Shown here: piece after piece, positions 1 to 64,000 of the stretch
Layout: every line of letters begins with the position of its first letter
Numbering within the stretch: the first letter of the stretch is position 1
NCBI RefSeq assembly: GCF_036971445.1
Contig: NC_091480.1
Coordinates: 95,356,001-95,420,000, forward strand
Direction: 5' to 3'
From: Narcine bancroftii
Lineage: Eukaryota
Length of the DNA stretch: 64,000 nucleotides
Notes under the pieces: model-generated
What the model was told of the DNA's origin: nothing
The model's input: the letters and a program-made list of their open reading frames with translations, nothing else
Databases searched by the model: none
Position numbers and translations under genes: made by a program

Positions 1-473
1 TCATCTGGAAAACCCTGATGGGGCAGGTTTCTTTGGTCAGACACTGAAGTGGCTGATTAAAAAGGAATCAGTTGTAGGTGTCCAGTGTACAACAAATGTC
101 TCTCTGAAAACCGACAAGGACCTTCCTGAGCAGTAACCATTTAACATTCAAGCACCAAACCCTGGTGAATTTTATAAATGGTAAATTCTGTGCACAGTAT
201 AAGAATTGCCTGCAACCAGTAAACTTCGAGGAATGAGAAGTGAGATTGAACTGTGAACCAAATAACTTTTCTGAACTTACACACACATTACATACATGTG
301 CGCTTAGAATTAGAAGGGAGTTAAGTTGGGTTAGTTACGTCAATAGTGATAAGTTAAAGTGTGATTCTGTTTTCATGTTTAAAGATAATTAAAAGCAACT
401 TTTGTTTAAGTAACCATTTGTCTTGGTGACTATCTATTGCCACTGGGTTTTGGGGTCCTCTGTGCTCGTAACA
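1..473 (+). mobile_element. Solo-LTR-like repeat, 3' part (cut by window edge), copy 1
   Basis: Highly similar to 42140-42595 and 51975-52274 (aaaccctgatggggca...ctgggttttggggt...aca); ends in ACA, with ATTAAA near the end. Confidence 0.65.
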
Positions 474-806
474 CAACACACATGCATAATATATGCAATA
501 TATTAATATATGCAATAAAAACCCCACAATTCTTCATGGTGAATGTAGGGATCTTCAGTGCTCCTTATCTGAGCTATAGACAATTATTTATCCTGTAGCT
601 GTTTCAATATATTTTAAAAAAAGCAATGAAAATCATTACTCCCAGACTTGATTTGTTTCAAAGCCATTCAACTGTTTTAATTGTGTACTAATTATCTCAA
701 AAACAATACCACTCTGGGAATTTTGTCAGTGCCCTGACATTTGAGGTACAAAGGAGACTTTAGATGCTGGAATCTGGACCAAAAATACAATCTGGTGGAA
801 AAAAAA

Positions 807-1005
807 ACAGAAATGCTGGAGGAACTCAGCAGGTAAAGGATATATCACCGATATTTCGGGCCTGAACACTTCTTCACACCTCGAGGAAGGCCTCAGGCCC
901 AAAACATCGGTAAAATATCTTTACCTCCTCTGGATGCTGCGAGACCTGCTGAGTTCCTCCAGCATTTCTGTGTTTTCACAACTATCACAGCATCTGCAGA
1001 CATCC
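807..1005. mobile_element. Fold-back element made of two inverted Penelope-like 3' termini
   Basis: Perfect 28-bp inverted repeat acagaaatgctggaggaactcagcaggt (807-834) / acctgctgagttcctccagcatttctgt (944-971); arms match the PLE tail at 36630-36760. Confidence 0.7.
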
Positions 1006-1706
1006 ACGTTTTACTCCAATCTGCTAGAGGAACTCACCAGGACAAGGAGGAGCAGTATCAATATTTTGGGTCAGAACCCTTCATCAAGGCCCCAGACATC
1101 GGCCATTCATTTTCTCCCACTGATCAACCTGTTAATATCCTCCTGCAGATGGTCTTTTTGCTCTTGAAGATTTGATCAGCTGTTTTCACTCTTCCCCTGT
1201 TCTGGGCCATGTTAACTACTTCATGCTGAGCTTTTGTAATTCTTAACTCTGCATGTAATTCACCATTTTATCCGCCTTTCACTTGGTGGCATTTGTACTT
1301 CTCTAACAAGAAATCTTAACAACAGATATCTCACACGTTTTTCAGTCACCAGGGAAAATGGCCTGAGACCATAATGGACTCTCTACTTCGAAACTTCAAT
1401 CACTTCTTTCTGCCAATGTCACACATCGACAAATCGTTCATGAGCCTTTGAGGACCATTCCTGACCATTACAGCATGGAAGGTTGAACATGAAGATCTGT
1501 CAATCCTAACTCCCAAATACAGTTCAGATTGATAATTTTGCAATATCTTTCACCAACATGACAGGAAGGTTTTGATCAAAATACACTTGATTGCAATTTA
1601 AAATTCTTCTTCATTTGACCGTTTTATCAATAGAAGGTTTCATTGCTATTTCCCCATTAAAAAGTTTAATCATTGTTTTTGTTTTAATTTTTTTTTATTT
1701 TTTAAA

Positions 1707-1903
1707 AGAGATACAGCATGGTGACAACCCCTTCCGGATGAGGAGGCAGGAACGCTATATGTCTTTATAATGCAGGAGCAAATTGGAGCACCCAGGGAAA
1801 ACCATCACAGATACAGGGAGAATGTACAAACTCCTTACAGACAGCACCAGATATGAACACAGGTCACTGGCGCTGTAATAGCATTGCCCTAACCGTGGTG
1901 CCC
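1707..1903 (-). mobile_element. tRNA-derived V-SINE (HE1-like)
   Basis: Reverse complement of the SINE at 2122-2383 (ggagaatgtacaaactccttacagacagc core). Confidence 0.7.
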
Positions 1904-2121
1904 TTGTTATGCTGCAAAGTACCAGAATGCACTTCTCCTATCTTACTTGCAATGGTGATTTGATCCTTTTCTTAAAAGTCAATTTTTACTTGTGTAGTAT
2001 TTTCCTGCAATTAATAAACAACCCTGAACTTCTTAAGGCCAAGGCTCTCACAAGAAAAGTTTTAACCCCAAATTGCCACAAAGCTGCCTCCGATGTTTGT
2101 TGGCAAGTCCTTCAGTTCCAA

Positions 2122-2383
2122 GTGGCACAGTTGGGGTAGCGGTTAGCACAATGCTGTTACAGCACCAGTGATCGGGACTGGGGTTCAAATTCTGCACTGT
2201 CTCTAAGGAATTGGTACGTTCTCCCCGTGTCTGTGTGGGGTTTCCCCAGGGGCTCCAGTTTCCTCCCACCATTCGAAACATATCAGGGGTTGTAGGTTAA
2301 TTGAGCGTAATTGAGCATCATGGGCTTGTGGCCAAAATGGCCTTTTATTGCAGTGTATGTCTAAATTTAAATTTTTAATTTCT
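2122..2383 (+). mobile_element. tRNA-derived V-SINE (HE1-like), near full length
   Basis: A-box-like gtagcggttagc, B-box-like ggttcaaattc, central gttctccccgtgtctgtgtgggtttcc...tttcctcccac domain, tail atgtctaaatttaaatt; more than 10 copies in the window. Confidence 0.75.
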
Positions 2384-3939
2384 AAAACATCTGGATCGAT
2401 TGCTGCACCTCTTGCAGTTCAAAAGCAATGATGATCATCTTAAATCCATTGCACTTAAGAACACAAGAGGTTAATTTGCTATGCTGAAGCTTTCTAACTT
2501 CCCAAACCTCATGCAATTTTTTTCTCTTCAATCAAAAATTAGTCAGATCAATCAGGTCACCTCAAGAGTCTCACGCAAATCATTCAACGGTTGCAAATTC
2601 TTAATGTGAGGCACTCTCTAACCAGAATAAGAGATTCACTCATGATTTCTAACTTTAACCAGAATCGCACCAGATCTGAGAATTAAAGCCCTTTCTTGAT
2701 ACTAATATTAATTCATATTCACTGACATATGAAACAAGACATGAAAGACAAATTGGGACATAAAGCAGATGCTTGTAAAGAAGCCTGGTAAATTATAACA
2801 TCTTGCTATTCTTTCTTTCTTTTTTTTTTAAACTTTTTCTAATATTTATGAATGGGTATAACAGAATTTTAATTGCCCTCTTAATTGGCCTCAAGTCACT
2901 TTCTTATATTATGGCACGCCTTAAGGTGAAAGTACTTCCACAGAGCTATGAAATGAAGACCTCCAGGATGACACAATGGTGTAGCAGTTTTTGCTGATCC
3001 ATTACAGCTCTAGAAGCCCAGGTTCAATTCGGACAGTGGATGTTGATTGATTGGAATTTGCAAGTTCACCTGTGAGTTTCCTTCAGGTGATCCAGTTCCT
3101 TGCCTCATCCCAAAACTGTATCAAAAAGCGGCTATTGTAAATTACCCCTATTTAAATGAAAAAAAAATTAAAGAACAGGTTGTAGTTGTACAAAGAAATA
3201 AGGATGGGGGAAATGGGAAAAATGGGTTTGATCCTTGGAGGTCGATTTATCCAAAGGTCTGAAAGGACTATGTTTTGTTATTAGGTATATGATTTAGTCA
3301 GCGCCAATTATAGAAAAGATATATTTCAATTTCTTGATAGTGATCTTGAGGGGGAGTTGTAAGTGATAGTTTTCCCAGGCACACGCATCTTTTCTTAATG
3401 CATAAAAAAATAATTGTTTAAATTTAATATCCCAATAATTTTAAAACCACGTTGTAACCACACACTGTAAGATCCAAACCATCCTATTATCTTTGAGATT
3501 AAAAAAAAACTAACATTGAAGTAACTGCAAAAATTTCATAGGTTAAATCATACTCAAATAATTTTTTTTAAAATCACAGGAATGTACAAGTTATTTAATT
3601 CGATGTGCAAGTTTGGACGGTGAACAATGAAGGCAAGCCAATAATGAAGTTACAACTTTTAATTTTAAACAGAGCGGTGACTAATCTTGAACCCAACCAC
3701 ATCACCATTTTGGAGCTGTACTTTCACACAAGGAAAGCTAAGTAAAACAATCAGGAACACTTTCTCTCAATTTGAATCTCAGTTTCTTTTCATATTAAAA
3801 TTTCCTTGCAATAAAAAAAAGGAGAAAATTGAATTGAAAATATTGGCCAATTACCCTCATTTACGGTTTGAATAAATTCAAATGAATTATCAAAAAATAG
3901 TTAGAAAATCGTGATCAAATCAAGCAAAGTGTTTAAAAA

Positions 3940-4300
3940 TAACCCCTTTCAACTTTTGCCATCTCATCTTAATTCTATCCCCCTATTTGATATTTCCACC
4001 CTAAATGTCGCTCTGCCCTAACGATGCCTCTCATAATGTTATATGTTTGTTCCTTCTTCATTTGAAGCTCAAGAGAAAATAATCCAAGTTTGCCCAACCT
4101 CTTGGAGTTAATGCTCATTAATCCAGGCAACATCCCAGAGAACCTCTTTTGAACTCTGTCCAAAGCCTCCTCCACGTTCCTTTAATCCAAAACCAGACCC
4201 CACATAATACTCCAAACCAACGTTTACACATTTGTAACATGGCTTGCCAAATTTTATACTCAATACCCCAACTTATGCTACGTGTCTTCTTCATTACCAG
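3940..4300 (-). mobile_element. CR1 LINE ORF2 3' fragment, degraded
   Basis: ORF 3975-4175 (ALDRVQKRFSGMLPGL...RLGKLGLFSLE) is a typical CR1 C-terminal signature. Confidence 0.7.
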
Positions 4301-4630
4301 ATCACAGAGCCAAACATTTGTCTAGTCGTCTTTACATCCATGAACTCTTCTATTTCCTGAAAGGTAAGAGGAGCTGCAATGCATACAACTGGTTTATTGG
4401 CTAGAGTTCCACCCCAATCATTTCATCTGCATGTTTCACCTCCTCTACTCTTGCTTACATCTGCTGAACAGAGAGCGATGGAAATATTGTACATCATTAA
4501 AAGATCATATTACTCACACAACAATCTTTAAGTGCAAGTTATTTGCTAAAATAAAGAAAATAGAAATGTCATAATTTTTTAAATTTTATATTTTTAATTT
4601 TATTATCTTTATATATTAAAATTTTTTTAT

Positions 4631-4793
4631 NNNNNNNNNNNNNNNNNNNNNNNNNNNNNNNNNNNNNNNNNNNNNNNNNNNNNNNNNNNNNNNNNNNNNN
4701 NNNNNNNNNNNNNNNNNNNNNNNNNNNNNNNNNNNNNNNNNNNNNNNNNNNNNNNNNNNNNNNNNNNNNNNNNNNNNNNNNNNNNNNNNNNNN
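4631..4793. other. Assembly gap (N run)
   Basis: 163 N. Confidence 1.
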
Positions 4794-5330
4794 TGGCTTC
4801 GCGGACAAAGATTTATGGAGGGGGTAAAAGTCCACGTCAGCTGCAGGCGCGTTTGTGGCTGACAAGTCCGATGCGGGACAGGCAGACACGGTTGCAGCGG
4901 CTGCAGGGGAAAATTGGTTGGTTGGGGTTGAGTGTTGGGTTTATCCTCCTTTGCCTTTTGTCAGTGAGGTGGGCTCTGTGGTCTTCTTCAAAGGAGGTTG
5001 CTGCCCGCCAAACTGTGAGGCGCCAAGATGCACGGTTTGAGGCGAGATCAGCCCACTGGCGGTGGTCAATGTGGCAGGCAGCAAGAGATTTCTTTAGGCA
5101 GTCCTTGTACCTTTTTTTTGGTGCACCTCTGTCACGGTGGCCAGTGGAGAGCTCGCCATATAACACAATCTTGGGAAGGCGATGGTCCTCCATTCTGGAG
5201 ACGTGACCCACCCAGCGCAGCTGGATCTTCAGCAGCGTGGACTCGATGCTGTTGACCTCTGCCATCTCGAGTACTTCGACGTTAGGGATGAAAGCGCTCC
5301 AATGGATGTTGAGGATGGAGCGGAGACAAC
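4794..5330 (-). mobile_element. RTE-clade LINE, 5'-truncated 3' end
   Basis: ORF 4837-5265: QLRWVGHVSRMEDHRLPKIVLYGEL...RGAPKKRYKDCLK...FPCSRCNRVC...LVSH (RTE C-terminus with zinc finger); near-identical copies at 38779 and 61960. Confidence 0.85.
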
Positions 5331-5342
5331 GCTATATGTATG

Positions 5343-5347
<5 letters not shown>

Positions 5348-5374
<27 letters not shown>
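5348..5374. repeat. (TA)n microsatellite
   Basis: Directly visible. Confidence 0.95.
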
Positions 5375-5380
<6 letters not shown>

Positions 5381-5426
5381 ATATCCAAAAGGTTACTTCA
5401 CAGAAGAATGACATTTGGCCTATCAA

Positions 5427-5645
5427 GGGGCAGCAGTTTCTGTAGTGGTTAGCATTAGCACAATGCTATTCCAGCGCCAGCGTTCAGAATTAGGGTCCGA
5501 ATCCTACGTTCTCCCCATGTCTGCATGGGTTTCCTCCCACCGTTCGAAATGTACCAGGGGTTGTAGGTTAAATGGGTGTTATTGGGTGGTACAGGCGTGT
5601 AGGCTGAAATGGCCTGTAACCGTGCTGTCTGTCTAAATTTAAAAA
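5427..5645 (+). mobile_element. V-SINE copy
   Basis: Similar to 2122-2383. Confidence 0.7.
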
Positions 5646-6739
5646 GTCCTTGCTGGCACGACACAAGTGGAAATCCTCCTCTCATCCAATAGCCTTCCAA
5701 TTTGGGTTTTACAATAAGAATCTCCTGTTACACGGAGCAGTGAGAATGCAGCACCGCCAACCTTAACAGCTCTGGATGAATCCATCAAAATTGATGATGG
5801 GGCACAGCACAGTGTACAACCTGATCTTGAGGAGGGGACGAGTCCTTGCACAGCCCATATGACTAGGTGCATGGGCAAGATGAACAAACAGCAGACACAA
5901 TCTCGATCCCCCTTAGGAGTCCGCTCAAAGTTTATGGGCAGTCAAGTATTTCTCTCCTACTGACTACATAATTTAAAAAAGTTCCAGGCCCCATTAAATA
6001 TTCTGTGGCTCCCAAGAGGGCCATTTGGCCCCATCGAGAATGGCCACCCAGATAAAACAAGACCAGACTGGTCTTAAGTGATACGAGAAACTTAGCCATA
6101 ATTCCCAATTCCCCACAATCGCATACTCCTTTTTCTTTGTCACTTTCTGAAACACTAAAAACTTTCTTAAAGTGCACCTTTTAAGTAAAGTTTTAAAAAC
6201 CAATTATAGTATAAATTTTGGAAGAGAACACAATAATCCTGAGAAATACAGAAACTGCCGATTCTGGAATTTTAAGTGAATAGTGAGAAATCGGGGGGAC
6301 AGTGGGTCAAGCAGCATTGAAATGGACAATGTTTAATGTCAGACCCTTTAGTGAGGCTCAGTCATCCTTGCGGAGTCTCTCAGTACCTGCCCGACTATTT
6401 CCACATCTCTAACACAGTGGATAATCTGGTTCCTTCTCGCATCCCAAAGGGGTATGACAGTAAGTCTATTGGTTACTGTAATTTACCTCGGGTGGGGCAG
6501 ATGGGTGGTAGGGGAAATCAATATTAGATCAGAAGGGCACACAAGAGAGAATAGATTACAGGAAAAAAAAAATCAGAACAGGATTGATAGGATGCCAAAG
6601 GATTAGTATAGACCAAATGGCCTCTTTCTTTCTCATAAAGAAAATAAAATGAGGAAGGCCAAGCAGGTGATATCTTTCACACAAGCTTTTATTCTTCAGC
6701 ACAGAGAACTGTCGATGACTAGAATTTTAAATGTGTAAG

Positions 6740-7000
6740 ACCACAAGACAGGAGAAGAATTAGGCCATTCGGCTCATCAAGTCTGCTCAATCATTCAAAT
6801 CATAGCTGATGTAGTTTTCCTCTCAACCCCATTCTCCTGCCTTCATCCCCATACTCTTTGACGCCATTGCTAATCAGCTTCGAGTACACCAAATGGCTTA
6901 GCCTCCACAGCCAAATGTGGGAATGAATTCCACAGATTCACCATCTGGCTGAAGAAACTTCTCATCTCTGTTCTACGGGTATGTCCAGCCCTTTCAATAT
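6740..7000 (-). mobile_element. CR1 3' end fragment
   Basis: ggccattcggctcatc...ctcaaccccattctcctgccttc...gaattccacagattcacc; reverse complement resembles the CR1 tail at 19020-19310. Confidence 0.55.
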
Positions 7001-7499
7001 TCTGTAAAATGTGAACAATTTCACAAGCAGGCCACGTGAAGTAACCCAAAAACTAACCTGCATTTCATGATCTTCTTAAATGATGCCATTGCCATCAGTA
7101 CAGGGAGACCCATTCCAAATCAACACCCATCAGTTCAACCTTGCAGGCCATAATTTGCTTGCTGTGTGTGGCCAACACAGCTTCTCTAATAAGTGTACAC
7201 ACAACTTGAATACTGCAAGAACTCTGCAATAACAGCCAATAAAACAGGTCATAGAGAGCTTAATTTTTCACATGTAGCAACTAATTGTTTGTGATTGTCA
7301 AAGTATAGATTTTTTCATCAATCTGGGAAAATCATACTTAAAAATTTAGAAATAAAAACATTGGTAAAACTACAGCTGTAGCAAGTAGACATTAAATATT
7401 AAAAAGATAAACTTCCTAAGATTTGCAACTTGTTTTCAAGAATATGGCGTAACCTTTAAAGCTGCATTGATAGTTAACAGAAAAAAAAACCAGTCATTA

Positions 7500-7719
7500 A
7501 TACCCCTGGGGACAGAGTCCTTCCTGTTTCGGCTAAAATTAATTGCGGAAGAAATTGCATTCAGCAATACAATTACATCTCACCAATAGGAGAGGTGGTT
7601 TGTAAAAACAGATTTGAAGTTTTTTTGATTAAAATAAGTTGTCTAAGATAGCTGCCGACAAGGCTCGACTACTCACAAGCAGCAAGATTGATCATTACAT
7701 ACATTGATCCGATTACTTA
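7500..7719 (+). promoter_or_regulatory. Putative TATA-less B-cell promoter of CD79B
   Basis: EBF-like CCCCTGGGGA 7503-7512, Ets/IRF-like CTTCCTGTTTC 7520-7530, PU.1/Ets-like GCGGAAG 7545-7551, octamer variant AATTGCAT 7553-7560, CCAAT 7583-7587, all within about 220 bp of the ATG. Confidence 0.55.
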
Positions 7720-7786
7720 ATGGCTTCCTTTTCTGGTAAATTATGGCCAATACTAAACATAATGTTTATGCTCACCATTGCAATTG
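7720..7786 (+). CDS. CD79B: CD79B coding exon 1 (signal peptide MASFSGKLWPILNIMFMLTIAI-G)
   Basis: ATG, hydrophobic leader, consensus donor G|gtaagt, phase 1, joins the Ig exon in frame. Confidence 0.8.
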
Positions 7787-8684
7787 GTAAGTGCCTCTTT
7801 CTTTATTTCTAATGTATCACCGTCATTTCAAAATGAAATGCTGTATGACAAGCACTTCGACGTCCTCTCAGAGGTGAAACAGCATGAGTTGTTACAAGTT
7901 TATTGTGTAACCTAATCTACGTATGTTTATAAGTTGACATCACTGTCTTTCTGCATATGGATCTGCAGCTCAGTGTTTAGTCAGTCAAGTTCACGAATGG
8001 TGACATACACAATGTTGAGTGTTTGGCTCAAGAGAGAATGAGAGAAGTCAGAACTAAGCATTTACCAAGCAACTTGTCTGCACAAGGCAAAGCTGTCCAG
8101 ATATAAACACAGGAAATACAGGCAGTAGACATCAGCTCAGATAGCATTTATAAAGAGGTATTTTTGGCTGCTCTAATCAATGTCTCTTGCATTCTGGCTG
8201 ATTAATAAATGCCAAACTTCAAACTTTTCCAAGTTTCCTTATTTCTGTTATTATAAATGTGCCCTGCCCCTTTTTGCTGAGGTACAACATGAGCCTTGTT
8301 TGTCCCTGGGGCAGTAAGCGATTTCCATGGCTTTCTCGATGCCCATTCATTTGTATTTCTTTGCAAGCAATTCAAAGTTCGATATGAACATTGAAGAGCA
8401 CATACGAAAATAGACAATAGAAACATTGGTGTTTATATGAGATTTTTCACATTCCTTCGGATGTTATGAAATGTTTTACGGCGAGTGAAGTACCTTCTGA
8501 ATTATGACTACCGTTTTAATGTATAAATCAAAGTCCCAATGAACACCAACTACTGTAAAAGTTCTATTGTGTGCAACAATACCTTACGCCCTGCACAATC
8601 GATGTAAAAATGGCAGCAGCTCTGCATGCATACAAATGGAGGTAAACATGAACATACACAGGTTTTGGGGTAGAATGCAGCATA

Positions 8685-8853
8685 CAAGAGTGCTGCAAAA
8701 CTCAGTAGGTCACGTAGCATCCATTGGAAGGAAAAAGCAGTCAACACTTCGGGTCTGCACATTCACAACGTCGGGCTCAGGCTGGAAACACTGACTGCCT
8801 TTTCCTTCCTATGGATGCTGTGTGCCCTGCTGAGTTTTCCAGCACCTCTGTGT
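8685..8853. mobile_element. Fold-back PLE-terminus element
   Basis: Inverted arms gtgctgcaaaactcagtagg...gcatccattggaaggaaaaagcagtca / tgactgcctttttccttcctatggatgc...cctgctgagttttccagcac. Confidence 0.65.
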
Positions 8854-9169
8854 ATTGCACTGCATGCCCCCTCTGCAATTTTCTAGAAAAAACATAAACT
8901 TAGGAATTTGTCTGGACTTGGAATGCAGGATCCAGCTTCAGCTGAAGTCACACAGCCTGTTTGCATCTGATTTGCCATCAGGAAATTCAGCAATGAATCA
9001 AGGACTCGAAAAATGTCGGAAGGTTCTAATTACTTGTATCTCACGGGTATGTTCTTCTTTCTTGAGCCCAATATGGTGATTCCTGCCTTTTTGGAGCAAT
9101 ATCCCCGTTAGTTGTCATGGAAAGGACATAACCATCTAGCACTTAAGAGCAAATCTGCTCCAAATCAAT

Positions 9170-9375
9170 ATGTCAGCACAGTATTATGGTGCCGGCTACC
9201 CGGGTTTGAATCCATCACTGTACATTCTCCCTATGACCTGAGTGTGTTTTATCTGGGTGCTCCAGTTTCCACTCACCTTCCAAAAACGTATAGGTTGGTC
9301 ATTTAATAGGGTGTAATTGGACGTCACACATTTCAATGGCCAGAATCGGCTTCTACCGAGCTGTAAATAAATTCA
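9170..9375 (+). mobile_element. V-SINE copy, degraded
   Basis: Similar to 2122-2383. Confidence 0.55.
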
Positions 9376-12300
9376 AAACGGTACATCACATCAGAAGCCA
9401 TTGCATGAAAAGCTCCTGCTGTCGTGAAACACAAGCCTACAAAGTTTCCACTTTCAGTGCAACGTCCACCAAATACCCTGCCTCTGGGCTTAATTATGCT
9501 GAAGGCCCCAGGCTTCATGATTCAAAAGTACACAAGGCATTGTTGGCGAAAATGCACTTCCGTACTTTGTTGTTTTATAGAGTATTTCAAAGCAAGCATT
9601 TATTGGAGCTTCAGTTGAACAATTTACCAACAATACAGGACTCCTTCACTGAGGTATTGGAGTGGTAGCTAGATTTTTAAGACTCTTCAGCTATTTGACC
9701 TGAACTCACCACCTTTTGATTCAGTGATAAAATACCTTGAACGGAGACAGAAGATTTACCTGGATAAACAAATTAAACTTTTCCCATACCTCTTTCTATG
9801 CTTTAACTGTGTGGAGATATAACACTAGCTTAAATCTGTTTGTCTCCCTAAATTATATTTGTTTTGATCAGAGAGCTTTGCTTCTCTTCCACTGAAAATT
9901 TGTTTTGAAATTGTCAGCACGTGTGAGGATTATTTCCTACGTGGAGATCTCTACTCCAAAAGATGGCTGGTTAATAAAATATCAACCTCAATTCATAGTA
10001 TTTCTCCTAAAATATTCTTCATTGTTTGCTTGTATTAAGTAGATTTTAAGGTTTGGGCATATTTACTGCTCACCACCAATGAGTGAATAACAAAGGGATC
10101 ATTTTCAGAACATAAAAGTGCTCTTTGCAATTTTCCACCTCACTGTGAAATATCGACCAAGCACACACCAGCCAATCAATGTGCAGAGGAGAAATATCCA
10201 GGTTTTTATTTCCTTCTATTTATTAGAAAATTGGCCTTTAAACCAGCAACAAACATTTAAAATTGTAATACAGGCCAACCCAGGGTTACCACTGTCCAAC
10301 GCAAATCATAACCAATTGAAAAAAAGAATGGTTGAAAAATTATTTTGAGTTCCTCCAGCAGATTATGTTTTGCTTGAGATTCCAGGATCTGCCGTCTCCT
10401 GTTTCTAACGTCCATCTTATGGACCCCTGCAAATACGAACAAACTTCCATGTTACTCAATTGAAAAGTCCAATGTAGATACACGTTCATTTCTATGACTA
10501 AGAGAAGTAGTTTTCTCTCCCTCTCCACCTTTAGTAATTGTTACTTCTGATAAATTTTGTACTTTTGATGCCATTCACTACAATAATGTGGAGGCATACT
10601 TACAATATTAAGTGGTTTCTGGACATTTTTTGGACTTGACTATATAGACATGAACCTCAGTTTTAATAAAAGGAACCTATTCATTAGCTGATGATGGCCT
10701 CTATGCTTGACTGCCAAACTTTCATTGGATCCAAACACATCTGGGATATAAAGGAAGGCTGACTGACTTTCCAGGACTAAATGTAATACCTGCTGTACAA
10801 AATAAACAGGTAGGGGAAGAGAAAAAGGACTGAAACATTCACGAATTTAAAATGACAATCCAAGTAAAACAGCCACACGTCTCTCAAAGTTGTCCCTGGA
10901 ACAGCCACCGATCACATTTATCTTTGCCACCCACTGTACTTTCTAACATCTCAGGCTGTTAGAATCGCATTCTGAGTGAATCTGGTAAAAAACTTTTTTT
11001 TTTTTTTTTTTTGCAAGGTTCCTTGAATTTAGATTAAGTTGACACCCCCAGAAACGCACTACAAACTTATTTTGGAGTCCTCAGAATGTGGAAGAACGAG
11101 GTGCTTAAAATGTTAAAAAGAAAGTTTCTCAGAATGAGGAATCAAAACCTACCAGCTGTTTCAGCCCCTCTCCCTCAAGATGAACCAATAAGAAAATAGG
11201 TTTAAAATTGTTTTTTTCTGCTTTAGATCCCATGTTTCTGAGCTTAGAGCTCAAACTTGCATAAAAATAAATCAGGAAGTACTTTCCACCCTCCCCCCCC
11301 TCCACTGCAGAGTTCTGGAAATTTTTACAATTTGCTTCTCCAAAAAGCTGAAATTGATGGGGCAATTGGAGTTTGATGAACCAACGAAATGTTCAATAAT
11401 TGCATCCAGAGGCGAAAGGAAAGAAATGGGATTTAGGTACAACCCAAACATGGTCTAATTCAATGCTTCCCAGTCTTGGTTTCGCAAATAAATAATCAAA
11501 AAGTTGCAAAGTTACTTGATTGGTATCCAAACACAAACTTAGGACATGTTGACTTCATCAAATGGGGGAATGCAAAATATCTCCAGTGTTTAATTGGCAT
11601 TACAGGATAAAAGTGGAAAGCACAAATCCACTTGGTGAAACAGTTTCTCAGGGCTCAATAACCTACTCCCATATCTAGTCTTTTCTCACTAAATCACTCA
11701 AGTATTGAAATGTCATGAGACATATATTCGAGAACAGGGCTCTGACTAAATTTCCAGCAAGACGTCACAATAAATGGTGAAATATCTGCATCTTGAATGT
11801 TATGATGAATATTTCAACATGAAAAAGTTCCAGTGGCAGCAAGTGGGATGATACTGCAGTGGACAAAGGATGCACATGCTGATTTGCAAAGTACATATCG
11901 CTGAAAATGGCAAACATTTCCCCACAACTTTTTGAGGCATGTTAGATTAGATACATGGTGTTTCAATTTTAGCATAGCTCAGTAAACAGTGATTCCTGTT
12001 CATTTGGACAGGAAGCCACAGATATCTCTGTGCAGCACAAGTTCTAAAGAGTTCCTGTCTCAACAGTTTTAACTTTTTTCTACCTTTGGGACCAAGCTTC
12101 ATTGCTTCTTCTGCCCAAGGGTTTCATGATCTCAAGGCCTTCGTGATCTCAAGGCCAAGCTGAGTGAGCTGTTCAAACGATTTCCCTGATTCCTAGCTAA
12201 TTTCCAATTGCTGAAAATCACGGCAGAACTCCATGAATAGAAAGGAATTGTCAGTATGGTAGCATACCCCTGTTAAAATTGAAGTTTGTTGTAGGGTTAG

Positions 12301-12548
12301 TTTTGGAAGTGCAACACCCAAAAGTGCTGGAGAAACTCAGCAGGTCACACAGCATAGATCTTACAGATGCTGCATGAAGGGTCTGAAGACTTTTTTGTTA
12401 ACCATATAAGCTCGTATAACAGTCAATCCATGTAAAAGTTGATGCTTTTTTATAGCTTAAAAATCATTTTTCCATATATTCTATCTAAAAATAGACCCCT
12501 TTATTTTTGGCTCTGAATACCTGCCCATCTGAGCTCCTGATGCCCCAT

Positions 12549-12793
12549 CCATGGATCCTCAACCCAGCCACCGGAGCTTCAAATTCCTCAACCGTGGGAC
12601 CTCGCCCTGGCCGCTGGCCTATCGGATCTCCCAACGACCCGACCACAGATCCTCTCCTAGGCCGCTGGCCCAATGGACCTCCCAACACCTCAACCGCGGA
12701 TCCTCACCCTGGCTGCCCACCCATCAGAGCTTCCAACCCTCCAACCACAGATCCTTGCCTTGGCTGCCATCCCACTAGAGTTCCCAATCCCCC
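12549..12793 (+). repeat. Degenerate 51-bp minisatellite (about 4.5 copies)
   Basis: ccrcrgatcctc...tggcygc motif recurs at 12592, 12643, 12694, 12745; 17-aa periodicity in ORF 12507-12854. Confidence 0.8.
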
Positions 12794-12824
12794 GAATGCT
12801 GGGGAAGAAGGGGCTGGGAGTTTT

Positions 12825-13260
12825 GGCTCTCCACTCAGCTCTGGATCATCTTGAAAACAGCAATTCATACATCGACTACAGCTCAGCCTTCAATACCGTG
12901 ATGGTCAAGAAGCTACAAGCTCTAGGCCTCTGTATCCCCCCTGCAAATGGATCCTTGACTTTCTCTTTGGAAGACCACAGTCAGTACAAAATGGAAACAA
13001 CATCTCCTCCTCACTGATCATCAACACAGGCGCACCCCAAGGATACGTGCTTAGTCCACTGCTCTACTCGTTATACACCCAAAACTGTATGGCCAGGCAC
13101 AATTCCAAAGCCATCTACAAGTTTGCCAATGACATCACAGTTTCTGGCAGAATCACAAATGGCAATGAAGAAGTGTACAGGAGGGAGATCGATCAGTTCG
13201 TTGCATGGGGGAACATCCTTGTGCTCAACGTCAACAAAACCAAGGAGATGATTGTGATTT
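12825..13260 (+). mobile_element. Rex1/Babar-type LINE reverse transcriptase fragment
   Basis: [54 protein letters not shown]; frameshifted. Confidence 0.8.
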
Positions 13261-14696
13261 GCTGACGGGCTCAAGCCCGAAACGTCGGTTCTGTATCTTT
13301 GCCTTTGCTACATAAAGGAGACTGTTTGACCTGCTGAACTTCTCCATCATTTTGTGTTTTTTTTCCAAAAACTCCGAATGCATGGAAATAGACATATCAT
13401 TTTTATTTCATCAATTTATACAAATCAGAAAATGCTAGGTTCAGTTCCTGGACTGAGGTTAGTTGTCATTTAGTCATATGAATGCAATAACTTGCTTGAG
13501 CGTCATATATTGGAAAGGAGAAAAATCAGCAAGGATCTAGATCTTATTAAATGCAACAGTTACTGTGAGCAAATTGCCTAGGAACACTAAAGAAGAGGAC
13601 TGTTGTAAGTGTACTTTGCACTTAGTGTGTAGCAGACCAAACGACTTCAGTCATGAGTCACTGTTATAAATGCCAATGGTGTACGAGACCCTTGCAAAGG
13701 AACCAGGGCCCTCCAAAACCAAATCTAGATCTGCAGAGGTTATAAGGGAAGGGAGATGATTACCAATAAGGAGCCATGAGATAGAATCATCACCTGGGAG
13801 GGAATCTCCGAATTCTGACGCAAGGCATCAGAAGGTCACTGGGTTGGAGGCCACAGGAGATTGTTGACACAACACCTTGGCGCTCACAAATTTCAGGGCT
13901 CAGGGCTTTTGGGATCAGAGGGCAGTGGAAAACGAGGAGGTGGGTCAGTCAGGGAGTCAGAGATGAGGAGATATTTTTAGCTCAAAACCGTACTATGCTG
14001 TGTTGGATATAGTAAAGCCCAGACAAAATAAACATTCCTATCAGATTTTTCACAGTGATGTCTTTGTGCATGGGTTTAATGTGAAAATAGTTCTACTGGA
14101 GGCAAAGAATAGTCTAAAGGTCTGGAGACTAATTGTGCAGAAAGAACTTCACCATACATGCTGATGCTGCAGGCAAGTATGACCAGAGAGGATCAAGGTG
14201 GGACATTCTCAACTAGTAGATCTACTGCCTCACACCACCAGAGCCCTGAACCTGACCTTAGGTGCTCTCTATGTGGAGTTTGAACATTCTCCCTCTGGAT
14301 TATCTCCAGATGCTCCGTTTCCCTCCCACATCCCAAAGATTGATGGGTTAATTGGCCACTGCAAGTTACACTTCTTAGGTAAGCAAGTCATCAAACTTTG
14401 GGAGAGCTGCTAGAATGTAGGAGGAACAGGATTAGTGTAAATGGATGTTTGGCAGTTGGAATGGACAGGGCTGAAGAGCATGTTGAATCCCTCTATAACT
14501 TTGAGTAAATGCATCATCCAATTTCTAAAGTCACATGAAAAGACCTTGGATTGGTTACTGTAACATTTCTCACCACTCAAAATATATTTGCAGTGATGAA
14601 ATTGTCCAATGAAATTTAATTTATCAGATTTAATGATCTGTGCCACAATTCAGCACCACCAAATTTAGCAAGGGTCGCAGTAATTGTGCTTCTATT

Positions 14697-14957
14697 TTTA
14701 AATTTAAATTTAGACATACAGCGCGGTAATGGGTCATTTTGGCCAACGATTCCATGCTGCCAAATTGACACCTCATTAACCCACACCCCTGTGCATTTTT
14801 GAACCAAGGAAACAGGAGCCCCCAGATAGAAAACCCAAGTAGACACAGGGAAAATGTATAAACTCCTTACAGACAGCCCAGGACTTGTACCCCATTCCGG
14901 TCCTGATCACTGGCGCTCTAAAGGCATTGCGCTAACCACTCCGCCAACAGTGCTGCC
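14697..14957 (-). mobile_element. V-SINE, full length
   Basis: Reverse complement of 2122-2383. Confidence 0.75.
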
Positions 14958-14989
14958 TTCAATTTCAAAATCGATGGAGAAATATATAT

Positions 14990-15325
14990 CATCTGAGAGA
15001 GGCATAGACAGGGTGGATAGCCAGTGTCTTTTTCCTAGGGTAGGAATATAAACCACTACAGGACATCTGTACAAAGTGAAAGAAGGGAAGTAGAAGAGAG
15101 ACATCAGGTGTATGCTTTCTTACACAGAGAGTCGTAGGTGCCTGGAATGCATTGCCAGCGATGGTGGTGTTTGCTGAAACATTTAAGAAACTCTTAGACA
15201 GGAACGTGGTTAAAATAAAAATAGAGGGTTACAAGATCAGTAGAGTTTAGTACTTTTCTTTGGTAGGACGATATAGGTCAGCACAACATAGGGCCAAAGG
15301 GCCTGTACTGCACTATGTTCTATAT
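14990..15325 (+). mobile_element. CR1 3' end abutting the CD79B exon-2 acceptor
   Basis: RGIDRVDSQCLFPRVG; tail gggccaaagggcctgtactgcactatgttcta. Confidence 0.7.
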
Positions 15326-15349
15326 AGATGTTGTCTGCTTTACCTACAG

Positions 15350-15649
15350 GAGTCTGGTGCAAAGAGCCGAAAGTCAGTTACTCTGTGCCTTATCGAGCTG
15401 TCACGAAAGGAAACAATGCGACTCTGCGCTGTGTCTTTGAAAATCTGCCTACCAGCAATAAACTCACCATCAAGTGGTACAAACATGGGGAAAACCCCAT
15501 TCAATTGGCATCCGTAATCAGCTTTAAACATGAAGCCTCGCTTATAATTTTAAATGCAAGGAAATTACATTCAGGAATTTACTACTGTAGTTTACAAACA
15601 GACCACGGTGTGACATCCCATTGTGCGGCAGAATTAAATGTGCAACCAA
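15350..15649 (+). CDS. CD79B: CD79B coding exon 2 (Ig domain)
   Basis: ctttacctacag| acceptor, |gtaagt donor, 300 nt, phase 1-1; ATLRC...IKWYK...SGIYYC...HCAAELNV. Confidence 0.92.
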
Positions 15650-15884
15650 GTAAGTGAAGCTATGACCTGCAGGGGTATATCCATGCCAGGTTAAAATGTT
15701 AGAGTACATGTCCATTAACTGTACAACTTTTCACTGACAAAACATGATAAATTATTTCAGAGCACATCAATGAAAGCTTAGCTAAAAACAGAAAGGTCCG
15801 GCAGGATTTGTGAGAAGAGAAACAGTTAATGTGGCAGGTCCGGGAAACTCTCATCAATGTAAGCTTTTCAAATTTTTTTTTTTG

Positions 15885-16098
15885 GGGTGGCAATAGTTAT
15901 GAACAGAACACTATTACAGGACCAGTGACCTGGGTTCGAATCCTGCGCTGTCTGTGAGGAGTTTATACATTCTTCTCATGTCTGCCTGGGTTTCCAGTTT
16001 CCTCCCACCTTTCAAAATATGTGGGGTCAATTGGGTGTTATTATACGGCATGGCTCGTGTGCCGAAAGCCCCTGTTACCGGGTCTAAATCTAAATTTA
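15885..16098 (+). mobile_element. V-SINE copy
   Basis: B box gggttcgaatcc plus central domain. Confidence 0.7.
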
Positions 16099-17017
16099 TG
16101 TGCAGACGCTGGAACCCGAAGCTAAACACAACCTGTTGGAGGAATCCAGCAGGTCAATGGGCGGGGAATAATCTGCGGGACCCCGAGCTCCTCCAACAGA
16201 TTATGTTTCGATTCCCATGTTTCTCAGTGTAGGGGACATCACAAAACGTTTCTGTTCTGCTTGCAGCCCCATTGAGAACTGCTAGCTCCATCTCGGCAGT
16301 CAGCTAATTCTTGCCTGCCAACCCTCCAGAGTTCGCTTCCAATGTCCAGCTCCACTACACAACTGTGCTGGAGAAATTCAGCAGGTCATGCAACATCCAG
16401 AGGAAGTTAAAGGCAGTCAGCGTTTTTGGAATGAGCCGTCCATACATCGAATCCCTCATTTCCATGAATCATTTTTTTCCTCAACACAACTTAGTTGAAT
16501 CCAATTTTCATTGGGGAAGTCTTTGGATTCCCTGTCAGAAATTTGGCAGAATGCTGGGAATATAAGAGTAATTAACACATTACCTGCAGATTACTGGCTG
16601 TGGTAGCAGAACAGAATTGCAGAAAGTCTCATAAATTCTATCACAACAGCTTCTGATGTTTCCCATTGCCTTTGATGTAGATAATAAAGGCAGGACCATT
16701 TACTATACCGTGTAGCTGATATTAAGAGAGCTTCAATGTGAATGATCCTGAGTAATATCCAATGTCCACAAAGGTGCAACCTGCCTAGATTGCCCTAGAA
16801 TTAAACATGGGCCGTTTGAACACTTTGGTAAGAAAGCCTATGTGTACGGTTCCTCCCCTTGTCACCTTAACAAGTACCATGATGCGCCACCATTCAATGC
16901 AAGTGCATTGCAATGTCCAGAATACAGGGCCAGAACGTGATTTGTAGCCACCAACATTGACTAATGTATCACACAGGTAGAGGAGAATGGTGGAACTGGA
17001 GAGAGAAATATATGATG

Positions 17018-17243
17018 AATGCAGCGCCATCAATTAGACCCAGCAGACCAGAAGTCGAGAGTTACAGGCTTTAATTGCTATAAACTTACAGGCATCTCTT
17101 ACGTACTATTGGCCTAATTCCATGGCAGTACTAAGGGAGGGAATTAGGCAGTACCACCTTTATTAGGAATCCCGAGGGGGAGGAGTTACAGTATCAGGGG
17201 CTGGCCAACCAGTACAATGCATGTAATGCAGCATTCCACCACA
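17018..17243 (-). mobile_element. Possible short solo LTR
   Basis: tg...aca ends and AATAAA/ATTAAA on the minus strand; no target-site duplication found. Confidence 0.3.
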
Positions 17244-17327
17244 GCACACAGTAATCTCACTCAATGTACAAGAACTTGATAGCAATGCCGTACTGTTGTG
17301 AAGTTCTTTTTGATGTTTTCCCTTTAG

Positions 17328-17446
17328 AAGCCACTGAATTGAAATCTCTGAAAACCTCAAACATGATGAAAGACACATTGATTTTAATCCAGGGAATTCT
17401 GCTGATCCTTTGTCTCATTTTGCCAGGAATGTTGTTTCTTAGCAAA
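17328..17446 (+). CDS. CD79B: CD79B coding exon 3 (stalk and transmembrane)
   Basis: NMMKDTLILIQGILLILCLILPGMLFLSK aligns with mammalian NTLKDGIIMIQTLLIILFIIVPIFLLLDK; ccctttag| and |gtaagt; 119 nt, phase 1-0. Confidence 0.93.
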
Positions 17447-18434
17447 GTAAGTACTCAGCGGTTCATTTTCCCAACCACTTAGAACCAGAGAGCACAGAAG
17501 ACAGGCCCTTCCAGTCTGTGCCAAACTTGACGTTAAAGAAATATTAGAAGGAAAAACAAAATAATGAGAATGAGCTAACACCTAATCTTTCCTTTAACAT
17601 TGTATAATCTCCTCTGAAATCAATGGGTTTACAGGTTCTATTTCAAGTCAGACATAATGTTGGAGAATCTTATCAAAATCCTGTGCTAACCACAGGAGTC
17701 CTTCATTATATTTTTAATACTTCCCAACAACATAGAACAAAGTCCTTCAACCCACTGTGTCTTTGCCATCTTTTCCAGCAATCCCATAACCCAAATTTAA
17801 TTTCCACTCATCTGCCCATCTGTAATAGTGGTAACACACGCTAATCAATCACCTTTCAAAACATATGCGGGGGGAGGGGGGAGGGTGGGGGAAGGACAGG
17901 TTGTAGGGATATTTGGACAGCATGGGACAGAAGGACCTGTTAATACTTTCTGCCGTAAATCTGAATTTACCAACCAACATCTTTGCGATGTCCGAGCCAA
18001 CCAGAGCAACCCACATGGTCACAGGGCAGATGTGTGCACTGTGCCCAATGAACACCCAAGGCCCAAATCAAACCCAGGTTGCTGGACCTGGGAGACAGTG
18101 TGTCTCCCACTTGTGTTGACCCATTCCCATTGGAGTTCAGTAGCTGGTTTGCCAGCTGGAACTTGTCAGTAGGTTTGGGACATCTGCACTCAGATACATG
18201 TGTGGCAAAATCCACAGCTCGCTGGCATTTATATGGACAAGTGCCAGCTGTTCACCTCCAATTTGCCAGCATTCCACAGCAAGGTACAATGACTGTCACA
18301 GATCCATCTTCTAATGCAGGAAGCATTTGTTTTCTGTCCAACCCATAGTGCTTTATTTCAACCTGTTCAAAGCCTGACTTGTCAAATCGGCAAAATGATA
18401 AACAAGTTATGAAAATCATTTTTATTCTTCACAG

Positions 18435-18485
18435 AATAAACAGAAAAAGAAAAACGATGATATGGAGACTTACCACATGTATGAG
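18435..18485 (+). CDS. CD79B: CD79B coding exon 4 (NKQKKKNDDMETYHMYE)
   Basis: ttcttcacag| and |gtatga; 51 nt; start of the ITAM. Confidence 0.9.
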
Positions 18486-18734
18486 GTATGATGTATGGAT
18501 TTATATCTCAGCAAAAATAGATGTTCTCTTGATGTGAATGTTATTTGCCCCAGAGAAAGCATCATAAATGTTTCTGACTGTTACCCTAAGGATGGGTACT
18601 CTGCAGCCAATTTCAGGCAGGTCATCCAGTAGAAATTGTAGATGGAATTGGAATATAGAACACACTGACCAGCAGTGGAGGTGGATGCTGAAGAAGTATC
18701 CAGATGAGTATTTGAATTGTGAAGGCAGTGAAAG

Positions 18735-19310
18735 CTATGGAGCACATCACTTGAAGTACTGTGTTCAGTTTTGGGCACCTTATTTAAAAAAGGATGTTCT
18801 GGCATTGAAGAGGGTTCAGAGAAGATATACTAGAATAATGCATGGAATGGAAGGGTTAGCATATGAGAAATATTTGTCAGCTCTTGGGACTGTACTTGTT
18901 GGAGCACAGAAGCATGGGTGGGGAGGGGGGTGTCGGGGAACCTCATAGAAAGGCCGGGACAGAGTAGATGTGGCAAGGTGGTTTTTCCACGATGGGGGTG
19001 TCTAGGACTAGAGGGCACAACTTCAGAATAAAAGGGCATCAATTTAAAAGAGAGTTACAGAAAAATTTATTTCACCAGAGGGTTGTGTACCTGTGGAACT
19101 TTGTTGCCACAGGAGGCTGTGGGAGTAAGGATATGGTTGGATTTAAGACAAAGATTGACAGGTATATGATTAGCCAGGACATTAAGGGTTATGGGGAGAA
19201 GGCTGGGGAGTGGGGCTGAGGGAGGATGAATCAGCTTACGATGGAATAGCAGTGAAGGCTCGATGGGTTGATCAGCCTACTTGTGCTCCTATATGTTGTG
19301 ATCTTGTGAA
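18735..19310 (+). mobile_element. CR1 3' fragment
   Basis: HLKYCVQFWAPYLKKDVLALKRVQRRYTR; SRTRGHNFRIKG...FHQRVVYLWN. Confidence 0.85.
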
Positions 19311-19808
19311 GTGCTGGTAAGTAGTGTTAGTGTAGATGGGAAACTAATGGTTTCAGGGCTGAGACCATTGAGCCATATGTTGCGTGGCTTGCTCTGCCAA
19401 ATCAAAGGCTAGTTAAAAAACACTTGTATTCCAGGTTCATAGAGTGTTTTTTAATTTGGCAGAGAAAACCACACAAGATATGGAAGATGTAACGTGGACA
19501 TAAATTCAACCAGGTCCTTAGGCAGCGTGGGATTCGAACCCAGGTCCCGATTTGCTGGCGCTGTAAAGGCGCTGAATGTAAAAAAAAGTACCAACTTGCT
19601 TTCCACAACAAAAGCACAAATCTGATTAACTAAATCCATATCTTTTTAATTTCTCAGGAGTGAGATATCTTAAATTCACCTGGGTGACCTTTGATTTGAA
19701 TGAAATAATAAAGTACATCACAAGATCAAATCAAGCATTTAATAAGTTGCATGAGTGGAGTTTTATCAAAAATGTGATCTTTTAAAATTGTGCTTTGTTT
19801 GAATGTAG

Positions 19809-19919
19809 GGTTTAGAAGTTATGCAGACAGCCATGTATGAAGACATTGGCAACCTAAAACCATCTGAAGAGAAACCATCTGAAGATAAATGGCCTGATGC
19901 GGAGCAGCCAAATGAGTAA
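19809..19919 (+). CDS. CD79B: CD79B coding exon 5 (ITAM and tail, stop)
   Basis: GLEVMQTAMYEDIGNLKPSEEKPSEDKWPDAEQPNE*; completes the ITAM YEGL-x7-YEDI (mammalian YEGLDIDQTATYEDI). Confidence 0.93.
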   Translation, partial: GLEVMQTAMYEDIGNLKPSEEKPSEDKWPDAEQPNE

Positions 19920-20591
19920 ATTCGCAATCACACCTTGAACCTTCAATTATGTTTCCATGAACAATGTAATAATAGAAATGATGACATGTTGAAAATTATA
20001 TCACAGTATTGGCACCAGAAAGGACAAATGCGTGCAGAATATGGTTAAGGGGTTATGGAGTGAAGGTGTTTCACAGTTGATCCTGTGTTAGGATGTAAAT
20101 GCACAATATACAGTAATCTCAGATGGGAACGCCAGTTCTGCCCACCCATTGTTTCACGAATCTTGCACAAGTTTTCATTTCATTCTTCAACAATGGGAGG
20201 CCTCATGGAAGAGGGAATTTACTGCACAAATAAAAATGCTGTTAGATTAGAGAGAACAATCTGAAGGTGCTAGTGACCAATTCATAGAAAATTAATCTGC
20301 ACAATTTAATGAAGGGTTGATATATTATATGAAACAGATGTTAACTAAATATGCATTGCATTTGGATATTACAGTTACAAAATACATGCCAGATAATCAC
20401 ATTTGTAATTCATGGACAAAAAAAAAACCAAAATAATGAAGAATGAACCATTAAAGTGCAGGAATACTTTTTATTGTCTTGCTAAACACAAAATGCTCCA
20501 ATAGATTAGATTGAATTGATGTGAAGTTGACAAGGTTATTGGTAATGTGGAACAATAATCACCTTGCGTCAAGGATCCAAATAGTGAAATT

Positions 20592-20794
20592 GTAGTAAAA
20601 CCCCTCCTACCTGGAATTCAAGCAACCAGCAAAAAAATGTGTAAAATGAATAGGTAAAAATTATGGATGTTTAAAATAGGCACCCCGAGCAGTTAGCTCA
20701 CCAATCATGCCACACGCAATCTCAAGCAACTGGAAAATTCACATCCACCAACTACCAATCCCCATAGATGCCAGATACCAGGGGTCTTACCGTA
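20592..20794. mobile_element. Tc1/mariner(Tigger)-type MITE
   Basis: Imperfect terminal inverted repeats agtaaaacccctcctacctgg / ccagataccaggggtcttacc followed by gta. Confidence 0.5.
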
Positions 20795-21454
20795 TAAACT
20801 TTCTTTGTCCTAATAAAGTATGGACAAATGTGCACGAGGTAAAGCGTGCTTTAAGTGGCTACGGTGACGCAATAAATATTTGAGCAGTTGGCAGCGACAT
20901 CTCAATCCCATTCATAAACCGCACGCAAAGCAAATTGCAAATTATATTAATTCTTTAAGATGAATCCAGGTGAGCTGAAGGATTACAAAAATCTTCTAGT
21001 AATTTATATGATTGTCAGGTATTACTCAATAAATCAAATTATTTAAACTAAAGGAGATACCATACTTACATATTTTAATATTGAAAGTTACTTCGTTATT
21101 GTGAGATAAATTTCCACCTTGTATATATTGTACAAATAGAAGTGTATTGCTAATATTATGGATAATGTATTAATTTGCAAATGTATTTGTCTAGATTTGA
21201 TATTTTGGGGTTTTTAGGCTCTTGGTATCCTTGATAATTTAGTTGCTTTTAAATGTTGTTCAGAAAGTACAGCTCTATTGTCAGATCAGGGATTAACAAT
21301 TATTTTCTGATTTTACTGCTTCTTTCATCTGAATGTTTACCGATCATACAGACCTTCAAAAAGTCTGAGAACAATTTCAGGCCCTTCAAGGCCATTCTAT
21401 CCAGCTCCACATTGTTCACCCATCTCAGATAATGCTTTTTTTCCCCCCGCCTTT

Positions 21455-21701
21455 TTAAATTTAAAAAAAAATTAAGACAAACGGCCATTTCGGCCCGTGA
21501 GCCCGTGCCACCCAATTGATCTACAACCCTCAGTATGTACTGAATGGTGGTGGGAGGAAACGGGAGCACCTGGGGAAAACCCACGCAGACATGGGGAGAG
21601 CATACAAACATCTTACATACAGACCGCACGGGATTCAAACCCTAGACCCGATTGCTAGCGTTGTATCAGAGCTGCACTAACCGCTACACTAACTGTGCCA
21701 C
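21455..21701 (-). mobile_element. V-SINE, full length
   Basis: Reverse complement of 2122-2383; ORF 21300-21638 is its translation. Confidence 0.75.
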
Positions 21702-22849
21702 CTATTGTCAGAATTAGGATAAATCCAATTTTAAAAATCTTGTATCCGTACTTTTTCCCCCCCATTCTCAAGCTTTTCTTCGGCTTTGCACCCTCCCCCC
21801 ACCCCCAGAATTTTATGGCCTACCCCCTTCCCTGTAAAGCAGCAGATTTTAGTTTCTTCCGGACTTCTCTCCGACCAAAAAAAGTTTAAAAAAAATTATG
21901 TTACCCGAGGTGAAAACAAAGCAAGGCTTTTAAATGTGCTGTGGCCCCCATGCACCATAGAGCCCCTGTTTGGAATGGCTGCTATACATCAACATGCCTT
22001 TTTTATTTAAACCATTTATTTTGTTGACAATCAAAACTTCAGGAGAATAAATAATTGCCTCCTAAAGCGTGCTTGGAATGTTCTCTGACATTGAGTTAGT
22101 TCACTGGCCTTGAGTGAGTTAAAGGATTCTACTTCTTTTTTTTTTCTCTTTAAATTCCACATTCTCCTTTGATATTTAAGACCTTCTCAACAGTACACAA
22201 TTTGTATGAACCCATCTGGTAAATTCCTTATATAATTTCTGTTCCAGTGATGTTGTTCATAACTTGTCTGAGGGGAAAGAAAATGAGTTCTACAACAGGA
22301 AAGAATAACTTTTTTTTTAAATATAAACACAGAGCAGAACAATTTCCTCATTCACTTATTATCACCCACTAAGAAATTACATGAATTGATGTGAACAGTT
22401 TTTAACCTCCTATGAGGTAACTGGAAGACTTTTGTCATCATGTCATGATGTCACACTGATTGTTGCACAGACCAAAATGTACAGGGGCAAAAATAAATGC
22501 CAATGCACAGTTTTTGATTTGAAGATTTTACGTAACAGTCTTTACAAGCAACTAAACAGAAGCAGAGAGATTTTCTCTGTGTTAATGGTTGTTCTGTAGA
22601 CTGGTGAAATTGAATGTAGTAGAAAAATGTTCCACCTTCATTGACTGCCTTCCAATTTTAGCCAGTAGGAGGCATTGTTTCAACATGAACTGGTAGCAAA
22701 AGCTTCAATGGGTACTCTCAGTAAGTGGAAAATCTTCTGAATTTCTTCAAGCCATTATGTAGCTTTGTGTATAAATGCAAAATTAATTAAAAGTTAATTA
22801 TTGGCAGACATATTCTCTCCAATAAATATTAGTTTATTACACCATGAAC

Positions 22850-24745
22850 AGGAAATCTGCAGATGCTGTACACAAAGGTACAGGAGAAACTCAGTAGGAC
22901 ATGAGCATTGATAGGAAGTAAAGGCTTACAATCGTTTTGCACCTGAGCCCTTTGTCAAGATGTGAGCAGAAAGCAGGCAGGATGCATAAATTAAAAAGTT
23001 GGGGGGAAGAGAGAAGGGGGAGGGAAGAAAGGAGGAGGGGGAAGGAGAGGAGTACAGGCTAATGGGTAAGAGATAGCTCCCTGAAAAGAAAGGAAAGGGG
23101 ATGGAGAGCTGGAGAAAAGGGGACAGAGGGATAGGAAAAGAGAGAGACTCAGGGGGGATGGGTTTAATGGGAGCTGGAGAAGTTAATGTTCATGCTGTCT
23201 GGTTGAAGACTGACCGGAAGGAATATTAGGTGTTGTTCATCCAATTTGCGGGTAGCCTCTATTTAGCAATGCATGAGGCCATGGATTGACATGTCAGTGT
23301 GGAATTGAAATAGTTGGTCATTGGGAGGTCCCTGTTATTGCAGCAGATGGAGCAAAGATACTCAACGAAATGACCTCCCAGTTTGTATCCAGACAGGGCC
23401 ATAGCGGAAGCACCGGATGACCCCTGCAGATTCACAAGTGAAGTTTGCTTCACTTGGAAAGACTGTTTTGGGCCCTGAATGGTGATAAGGGAGGAGGTGT
23501 GGGCACAAGGAGAGCAGTTCCTATGGTCAGAGGGGTAGGTACCTGTGATAGTACAGATTCTACCACCAATGTGTATATGTACAGATTGTAGTGTAGGATG
23601 ACTGTGATTGGCTAAGAGTGTAGCCACGCCTACTGGCAGGTCTTAAAGGGTTGCTCCTAGCCAGACCAGGTCATTCTGGACTGGTCGACCTATATGTGAT
23701 ATGCTCCAGTCTTCTAGTTAATAAAAGCCTTGGTTTGGATCAACAAATCTTTGGGTCTTTCGACGCGTTCTACAGTACCAAGAGTGGGAAAGGATGAATG
23801 GATGAGGAAGTCCCAAAGGGAGTGGCCCCTATGGAAAGCAGAGAGGGGAGGAGGGGGAAGATCTGTTTGCTGGTGGGATCACATTATAGGTGACGGAAAT
23901 TCTGAAGGGCCATATAGTGGATGCGGAAGCAGGTGGGGTAGAAGGTGAGGACAGAGAAAATCCAGTCCTTGTTGCTCTCAGGGATGAGGGGGGCATGGCA
24001 GATGTGCGTGAAATAGTGGTGACATGGATAACGGTGAAGTTGATGGCAGTAGAGGGAAAGCTTTTTTTTTTAAAGTACATTTCAGACATTCCAGAATGAA
24101 AGACCTCACCCTGAACAGATGCATCAGAGGCAGAAGAATTGAGAGAAAGGAATGGAATCCTTGCAGGGACAGGGTGCAAAACAGTATAGCTGAGGTAACT
24201 GTGGGAGTTGGCAAGTTTGTAGCAACTATCTTTAGAGAGTGTTGCAGAGATGGACCAAGAGAATTTCAGATCGGGTGAAGGTAGTAGCAAAGTGGAAAAA
24301 TTTAATGAGCTTATCATGGGCACAATGTAGTCATCAATGCAGCGGAGGAAGAGGAAGGAGCCTGTGTAGGCTTATAGCATGTATTGCTCAACATAGCCAG
24401 GTATAGGTAGGACACATGCACGTACCCATGGCTACCTCTGACTTGGAGAAAGTGGAGATGAGCCAAAGGAGAAGTTATTGAGGGTGAGGACAAGTCCTGC
24501 CAGGTGGAAGAGGGAGGTGGTGAAGAGGGACTGGTTTGGACCCATTGTTGAGAAAGAGATGAAAGGCTTTGAAAGAATATGGAGGTGCATGGAGATTGAA
24601 TGTCCATGGTCCAGATCAGGGGACTGGAAGTTGTTGAAATTATGGCATGCATGTGAGTTATCGCAGATGTACGGAAAGGACTGGACCAGAGAAGACAAAA
24701 TAGGGTCAAGGTAAGATGATACTTGTTCAGTGGGATAGAATATTT
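22850..24745 (-). mobile_element. Penelope-like retroelement (RT and GIY-YIG), degraded
   Basis: Fragments SSYLDPILSSLVQS, TMDIQS..TSI, LAGLVLTLNNFSFGSS, HFLQVRG, YKLANSHSYL, GGHFVEYLCSI..LPMTNYFNS; pyrimidine-rich 3' UTR and terminal repeat. Confidence 0.8.
23544..23774 (+). mobile_element. Solo LTR (231 bp) with a 5-bp target-site duplication
   Basis: TGT...ACA termini, GTACC on both sides (23539-23543, 23775-23779), internal AATAAA; interrupts the PLE. Confidence 0.85.
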
Positions 24746-24834
24746 CTTTCAAGTGAAAACATTCTCACAAGGAACTGTGGCTGGCTGAGAATGAAAGCAG
24801 TCTCTAGTATTGAAAGGCCTCTCAGTTTGTCACG

Positions 24835-25040
24835 TTAAACAAGAGAGTCTGCAGACACCAGGGTCGAGAGCAATATACAAATGTGCAGGAAAAACTCAGA
24901 AGGTAGAGCAACAACCAACGGAAGTACAGGGTAACCAATGTTTCAGGCCTGGCCCCTTTGTTAGGTATGAGCCAAAGCAAGTGGACGTCTGAATTAAAAT
25001 CTTGAGGGGCGGGTGAAGGAGGAGAGGAGGGAGGGAGCAG
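24835..25040 (-). mobile_element. Second PLE terminal repeat (pLTR-like), same orientation as 22850-23050
   Basis: gtctgcagac...gaaaaactcag...aatgtttcaggcctggccccttt...purine tract parallels 22855-23050. Confidence 0.55.
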
Positions 25041-27704
25041 CAGTTATTATCTGGGAGGATCATTTATGAGCCTTTTACCTGCTCAAGGAATAACTGATCG
25101 ATATTATTTTACTTTAATACAGGTCAAGCAGAAATTCATCAGGAAACTGATTCACAACCTCCTGTGTTTAAATATCAAGGCATATATGTTAACAGGGTTA
25201 TTTCACAGTACCTCTGTTTGCACCTGAGTCAATTTGCTCCAGATTAGTGGGATTAAGATTTTGATTTCTGCTGATAGTCTATCTTTTTTCTCCCCTGGGA
25301 TATTGCACAGAACTATTTAGCAGTCAATATCAATTTATTAAGCCATGCAGAAAGTGGCAAAGCATGTTGTCATTTCAAGATGCTTGTCTAAAATAGAGTT
25401 CAGACACACTGATTAAACAGAGCAGAGTGAACATACAACAGCTCCTTTTAACACTGGTTGCTAAAAGTGGAAAGGTATTTCATTCATCAGTGTTGATCCC
25501 CCTCATTTTCTTTCAGAAAGCACCCGACAAAATGATATGCACATATCAATATTTTGTGCCAAGCATTCTCTTTAGTGGTTTAAGAGAAATTAGTACGTCC
25601 TGATTGAGATTTAGTTATGTCAATTTGAATAATCCCCACCTCTGCATTGATTGTAATAAAATCAAGTTTGGAAACCTGTTCATTCCTATTCATCATCAAG
25701 TGGCATCAATTACCAACCAGTTAAGAATGTAGAATAGGCAGCCATGGGAAAGTAGATTAACTCACCCCCCCCCCCCATGAAATATGGATATTATAAAAAC
25801 CTGTCTTAGTAGGGAAAGGAATGGAGTTAAGGAAATGGAACAAGGTATAGGTGACATCCATGTTTTCTTTTTAGCCCTTTTAGTTTAGTTTTATTTCTTA
25901 CTTGGGTTATTTAATTAACTAGGTTGTTCTTTTTTTAGGTTTTTGGTGGGAGATTTAAACCCCATTTGTATAATCGGCCTGGTTATGTGTTTCGGGGCAA
26001 GGGAGGGGTGGGAGAAAACACATGAATGTTGAAAAACGATTGTATCGATTGTTGAAATTACTTTGCTTCTGTAAAAAGTCAAAATGAAATATTCAAAAAA
26101 TAGGCCAGGAAAAGGACAATGACCCATCAGTCAGTGGCACAAACTCATGTTGCCTTGCAGGAGAATTAAAACGAAGATAATTTTATGAGACAAATGCTTT
26201 CTTTTAATTAGCTTCCCCAAAAAACTGGAAGGGGGTGGAGAGAGCAAAGGGATTATCTGTGATGTGGAGTGCAGAGTGGAGATCAAACCTGACAAGGTAC
26301 CAATTACTTAACAGTGACTTTAAAATCCAGCAATTAGAGATAGACAAAAAAGAGATGCAAATCAAAGCAGAGAGCGCAGCCACATCTGTAGAGAAAGAGA
26401 AACAAGCAGTTCTTAACTGAAGCTATTAAATTCAATATTACATTAAGAGGGCAGCAATGAGCCCAGTTGGAAGATGAAGTGGTGTTCCTTGAGCTTATGT
26501 TGGGTATCACTGGAACAATATAAGATGCTGAACACAGAAAGGAGTGGGAGTCCAACAAAGAATTGATGTGATTAGTGTTGGTGGCTACAATTCAATTTTT
26601 GCTATGTTATTCTCAAGAGTTGTCATGAAGTAATCCTGATTGCATTGGAATGATCTAAAGAAAGGAAAGATATGACCTGTGTCCACATTCTGTCTTCTTT
26701 CAAGAACACCACTACTCAGGGTAAACTGAATGCGACATGTTCAGTGCAATTTACCTGCTGGTTAACCCAAATCGTATCTCCGTCACTGCATCCTATAGCT
26801 GCCGGGGGTGTAGGGTAATTGGACGGCACTGACTCGTGGGCCAAAATGGCCTGTTACTGTGCTATATGTCTAAATTAAAAATTAAAAGGTTGCCCACCCC
26901 TGCTAGCACAATATGTCCTAAAATAGTCCAAAAGGAAATATGTTAGTTTGACATAACAAATAAACTATGTTTTGAAAAAAGCTGAAATTTGTTTCTCCTA
27001 GTTGAGGAATTTCTTTGCATTAACAAGATATGTTCTCCATTGCCTTGGATAGGAAATAATTTGGGATCATCTGATGAAGCCCTTTATCTCAGGTAGTTCT
27101 CATCTCAATAAGGCTCTTTTTTAAAATCAAGGAATATTACCAATTTTCATGTAAACCAATAATTTACCTTTACAGTTTATTCCAAATTGCTTCTGCAGTC
27201 ATTTTCTGATAATGTGCAATTTAATTTTATTTTCTTTGTCCAATTCAAAAATTTTGCTATATTTGAACTTTTTTTTTGCAAAGTTTTATGCTAAGGTCAG
27301 GATTGCAATGAAAACAGCCATGGGTGTTGATATTAAATTCTCTTTAGCAATTAATCAATAAAAATCATTTAAAAATTAATCATCTGCAATGATGGTGTAA
27401 ACTTAATTATTATGATTAATGATATGTTACATAAATATTTGCATTTTTTTTTTAAAAGGGCAGAAAATGAAGTCATTTATAGCAGGGACAGTTTCAATGT
27501 AATAAGGCTGGGTTGTGCCTGAGTAAGTTGGAATCAAGCTTTGGCATGTAACTGAATGTGCAAGGCTTTAAAGAGTGCAGAAAGATATAAAATTGATTCC
27601 AGGGACTTACACGGAACAAAACAAAAAATGGCTGTAGACACCGTGATTGAAGCAATGCTGGAGAAACTTAGCAGGTCAAACGGAGCAAAGATAAAGATAC
27701 ATAA

Positions 27705-27734
27705 CCAACGTTTCGGGCTTGAGCCTTTCATCAG
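27705..27734 (-). ncRNA. Minimal hammerhead-ribozyme-like core in a PLE terminus
   Basis: Minus strand reads CUGAUGA-AAGGC-UCAA-GCCC-GAAA-CG-UU-GG; PLE terminal repeats are known to carry minimal type I hammerheads; stem II has one mismatch and helix I is not cleanly closed. Confidence 0.5.
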
Positions 27735-28084
27735 TTACGTGGCTAGCCTGATGAACCTATAGTCATTCTTTTTCTTGAATAGAGTACATTGTGAGCAGCG
27801 AGAATGAGCGTGTTGACATGGCCGTTGCACAAAAAAAATCTTTCTTTTGGCAGAATAGTCGAGAACAAGGGGACGTAGAATAAAAGTGATTGGCTAAGAA
27901 AATGTGGACAGGATGGGGAATTGGAACCATTTCTTTTTCTCTGCATGGAGCCAATTTTGACCAAATTCTACAATTCAAATACGTTGTGATCCAAACAATT
28001 TGTCATGTAGATTTTAGTCAAAGCCTATATGGCAAAATAGATCTTCTTGATGTTGTAAGAAATGTACAAGCAAGAAAAGATGTA

Positions 28085-28300
28085 AAATTTCAGATTTATT
28101 GTCAGGGTACATAGATGACATTACATACAACCCTGAGATTCCTTTCCAGGCATGGTAAAATTACTAATGATTGGTGATGCATAAAATAAACTGTACACAG
28201 TATAAACATGTAAACAAATAAAAGAACTATAAAGAGATAACAAATGTAAACAAACTGTGCAATGCCAAGAAAACAAACATAATTTACTGGAATAAAATGC
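28085..28300 (-). mobile_element. Rex1/Babar 3' tail
   Basis: cagatttattgtcag...tacaaccctgagattcc is the reverse complement of 37450-37505. Confidence 0.65.
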
Positions 28301-28399
28301 ATCATAAACATCAATGCCTATCTTGAAAATTCTTGTTTAATTATCTCCTTTCTGCTTCTTAGCCTGCAGTAACACCATTTTAAAAATATATTGTTCACC

Positions 28400-30365
28400 A
28401 GCAATCTCCAACCAGACCGCATCAATATTGACCTCCATTTTCTGTGAACCCCCTCCCCCAGCCTCTCATCCCTCTTTCTCCCTTCCACCAGCTCCCCATC
28501 CCCTTTTCTCCCTTCTCAGAAACTTAGCTCTTTCCTAGCCCTCTGCCCTCTCTGCTGATCAATTTTTATCTCCTTTTTCTTCCTCCTTCCCACCTGTATC
28601 CCTCTTGTCTGTTCCCTCCACCTTTTTTTAATTCTGATGTCTGCCTGATTTTTTTTGCATTCCTGAAGCAGGGCCCCAGGCCTGAAGCAGGGCCCCAGGC
28701 CTGAAGCAGGGCCCCAGGCCTGAAGCAGGGCCCCAGGCCTGAAGCAGGGCCCCAGGCCTGAAGCAGGGCCCCAGGCCTGAAGCAGGGCCCCAGGCCTGAA
28801 GCAGGGCCCCAGGCCTGAAGCAGGGCCCCAGGCCTGAAGCAGGGCCCCAGGCCTGAAGCAGGGCCCCAGGCCTGAAGCAGGGCCCCAGGCCTGAAGCAGG
28901 GCCCCAGGCCTGAAGCAGGGCCCCAGGCCTGAAGCAGGGCCCCAGGCCTGAAGCAGGGCCCCAGGCCTGAAGCAGGGCCCCAGGCCTGAAGCAGGGCCCC
29001 AGGCCTGAAGCAGGGCCCCAGGCCTGAAGCAGGGCCCCAGGCCTGAAGCAGGGCCCCAGGCCTGAAGCAGGGCCCCAGGCCTGAAGCAGGGCCCCAGGCC
29101 TGAAGCAGGGCCCCAGGCCTGAAGCAGGGCCCCAGGCCTGAAGCAGGGCCCCAGGCCTGAAGCAGGGCCCCAGGCCTGAAGCAGGGCCCCAGGCCTGAAG
29201 CAGGGCCCCAGGCCTGAAGCAGGGCCCCAGGCCTGAAGCAGGGCCCCAGGCCTGAAGCAGGGCCCCAGGCCTGAAGCAGGGCCCCAGGCCTGAAGCAGGG
29301 CCCCAGGCCTGAAGCAGGGCCCCAGGCCTGAAGCAGGGCCCCAGGCCTGAAGCAGGGCCCCAGGCCTGAAGCAGGGCCCCAGGCCTGAAGCAGGGCCCCA
29401 GGCCTGAAGCAGGGCCCCAGGCCTGAAGCAGGGCCCCAGGCCTGAAGCAGGGCCCCAGGCCTGAAGCAGGGCCCCAGGCCTGAAGCAGGGCCCCAGGCCT
29501 GAAGCAGGGCCCCAGGCCTGAAGCAGGGCCCCAGGCCTGAAGCAGGGCCCCAGGCCTGAAGCAGGGCCCCAGGCCTGAAGCAGGGCCCCAGGCCTGAAGC
29601 AGGGCCCCAGGCCTGAAGCAGGGCCCCAGGCCTGAAGCAGGGCCCCAGGCCTGAAGCAGGGCCCCAGGCCTGAAGCAGGGCCCCAGGCCTGAAGCAGGGC
29701 CCCAGGCCTGAAGCAGGGCCCCAGGCCTGAAGCAGGGCCCCAGGCCTGAAGCAGGGCCCCAGGCCTGAAGCAGGGCCCCAGGCCTGAAGCAGGGCCCCAG
29801 GCCTGAAGCAGGGCCCCAGGCCTGAAGCAGGGCCCCAGGCCTGAAGCAGGGCCCCAGGCCTGAAGCAGGGCCCCAGGCCTGAAGCAGGGCCCCAGGCCTG
29901 AAGCAGGGCCCCAGGCCTGAAGCAGGGCCCCAGGCCTGAAGCAGGGCCCCAGGCCTGAAGCAGGGCCCCAGGCCTGAAGCAGGGCCCCAGGCCTGAAGCA
30001 GGGCCCCAGGCCTGAAGCAGGGCCCCAGGCCTGAAGCAGGGCCCCAGGCCTGAAGCAGGGCCCCAGGCCTGAAGCAGGGCCCCAGGCCTGAAGCAGGGCC
30101 CCAGGCCTGAAGCAGGGCCCCAGGCCTGAAGCAGGGCCCCAGGCCTGAAGCAGGGCCCCGGCCTGAAGCAGGGCCCCGGCCTGAAGCAGGGCCCCGGCCT
30201 GAAGCAGGGCCCAGGCCTGAAGCAGGGCCCAGGCCTGAAGCAGGGCCCAGGCCTGAAATGTCAGCTGCCTTTTACTTTCCATAGATGCTGAGTGACCTGC
30301 AGAGTTTTCCCAGCACTTCTGGGCACCACACTCGACCCCATCGTCTGCAGATTGCCTTGTTTGCC
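28400..30365 (+). mobile_element. PLE 3' end hosting the 19-bp array
   Basis: ctccaaccagaccgcatcaatattgac (LQPD.INID, end of GIY-YIG domain), pyrimidine tract, array, then tail catagatgctg...cctgcagagttttcccagcac...tctgcag. Confidence 0.75.
28662..30258 (+). repeat. 19-bp minisatellite (CCTGAAGCAGGGCCCCAGG)x78 plus 6 variant 18-bp units
   Basis: Apparently perfect units 28662-30143, 3 units lacking an A (30144-30197), 3 lacking a C (30198-30251), then cctgaaa. Confidence 0.98.
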
Positions 30366-33149
30366 TATAACTTGGTTTTTTTCTTAATGGTTATGACTAT
30401 TCTGAATTCTATCATGGGAAGAGCTTACAATTTGAACAGAGGAAAAGATGCATGAATTGAAGCCTGCTTTAACAAATGCAACGTCCCTCATTGACATGGG
30501 ATTCTTGGCAGATAGCCACTCAAACTGGAGAAGGGGCGCGTGTGATGGTATTGACAGCTTGAGTCCATGCAACAGGAGTACATAGAATACAAGTGGAAGG
30601 TGCATTTCACCTCACAAAGTACAAACCAGTCCATCCAGTCAGTCCTTTCTCATCTGTGGAAAATCTACGGTTCCCACATTGCCTTCATCGGTCACCTCAG
30701 AACCCGCAAGACAAGGGTGGAAGCAAATCATTCTTTATCCTGAGGAACTGGCTGAGATGAAGACCAAAATGCATGCATCTTCTGATCTTCCTTGAGCCCT
30801 CACAAGTTGAGGTGAACCTCTATACTCTCAGCATCCTCAATCTCAATTCAACACCAAGAGACTCATCACAGGGTCAGTGTAATCACAGCTCAGAGGCACA
30901 GCTCAACAGTCATTCTTTCCTCTCCCAGTTCCAAACCTCATTATTCTAACCATCTGTTGCATGGCCTCTCTCAGTGATGAACATTACTTGTAATCTCCTA
31001 ATGCCTTACATTAAAAACAATTGCCGCCTAATTCACATCTCTATTCATGCTACGCCAATCACCACCTTATCCTTCATGCTTCCCAAACTCTGGAAAATCC
31101 TTCCAACCACCATCCACTCCCCCCATTTATATTCACCTTTCTGACATTGTCTTCTGAAAATTTAGTGATTTCCATGCATGATTATATTACTCTCATTTGT
31201 AAAAGTAGTGGAGCAGCAAGTGATTCTGTTCCCTCAGACCTCCGGCAACCTGGATCCTATCCTAATCTTGTGTGGAGTCTGTACATTCTTCCCGTGACTA
31301 TGTCATGCTCCAAATTCTTCCCAAAGATATGCTGATGAGTTCATTGATGACTATAAATTTTCACTACTGTAAGTGAGAGGGCAGGCCAAGAGAATCAGGA
31401 GGCATCAATTGACATGAGAATGGGAAAAGATTACAGGGGAATAAATGCAAGAATTTTTTTTCGGGTAACAAACTCAATGGACATATTGTTATGGCATATT
31501 ATCTATTTCACATTCAGTTATCGATGTGTAGCATGTGAGATCTCTACCCAAATAAAACCACTTTTTTTTTGCTCATTTTCTCCGAGAAGCCTTGGGTAGA
31601 ATGAATATACCAAAATAAGCAAACTTCAGTTATTCTATCAATTTTTCAGACACTATATTCCATCTCAAATATCCTGCTTCTGCATAATCATTATATTTGA
31701 ACTGTTTGAGGCATATATTTTCTCTGCCGCATTACAATCACCAAGAGAAATAGGAGAGCATGAGAAATGGGGCCAGGAATAGACCAAGTGGTCCTTCCAG
31801 CTGCTATGCCCATTTCACGTTGCTGACCACAAAGAAGCACTCTCACCCAATCCGTCAATTCTCCTAGATTCCAAAATTTTATTCATATTAGCCTTGAATA
31901 TTCTCAACAAGAAGATAAAGTTACTGACATTCTGTTCTCACATCTGCAGTTATACATATTCACCCAAACAAGCACAGACCATCTGCCATTAAGTAATACA
32001 TAATATCATTATAAATTCAAAGGGAGAGGTTGATTAGACGCGAGAGACAGTTTTGGAGGAGCATCGAGAAATAAGGAGAGAGGGGATGGGAATCATGGAA
32101 TTACTTCTCCTTCGGTGTCATTTTGGGATGAGATAAGTAAAAAGAACTTGCTGAAGAAATGGAAAGAGTCCATTTTCGATCATTTCCGCTGCAATAGAAC
32201 TCAGTTTGTAACTTATTACAGAATGAAATAAATTAGAACCATAGAACACGACAGCACAGGAACAGACCCCTTCAGCCCGTCTCGTCTCTGCCGAACCATT
32301 TTTTTTTGTTGCTTAGTCCCACTGTCCTGCATCCAATCCATAGCTCTCCCATTCATGGACCAGCCCAAATTCTTCTTAAATGTTAAAATTGAGCCCCGCC
32401 TTTAACACTGAGCTTTTAGCATGAATTTAACCTGGAGCTCGGTCACATTTCTTAATGGTGAGAATTGCACCATGGCTGTTTTCAGTTCAGCGAATGATTT
32501 GTGCTGGTTACCCTTGACTCAAAAGACCAGACTGAACCACATAATGATTTTTAAAAAGAACAACTGCATGTTGTAACAAACATGAGCACCATATTCCACT
32601 ATTCCAGCTACAGGTTGATGAACTGCAACTTGGAGGTTCCCACTACTCATGTTGATAGAAACCAACTTACTATTGACACATAGTTTAAGAATACCAAGTC
32701 ACAGTGAGTCTTGGATATAATCAATAATTTTCACATGCAGTGAACTTCCATTATTACCTCTCATTCACAGAAGGCCTCATTTGAGGCCTTGTCAGGTGCA
32801 CCAGTCATGAATGTGGAATGAATCAAGTAATAAATAGGGAATGTAGTGTTCTTACATTGGCTCTGGACAATGTCAACAAACATTAATTTTCCAGCATACC
32901 TCAAGAAATGGGAATAAAAATGAAGCTACTTTTCAACAGACTGTCCCAGGCAGCAGGATGACAAGCCTAATAAGCAAAGGGACAATGTTAGATGCAGAAC
33001 ACCCATTGCAGAGATAGTTTGGGAAATGGAATTAATGTAAGATGAAGGAATTTCCATGCCATAATAAATTTACTTTACAATGAACAAAGAAAAAAATGTG
33101 TTCAACAAAAGTTTATAGAAGAACTAGCCCAAAAAGACTGTAAAAAAAA

Positions 33150-34060
33150 TTATGAATCAAAATGACCCAACACGCTAATGGCATCGTGAAGAAAGCACGA
33201 CAGCGCCTCTACTTCCTCAGGAGTTTGCGGAGTTTTGGTATGACACCAGAAACCCTGGCAAATTTCCACAGATGTGTGGTGGAAAGTGTTCTGATTGGCT
33301 GCATCACGGTCCATAACCATTAGATTAGATTTGATTCAACTTCATTGTCATTGGGCCAAGTGAAATACAAAGCCATTGAAATACAATTAGCATCCAACTA
33401 GAAGTTAAAAAATATACAAAAAAATACGTGTGAATAAAGACAGCGCATTCAGCAAGCAAACAATTATCCAAAAGTGACTGCTGTACATGTAATTCGCATA
33501 GCCAAATCGAGCAAGCATGAAGAAAACAAGCAAGTATTTTAACGCTATTTTCCAAAATCCCTCAAGTCACTGAGCCTCACGGTGCACACGTGTTGCCATC
33601 TTGATGACAATACCCCTGAGCGTAAAGCCCTGCAAAAGGTAGTGAACGAAGCCCAGGACATCATAGGCAAAACCCTCCTCTCCATCGAAAACATCTACAG
33701 GGAACACTGCCATCGAAGAGCAGCAGCACCTCATCAAGGATCCAGTTAACCCAGCACATGTTCTGTTCTCACTGTTGCCATCAGGAAAGAGGTGTAGGTG
33801 CCACAAGACTCACACCACCAGGTTCGGGCCACCATCAAACACAATAAACTCAATCAGGGACTCATTTAAAGGCTTACCGTTGAAATTTATTGATTTCTTT
33901 CTCTGTATATCACAGTATATTTCTTTATTTGCTTACAGTTTTATTTTGCACTATCACAATAAGTGGTAATTCTGCCTCAACCACAGGATTAAGAATCTCG
34001 GTTGTATATGATGTCATGCCTGTACTGACAATAAATATGAAATCTGATTCCAATCAAATA
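33150..34060 (+). mobile_element. Rex1/Babar LINE 3' portion, interrupted by an insertion at about 33320-33605
   Basis: KKARQRLYFLRSLRSFGMTPETLANFHRCVVESVL; LLPSGKR; tail tgacaataaa. Confidence 0.8.
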
Positions 34061-35051
34061 GGATCAGATCAAGAATAGAAATGTAATGGGTTGTGCTAAA
34101 TCTGTCAAGAAATGTTCCATTGGTGTCCTTTGCACAAGTTAAATAAATGCATGTGCAAAATGGATAAATATTGGATTCAATCACAGGGAGAAGTCATTGA
34201 TCGATCCTGGTTCACCCTGGCTGTCATTACCTTGGAATGGATCCTGAGGTGAATCATCTGTGAGAAGCTGGTGGTCTCACCTGATGGGAATATTCATATC
34301 ATATGACAGGCGAAGAAACCCATTGCAATTTTGAGATAATAATTGTGTGAGGGACACCCCATCCAACTTCAACAAGTGATAACGTGCCCGTGATGGCTGT
34401 GAGGGAGGGAAGGGTTAGATTGATGTGGAGTTTATATAGGTCAGCACAACATGGTGGGCCAAAGAGCATGTAGTGTGCTGCACTGTTCTGCTTTCAACAA
34501 GAGCCAGGCCAGGAAATGTCCATATTTTCAATGGATGGTCCAGAAGGAAGCGGCCCTCTTCCAGGAGCAACAATAAAGAAATTAAGTGCTGCTTCTTCTC
34601 TGAAGATACCCACCCCGCTGTCAGCCAGTCAGTGTTCTCTTTTCCATTGGCTGGCTGCAACCCAAGCCTCACAGCAGCCAACTAACTCCACCTGCAACCT
34701 AGTCATGCTTCACCTGAAGTTAAAATCAGCTCTACTCTTTCAACCATATCAACCACAAATATTTCACAAAATTTCACCACATGTTTGGGGATCTTAAATA
34801 GCCTGAAACACTTCAGTTTAATTTCACTTCAGATGCTGAAATAGCAGGGGAGCAGCTGAAAACAGGTGTCAGTACATCTGCAATAATTCAAAGATAATTG
34901 GCAATTTACACCATAAAGCTTCACTCAGACAGAAGGTCGAATGAAGAGCTGGGGCCACGTGAAGTTGTTGTGGTGTGTAGCATCGGCTCATTTCAAAGAA
35001 AGCTAGGTCCATGTAGATATGCTGTAATGGCCAGTGGGAAGTGCTCAAGAC

Positions 35052-35411
35052 CAGTGGTTTTCAAACTTTTTCTTTCCACTCACATACTACCTTAAGTATT
35101 CCCAATGCTATAGGTGCTCTGTGATTAGAAAGGGATTACTTAAGGTGGTATGCGAGTGGAAAAAAAAGAATCATTGCTCTTGACCCAATTTTTACTGAAA
35201 TATTTTGCTTGAAAAAAATTGCCATTAGCCCATTTCCTTTGAAGTTATCACATAACAAGTCAATTAGGTATGATTAAAACACAAGTTTTCAAACTTTTTC
35301 TTTCCAACCACATACCACCTTAAGCAATCCTTTATTAATCACAGAGCATCTATGGCATAGGGAATGCTTAAAGTGGTACGTGAGTGGAAAAAAATGTTTG
35401 AAAACCACCTG
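35052..35411. mobile_element. hAT (Charlie-like) MITE with nested palindromes
   Basis: Terminal inverted repeats CAGTGGTTTTCAAAC / GTTTGAAAACCAC(C)TG; flanks ctcaagac / ctctagat match 6 of 8 and resemble the nTCTAGAn target. Confidence 0.75.
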
Positions 35412-35454
35412 CTCTAGATTAGTTGTGTATCTTCATCTCAGGAGACAAACTCTT

Positions 35455-36765
35455 GACAGAACCATTACATCGACAACCACTTTGGTGCTGCCTCATGCAC
35501 TGTGATGAGCTCGTCGACTTCATCCACTTTGCTGCCAACTTCCACTCTGAACTAAAATTCATTTGATCCATCTGTAGCAACCTATCTTCCCTCGATCTCT
35601 CCGTCTCCATCTCGTGAGTCAAACTCTTGACAGATGTTTTCTACAAACCCACCAACTCCCACAGCTACCTTGACTGCACCTCTTCTCACCCTGTGCCCTG
35701 TAAGGATTCCATTCCATTCTCTCAATTCATCCGTGTCCGCGCATCTGCTTCCAGGTCAAGGTCTTCCAAGCCAGATCATCAGAGATGTCCTCCTTCAAAC
35801 AACATGGTTTTCCCTCTCCCACCATCAACTTGGCCCTCTCCTGCATATCCTCCATTACCCACACATCTACCCTGTCTCTGTTCACCCCGATGCACAACAA
35901 GGACAGGATTCCCTTTGTTCTCATCTATCACCCCACCAGCCTCCACGTTTAATATATTCGCCTCTGCCACTTCTGCCAATCTACTACACATTCCCACAAC
36001 TAAATACATCATCCCCTCTCTGCCTTCTGCAGGAACCACTCCCTCCATGACTCCCTTGACCACTCATCTCTCCCCACCAATTGTCCCCTTGGCACCTACC
36101 CATGATCGCAGGAGATGTTTCATTTGCACCACACCTGCTCCCTCACCAACATTTGGGACCCCAGCAGTTCTTCCAAGTGCAGCAACATTTCACTTTTGAA
36201 TCTGCAGGGGTTATCTACTGCATTTGATGCTCTTGTTGTGGTCTCCTCTACATCAGATAGATTGGGCTTGGTTGAACACCTCATCTCTGTCCATTGCAAT
36301 AGCATGAATCTCCTAGTGGCCACTCATTTCAATTCTCCATCCCATTCCTTTGCTGACATGTCTGTCCGCAAACTGGAGAAACAACACCTCATCATCTGTT
36401 TGGGCACCATCCAACCAGATGGTATTAATGTAGACTTCTCCAGTTTTTGTTAACCACTCCCCACATTCTTCTTTCCCCAGCTCTTTCTCTCTCTTCCCTC
36501 CACCCCCCTTCCTCTGTCTCCTTTCACAGAGCCAATATCAATTCTCCACATCCACCTTTTGTTGGTCTGGACTCCTCCCCCAGCCACCCTTCAGGGTTCT
36601 TTACTCTGACACCTTCCTGTTCTTTGCTTATACCTTGGTCAGGCCCGAAACACTGGTAATATATCTTTACCTCCTATGGATGCTGCAAGTCCAGCTGAGT
36701 TCCTCCAGTCCTTCTGAGTGTATTTACTAAAACCACAGCATCTGCAGACATCCAGGTTTCTCTCT
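35455..36765 (+). mobile_element. Penelope-like retroelement, 3' half
   Basis: YIDN (YIDD), FYKPTNSHSYLDCTSSHPVPCKDSIPFSQFIR, LVEHLISV..LVATHFNSPSHS..RKLEKQHLIICLGTIQPDGINVDFS; frameshifted. Confidence 0.88.
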
Positions 36766-37164
36766 CTTTTTTAAAATTATAGACTACTATCGTTTGATGG
36801 TTTGCTTTTGTGCCAAAAATTCAACATGACTTCAGTTGAGGGGAAATTCACTATTGATGGTGTTCTGCTAAAAGACTCAGCAAGAAATAGATAAGCCATC
36901 TGAAAATTGATTGGTCACCTTATCAATGGGTGAATCCACGGCAATGTCACTGGAAGCTTCGGAGCAGATTGACTGCTGAGTAGCGAATGATGCAGCTGTC
37001 CAATGGGAAGGGAAGTATAAATCAGGAAAAATGAAGAAGCAACAACTTCACTTGGAAAAGAGAGATTTCCAGTGAAACACTTTTCAGCTGGGGATGAGTT
37101 GGAGAGCAGATAAAATGGACCAGCTCTTCTTTAATTCTGCATTGATTTGTGATTTACAATCCAC

Positions 37165-37513
37165 ATCACCCACCACAATCTCTGTTCTCACTGGTACCAT
37201 CAGGAAAGAGGTCTAAGTGCCACAAGATTTGCACCATTAGGTTCAGGAACAGCTGCGACCCCTCCACCATCAGACTCCTCAATGACAAACTCAATCAAGG
37301 ACTCAATTTTTTTTAATTATCTCTGTATTGAACAGTCTTTGTTTAGATTTGCTATCTGTTTACAGTTCTTTATCTGCTTATATGTCTATGTTGTGTACAG
37401 TTTTCTTTGCACCACCAATTAGTGGTAATTCTGCTGAGCCCATAGGAAAAAGGAATCTCAGGGTTGTATGTGATGTCATGTATGTACTCTGACAATAAAT
37501 CTGAAATCTGAAT
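37165..37513 (+). mobile_element. Rex1/Babar 3' end
   Basis: Parallels 33750-34060; ends tgacaataaatctgaaatctgaatc. Confidence 0.7.
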
Positions 37514-37829
37514 CTTGGTTTTGACAGTGCACGTGACTCCAACCAGATTTAATTGGAACCCAGTATTATCATCCCATGAAGTACATGGCTTCCACTTGGA
37601 AGGATTGGAACATGCTACCCATCATCAGAGAACATATTCCAACCCAGCTTTGTTCCTATCCCAGGAGGTAGTCTTTGGATTAGTCAATCTTCATTCCATC
37701 TCAGAACCCATCCTCTACCCCCTCTGCTGCTAGACAGATGCTATTTTGTCAGAAATGGATGAGCAGATGGCCAATGGGATTCAAATCATTCTCAGAGATT
37801 AAAACCAGCCAGGACTACATATTAAATCA

Positions 37830-38070
37830 AGTGAAACACAAAAGTCTGCAGACAGATTGTAGTAAAACTACATCTGAGGGACTCAGCCAGTCATCTTATT
37901 ATCCAAAAAAAGAGCAAAGATATATCGTCGATATTTCAGGCCTGAGGCCTTCTTCAAGGAATAAGCAGAATGAGCCGGAAACAGGAAATCTCAGAGTCTC
38001 AGAATTCAGACAGCATCGGCTGGGGGGAGGAATCCGGACCAACAAAAGGTGTTCATTGGATATAAGGGTC
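37830..38070 (-). mobile_element. PLE terminal repeat
   Basis: Minus strand reads cttgaagaaggcctcaggcctgaaatatcg plus the family tail. Confidence 0.6.
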
Positions 38071-38776
38071 CACACACATTCCATTCTTGTCCATCCATGT
38101 ACTGTGGGCTCCTGTGAGTTCAACAGTATTTTGAAGCCATATCTAACATGGTTATAATCATATCATTGAATGTATCCTGTGGTTTCATACAGTAAGAAAA
38201 GTTTTAACATTAATTTAATCAACCAAAATATATCTTAAAATATTTATTAATCTTTGGTGTTGGCTTGAAAGGTTTCTTCCTCTCTGTTTCTAAGGCATAT
38301 TATATTAGATATTTCTAATCATTGAGCTTGTATTTCCCTGTATAATTCACAGACTTCAACGAAACCATGTTTGGAAACATTGACATGAATGCAAAGGAGT
38401 CAATGTCCCAGTGTTGGAACATTGGAGTGTTTTGCTAGCTTCTTGCCATAACCTGCTGATTAAATATCTACTTGTTCTATATTCATGCTTAAGGTGGGAG
38501 TCATCACTGCATGGAAAGTTTGAGTCAGCTTCAAAGGGCAGCTGGACAAGTCACAGTAAAGGCCTAATCTAGATTAAAACAAAAGCAAATTGCAGGATTG
38601 TATGCTTACTTACAATTATACAGGATGCCATTCAGCCCATTCCATCTACTAGAAGACCGTTTTATTTCCATCTTGTTTCTTATTTCCTTCCAGCTAATCT
38701 CCTCTCACATGCTCATTATATCCATAGAGTGAAGGGTATTTTACAATATTTACAATAGTCAATTAATGGTATTTTG

Positions 38777-39038
38777 ATATCGCCTCCAAGCGTGCATCTT
38801 GGCGCCTCACAGTTCGGCAGGCAGCAACCTCCTTTGAAGAAGACCACAGAGCCCCCCTCACTGACAAAAGACAAAGGAGGAAAAACCCAACACCCAACCC
38901 CAACCAACCAATTTTCCCTTGCAACCGCTGCAACCATGCCTGCCTGTCCCGCATCGGACTTGTCAGTCACCAACGAGCCTGCAGCAGACGTGGACATACC
39001 CCTCCATAAATCTTCATCCGTGAAGCCAAGCCAAAGAA
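38777..39038 (+). mobile_element. RTE LINE 3' end
   Basis: Reverse complement of 4794-5045; ends aagccaagccaaagaa. Confidence 0.85.
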
Positions 39039-39211
39039 TTAATGGTACATTTTGTACAGGTGGGATGAAGCTTGGGCACTGAGCATACACCTATATGGTC
39101 ACGGAGAAGACATCCAAACTCCACAAAGTCAGCATGGCTTCCAAGAACACTAGCTCCTGTGCCTCAATATTATCTTGATGTAGTGCTAAAAGAGACATCC
39201 ATCATTCCTGT

Positions 39212-39405
39212 GAAACACAAAAGTCTGCAGACGCTGCAATTATAGTTTAAAAAACTTACAGAAATGCTAGAGGAACTCAGCTGGTCTTGCAGCATCCATA
39301 GGATGCCCAAGCCCTTCTTGAAGAAGGGATTGGGCTGGAAACATCAATAATATATCTTTACCTCCCAGCCAGGAGACCAGCTCTTCCTCCAACATTTCTG
39401 TATGT
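39212..39405. mobile_element. Fold-back PLE-terminus element
   Basis: Central palindrome gcccaagcccttctt|gaagaagggattgggc; outer arms acagaaatgctagaggaa / ttcctccaacatttctgt. Confidence 0.7.
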
Positions 39406-39709
39406 TCTTATCCATCATTTTTGTCCTGGATCATTGAACCTTTTCCCCAGTTTTTTCCTCCATATTGTTGTAGTTTGGTTCAGATTCATTGAAAGGACAG
39501 TAGAAAGGTGACAGTCACGTGGGGAAGGACAGAGAATGATCAAATGTTAAGCAGGGGAAGAGGCAAGGGAAAGCACAAAGAAGGCAGGGGAAAAAGAAGC
39601 AAGTACTCTAAGCCTTTGCACATCTCAATTTCTTGATTTACTTAACACACTGCTTTAATCATTTCAACTTTCCTAAAACTCTTCACCAGAATTTTGACCC
39701 TTCATGATT

Positions 39710-39983
39710 AAATTTTAATTTAGACATACAGCACAGTATTTAGACATACAGCACAAACGGCTATTTCAGTCCATGAGTCCATGCCACCCAATTTACACAC
39801 AATTAACCTACACTCCCGGTACTTTTTGAACCGTGGGTGGAAACCGGAGCCCCTCGGAGAAAACCCACACAAACACGGGGAGAAGGTACAAACTCCTTAC
39901 AGACAGCGTGATATTCAATGCTGGTCCCAATTGCTGGCGCTGTAAAGGATGAGCTCTAACCGCCACACCAACCGTGCCACCCT
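39710..39983 (-). mobile_element. V-SINE, full length
   Basis: Reverse complement of 2122-2383; 20-bp tandem duplication in the tail. Confidence 0.75.
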
Positions 39984-41578
39984 TTAATCACAAAAGTGAT
40001 TGAAGCATAGTTTAAGTCACAGATAGTGTATTTATTGAAAGGAGAGCAGAACTCTGGCTACCTTACTTTCTAAGGATGTCAAGGCCCAAGGGAGCATCCT
40101 AGAACGAGCCTAGGGCCATTAAAATTTCAGTGATAAAGGCTAAAAAGAACCGCGAGTTGTTCATGAGAAAAAAGATTGAGAGGAGAATTGATAGAAGTAT
40201 ACAAGATCATGACCATTTTGGCTACGTAAATAACAAGAAGCTGTTCATATTAGCAAATGATTTAAGCAAGAGCAAGTGGATAGATTCCAATTAAAAGTTA
40301 TAATATAAAACTTGCTTCCTACTTGTCTAGTTCAGTCAGAAATAACCAGGTCTTCTTGGAGGGAAATCATTTGTATGGTTATAAGGAGTGGCAGGGATGT
40401 GGACTGGTGGGATTTTGCCAGAGAGTCCTCCTGTACCATCACGATCTATGAAACTGTTATTTTAAGACAAGTTCTAATATTAGTCCATGCAAATCCTTTT
40501 CTTGGCATTTTACCTTTGTTTCCTTCTTACTTCCTTGACTGTGGCCCAAATTTAATCTTTATTAATTTTTTTTTTTTTTTTAATACATTTCTTGTTTGGA
40601 TCTTTGCTCGTCTTATCTTTTATGGCACTTTGTTAAATGCAAAAATTTAACAGCAAAGCTAGACACAATGTAATTCATTGGGTATGAAGTGATTGGGACA
40701 AAGGGAGGACATCACGTGTTGGATATTATAGCCTTACATCTTGTCCGTGCTTCCTCTCGGGAATTAATCTTCGATATCACTTTTAATCACCTCTTCACCC
40801 TTCTATCTTTGAGTACATTCCAACGGCTATTTTTTCACATCACTTCAGAAGCATTTCACTCCTTTTCTTGCCCTCTTTTGAATTTGTTTTCCACCAGTAA
40901 TGTGTTCAGCCCTCATAAACACCATCATTCGACTACATGAATGAATTAGTTGACCAAATATTATTCACTGTTTCTCCAAGCAAATTAAAAGGTCACTGTC
41001 ATTTTCTGACATTTATGCTACCTACGACATTTAATCAGAAGCATTTTCACAAGAAATAACTGATCTCAATGTCACTTGTCCTTTAAAATAAAGTGATAAT
41101 TACAAATATATTCATTATTTGTTCACTGTATGTTGTTAAAGAGCTATTTTTCTTTAACGCCATCAGCACCAATATCTATTTGTCATTGCAGGTACGAATA
41201 GTAAATGGGTATGCCAGCATAATAGCAACAAATAATAAAAATGCAACTTTAAACAGACAATTTCCCTCTCATGAGTTATCATTTACTTAAAAATAATCAG
41301 AATTATTCATATAAACTGAAGGACAAATGCAATCCATTGCATTATCACACTCCCATTGTCAGCAAAAGAATGGAAGATGTTATTATCAAACACTATGAAG
41401 CTACATTTGCCTACAAGTCTCTCAGGAATATCCAAAATGGGCTTTGACACCATTATAGACTAGGTCTCACCCGAGCCGAAGAACTGTCTTCCCAAACTGA
41501 GATAGCAATCAGACAGCATTTAATATTTGATATCAATAAGCCCCAGTAAAATAGACATCAATAGGAAAGAAAGGGAAA

Positions 41579-42595
41579 TGTGTTGGATTATGTAATCTTT
41601 TATATTGTTCACAGATATGTTTTAAAGGAGATCAATTGGTTTTTTTTAAGTGTAGGTCACAAACAAATACAAACACTTCAAGACCGATCGCATTTAAAAT
41701 GCCAGAGCTTGGCTTAAGCCAGACAGTCCAGGCTCCAAGTGCCTTTGCAAAAACTTTGAAGAATACCTATAGAGACTTCACACAAGTAGGTGATAATTGT
41801 ACCTGCTGTGGAGTAATTGTATTATTGTTTTGGAAAGCAACAGATGAGTGGAGTCAGGATTGGGTCCGGTGCCACAGTCTCTCTGAATGCAGTTTGCTGT
41901 TCTAAGAGGGTCATGTGGTTTTCTCTGTGTGAGAGAGAGAGAGAGAGAGATGAAATATAGCTCTAAAGTTCAGCAGCAGCTGGGACTGGAACAGGACAAG
42001 CTGGCAATTTTGAAGATGGGTTGGGAGTTCTTAGTTCAGCCTGTTAAAGCCCTTGTGATCCATATAAGAGAAGATGGCTGGCTGGATAACATTTCAATTG
42101 AAATAAGGGGAACAAAAAAGGAACTCTCTGGTGACCTGAAAGAAAGAAAACCCTGATGGGGCAAGTTTCTTCAACAAGACACTGAAGTAGCTGATTGGAA
42201 AGAATCAGTTTGTGTCCAACGAGCAACAAATCTCTCTCTGAAAACTGACAAGAACCTTCCTGAGTGGTAACCATTTACCTTTCAAGCACCAAAGCCTGGT
42301 GAAATTCATAAATGTTAAATTCTGCGCACATTATTAGAAGTACCTGATACCAGTGAACTTGGAGAAGTGAAAAGTGAAATTGGACTGTGAATCAAATAAC
42401 TTTTCTGAACTTGTACACACACATTACATGCACGCTCGCTTAGAATTAGAAGGGGGTTAAGTTAATAGTGATAAGTTAAAGTTTGATCCTGTTTTTAGGC
42501 TTAAATAAAATTAAAAGTAACTTTTGTTTAAGTAACCATTTGTCTTGGTGAATTTCTATTGCTGCTGGGCTTTGGGGTCCTCTGGGCCCACGACA
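41579..42595 (+). mobile_element. Solo-LTR-like repeat, about 1 kb, copy 2
   Basis: TGT...ACA termini; colinear with 1-473 and 51521-52274; internal (GA)n; no clear target-site duplication. Confidence 0.7.
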
Positions 42596-42599
42596 AATT

Positions 42600-43260
42600 T
42601 CTTCAACCCTTGAACAAAGAACATGGTTTTGGTTGGAGGAGCCCATTCATTCCAGCTCCAGGAGTTCCTTAAGACAATGTTCTGGACCCAACCAGCTGCC
42701 TCATCATTAATCTTCATTGTATTCAAATGTCAAGAGACGATATTTTCACTGATGATTGCACAACACTCTCATAGCAGCAGAGACTGGGACCGCGGTTCAA
42801 ATCCCACACTGTCTCTAAGCAGTTGGCACATTCTCCCTGTGTGTGGGTTTTCTCTGGGTGATCCACTTTCCTCCCACCATTAAAAATGAACCAGAGGTGT
42901 AAGTCAATAGGGTGTCATTGGGCAGCAGGGGCTCGTGGGCCAGAAGGGCCTGTTGCCATGCTGTATATCTAAATTTAAAATTGCACAATGTTCAATTCCA
43001 TTTGAAGAGCTTCAGAAAATGGGGTACTCTGCTTTGGGATACTCCCAAAGGACTTGGCTATTATGAGAAAGGTACCATGTATATCATGGAAATGCCTATA
43101 CATGGTGATAATCTCGGACAGTAAGCAGTCCGACCACCTGATCTGGGTACTCAATGGCATTACATTAGTTTGGCCTCCATTGGAGAAACATAGCCATGTA
43201 AGTACCATGGCAACAAAAATGAGTGGAAAACCTCCTTGCATTCTAAAGTAATTTCATCAC
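42600..43260 (+). mobile_element. Old CR1-type RT fragment with a V-SINE inserted at about 42770-42981
   Basis: caggagttcct..aatgttct..(PQG region), ctgatgattgcaca (ADD); SINE central domain and tail. Confidence 0.5.
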
Positions 43261-44559
43261 ATGCAAAAATCCTAATCTGGACCATGTTGGAAACATCCCA
43301 TATGCAAACATGAATACAATCCCCCCCCCTCCCCAAAACACTCAGGAAAGCTAACACCCTGCCAGGGCAGCATAGTGATACAGGTGGTAAAATCTGGAGG
43401 AGGTTAATGGGAATGCTGGGAGAATCAACATAGAAACAGTGTGTATGGGTGGACGATGACTAGGACAGACTCAGTGGACCAAAGGTGCTGGTTTAATGTT
43501 GAATAACTATGACCAATCAGGATGGGCTTCCTCCACCAGCATTGGTAACACAGCTGCATTATTAGGCTATTTACCAAATACATTGCAAATGCTCACCAAA
43601 GTTACTCCTACGGCACCTCTCAAACACGCAGTTTCTGACCTCATGCCCAATAATGATTCCACCAGTAATTTCTCAGTGTTCGATTGAAACATTAATTGTG
43701 TTGCTAAATTGTCATTTTCATGATTCCTAGAAAAACATCACCTATTTACTAGATACTATTTGCATTATTTATGGCTGTATTGTGCAAAGTCATTGAAATG
43801 CATAATTTTAAAATGATAAAATACACTCTGGAAGTACTCAACAGATTAATGACCATTTGGAAACAATCTTTATTGAAATGTGGCTTGGACCTTACCTTGG
43901 AATTTACATTTCATCCAAAATAGAAAACTTTCTCTCTTTAGAGTTGCGCGTGTCCATTTTATTTCCAGATAGAACCAAAGAGTAACCCAGCAAGGAAACA
44001 GGCCTTATGGTCCAACTTGCCCACACTGTCAAAAATTCCCACTCACAAGTCTCCCATCTGTCTGTGTTTGGCCCATATCCCTCTCAACCTATCCTACCTG
44101 TGTATCCGTCCAAATTTATCTTAAATGTTACTGTGTAAAAATGTTACCCCTCAGGTTCCAATTAAATCTCTCCACCCTCATGTTAAACCTATGCCCTCTG
44201 GTTATTGATACCCCAATTCAGGGCAAAAGACAGAGTTCATCCAATCTTTTCTTCTCCTGAGCTTGCAATACAAACATGTTTTTGTTCATATTACATATGC
44301 CAAACTTTAATTTTTACACAAAGATTTTTGTAAAAAAAATGAAAATCTCTATTCCTGGCTGCAAGTAGAAGTCAAGCTAAGTAGTGTCATATCAATTCTT
44401 ATTGGTAGAGAGTTATTACCCTTGATGTTAGACTGTTAATCTCTTCATCTACCATTATTTTGGGTTTAAAAAAAAACAAAGTTTTTACTAACATAGGATA
44501 AATATGAATGTAGTAAATATGTTAGTGAAAACTTTGGGTTTTTTTAAAAAACTCAAAAA

Positions 44560-45080
44560 TAATGGCAGATGGAGATTAAAAGTCTAGCATCAAAAGTAAT
44601 AACTCTCTACCAATAAGAAGGAGATAATAATTGACTTCAGGAAAGTGGGCAGAGTTCACACCCCTGTCCATGTTAATGGTGACAGAATAGAGAGATTCAA
44701 GTTCTTAGGGATGAATATTTCCAATGACCTGATGGGATAAACGACTGTCAAGAAAGCACTCCAATCCCTCTACATTCTTGGAAGGAAAGGATGTCCACCT
44801 TGTCCCTCAGCAACTTCTACAGCTTCACCATTAGAAGCACACTTGCTGGATACGTCAGTCTAGTTAGGGAGCTGCTCCGCTCAAGATAAGTAGTCAGGGA
44901 AGGTAGCAAATGCCACTTTGAACATCACGAAAAGTTTCCTCCGCTCCATGGACTCCACATCGCCTACTGGCGAGGAAAGGCAGCCAACACACTGAAAGAC
45001 CACACTGTTATCCTATCCTGGAGAAGACTTAAAGGTGTTAAAGTATGCACCAACATTTTCTTCCCTGCAGCTCCTGAGTG
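44560..45080 (+). mobile_element. Degraded Rex1/Babar fragment upstream of GH
   Basis: KEIIIDFRK..., FKFLG, VKKALQSLY, LSNFYSFTIRSTL. Confidence 0.55.
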
Positions 45081-45779
45081 GACTCTGCAACCTTGGGCTC
45101 ATGTTGCCCTTGCTTGGAGCTAATCGATCCCACTTGCTTCTGCAATGCCATCATCTATAAATTGTGCTCTGTACACGTCGGTATAAAATGAGACGGATAA
45201 CACTGTGCAGTTCACCCCCTTGGTATTCTGTGATCAATTTAAACGAAACTAAAGATGCCTGGATCGAAATATATGGCAGAAAAAGGAATATTGTCCCAGA
45301 AATACACTATTTTACAGGATGCTGTCTAAATATACTGATAAAGAAAAAAACGTTTTGTTTTTCTCAATTCATCTATTAGCTTTGGGAGACAGCGTCACCT
45401 TTATCCACTAAACGTTCGGGAACATCTCCTGTGCACCAACTTCTTACTGCGAGCTCAAGTGCAGGGGTCCTGTTCAATGTCAAAGTGACATCGCCTCATT
45501 GAAAATCTAACAAACACAGGTCCATCTCAGCTCATGGAGCCGCGTTTATTTGTTATTAATTTCTTCTTCCGTGAAATGTATACTGCTGACATTTGGCAAT
45601 CGATGCACTTGTTCCCCCCCCCCCCACCCCCTCCCCATCGGTCAAAGTAAAACACAGTTGAAACACTGGTCATACAACTTGCTAAAATGGTGAATAAAAA
45701 CATGATGTTTTTTCCCTCCGTCATTGGTTCACGTTACTAAACTCAAAGCTTTTGTCATTTAGTGGGTGGAAGAGAACGT

Positions 45780-46038
45780 TCTCTTGAACATATAAACAAG
45801 TATAAGAGGTCAAGCATCCAGGAGCAGGTTAGGAAGTGAATAATCCCGCCGTCCATTAAAGTTCAGAACACTTTTTAAACGTAATTAATATCGCCCCATC
45901 AACCAAGTCTTCAATATATGCATAGATCTCTCACTATATATGTTGAATCGTTGAGTTGGAGGCATGCTAGAATCCTGTGAACTGGTCACTTTGGCTGAAT
46001 TTTGGTGCATCTTGTGCTTTACCTAGTGACATAACAGG
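45780..46038 (+). promoter_or_regulatory. GH proximal promoter and 5' UTR
   Basis: Pit-1/POU1F1 consensus TATATGCAT 45915-45923; TATA candidates TATATA 45935-45940 and TATAAA 45791-45796. Confidence 0.55.
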
Positions 46039-46048
46039 ATGGTTTCAG
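46039..46048 (+). CDS. GH1: Growth hormone exon 1 (ATG GTT TCA G)
   Basis: 10-nt phase-1 first exon as in vertebrate GH genes; cag|gttagc donor; joins exon 2 in frame. Confidence 0.75.
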
Positions 46049-46657
46049 GTTAGCTTCTGCTTTGTGCTTCGTCGACGTGGTGACCCCCAACGTCAAAGTT
46101 TTTTTGGTTGAATTTCGCTGGCATGTTTTCCCGTTAACTTTGTAAATTCCTTGTCGTGTATCGTCTTTCGAAGACTTTTCCCCTTCCAATTCCAGAGTCT
46201 CCGTTTAACTTTCCTGTTATAGATAGAGAATTTGGGTTAAAAAGGGTTCAAGTTAAAATGTGATGATTAGACATAGAAGGGGGCTAACCACTGGAGTTTA
46301 GCTGGACGATGATGGGTCACTTTGTCCATTTCTACTGGAAGAAGCAGAACTGGCACCTGGCGACATCGGGTGCCTTTTTGTTCGGGAACACTCGAGGACG
46401 TCTCCGGACTTCTAACACGGTTGCTTTTAGTCGTCGTCTAAAGAAGGGGGCGAAATGCAGATCATGATGGAATCTCAATATTTAAACGCTTCCTTTTCAG
46501 ATCTTTGATTGTCCGAAGCCACGGGGTGACATTGACAAAGTAGAACAGTGTGTGTTTGGTCTCCCACCCCCTGCTTAAACTAACTTTCGAATCGTTTCCC
46601 CGATGTCGCTGTATCATTTCTGTTGTTTCTAATCATCGTTTTCCCTCTGTCCGCCAG

Positions 46658-46821
46658 GTTTGTCACTGTGTTCCATTGTTTTGGCCCTGATGTTAGTTTC
46701 CATGCAATGTCCCATGGATCTGGAAGCGTTCCCACTACTGCCTCTGTCCGAACTGTTCGCCAAGGCTGTGCACAGGGCACAACATCTGCATCTCGTTGCC
46801 GCAGAAACCTGCAAAGATTTC
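46658..46821 (+). CDS. GH1: Growth hormone exon 2
   Basis: Signal peptide plus [31 protein letters not shown]; ccgccag| and |gtacgt. Confidence 0.96.
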
Positions 46822-46929
46822 GTACGTAGCCAACCCCAAACACGACTCGTGATGAAAATGAAATCACCTTGATCGATCGGCCACGGTAGCGGATTCATGC
46901 ATCTCATCTGTGTTTTTAAATTTCAACAG

Positions 46930-47046
46930 GAACGAAAATATATCCCTGAAGAGCAACGCCATTCTCACAAGAGTTCGCCTTCTGCTTTCTGTCAGTCTGA
47001 GACTATCCCTGCACCGACTGGAAAAGAAGATGCCCAACAACGATCG
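46930..47046 (+). CDS. GH1: Growth hormone exon 3
   Basis: [39 protein letters not shown]; 117 nt. Confidence 0.97.
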
Positions 47047-47476
47047 GTATTTGTTAACAGAGCTCGCAGAAAAAAACCCCAATCAAACTGGTCTCCAGCT
47101 TTAAACTCCTTCGTTCGTCCCTTTGTTAACGATTCCCAAGTCATCATTCCCTCATCCTTGAGGCTGACCCATTCAACGTGAAGGTTCCTCTTGTTGGTCA
47201 GAGATCAACTCTGAAAAGAACTGGAGGTTGGAGTAAAACGAGAAAGTCTGCAGACATTCGTAAAAGCTGCCTTTCTGGGAAAGGGTTGAACCCAACAGAT
47301 TACAGAGAGTGATTCTGGCTGCTCAGTCATTCAGGAGTAAACTCAGTCTGAGGAACATGCCGGAGTGAATACTCCGTTGGTTTGTTGCATGGACAAACGA
47401 TAGTATTTGCGTGAGGGATGAAATGCGCCAAGCTGGTAACAGAATAATCATTTACCTGCTCTTCTCTCTTTCACAG

Positions 47477-47617
47477 GATAAGGAGCTGCTGGTGTTCTCG
47501 CTGCTTCTCATTCAGAGTTGGCTTAATCCAATGCAGAACAGCAGGGCTTTCAGGACCTCGGACAGAGTCTATAACAAATTAAGGGACCTGGAAGAAGGCA
47601 TCTATGCTCTGATGAAA
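47477..47617 (+). CDS. GH1: Growth hormone exon 4
   Basis: [18 protein letters not shown]...[21 protein letters not shown]; 141 nt. Confidence 0.97.
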
Positions 47618-49359
47618 GTAAGTCGGTACAATCTTACCTGTATTCCCACAAGAAGAAGGGTGGTAACGTTACACTTCAGGCAATACTCTAATTACGAGAC
47701 AAGAGTAATGGCCCAAATTTTGCTCTCAACTCCGTGATCACCACTCGATGCAAAAGACTTGATCGCGCAGGCAATTCAACGCGAGATTCCCTCTCTCATT
47801 TGGCGTCCATCCACTTTTAGAGTCTTCCTTTAAGTCGAAAGGTATCCGCTTTGTCTGCCAGTTGCGTGGCGAATACCATGAAAACCTTATTGTAATTTCC
47901 GGAGTTGTGTTACCTTGTAATTGTTGACAGAGCCATCATTATTTATTAACAAACTCCCTGATCTCAAATACTCCAGCCAGGTTTGTGTGCGTGTAATTTG
48001 CATCAAAAAGGGAAAAGGGTTAATAAGGGGAAGCCTTTCACCTTTGGATCCCTGCTGATTTCAAACTATAAATCAATTGAAGGATGCTATTTGACCAAAT
48101 GTTTGTAGTGGTTCTAGAATGTTCAAAGGGCAAGAATTATAATGTATTCTTCAGGTGAGAGGGACAACCTAGATCAATAGGGAGCTATTTAAAAGATGCA
48201 TTGGTAAATCGACTTTCGAGGCAGATTTTGAGATTATTTGGTGTTGCACCAATATGATGCTTGCAAAATAGGAATGCAATCTTTTTTTGCAGAAATGGCT
48301 CAATAGAGTAAAATATTATCTTGCATCAGAAAGTAAAATCAGGAGATAGTTTGACTTAAATTGTCAATTGTGGAGATCCTCATCTGTGTCATGTGCTCTT
48401 TTTGAAGTCTCTCTTATCAACATTACAATCGCTGGTGACTTTAATATACTCACAACTTGATAAATGGTAAAATGAGGAACTGATAGTGGTTTTTACTTGA
48501 ATAAATCATAAAAGATGTTAATATCACCAAAGACTGAATAAGCACCGAGATTAATCTAGTTTCATAGAGCAACCAGTAGCATATACAAGTTTCAACATTC
48601 CTAATTTCAAAGGGTGGCATCCTATCGTTTACATTCAGTTTAACTAGTTACATCACTAATGTATGGGGGGGGGGAAAGACACTTTGAGCTCCCAAGCCCA
48701 CACATTAATTGGAGGTGGGGGAAAGAATGGGAACTAGTTTACCACAGAATAATTCAGATATATATTTAGAGATTGAATTAGAAGGTATTTTCAATTAAAG
48801 CTGAGCAAAGAATCAACACAGATTTGGATACTTTTCCTCCTTTTCTATGGCTTTGTATATTTATATACAAATAGGGCTTAGCCATTGGATTAGTTTCCAA
48901 GGATACACGGCCTTCAATACAAAGTGTCTGTAATTGCAGTACAGAGCAATTTTATTATTCATTAATACATCAGATCTTTTATCCAGCAGGTTGGACGATA
49001 TGGTTTCAAAATGTTCAGGTAGTACCAAAGGTTACAACTTTAAAACTTTCTTTTATCTAAACCTTCAGGAATCATAATATTCTAGACCAATACTTACAAG
49101 ATTTCACAAATGGTTTTGCTTCATTATTTGGGTTGTCCAGAAAAATTATATTTTACTGATTATGGACTCACAATTTTCTATGAATTTTAGCACATAACAT
49201 AAATTGATATAATGTTGTACCATACGACGTGAATGTTACTACACGTCACAAGAGCATGGCCAAAACAAAGCTGTTATATACTGAACAACCAGTTTCACTG
49301 AAAAGAATGTTTCCAATGTGGAATTACTAGTAAACTGTAATCATGCTGTATCTTTCCAG

Positions 49360-49560
49360 GCTCTAGAAGATGGAGGTTCTTCACAAGGCTTTACTTGGCT
49401 GAATTTTTCCTATGACAGGTTCAATGGAGACTTAAGTGAGGAAGCTTTGATGAAAAACTATGGCCTCCTGGCTTGTTTTAAGAAGGACATGCATAAAGTT
49501 GAAACCTACCTGAAAGTTATGAATTGCAAACGTTTTGCAGAGAGTAACTGTACCGTGTAG
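49360..49560 (+). CDS. GH1: Growth hormone exon 5
   Basis: ALEDG...[35 protein letters not shown]; somatotropin signature. Confidence 0.98.
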
Positions 49561-49782
49561 TGTAAGGTTATAATCAAAATCAGTGAGGAAAACTCAAAAT
49601 AAAGTTAGTCTGTCTTTCAAGTAATTATTGAAAAAACCTCTCTATATTATATAATAAATACCTGAAGATTTACAATGTATAACTGCAAATATTTTCTGTT
49701 ATCTGTATATTTACCTGCAGATGTGATTTCTATCCAAAAGATTATTGTAAGTCATAGCAAATATCAGTTATCTTGCAATTTC

Positions 49783-49788
49783 AATAAA
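49783..49788 (+). terminator. Candidate GH polyadenylation signal
   Basis: AATAAA followed by a GT/T-rich tract; other AATAAA hexamers at about 49598, 49653 and 49836 are alternatives. Confidence 0.4.
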
Positions 49789-49927
49789 CTGTTGTATTGA
49801 ATTGTAAATGAGTATCTGATTATTTTATTTTCAAAAATAAATCTGAGATTTATAAATCTAGGGAAGGGAACTCTTTCCAATTTGGATATTGATTATCAAG
49901 TTCCTGATCAATTGCAATATGGTTTAT

Positions 49928-50180
49928 AAAGGAAAAGGTAAAAAGTAAAGGTTCCATTATTGTCACATACTACAACATTTAGAATGCAACATGCACGAAA
50001 TTCTTTGGCTCTTGTCTGCCATAAGGGAGACAGAGAGTTGCCATTTCGTCCAGCACCTCTCACAGAAACCTGCACCAGGTGTTCCCAGGTGATCTTCCCT
50101 CCGGTACTGACTAGGCCTGAGCCTGCTTAGCTTCCAAGGTGAAACAATTTCATGTGTATTCAAGCTATCAGGGGCTGCTA
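49928..50180 (-). mobile_element. 5S rRNA-derived SINE (SINE3-like)
   Basis: Minus strand ggaagctaagcaggctcaggcctagtcagtaccggagggaagatcacctgggaacacctggtgc aligns with the 3' half of 5S rRNA (box A, IE, box C); followed by a LINE-like tail tgtgacaataatggaacc and (cttttac)n. Confidence 0.8.
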
Positions 50181-51204
50181 TGCAGTACGATTTCTGCTTC
50201 AAGAACAGAATTTTTTCCAGCCCTTCATCGAAGAGTGTTAAAGCTCTAAAAATACATATACTGTACCTGTAAGCATATATTTCAAACGACTGTATAAAAG
50301 AGTTATATTCAAATGCACTAATTTTTGCCTTACTTGATAAAGATCCTGAAGGGCAGCAGTCCGACAGAACTAGAATATGTTCTTCAGTAGTGGAATGACA
50401 AAACATTTGAATCCCTTGTCCAAAATCCTCTTTTTGTTCACGCTACTTTTCCTGCTTCCTCGTGGTATCGTTCAACATGGAGCATTCAACAAGTGAGAGA
50501 GGACAGTAGGTGGTAATCAACTACCTCCTGCCATATGTCCACTCCCTCATACTTCTTCATTTCAGGTGGGTCTGTCTGATTGGTGGTGAGAGGACATTGG
50601 CAAGAAATGTGATGCAGAGAAGGCTGAAGATGTCTTGTCTGTAACATGATTCGGGGTGTAGAAATATTTAAAGTTGTTGCTTTCAGTTGTGTATTGAAAA
50701 GCTGTCCCAAATTAAACACCAGCCAGAGATGTCTGTAAAAAGTAAAAAGATTTGCGCTGTCAATATTGTGTCACCAGGTCAATGCAAGCTAATATGATCC
50801 ATTTTAAAATAATGGCAATTATACAATTCAGTGGCTTGTTAGGGCCATTTTATGAGGCTAAAGTCAGATCAGACTAAACAAGGTGACAGATCTCCTTCCC
50901 TGAAATAAAAGATAGTAAACTACTTTTTTTTTCCATATGAAGATAACACATTTAGACATTTTTAATTTTGTGATTGGACTTAACTTGGTTAAGTTAATAT
51001 CCACATTAACACAAGGAACTTTTGTATAGGACAGTAAAGCCTAATCATCACTCATCCCATTACACATCAGTGTCTGAAGTCCATGGAGCAGCATGGAAAA
51101 GCTTGATCAGATGAATTGTCGATTTTCTTTTGAGAATTGTGCTATGGATGAGACTAGTTACATTGAAGGATGGGCACAGAGAAAGTGAGATGAACAAAAC
51201 TCTA

Positions 51205-53240
51205 TTTAACCATATAACAATTACAGCATGGAAACAGGCCATTTTGGCCCTTCTAGTCCACAATGAACTAAGTACTCTCCTCTAATCCCACCTACCTGCA
51301 CCTTGCCCATAACCCTCTGTTCCCTCCCATCCATATACCTATCCAAAGTTTTCCTTAAATGACAAAATTGACTCTGCCGCCACTACTTCTCCTGGAAGCT
51401 CATTCCACACAGCCACCATTCTGAGTAAAGAAGTTCCCCCTCATGTTACTTCTAAACCTTTGTCCCTTAACTCATGAACTTTGTTTCAATCTACTCTCAA
51501 TGGAAAAAGCCTATCGACATTGTGACAGATTATGTTATATTTTATATTGTATATAGATATGTTTTATAGGAGATAAATTGTGGCAGGTTTTTTTTATATA
51601 AAGTGTGGGTCACATACAAACACTTCAAAGCAGATCTCATTTAAAATGCCAGAGCTTGGCTCAAACCAGACAGTTCAGTGCCTTTCCAAAAACATTGAAG
51701 ATTGCCTATCAGGACTTCACAAGTAGATGTAAATTGGACAAGCTGTGGAGTAACAGACTGCTTTGGAAAGCAAGAGAAGAATGAACTCAGAAGATTTGGG
51801 ACTGGAACAGGACAAGCTTGTGGAAAAACCCCATTTTGAAGACAGGTTGTGAATTCTTAGTTCAGCCTGGTCAAAGCACTTATGGTCCATACAAGAGAAG
51901 ATGGCTGGCTACATAATGTTTCACTTGAAATAGGGAAACAAAAAGGAACTCTGTTGTGACCTAAAAGAAAGAGGTTATCATCTGGAAAACCCTGATGGGG
52001 CAAGTTTCTTTGGCAAGACATTGAAGTGGCTGATCAGAAGAAAGGAATCAGTTGTGGGTGTCCAACGAGCAACAAATCTCTCTCTGAAAACCGACAAGAA
52101 CCTCCCTGTATATACATGTGCACTGAGAATTAGAAGGCAGTTAATAGTAATAAGTTAAAGTTTGATTCTGTTTTCATGTTTAAAGATAATTAAAAGCACC
52201 TTTTGTTTAAGTAACTATTTGTCTTAGTTAATTTCTATTGCTGCTGGGTTTTGGGGTGCTATGGGCCCATAACATCAACTCTATGTATCCCTCTCATAAT
52301 CTTAAATACCTCTATCAAATCCTCTCTCAACCTTCTATGTTCCAAAGAACAAATTTGCTGAATTGCAGGTAACATTTTCACAAATCTTCTCTGCACTCTC
52401 TCTACCTTTTGATATCCTTCCTATAATTCAGTGACCAGAACTGCTCACAATACTTTAAATTTGGCCTCACCAATGCCTTGTACAGTATCAACATCAATTC
52501 CCAACTTTTGTATTCTATGCTTTGATTTGTATAGGCCAACATATTAAAAACCTTCAACACCCTATCCACATGAGATTCTACCTTAAAGGATTGATGCACT
52601 GTTATTCCTTGACCTTTCTGCTGCACTGCATTCCTCAATGCCCTCCCATTTACTATGTACGTCCTGCTTTAATTATTCCTACCAAAATGAAGCACCTCAC
52701 ACTTATCAGCATTAAACTCCATCTGCCACCTTTCAGCCCACTCTTCCAAGCAGCCCAAATCCCTCTGCAATCTTTGAAAATCTTCACTATCCACAATTCC
52801 ACCTATTTTAGTATCATCTGCATATTTACTAATCCATTTACCACCCCATCACCAGATCATTCGTGTATATGACAAACAACAATGGGCCCAATACAGATCC
52901 CTGAGGCACACTACTGGTCACCACCCTCTAACCTGACAGTTAACCACTACAACTCTCTAACAACTCCCTTCCAGCCACTGTTGAAACCAATTGACTATAT
53001 CAAAATTAACATCTAATGACTGAATTTTCCTAACTAACCTTCCATGCAGAACCTTATCAAAGGTTCTACCCTCATCAACATTCTTCCAAAAATATTGAAG
53101 AAGATTGGTCAAACGTGACCTTCCACACACAAATCCACATTGAGTGTTCCTGATCAGACCCTGTCTCTCCAGATACTTGCATATACATTCTCTAAAAATG
53201 CTTTCCATTAATTTACCTACTACAGACGTCAAACTTACAG
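51205..53240 (-). mobile_element. CR1 LINE ORF2 (RT to 3' end), split by the LTR-like copy 3
   Basis: TSVVGKLMESI..LERQGLIRNTQCGFVCGRS.LTNLL, FDKVLHGRL, LYKALVRPNLKYCEQFWS. Confidence 0.88.
51521..52274 (+). mobile_element. Solo-LTR-like repeat, copy 3 (internally deleted)
   Basis: TGT...ACA; colinear with 41579-42595; cleanly interrupts CR1, which defines its ends. Confidence 0.75.
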
Positions 53241-53574
53241 ACTAATAACTTATAATTTAGGTTTCTAGAACTCTCAGTATTTGTAATTGATATTTAATTA
53301 GAGATATTTTGATTGTAAGAATCATGAAGTCACGATACAAATAAACACAAATACTTACAACGATAACAGAAGTGCTTAAGGCAATTGGGAAAAATCGTGA
53401 AATGGGAGAGAGAACCAGCGACATACGATATCCTGAGGAAACCTGAAATAAAATTATCTTACTGCTGGCGTTACTTCCTTGCTTTGAAACATTTATTTCA
53501 TTAGTTGTTCCTGAAGAACACTGCAAAACACTGGTTAAACTCTCAGTAGGAACCAACCGAGTGGGAAAAACACA

Positions 53575-53769
53575 CAGACGGCGGGGCGAGTGAGCAGGGA
53601 ACTGCTACAGTCTCTTGTAACCAATTGATGATACGTCACCGCAGCCGCCCATTGGCTGAGCGAAGGCGCGGGGCCTGGATCTGTCCAATCCAGAGCCGAT
53701 GCTCACCGGGAAGCAGCTGTGAGTGGTGGTTAGTTTCCATTTGAAGCTTTGGCGGTGCGAGATGTGGCG
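53575..53769 (+). promoter_or_regulatory. RDM1 CpG-rich TATA-less promoter
   Basis: GC box about 53580, CCAAT 53621, ATTGG 53651, CCAAT 53685, CRE half-site TACGTCA 53632, CHR TTTGAA 53740, E2F TTTGGCGG 53748. Confidence 0.7.
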
Positions 53770-53892
53770 ATGGCTGTGAACGTTGTGGGCGCGGTGCAGG
53801 CAGAAGTGGTGGAGTTTCGCGTTCCCACTGGAAACGATAAAACTCTGTTTGTCTGCAACCTTCTCCCCAGAGGCTCTGAGGCTGAAATTTAT
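53770..53892 (+). CDS. RDM1: RDM1 exon 1
   Basis: AEVVEFRVPTGNDKTLFVCNL resembles mammalian MAELVPFAVPIESDKTLLVWEL; strong Kozak ggcgATGg; |gtgaga donor. Confidence 0.85.
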
Positions 53893-53896
53893 GTGA

Positions 53897-54590
53897 GAGA
53901 GGGGAAAAGGGAGGGGGAGAGGGGAAGAGGGGGAGAGGGGAAGAGGGGGAGAGGGGAAGAGGGGGAGAGGGGAAGAGGGGGAGAGGGGAAGAGGGGGAGG
54001 GGGGGAAGAGGAGGGGGGGGGGAAGAGGAGGGGGGGGGAAGAGGAGGGGGGGGGAAGAGGAGGGGGGGGGGAAGAGGAGGGGGGGGAAGAGGAGGGGGGG
54101 GAAGAGGAGGGGGGGGGGAAGAGGNNNNNNNNNNNNNNNNNNNNNNNNNNNNNNNNNNNNNNNNNNNNNNNNNNNNNNNNNNNNNNNNNNNNNNNNNNNN
54201 NNNNNNNNNNNNNNNNNNNNNNNNNNNNNNNNNNNNNNNNNNNNNNNNNNNNNNNNNGGGGGGGGGGAAGAGGAGGGGGGGGGAAGAGGAGGGGGGGGGG
54301 AAGAGGAGGGGGGGGGGAAGAGGAGGGGGGGGGGAAGAGGAGGGGGGGGGGAAGAGGAGGGGGGGGGGAAGAGGAGGGGGGGGAAGAGGAGGGGGGGGGG
54401 AAGAGGAGGGGGGGGGGAAGAGGAGGGGGGGGGAAGAGGAGGGGGGGGGGGAAGAGGAGGGGGGGGGGAAGAGGAGGGGGGGGGGGAAGAGGAGGGGGGG
54501 GGGAAGAGGAGGGGGGGGGGAAGAGGAGGGGGGGGGGGAAGAGGAGGGGGGGGGGGAAGAGGGGGGGGGGGGAAGAGGGGGGGGGGGAAG
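53897..54590 (+). repeat. Pure-purine G-rich repeat (AAGAGGA-Gn) filling RDM1 intron 1, containing an N gap at 54125-54257
   Basis: Only G and A outside the gap; G runs of about 4-12. Confidence 0.95.
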
Positions 54591-54627
54591 AGCAGAATTG
54601 TTACAACGGATGTTTCCTTGTTTGTAG

Positions 54628-54810
54628 GATTACCTTTTCAAAACTTTCTCTGAATATGGGCTCATCTACTTTTTGCGAGTATGTAGAAATGCTCCTGTGG
54701 TGGCTGAACCAGGTTATTATGCCATTGTCAAATATTATTCAGCGCTGAGTGCCAGCAGAGCACAGAAAGTTACAAATGACCAGTGTTTATTTCAAAAAGT
54801 GCCCTTGAAG
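54628..54810 (+). CDS. RDM1: RDM1 exon 2 (RRM)
   Basis: DYLFKTFSEYGLIYFLRVCRNAPVVAEPGYYAIVKYYSA...LFQKVPLK; 183 nt. Confidence 0.93.
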
Positions 54811-55604
54811 GTGAGCAATATTTTAAAGTGGCGTGGTTCATTACATGTCTGTTTTGTGCTATTGAAAAATTATTTTCTCCAGAGTAAAATACTGTAACAA
54901 CTCGTTTTCCAACACCCAAAAAAAAAATCAAACCTGGTAGCATTTGTGGACAAAACCTAATTTATTGACATTTCTGAGGAGGTGAACCCCTGGCATTAAT
55001 TAGCGTTTTAATGTATTTTTCCCTGTCTCTTAATTCCTTTGTTTCTCTATTGTTAGCTTTGCTTGGATTTAATGATTCCTTGGTTGTTTTTGGCTGTTCC
55101 GTGTTGTGAAATGGTTCTGGAAATTCCCTTTATTGAATTAAGTATAATAACATAATTTAATACATTTTTTTGCAGTGAGGGATTTTTCTACTTGTGGACT
55201 TTAAATATTTTATTGGTGTTTTACTACTGTGTGCCACTTCATTTTTTTAATGATACTTTCCTGTCTTGATATTAGTTACACCTTCCCAGCCTGTCCCACA
55301 GGGCTGGTCTTGAGGATGGAGATGTACAAAGTTTTGTTTTGGGATAATAACTTTGATAGTGGAAGTAGAATGACAAGGTTGGAATATATAATTTTAAGAA
55401 TGAACATTAAATAGATTTGACACCCATGACCCAGCTACTCTTCCTAATTTATTTCTAGCTTCATAGTAGTCGTGTCTGGCATGAATCAGCCCAGCTCTGT
55501 CTGTAGATGTTTGCATATTTTTATACTGAGGTCTGAAGAATGCCATGTACTTTACAATTGAAAGATAATAACAAGTTTGAACTAGAATGTCCTTATTTAC
55601 TGGT

Positions 55605-56417
55605 GTAAGACTCGAAGGCCTGCGAATATTGTAGTAGAAGGACTACTACTACTGGGGAAACTCAGCAGGTTAAATGCCCATGCTCCATTAGAGTGAAGAT
55701 ACACAACCAATGTTTTGTACCTGAGCCCTTCAAGATGTGAGCAAAATTGGGGGGGTGAGGGAGAGAGGAGCACAGAGCCACTGGTAAGAGTTCGCATGTG
55801 GATGAGGGAGAGCAAAATAACAAATGGGAAGAGGGGTGGAAAGCTGGAGCATAGGGGATGGAGTTGGGAGGGAGAACAGGGAGTGGGCTGGCAGAAAGCA
55901 GAGACCTCTACTTTAAGGCCATCTGGTTGGAGAGTGCCCAGGCAGAATATTGGGTGTTGCTCCTCCAATTTACAGGTATCTTTGGATTGGCGGTATATTG
56001 ACGACGTGGACAAGGGAGTGGAGCACAGAACTGATGGACACAGAGCAAAGATGCTCAGCGAAGCGATCTCCCAGCCTCTCGGATGTAGAGCGGGCCGGAA
56101 CAGGAGCACTCGACGCAGTAGATGACTCCTGCAGATTCACAAGTCAAGTGCTGCTTCATTTGGAAGGGCTGTTTGGGGAGGGCAAATAGTAGTGAGGGAG
56201 GAGGTGTGGGTGCGTGTGGTTCTTCCTGTGGTCATGGGGGAAGGTGCCAAGGGGAGGCAATTAGTGGGAAGGGATCAATAGACAAGGGAGGCACAGAAGG
56301 AGCAGTCCCTATGGAAGGTGGAGATGTGTCTGGTGGTGGGAACCTGTTGTAGCTGACAGAAATTGCAGAAAATAATGTTTGTTGTGGAGGCTAGTGGGGT
56401 GGTAGGTGAGGACAAGG
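55605..56417 (-). mobile_element. PLE 3' fragment
   Basis: KLEEQHPIFCLGTLQPDGLKVE (GIY-YIG C-terminus) plus terminal repeat. Confidence 0.8.
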
Positions 56418-57320
56418 TGTAATGGATTTGTGTTAATGTTAAACTATTTTATAAAAAATGTCTTGGTAAAGTACATTATAGAGTTAATGTTGTATCTATT
56501 AGTAAATTAGCTATGGGTTAGTACAGGATCACACGCAGGTCATAACACATTTATAGAGAACCATTGTTTTCCGAGAAGAGTGTTCATTCTCAGAGTCGAA
56601 GCATCTTGGACCGAGAGAACTAATGGATTTCAAGTCTGTCTTAATTATTCAAGAACTGCTGAAAAGCCATTTTTTTTTTTAATAAAAGCCACTTGAGCCT
56701 CTTGAAAAGAGATGAGGTCAGAGGTTGTGGATATGATGTGGTTTTGAAAAAGGAACAGAAGTTTGGTAAAATAAAACTGAGGTTCGTGTTGTTTGCAGGA
56801 ATTAGGACTCACCTCGTCTATGATGTAACTGTCACATGACTTGGAGAAATTTATTACCAAATTCAGACATTTTGTTTCAGTTTTGGAACAGTTCAGATTG
56901 GAGTTCATAAAAGTCAAAACCCTGTGATATACTGTGGTTGGAACCTTGTGAAAGACAAGGTTGAGTTACAGTAGCCAGAATTGGTGCTGTTTGTTGTGCG
57001 TTAGACGTGGAAGAAGGGGAACACCGAATCAGTGGCTTTTGAATTAACGAAGACCACTTTGCTCTCTTTGGAAAAGAGGAGAGAATTCTTCTGGGTCTAT
57101 TTTTGTGTTTGACCCTTGTCTGGTTTGTGGCTTCATCATGGAAGAAGATAACCACAGTTTAATCCTTGTCTGGGTTTGTGAATTAATTGTGGTTGTATAG
57201 AAACTATTTTGTCCATCCAACCATGCTTCCCATATAATTTTTTTTGGACTGCTGTCTGTGGATCTTCCAAACTGCTCCATGCTTTGTCCTCTCAGACAAT
57301 GATAATTGCATATAGTCACA
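56418..57320. mobile_element. Possible solo LTR (about 900 bp)
   Basis: Starts tgt exactly where the PLE breaks off and ends ...gtcaca; single copy, no target-site duplication seen. Confidence 0.3.
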
Positions 57321-57661
57321 TCATTATTTTCAATTGAAATAAAGATATTGCTGGTCTAAATTTTCTGTAAATTGCACTATTTTAAATAACAGGAAAAGAC
57401 CTTGCAGTATGTATGCAGCTACCTTGAAAATGAGGGTGAAAACTCCAGTGAATTGAATGCAGTCTTATTCCAATTTTCAATTTGTTTAAATGGACTTCAT
57501 GAAGCCATATAATGAAAATATAAAGATGCTAACGTTGCAAATTTTACCTTATAATGACTCCAAAGTTGTAGTTGTCGTGAGTTGTTCTTTGTAGTCTCCT
57601 GTAAATATCCAATGCAATATATCTTGCTATTAATAGTAATGCAGTTTTAATTTTTGTACAG

Positions 57662-57793
57662 GTTCAAATGTGCACAAAGCAGCGATCTGTGGCAGAGTTT
57701 CGAGAGAACCAACCACCTCTAAACAGTATCAAATGCCAAGAATTGGCTAATTACTTCCTTGGTTTCAATAAATGGTCCAGTCGCATAATTGTG
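57662..57793 (+). CDS. RDM1: RDM1 exon 3 (RAD52-like RD motif)
   Basis: LNSIKCQELANYFLGFNKWSSRII; tttttgtacag| and |gtaagt. Confidence 0.95.
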
Positions 57794-58081
57794 GTAAGTC
57801 GAATGAGGATTCTGTTCAAGGTAGCATAAAACAATTTACATTTGAAGTATAACTTGATTTGATATCTCTGTAGAAATTATTCCAGATCATTACTTCCAAG
57901 GAATTGTTTTGTATTTGTTTTCAGAATGTGAGCATCACTGACAAGATGTGCCATTTATTCTCCATCACTAACTGTTTTTCATAAGGTAGTTTTGGTTCCT
58001 TTAAGCACTGTGGTCCTTCTAGTGAGCCTGTGTGGTTGGGTAGAGTTCCAACATTTTGGAGTCTGTTTTAAAAAAAATAAT

Positions 58082-58615
58082 AATTTTTTTTTTTTCACAC
58101 TATGAACCATATTGACCAAAATACACACAAACATTTCCCTCTTGAATGTACAGTGTCATTTTCTCCCCTTTTATTTTCCCTCCCTCCTTCCCACCCCCCC
58201 CCCCACTCCCCACCCACTAAATGTTCAACATATACAATGCATTAAACCCATTAAACTATGTCATCACACAATGAAAATAAACAAGAAAATTGTGTCATCT
58301 ACTTTTACACACTGGGTCAGTTCACTTCGTCATCTTCTCATTCTGTCCTTTTAGGGGGTGGAGGTCCGCGGTAGGCCCTCTCTGTTGTGTTCCATGTACG
58401 GTTCCCAAATTTGTTCGATTACTGTGATGTTATTTCTTAAATTATGTTATTTTTTCCAATGGAATACATTTATCCATTTCTATGCACCATTGCTGTATTC
58501 TCAGGCTCTCTTCTGATTTCCAGGTTAACATTATACATTTTTTGCTACAGCTAAGGGTATCATAATAAATCTTTTTTGTGCTTCATCCAAATCGAGGCCA
58601 AGTTCTTTACTTCTC
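58082..58615 (-). mobile_element. L1/Tx1-type LINE 3' end with poly(A)
   Basis: Poly-T head on the + strand; minus strand reads W..EMDKCIPLEKIT...FEQIWEPYME. Confidence 0.65.
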
Positions 58616-59327
58616 TGATACGGAGGGCTGACTGTGTAATGAATTTAAAATTGATAGGTATGCCTCATGGTGTCTTTCTTGCGCTCACTTCCCCTAGCTT
58701 CAGAACCTGACTACACCTCTGGGGCGTCATGGAATGAAGGCACCATTCAGGCAAAGACTGAAGAATTGAGAGAGGGGACGAGATGGGAAGTGTAATCATG
58801 GTAGTTGGTGGGTTTGTATAGCAAACCATATTTAATTTTGGATATGTCCTGGACATTACAGGCCTTTCCAGCCCAAGCCACTTAAATATCCCAATGAGCC
58901 TACAGCCCACATCCATTTTGAAGGGTAGAAGGCATGAGGAGAATGTACAAACTCCTTGCAGACAGCGCGGGATTCGAACCAGAGTTCCTGGCGCTGTAAT
59001 GGTGTTACTCTAACTGGTATGCTGTTGAGAGCTCATCGTGGGTATGAGGAGCAATGTAACAGAAATGGGGGAGGGGGGGGAGAGAAAGTGTTCTCTTTTA
59101 GTGCTCAAGAATACTGGCTTCTTCACAAAGATAAGGCAATAATTTTCATCCAGAAATTAATTTCTCAAAATGTTAAATCTGGGCACCCAGTGTTTGAAAC
59201 GACTTGAGTACATGATCATTTGATACTTTTCTGGCCTTTTATAAATTATGCCTCTGTCAAGTACAAGAACAGTCTCTCCTTTGTTGTAGTTCTCAGTCAC
59301 CATCATAATTCGTCTCCTAACTCACAG

Positions 59328-59499
59328 CTACAGAAGATTTCTGATACAGATGGACGTGAAGAAGACTCGCAAGAAATGGTGCAGGCACTGAAAAGGAGTC
59401 TAAAGTACCTTTGCATTATGGAAGTTAAGTTCAAACATTATGATGTGTGTTGCAGAGGTATCGGGGTTTCAGAGGTATCTGATACCCAAGATGCCACTG
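59328..59499 (+). CDS. RDM1: RDM1 exon 4
   Basis: LQKISD...SLKYLCIMEV...CRGIGVSE; 172 nt, phase 0-1. Confidence 0.9.
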
Positions 59500-60004
59500 G
59501 TAAGAAATAATTAGCTCTGAATAGAGAAATTTGTTTTGTAACATCTCATTTTCATTCATGCAGATCAATTTCTTTAAATGTGAGTAAATGCTTTAAATTT
59601 CTGATGGCATTGGTTAAAGGGCTAGTATCAATATAAAATTTGGCACGTCTGAAAGGGTGACCGCTTCAGCTATACAGCCCTGCATCTGCACTCTGCCGTT
59701 TAAACGTGTCCTGGAGTACTTGTAGCTGAGACCTAGATTGCACCTAGATTGCAAACTCCTTCTTAATAACAAACTATTAGTCGTAAATTTAAAGTTTACT
59801 GTTGCATTTTGTTTTCATATGAGAAAGATGACTTTTAAAATCTACGTTCTCTATTTAGTACAAAACCAAACCATGGATAACACAATAAATATCAGACTCC
59901 GTTCACAATAATTAAAAAAAAATAGAAACCTGTATTTTATTAGAATTGGGACAAAGGGCAAAACATTAGAATTCAGAATAACCCATCTGTCCAATGAGGT
60001 GAAA

Positions 60005-60235
60005 AGTAAAACGCAACATTCTGTGGACACCGTAGTTGAAGTAAAAACACACCATGCTGGAGAAACTTGGCAGGTCAAACAGTGTCCTTTACGTAGCTTA
60101 ACTGGCATTGCGGGCTTGAGCCCTTCAAAGTATGGGTCTTTGATGAAGGGCTCAAGCCCTCAATGTCAGTTACGTATCTCTGCTTTTACTACATAAAGGA
60201 CGCTGTTTGACCAGCTGAGTTTCTCCAGCATTTTG
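60005..60235. mobile_element. Fold-back PLE-terminus element
   Basis: gggcttgagcccttca / tgaagggctcaagccc core; arms atgctggagaaact...ggtcaaacagtgtccttt / aaaggacgctgtttgacc...agtttctccagcat. Confidence 0.75.
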
Positions 60236-60654
60236 GTTGGGTTTTTTTAATTAACTTTGTTACCCTCAAAAATAAATTGGAAATTGTGAGGTTTTGATCA
60301 GATCGATGGGGAGAGTCTATTTTAAGTCTGCTCTGAGGTAGATTAATTTAAATTGGATTGCCTCAGTTGCAATATGAAGTTGGTCTGTCAGTCTTTACTG
60401 GACAAGCCTGGTCCTTGGTTCTTCCAAAGTTAAGGTGCAACTGCCAAGACTTCAATTCAATACCAAATGAATAGAATCCTTTTTGTTCACCGCGACTAGT
60501 TTCTCATACCGACTCAACTACAGTAATGTTCTTCACTCCCATGTGTTGGAGGTACAGTGTTGTAAGCCTTTTAGATGAGACCTTCACTAGAAGGGCCCTA
60601 ATTAAATGGTCACCGTGAATTTAAGGAATAAGCTTCGGGTTCCATTTGAATCAG

Positions 60655-61348
60655 TGTTTAGATTTATTGTCAGAGTATATAAATGACATCACGTACAACC
60701 CTGAGGTTCTTTTTTCCAGCAGTTGTAGCAGAGTCCACTGGCAGTGCAAAAAGTAAACTGCACAATCTACACGGAGTCTGATGGTGGGGGGGTGGTGTGG
60801 GAAGCAGCTATTCCTGAACCTGGGGGTGCAAGTCTTGTGGCACCGCTACCTCTTTCCCAATGGCAGCAGCGAGAGCCAAGCACGTGCTGGATGGTGTGGG
60901 TCCTCGATAATTGATGCTGCTCTCCAGCAGCAGCGTTCTCTGTACATTACTTGATAGTGGGGAAGGTTTTGCCTGTGATGCCCTCGGCTATGTCCACTAC
61001 ATTTTAGAGGGCTTTGTTCCCATAGCACACTTTCCACCACACCTCTGTAGAAATTGGCCAAGGTTTCTGGTGTCATACCAAACCTCTGAGGAAGTAGAAG
61101 CGCTGACGTCCTTTCTTCACGATGCCATTGGGGCGTTTGGTCCAGGACAGATCCTCTGAGACGGTGACTCTGAAGAACTTGAATTTGCTCTCTTTCTTCT
61201 TCCCCCCCACCCCCCCAACCAATGATCACTGGATTGTACACCTCTGGTTTTCCTTTCCTGAAGCCATCAATCAGTTCCTGAGTTTTGGTGACATTGAGTG
61301 CAAGGTTGTTACTGGTGCACCATTCAGCCAAGTTTTCAATCTCCATCT
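60655..61348 (-). mobile_element. Rex1/Babar LINE 3' fragment
   Basis: EIENLAEWCTSNNLALNVTKTQELI.FRK, FGMTPETLANFYRGVVESVL, LLPLGKR. Confidence 0.85.
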
Positions 61349-61507
61349 TGCATGTGAATAGTTACTCGCTTTCCTAAATGTGGCAAAATATAGAGCTTAT
61401 TGAAGCTGCTTAAATATGTTTTTTTCTGATGTGCCTGCAGTGATATTACTAGCATTTATGGATTTCCAATTCACTGACTAATGAAAATCTTTTTTTTTCT
61501 GTTGCAG

Positions 61508-61606
61508 ATCCATTGGATTGTGCATTGATGCTTGAAAGGACTCAAAAATCTGCAATACAGAAAGCTTTATCAGATGCATTCCAGAAGGTGGTCCTTGTTG
61601 TTCTAG
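61508..61606 (+). CDS. RDM1: RDM1 exon 5
   Basis: TQKSAIQKALSDAFQKVVLVVL; 99 nt, phase 1-1. Confidence 0.95.
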
Positions 61607-61957
61607 GTGAAGCTTTTCACTATCCCAGATTTGACAGCCAAAGCAGAGTGATGAGTGGAAAAGAGACCTCACCCAGGTCTTGCAGGAAGAGTTAACTAGA
61701 ATCGAAAGGAGAGCAAACAAATTTTAACGTCTGTTCTAAATATAAAAGTGCTAGTTAATTTTTGTTTTTCCACTTTTTTTTGGTGCCTTTCCTTAATTCA
61801 AACAGTTGGATTGCATTGATTTGTTGTGAATACAAATGACAAAGTAAATTAACTTGCCCCCCTTTTAAAGGAACACAACTAATTGCAGAACTTGTATCAA
61901 ATGATACACACATCAAACTGAATGAGTGGCATTCGAGCATTCCACTCCACTAGTCCC

Positions 61958-62276
61958 TGTCTTCTTTGGCTTGGCTTCGTGGACGAAGATTTATGGAGGG
62001 GTAATGTCCACGTCAGCTGCAGGCTCGTTTGTGGCTGACAAGTCCGATGCAGGACAGGCAGACACGGTTGCAGGGGAAAATTGGTTGGTTGGGGTTGGGT
62101 GTTGGGTTTTTCCTCCTTTGTCTTTTGTCAGTGAGGTGGGCTCTGCGGTCTTCTTCAAAGGAGGTTGCTGCCCGCTGAACTTTGAGACGCCAAGATGCAC
62201 GGTTTGAGGCGAGATCAGCCCACTGGTGGTGGTCAATGTGGCAGGCACCAAGAGATTTCTTTAGGCAGTCCTTGTA
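61958..62276 (-). mobile_element. RTE LINE 3' end
   Basis: Near-identical to 4794-5110. Confidence 0.85.
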
Positions 62277-62519
62277 GTGCTAGATCAAATGACATGTAAT
62301 TGACAGAACTACGAGGTGAGTGGCTCCCTCTTCCTGCAGTTCCCCAACAAGCTCTGTCTAATCCTTGTTTTTAATGATGAAATGAAAGTCTTTCTGATTT
62401 TTAATAAATGGGATGAATTAAATATTTGAAATATGATGCCATGTGTTATCAGCTTGCTATTTGGAGGAACCAGGTCCTGACCATTCATTTCATTTTCTTC
62501 CCCCCCCCCCCCCTTGTAG

Positions 62520-62605
62520 ATAATGGGAAGGTTTCCATCCAGTGGCGTTTAGAGCACAGTGAAATGGACCATTTCACAGAGGAGGAGCTTCAGTCACAGC
62601 TGCAG
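62520..62605 (+). CDS. RDM1: RDM1 exon 6
   Basis: DNGKVSIQWR...TEEELQSQLQ resembles mammalian ESGKIAVEYR...EEELHGLIQ. Confidence 0.9.
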
Positions 62606-62689
62606 GTACAGTCACTAGGCCTATCAGTACGTGAAAGCTTTGGTTAGAATTGGAAAATTGTTTCCTCTTGTCCAAATACAATTGGGTCA

Positions 62690-63235
62690 TCTTTAAAAGT
62701 TTTATGGAATTTAAGGCTCTAATGCAATTTTGCTATTGGACAGGGCCTTGCTGAGACTAAGCCAGAGTATTTACAGCAGTTTTGGACTCTATGCCTTCAA
62801 AGGAATCTTTGCCTTGGAGTACAAAGATAATTTACTAGTCTTCTTTCTGGATTAGTTGGTCTGTTGTGCAGGAAGAGACTGAGGCAGTTAGACTTGTAAA
62901 TTCCACAGAAGAGGAGATAATCTCATTAAAAGTTCTTGAATAATTTGCCAGGGTTGTTTTATCCAAGATTACAAAATGATAAATTTCTTCACAAAAGGTG
63001 GTAAATATTTGCCATTGTTTTCCCTGGAGGATTGTGGAGACTCAGAACTGTGTTCTAAATGAAAATTGATAGTTTTCTGTTGACTAAAGAATTTGGAGAA
63101 TGAAGAAATATGGGGAGAGGAGAAAATGATAGTTGATGTAGGTCAGTCAAGTTCATGTTGGATGGCAGAGCAGCCCTTGAAGGAGTGAATAACCTATTTG
63201 TTTGGAGAGAAAATGTACCGATGCTATGATCAAAC
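62690..63235 (+). mobile_element. Degraded CR1 3' fragment
   Basis: cagagtattta cagcagttttgg (EY..QFW), aatttcttcacaaaaggtggtaaat, tail. Confidence 0.5.
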
Positions 63236-63316
63236 CAATTCAATTCTAGGTAGTTTCTCATTGGCTTGTTCATTGCAGAAAGCTGGGGATAAAACTTAGT
63301 GTTTCTCTTTTTGTAG

Positions 63317-63406
63317 GTGAATGAAATTTCATGGAGTCAGTTTGAACACAACGGTCAGGAAGAAATCCTCTCAGATCTCAGTTTTAACATGGATTCCATT
63401 GAATGA
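63317..63406 (+). CDS. RDM1: RDM1 exon 7 (stop)
   Basis: VNEISWSQFEHNGQEEILSDLSFNMDSIE*; AATAAA at 63486 and 63558. Confidence 0.88.
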   Translation: MNEISWSQFEHNGQEEILSDLSFNMDSIE

Positions 63407-63732
63407 ATTGGAATGAGAAACTTTTGGTCTATGGACATATTCATTCCAGGGCTGTGGAATTAACCTATTTTGTGTTGTGATCCAAAATAAACCAAAAAAA
63501 AACACTGATTCACTAGACTTGATCTGAAAACTTGCCTTTGGAATTGTGGTGTTGAGCAATAAATGGTCGACCACTACATTTGGTGTTGCAGCACGGCTAC
63601 CACAATGGTGCTCATTAAACTTTGAGCCCCTTGAAGATTTAAAATTAACACTTATGTTCAGTTGAAAGAAGCATGAAAGAACAAACTGCAGCACCTTCTG
63701 GCCTCACTCTTGCATGTTTGTAGAGTTAACAT

Positions 63733-63945
63733 TGGGGGCAGCAGGGTTACAGTAGTGATTAGTGCAATGCTGTTACAGTGCCAGCGACCAGGGTTCGAAT
63801 CCAGTGCTGGCTAAGAAATCTGTACTTTATCCCAGAGTCTGCATGGGTTTCTTCTGGGGCTCTGGTTTCCTCCCACTGAGGGTTGTAGATTAATTGGATG
63901 CAATTGGGTTGGCTTGAGGCCTGTTCCTGTGCTGTGTGACTTCAT
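63733..63945 (+). mobile_element. V-SINE copy
   Basis: B box gggttcgaatcc, central domain, tail. Confidence 0.7.
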
Positions 63946-64000
63946 TTTTAAAAAAAGTAAAGAAAAATTTGGAGAACAAACGTTTATAATCAATCTAATG

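Follow-up and report, generated by a model that had tools for sequence, protein, structure and literature searches.

A Tandem Array Within a Penelope-Like Element Terminus

The locus lies in a 64,000-nucleotide stretch of the Narcine bancroftii genome (NC_091480.1, positions 95,356,001 to 95,420,000), which we analysed at its full length and call the window; all positions refer to it unless another contig is named. On the forward strand, an exact parse resolves positions 28662–30257 into 78 identical 19-mers, two blocks of three 18-mers each, and a final CCTGAA, in agreement with the original prediction of a polar array with two three-unit variant blocks at its 3′ end. TRF describes the same array as 84.3 copies of period 19 at 99% identity. 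The 19-mer CCTGAAGCAGGGCCCCAGG (28662–30143) contains the CUGA box of a hammerhead ribozyme with A9 changed to C, the 5′ arm and loop of stem II, part of the 3′ arm, and an extra C (hammerhead positions are numbered as in PMC4209133). It is followed by the 18-mer variant CCTGAAGCAGGGCCCCGG (30144–30197, forward strand), which lacks the StuI site, and by the 18-mer CCTGAAGCAGGGCCCAGG (30198–30251, forward strand), directly 3′ of which the sequence reads CCTGAAATGTCAG. The terminal CCTGAA and the sole GAAA-N-GUC ribozyme half, CpG-decayed relative to the family alignment, occupy 30252–30262 on the same strand, and in an intact motif cleavage would be predicted directly after 30262. CCTGAA thereby bounds the array on either side as a 6-bp direct repeat (28662 and 30252), as expected from the microhomology proposed at the unit boundaries, and the two enzymes suggested for typing do cut the units (81 StuI and 84 ApaI sites).

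Each unit spans the CUGA box through stem II up to the CCTGAA that precedes GAAA, a stretch that is 18 nt long in the family alignment. The middle 18-mer differs from the 3′-most 18-mer by one A-to-C change and the 19-mer by insertion of one C. Since its length equals that of the family, the 3′-most 18-mer represents the ancestral unit, from which the majority 19-mer is derived. The short units had been called single-base-deletion variants, which holds relative to the majority unit but not historically. With the oldest units at the 3′ end and derived 19-mers before them, the array grew in a polar manner, away from the 3′ end. The unit is also hairpin-prone, as had been noted, but unremarkably so: with DNA parameters, the fold of six units reaches −36.7 kcal/mol, compared with −29.7 ± 9.4 over 500 permutations of the unit, of which 21% are at least as stable, and we rejected a special hairpin stability on this basis.

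The Host Copy and Its Family

The host is a 5′-truncated copy of a Penelope-like element (PLE), all parts of which lie on the forward strand. Its approximate 5′ end is marked by a remnant of the ORF C-terminus (28388–28447, ending in LQPDRINIDLHFL*), identified by translation, tblastx, and blastn, which retains only the last 20 codons. In tblastx this remnant matches the end of a longer element at 35.5–36.8 kb (LGTIQPDGINVDFSSF), and from 28398 onward blastn aligns the copy with three paralogues (L004, L009, and L013) at 67–69% identity. A pyrimidine-rich 3′ UTR or pseudo-LTR (28448–28661) keeps its alignment to the family until the first unit begins, and the 3′ end of the terminus (30263–30362), supported by paralogue alignments, continues for about 110 nt after the core. 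The family profile, constructed from 49 termini, matches 28639–28686 (model positions 3–49) and 30234–30362 (model positions 26–154, E 2e-33). Because these matches flank the array at those model positions, the array occupies the position of the core, replacing that half of a minimal-hammerhead-type motif which comprises the CUGA box and stem II. With the array removed, the flanks match a large family of dispersed copies in register (76–87% identity in the best 40 of 1,340 candidates). Both the placement of the array at the hammerhead motif and the derivation of its unit from the core are thus upheld, the first by profile matches on both sides and the second by the in-register family alignment.

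The assignment of this terminus to PLEs draws on protein-level evidence. Of 15 loci selected by an RT-thumb peptide of the longer element, eight, among them the window's own element at 36 kb and one weak match, have the terminus on the same strand at a distance of about 1 kb downstream. The proteins of longer elements contain YIDD and FTCES.GVIYCI.CSC motifs, which we take to be those of a PLE reverse transcriptase (RT) and a GIY-YIG endonuclease; Pfam scans and a PDB search with PLE fragments named neither domain, and the Atlas lead and the one homologue carry PF26215 (HTH_animal). No long PLE frame occurs in the best 150 of 13,854 candidates, in which the longest frame has 401 amino acids, a weak sign that no active PLE element remains.

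The window as a whole contains 22 profile matches, mostly 5′-truncated copies and often in inverted pairs. Such pairs lie at 802–1089, where the opposite-strand profile matches span 802–1010, and at 8647–8878, 39214–39406, and 60015–60237; three of them yield miRNA-like matches in Rfam, and we discarded the Rfam miRNA matches in the window as inverted PLE termini. The longer, broken PLE-like copy at 35501–36758 (forward strand) has an RT end, a Cys-rich endonuclease-like motif, and the same terminus, and an RT fragment at 12855–13265 (forward strand; PF00078, E 1e-8) is directly followed by a PLE terminus at 13263–13372. No host gene was found; Pfam scans of 30 of the 42 long frames in the window, arrays and N runs excluded, gave one RT match only. 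Two further features were observed: a 5S rRNA-like segment at 50061–50181 (reverse strand), which scores 35.4 bits against an Rfam cut-off of 38 and is probably a 5S-derived SINE head or a pseudogene, and G-rich 16/17-mer arrays that flank an N run at 53911–54592.

Read Support and Copy Number

Perfectly identical units, with variants that differ by single bases within a C run, might raise the suspicion of an array inflated or homogenised by errors in polishing or in the long reads. Such an artefact is very improbable given the contigs of public short-read runs, one of which (X3) may come from the assembled individual itself. In X3, a 49-base cyclic contig of the 19-mer has a depth of 700, compared with 8.53 for the unique flank, and the resulting ratio of 82 is close to the 77.3 predicted from the assembly. 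Both 18-mer variants are present in X3 as separate contigs, with ratios of 1.7 and 3.4 where 2.3 and 1.8 are expected; the contig of the middle variant has a depth of 14.2 in X2 and X3, and the 3′-most 18-mer has its own contig in X2, X3, and X5. Furthermore, the 19-mer cycle recurs in runs from three studies (X3, X4, and X5). The array is confirmed as real.

The ratio of unit to flank depth falls from 82 in X3 to 19 in X5 and about 4–6 in X4 (flank depth 2.4–3.6). This weak depth evidence suggests that array length likely still varies between individuals, although low depth, library type, or GC bias could mimic such differences. No single-unit orthologue or allele was seen in the contigs of public sequencing runs, where matches are dominated by paralogues. 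In a separate part of the window, at 28000–28263, exact-match contigs reach depths of 67–90 in X5, a run that we guess to be RNA although none of the listed runs is recorded as such, compared with 4.3 at the right flank of the array.

The Family Hammerhead and the Status of the Array Units

In an alignment of 48 family rows, stem II is paired in 94% of cases and A15.1-U16.1 is kept in 42 of 48 rows, while a stem I pair alternates between C-G and U-A, with both sides changing between subfamilies (11 rows). Overall, the hammerhead pairing is formed at 77%, compared with 17–45% in slid controls. The covariation score did not exceed that of shuffles, and a pattern that includes stem II had been used to choose 30 of the 48 rows; the support for the hammerhead therefore comes from consensus rather than covariation. 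Judged by that consensus, the family terminus fits the minimal type I hammerhead of PLEs, whereas an Rfam scan of the window, read to E 1, gave no match to a hammerhead family.

With strict patterns, 10,239 and 19,820 cores are counted genome-wide, and the profile detects 51 copies that span the core in 0.98 Mb, which corresponds to about 170,000 in the 3.3-Gb genome. Letter frequencies at individual positions were taken from the 33 of these 51 random copies that could be parsed (18 could not). Position 11.1 is T in 18 of them and C in 10, and G10.1-C11.1 is described as a conserved pair in minimal PLE hammerheads (PMC4209133). In the majority of core copies, position 3 is U instead of C and G8 is kept (CT|TGA in 15 and CC|TGA in 3, the commonest classes of the 33; also in L067-L096); the available text of PMC4209133 names only C3-G8 and U3-A8 for the 3/8 pair of minimal hammerheads.

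GAAA, stem III, and the cut site are all missing from the array units themselves. The sole ribozyme half left over carries A9C, has G-U in place of G10.1-C11.1, has lost its ACGU palindrome, and is mismatched at the first stem I pair, and a folded single-copy reconstruction does not adopt a hammerhead shape. As the original prediction had it, the units have no intact core and are probably inactive, and from these letters the remaining half would not be expected to cleave. These losses weigh heavily against a functional micro-retrozyme or regulatory RNA, that is, an array that is transcribed and cleaves itself as dimers. Although tandem hammerheads define non-LTR retrozymes in the accessible part of a recent preprint (bioRxiv 10.64898/2026.07.22.740005) and the unit occurs in contigs of X5, the putative RNA run, we regard such a function as barely credible.

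Timing and Mode of Expansion

Compared with the majority sequence of the 19 closest fetched paralogues, the 3′ flank of the array differs at 17 of 111 positions, a divergence of 15%. At this divergence about 227 substitutions would be expected in the 1,482 bp of 19-mers, whereas there are none (upper bound 0.2%), so that the units would be at least 70-fold younger than their host (<0.2% vs. 15%) unless they have been homogenised since. Moreover, position 9 is C in all 84 units but in only one of the 33 parsed random copies, and perfect 6-bp CCTGAA microhomology is likewise found in one of 33; the amplified unit had therefore already decayed. The absence of substitutions in a 15% diverged host, together with the rare A9C in every unit, implies a recent, post-insertion expansion, as had been proposed from the identical units. 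More exactly, what appears recent is the expansion or its last homogenisation: since homogenisation could erase an older two-unit seed, the age argument dates the expansion and not the first duplication.

We consider the array to be a single-locus minisatellite, likely produced by recent, ordinary DNA-level duplication in an old, decayed PLE terminus and predicted to have no ribozyme activity, with a probability of roughly 0.8. The exact 19-mer is unique to the locus, with all 78 of its genome matches lying in the array. The proposed course begins with the insertion, long ago to judge from the divergence, of a 5′-truncated PLE copy whose remnant is still present. Decay would then have turned CCCGAA into CCTGAA by CpG loss and A9 into C; both letters are in the sequence, and their order is our reconstruction. 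The two CCTGAA words, now 18 bp apart, may have allowed slippage or unequal exchange to duplicate the intervening stretch, following the model of flanking 5–10 bp direct repeats. Polar growth, through a mechanism that we can only suppose, would have kept the old units at the 3′ end while the one-C-longer unit swept to 78 copies, an order that the array preserves. Finally, its length would likely still vary between individuals, as the depth ratios hint.

An RT-based origin was the other possibility raised initially, in which the PLE RT wrote the whole array at insertion by repeated realignment on its template, in the manner of telomerase. PLE RTs are indeed telomerase-like (PMC4209133; PMC11167929) and the array is polar, but minisatellites are as a rule polar (PMC3389668), and the portion of PMC11167929 available to us describes no reiterated products. 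Reiterative synthesis also sits poorly with identical units in a 15% diverged host, with decayed letters common to all units, with a unit found at one locus only, and with the lack of a long PLE frame among the best 150 candidates noted above. In addition, PLE sequence is unbroken 5′ of the array, and there is therefore no junction at the array. Together these observations make reiterative synthesis extremely unlikely.

Core Duplications Elsewhere in the Genome

A genome scan for arrays at the same position of other PLE termini gave a divided result. No other same-register array of the 18-bp unit was found: the pattern for such a duplication matched four other loci, two of them inverted junctions and two single copies, and none an array. 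By contrast, a pattern for core duplications with periods of 25–60 gave 70 matches at 33 other loci, all of which were inspected. Fourteen of the 33 have approximately three or more units, and 10 have 8–35 whole-core units of 34–49 bp at 75–95% identity. These whole-core arrays are located at G000:C213:75177-76159 (L113), C5:370.9 Mb (L261), C29:5.08 Mb (L290), C27:71.7 Mb (L288), C5:166.9 Mb (L253), C11:39.3 Mb (L274), C9:175.0 Mb (L268), C9:311.3 Mb (L273), C11:252.0 Mb (L278), and C23:67.2 Mb (L285). In four of them (L278, L268, L288, and L113), two to four units each have an intact GAAACGU. A looser two-box pattern, with 1,030 matches, was set aside, as the 12 loci inspected among 100 listed were mostly unrelated satellites.

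A 15-mer from outside the ribozyme but within the same terminus, present in 44,415 copies, served as the control. At periods up to 35, to which the 19-bp unit belongs, duplications are similarly frequent on the core (5 per 19,820) and on the control (10 per 44,415; ratio 1.1, p 0.79). At periods of 25–60, on six contigs, there are 20 core and 17 control loci (ratio 2.6, CI 1.3–5.4, p 0.004), with the loci counted by eye, the contigs being those covered by the first 100 of 1,013 control matches, and with a true ratio slightly below 2.6, because the denominator pattern is stricter and its count slightly too small. For loci with at least three units the numbers are 10 and 8 (ratio 2.8, p 0.04). 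The largest arrays come from the control segment and not from the core: a 21-mer × 380 (L135, 539–8535; G000:C8:238.2 Mb) and a 41-mer of more than 11 kb (G000:C15:243.94 Mb), in addition to a 37-mer × 11 (L128).

Minisatellites are also common in the genomic background. Among 98 evenly spaced 10-kb stretches we found eight arrays (period 10–60, at least 8 copies, at least 90% identity), one of which is a 20-mer × 70 at 96%; three of the 98 stretches (L156, L157, and L195) are filled end to end by minisatellites with periods of 32–49. A rough estimate for the approximately 170,000 core-bearing termini is that 7–51 arrays would fall on cores by chance, and eleven were found, although the strict patterns detect only about one core in eight and true array numbers could exceed the chance range. 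It had been argued that a one-off locus would refute the RT-driven model. This does not decide the matter: the class of event recurs at 33 other loci, and the test is indecisive in any case because a non-ribozyme segment also forms arrays and long, near-perfect minisatellites are common.

The positions at which the core duplications begin bear on a milder role for the RT, in which it pauses or runs off at the 5′ edge of the hammerhead, re-primes 18 nt downstream, and leaves a seed that minisatellite turnover later amplifies. In 26 core duplications out of 33, where 11.5 would be expected, the start of the unit lies no more than 10 nt 5′ of the UGA box; the alignment method inflates this difference. 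The array studied here starts there too (−2). Many of the 33 sit at 5′ or inverted junctions, and several two-unit cases are old (77–89% identity). Eight further loci (L097-L103 and L105) have an extra piece of the first 10–14 bases of the core just 5′ of a full core, mostly at apparent 5′ or inverted junctions; these pieces may record RT re-priming or templated end-joining. The clustered starts suggest a process that is not wholly position-blind, of which fixed microhomology could explain a part, since the fixed TACCTT word 5′ of the core could account equally well for clustering of 42–50 bp units. Together with the roughly 2.6-fold excess at long periods, the starts just 5′ of the CUGA box keep RT seeding alive for some core duplications. 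For the array at 28662–30257 it is improbable, as the element continues 5′ into the UTR and ORF end without a junction, the perfect microhomology requires a CpG-decayed letter that would be unexpected in an active template, and no excess is seen in the period class of its unit.

A broader and still unlikely proposal, drawn from the graded series of half-core to whole-core duplications, is that the telomerase-like RT preferentially re-primes at the hammerhead's 5′ edge and so seeds duplications at insertion, to be amplified later in an expansion-prone genome. If this were true, some of the 34–49 bp whole-core units might cleave as dimers, which would amount to retrozyme birth within one genome. 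Such an RT-seeded route to very small retrozymes rests more on the other 33 loci than on the array studied here.

Comparison with Known Systems

Ordinary duplication in a decayed terminus would place the array among transposon-derived minisatellites: it consists of head-to-tail units in the 10–60 bp range at high identity, and its unit is homologous to part of a dispersed element, whose register it keeps. To judge from these features, the array is a TE-derived minisatellite and a likely VNTR; it is probably inert. Minisatellites derived from human Alu, L1, and ERV elements are bounded by direct repeats of 5–10 bp (PMC3389668; PMC9659126), for which PMC3389668 cites the flanking direct-repeat model of Haber and Louis and Jurka and Gentles (2006), and polar growth is usual for minisatellites (PMC3389668). 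The array resembles the TE-derived repeats of PMC3389668 in being a single-locus array from an internal piece of a retroelement, with 6-bp end repeats and polar local growth. It differs from them in its source, a PLE hammerhead core, and in its 84 copies, 78 of which are identical, where the repeats in the accessible part of that study mostly have two units. A literature search for sub-core hammerhead minisatellites or for this genome returned none, with incomplete coverage of subscription sources.

The family terminus agrees with the minimal type I hammerheads of PLEs (PMC4209133) in its CUGANGA box, the extra base between positions 9 and 10.1, the G10.1-C11.1 pair of stem II, GAAA, and the palindromic 15.2–16.2. 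The host copy departs from them by mutation at A9, C11.1, 15.2, and stem I, and many family copies do so by U at position 3. After the core, the family element has about 110 nt left before its end. This is near the distance in Anolis Poseidon, where the internal RT start is located 111–118 nt inside an ORF that opens at stem II (PMC11167929).

In non-LTR retrozymes the units measure 51–972 bp, and two or more in a row each contain a complete hammerhead (bioRxiv 10.64898/2026.07.22.740005; PMC7229834); their origin by local amplification of PLE termini has already been proposed (bioRxiv 10.64898/2026.07.22.740005). Such families are further characterised by dispersal over several loci and by transcription into self-cleaving, circular RNA. 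Like them, the array is a tandem repeat born from a PLE terminus by local amplification. However, its unit is 19 bp, holds half a core, occurs at one locus, and offers no complete hammerhead in consecutive units; because retrozymes require whole hammerheads in consecutive units of 51–972 bp, the array is not a retrozyme. The whole-core units of 34–49 bp also fall below the 51-bp minimum of the vertebrate retrozyme survey in the same preprint, whose supplement may already include these arrays in its family lists. Taken alone, the array is an ordinary transposon-born minisatellite, at most a hypervariable marker and a dated record of polar growth. The 33 core duplications matter more: counted against matched controls, they can test whether retrozymes are born from locally amplified PLE termini and whether the initial duplication is the work of the RT or of DNA repair in the host.
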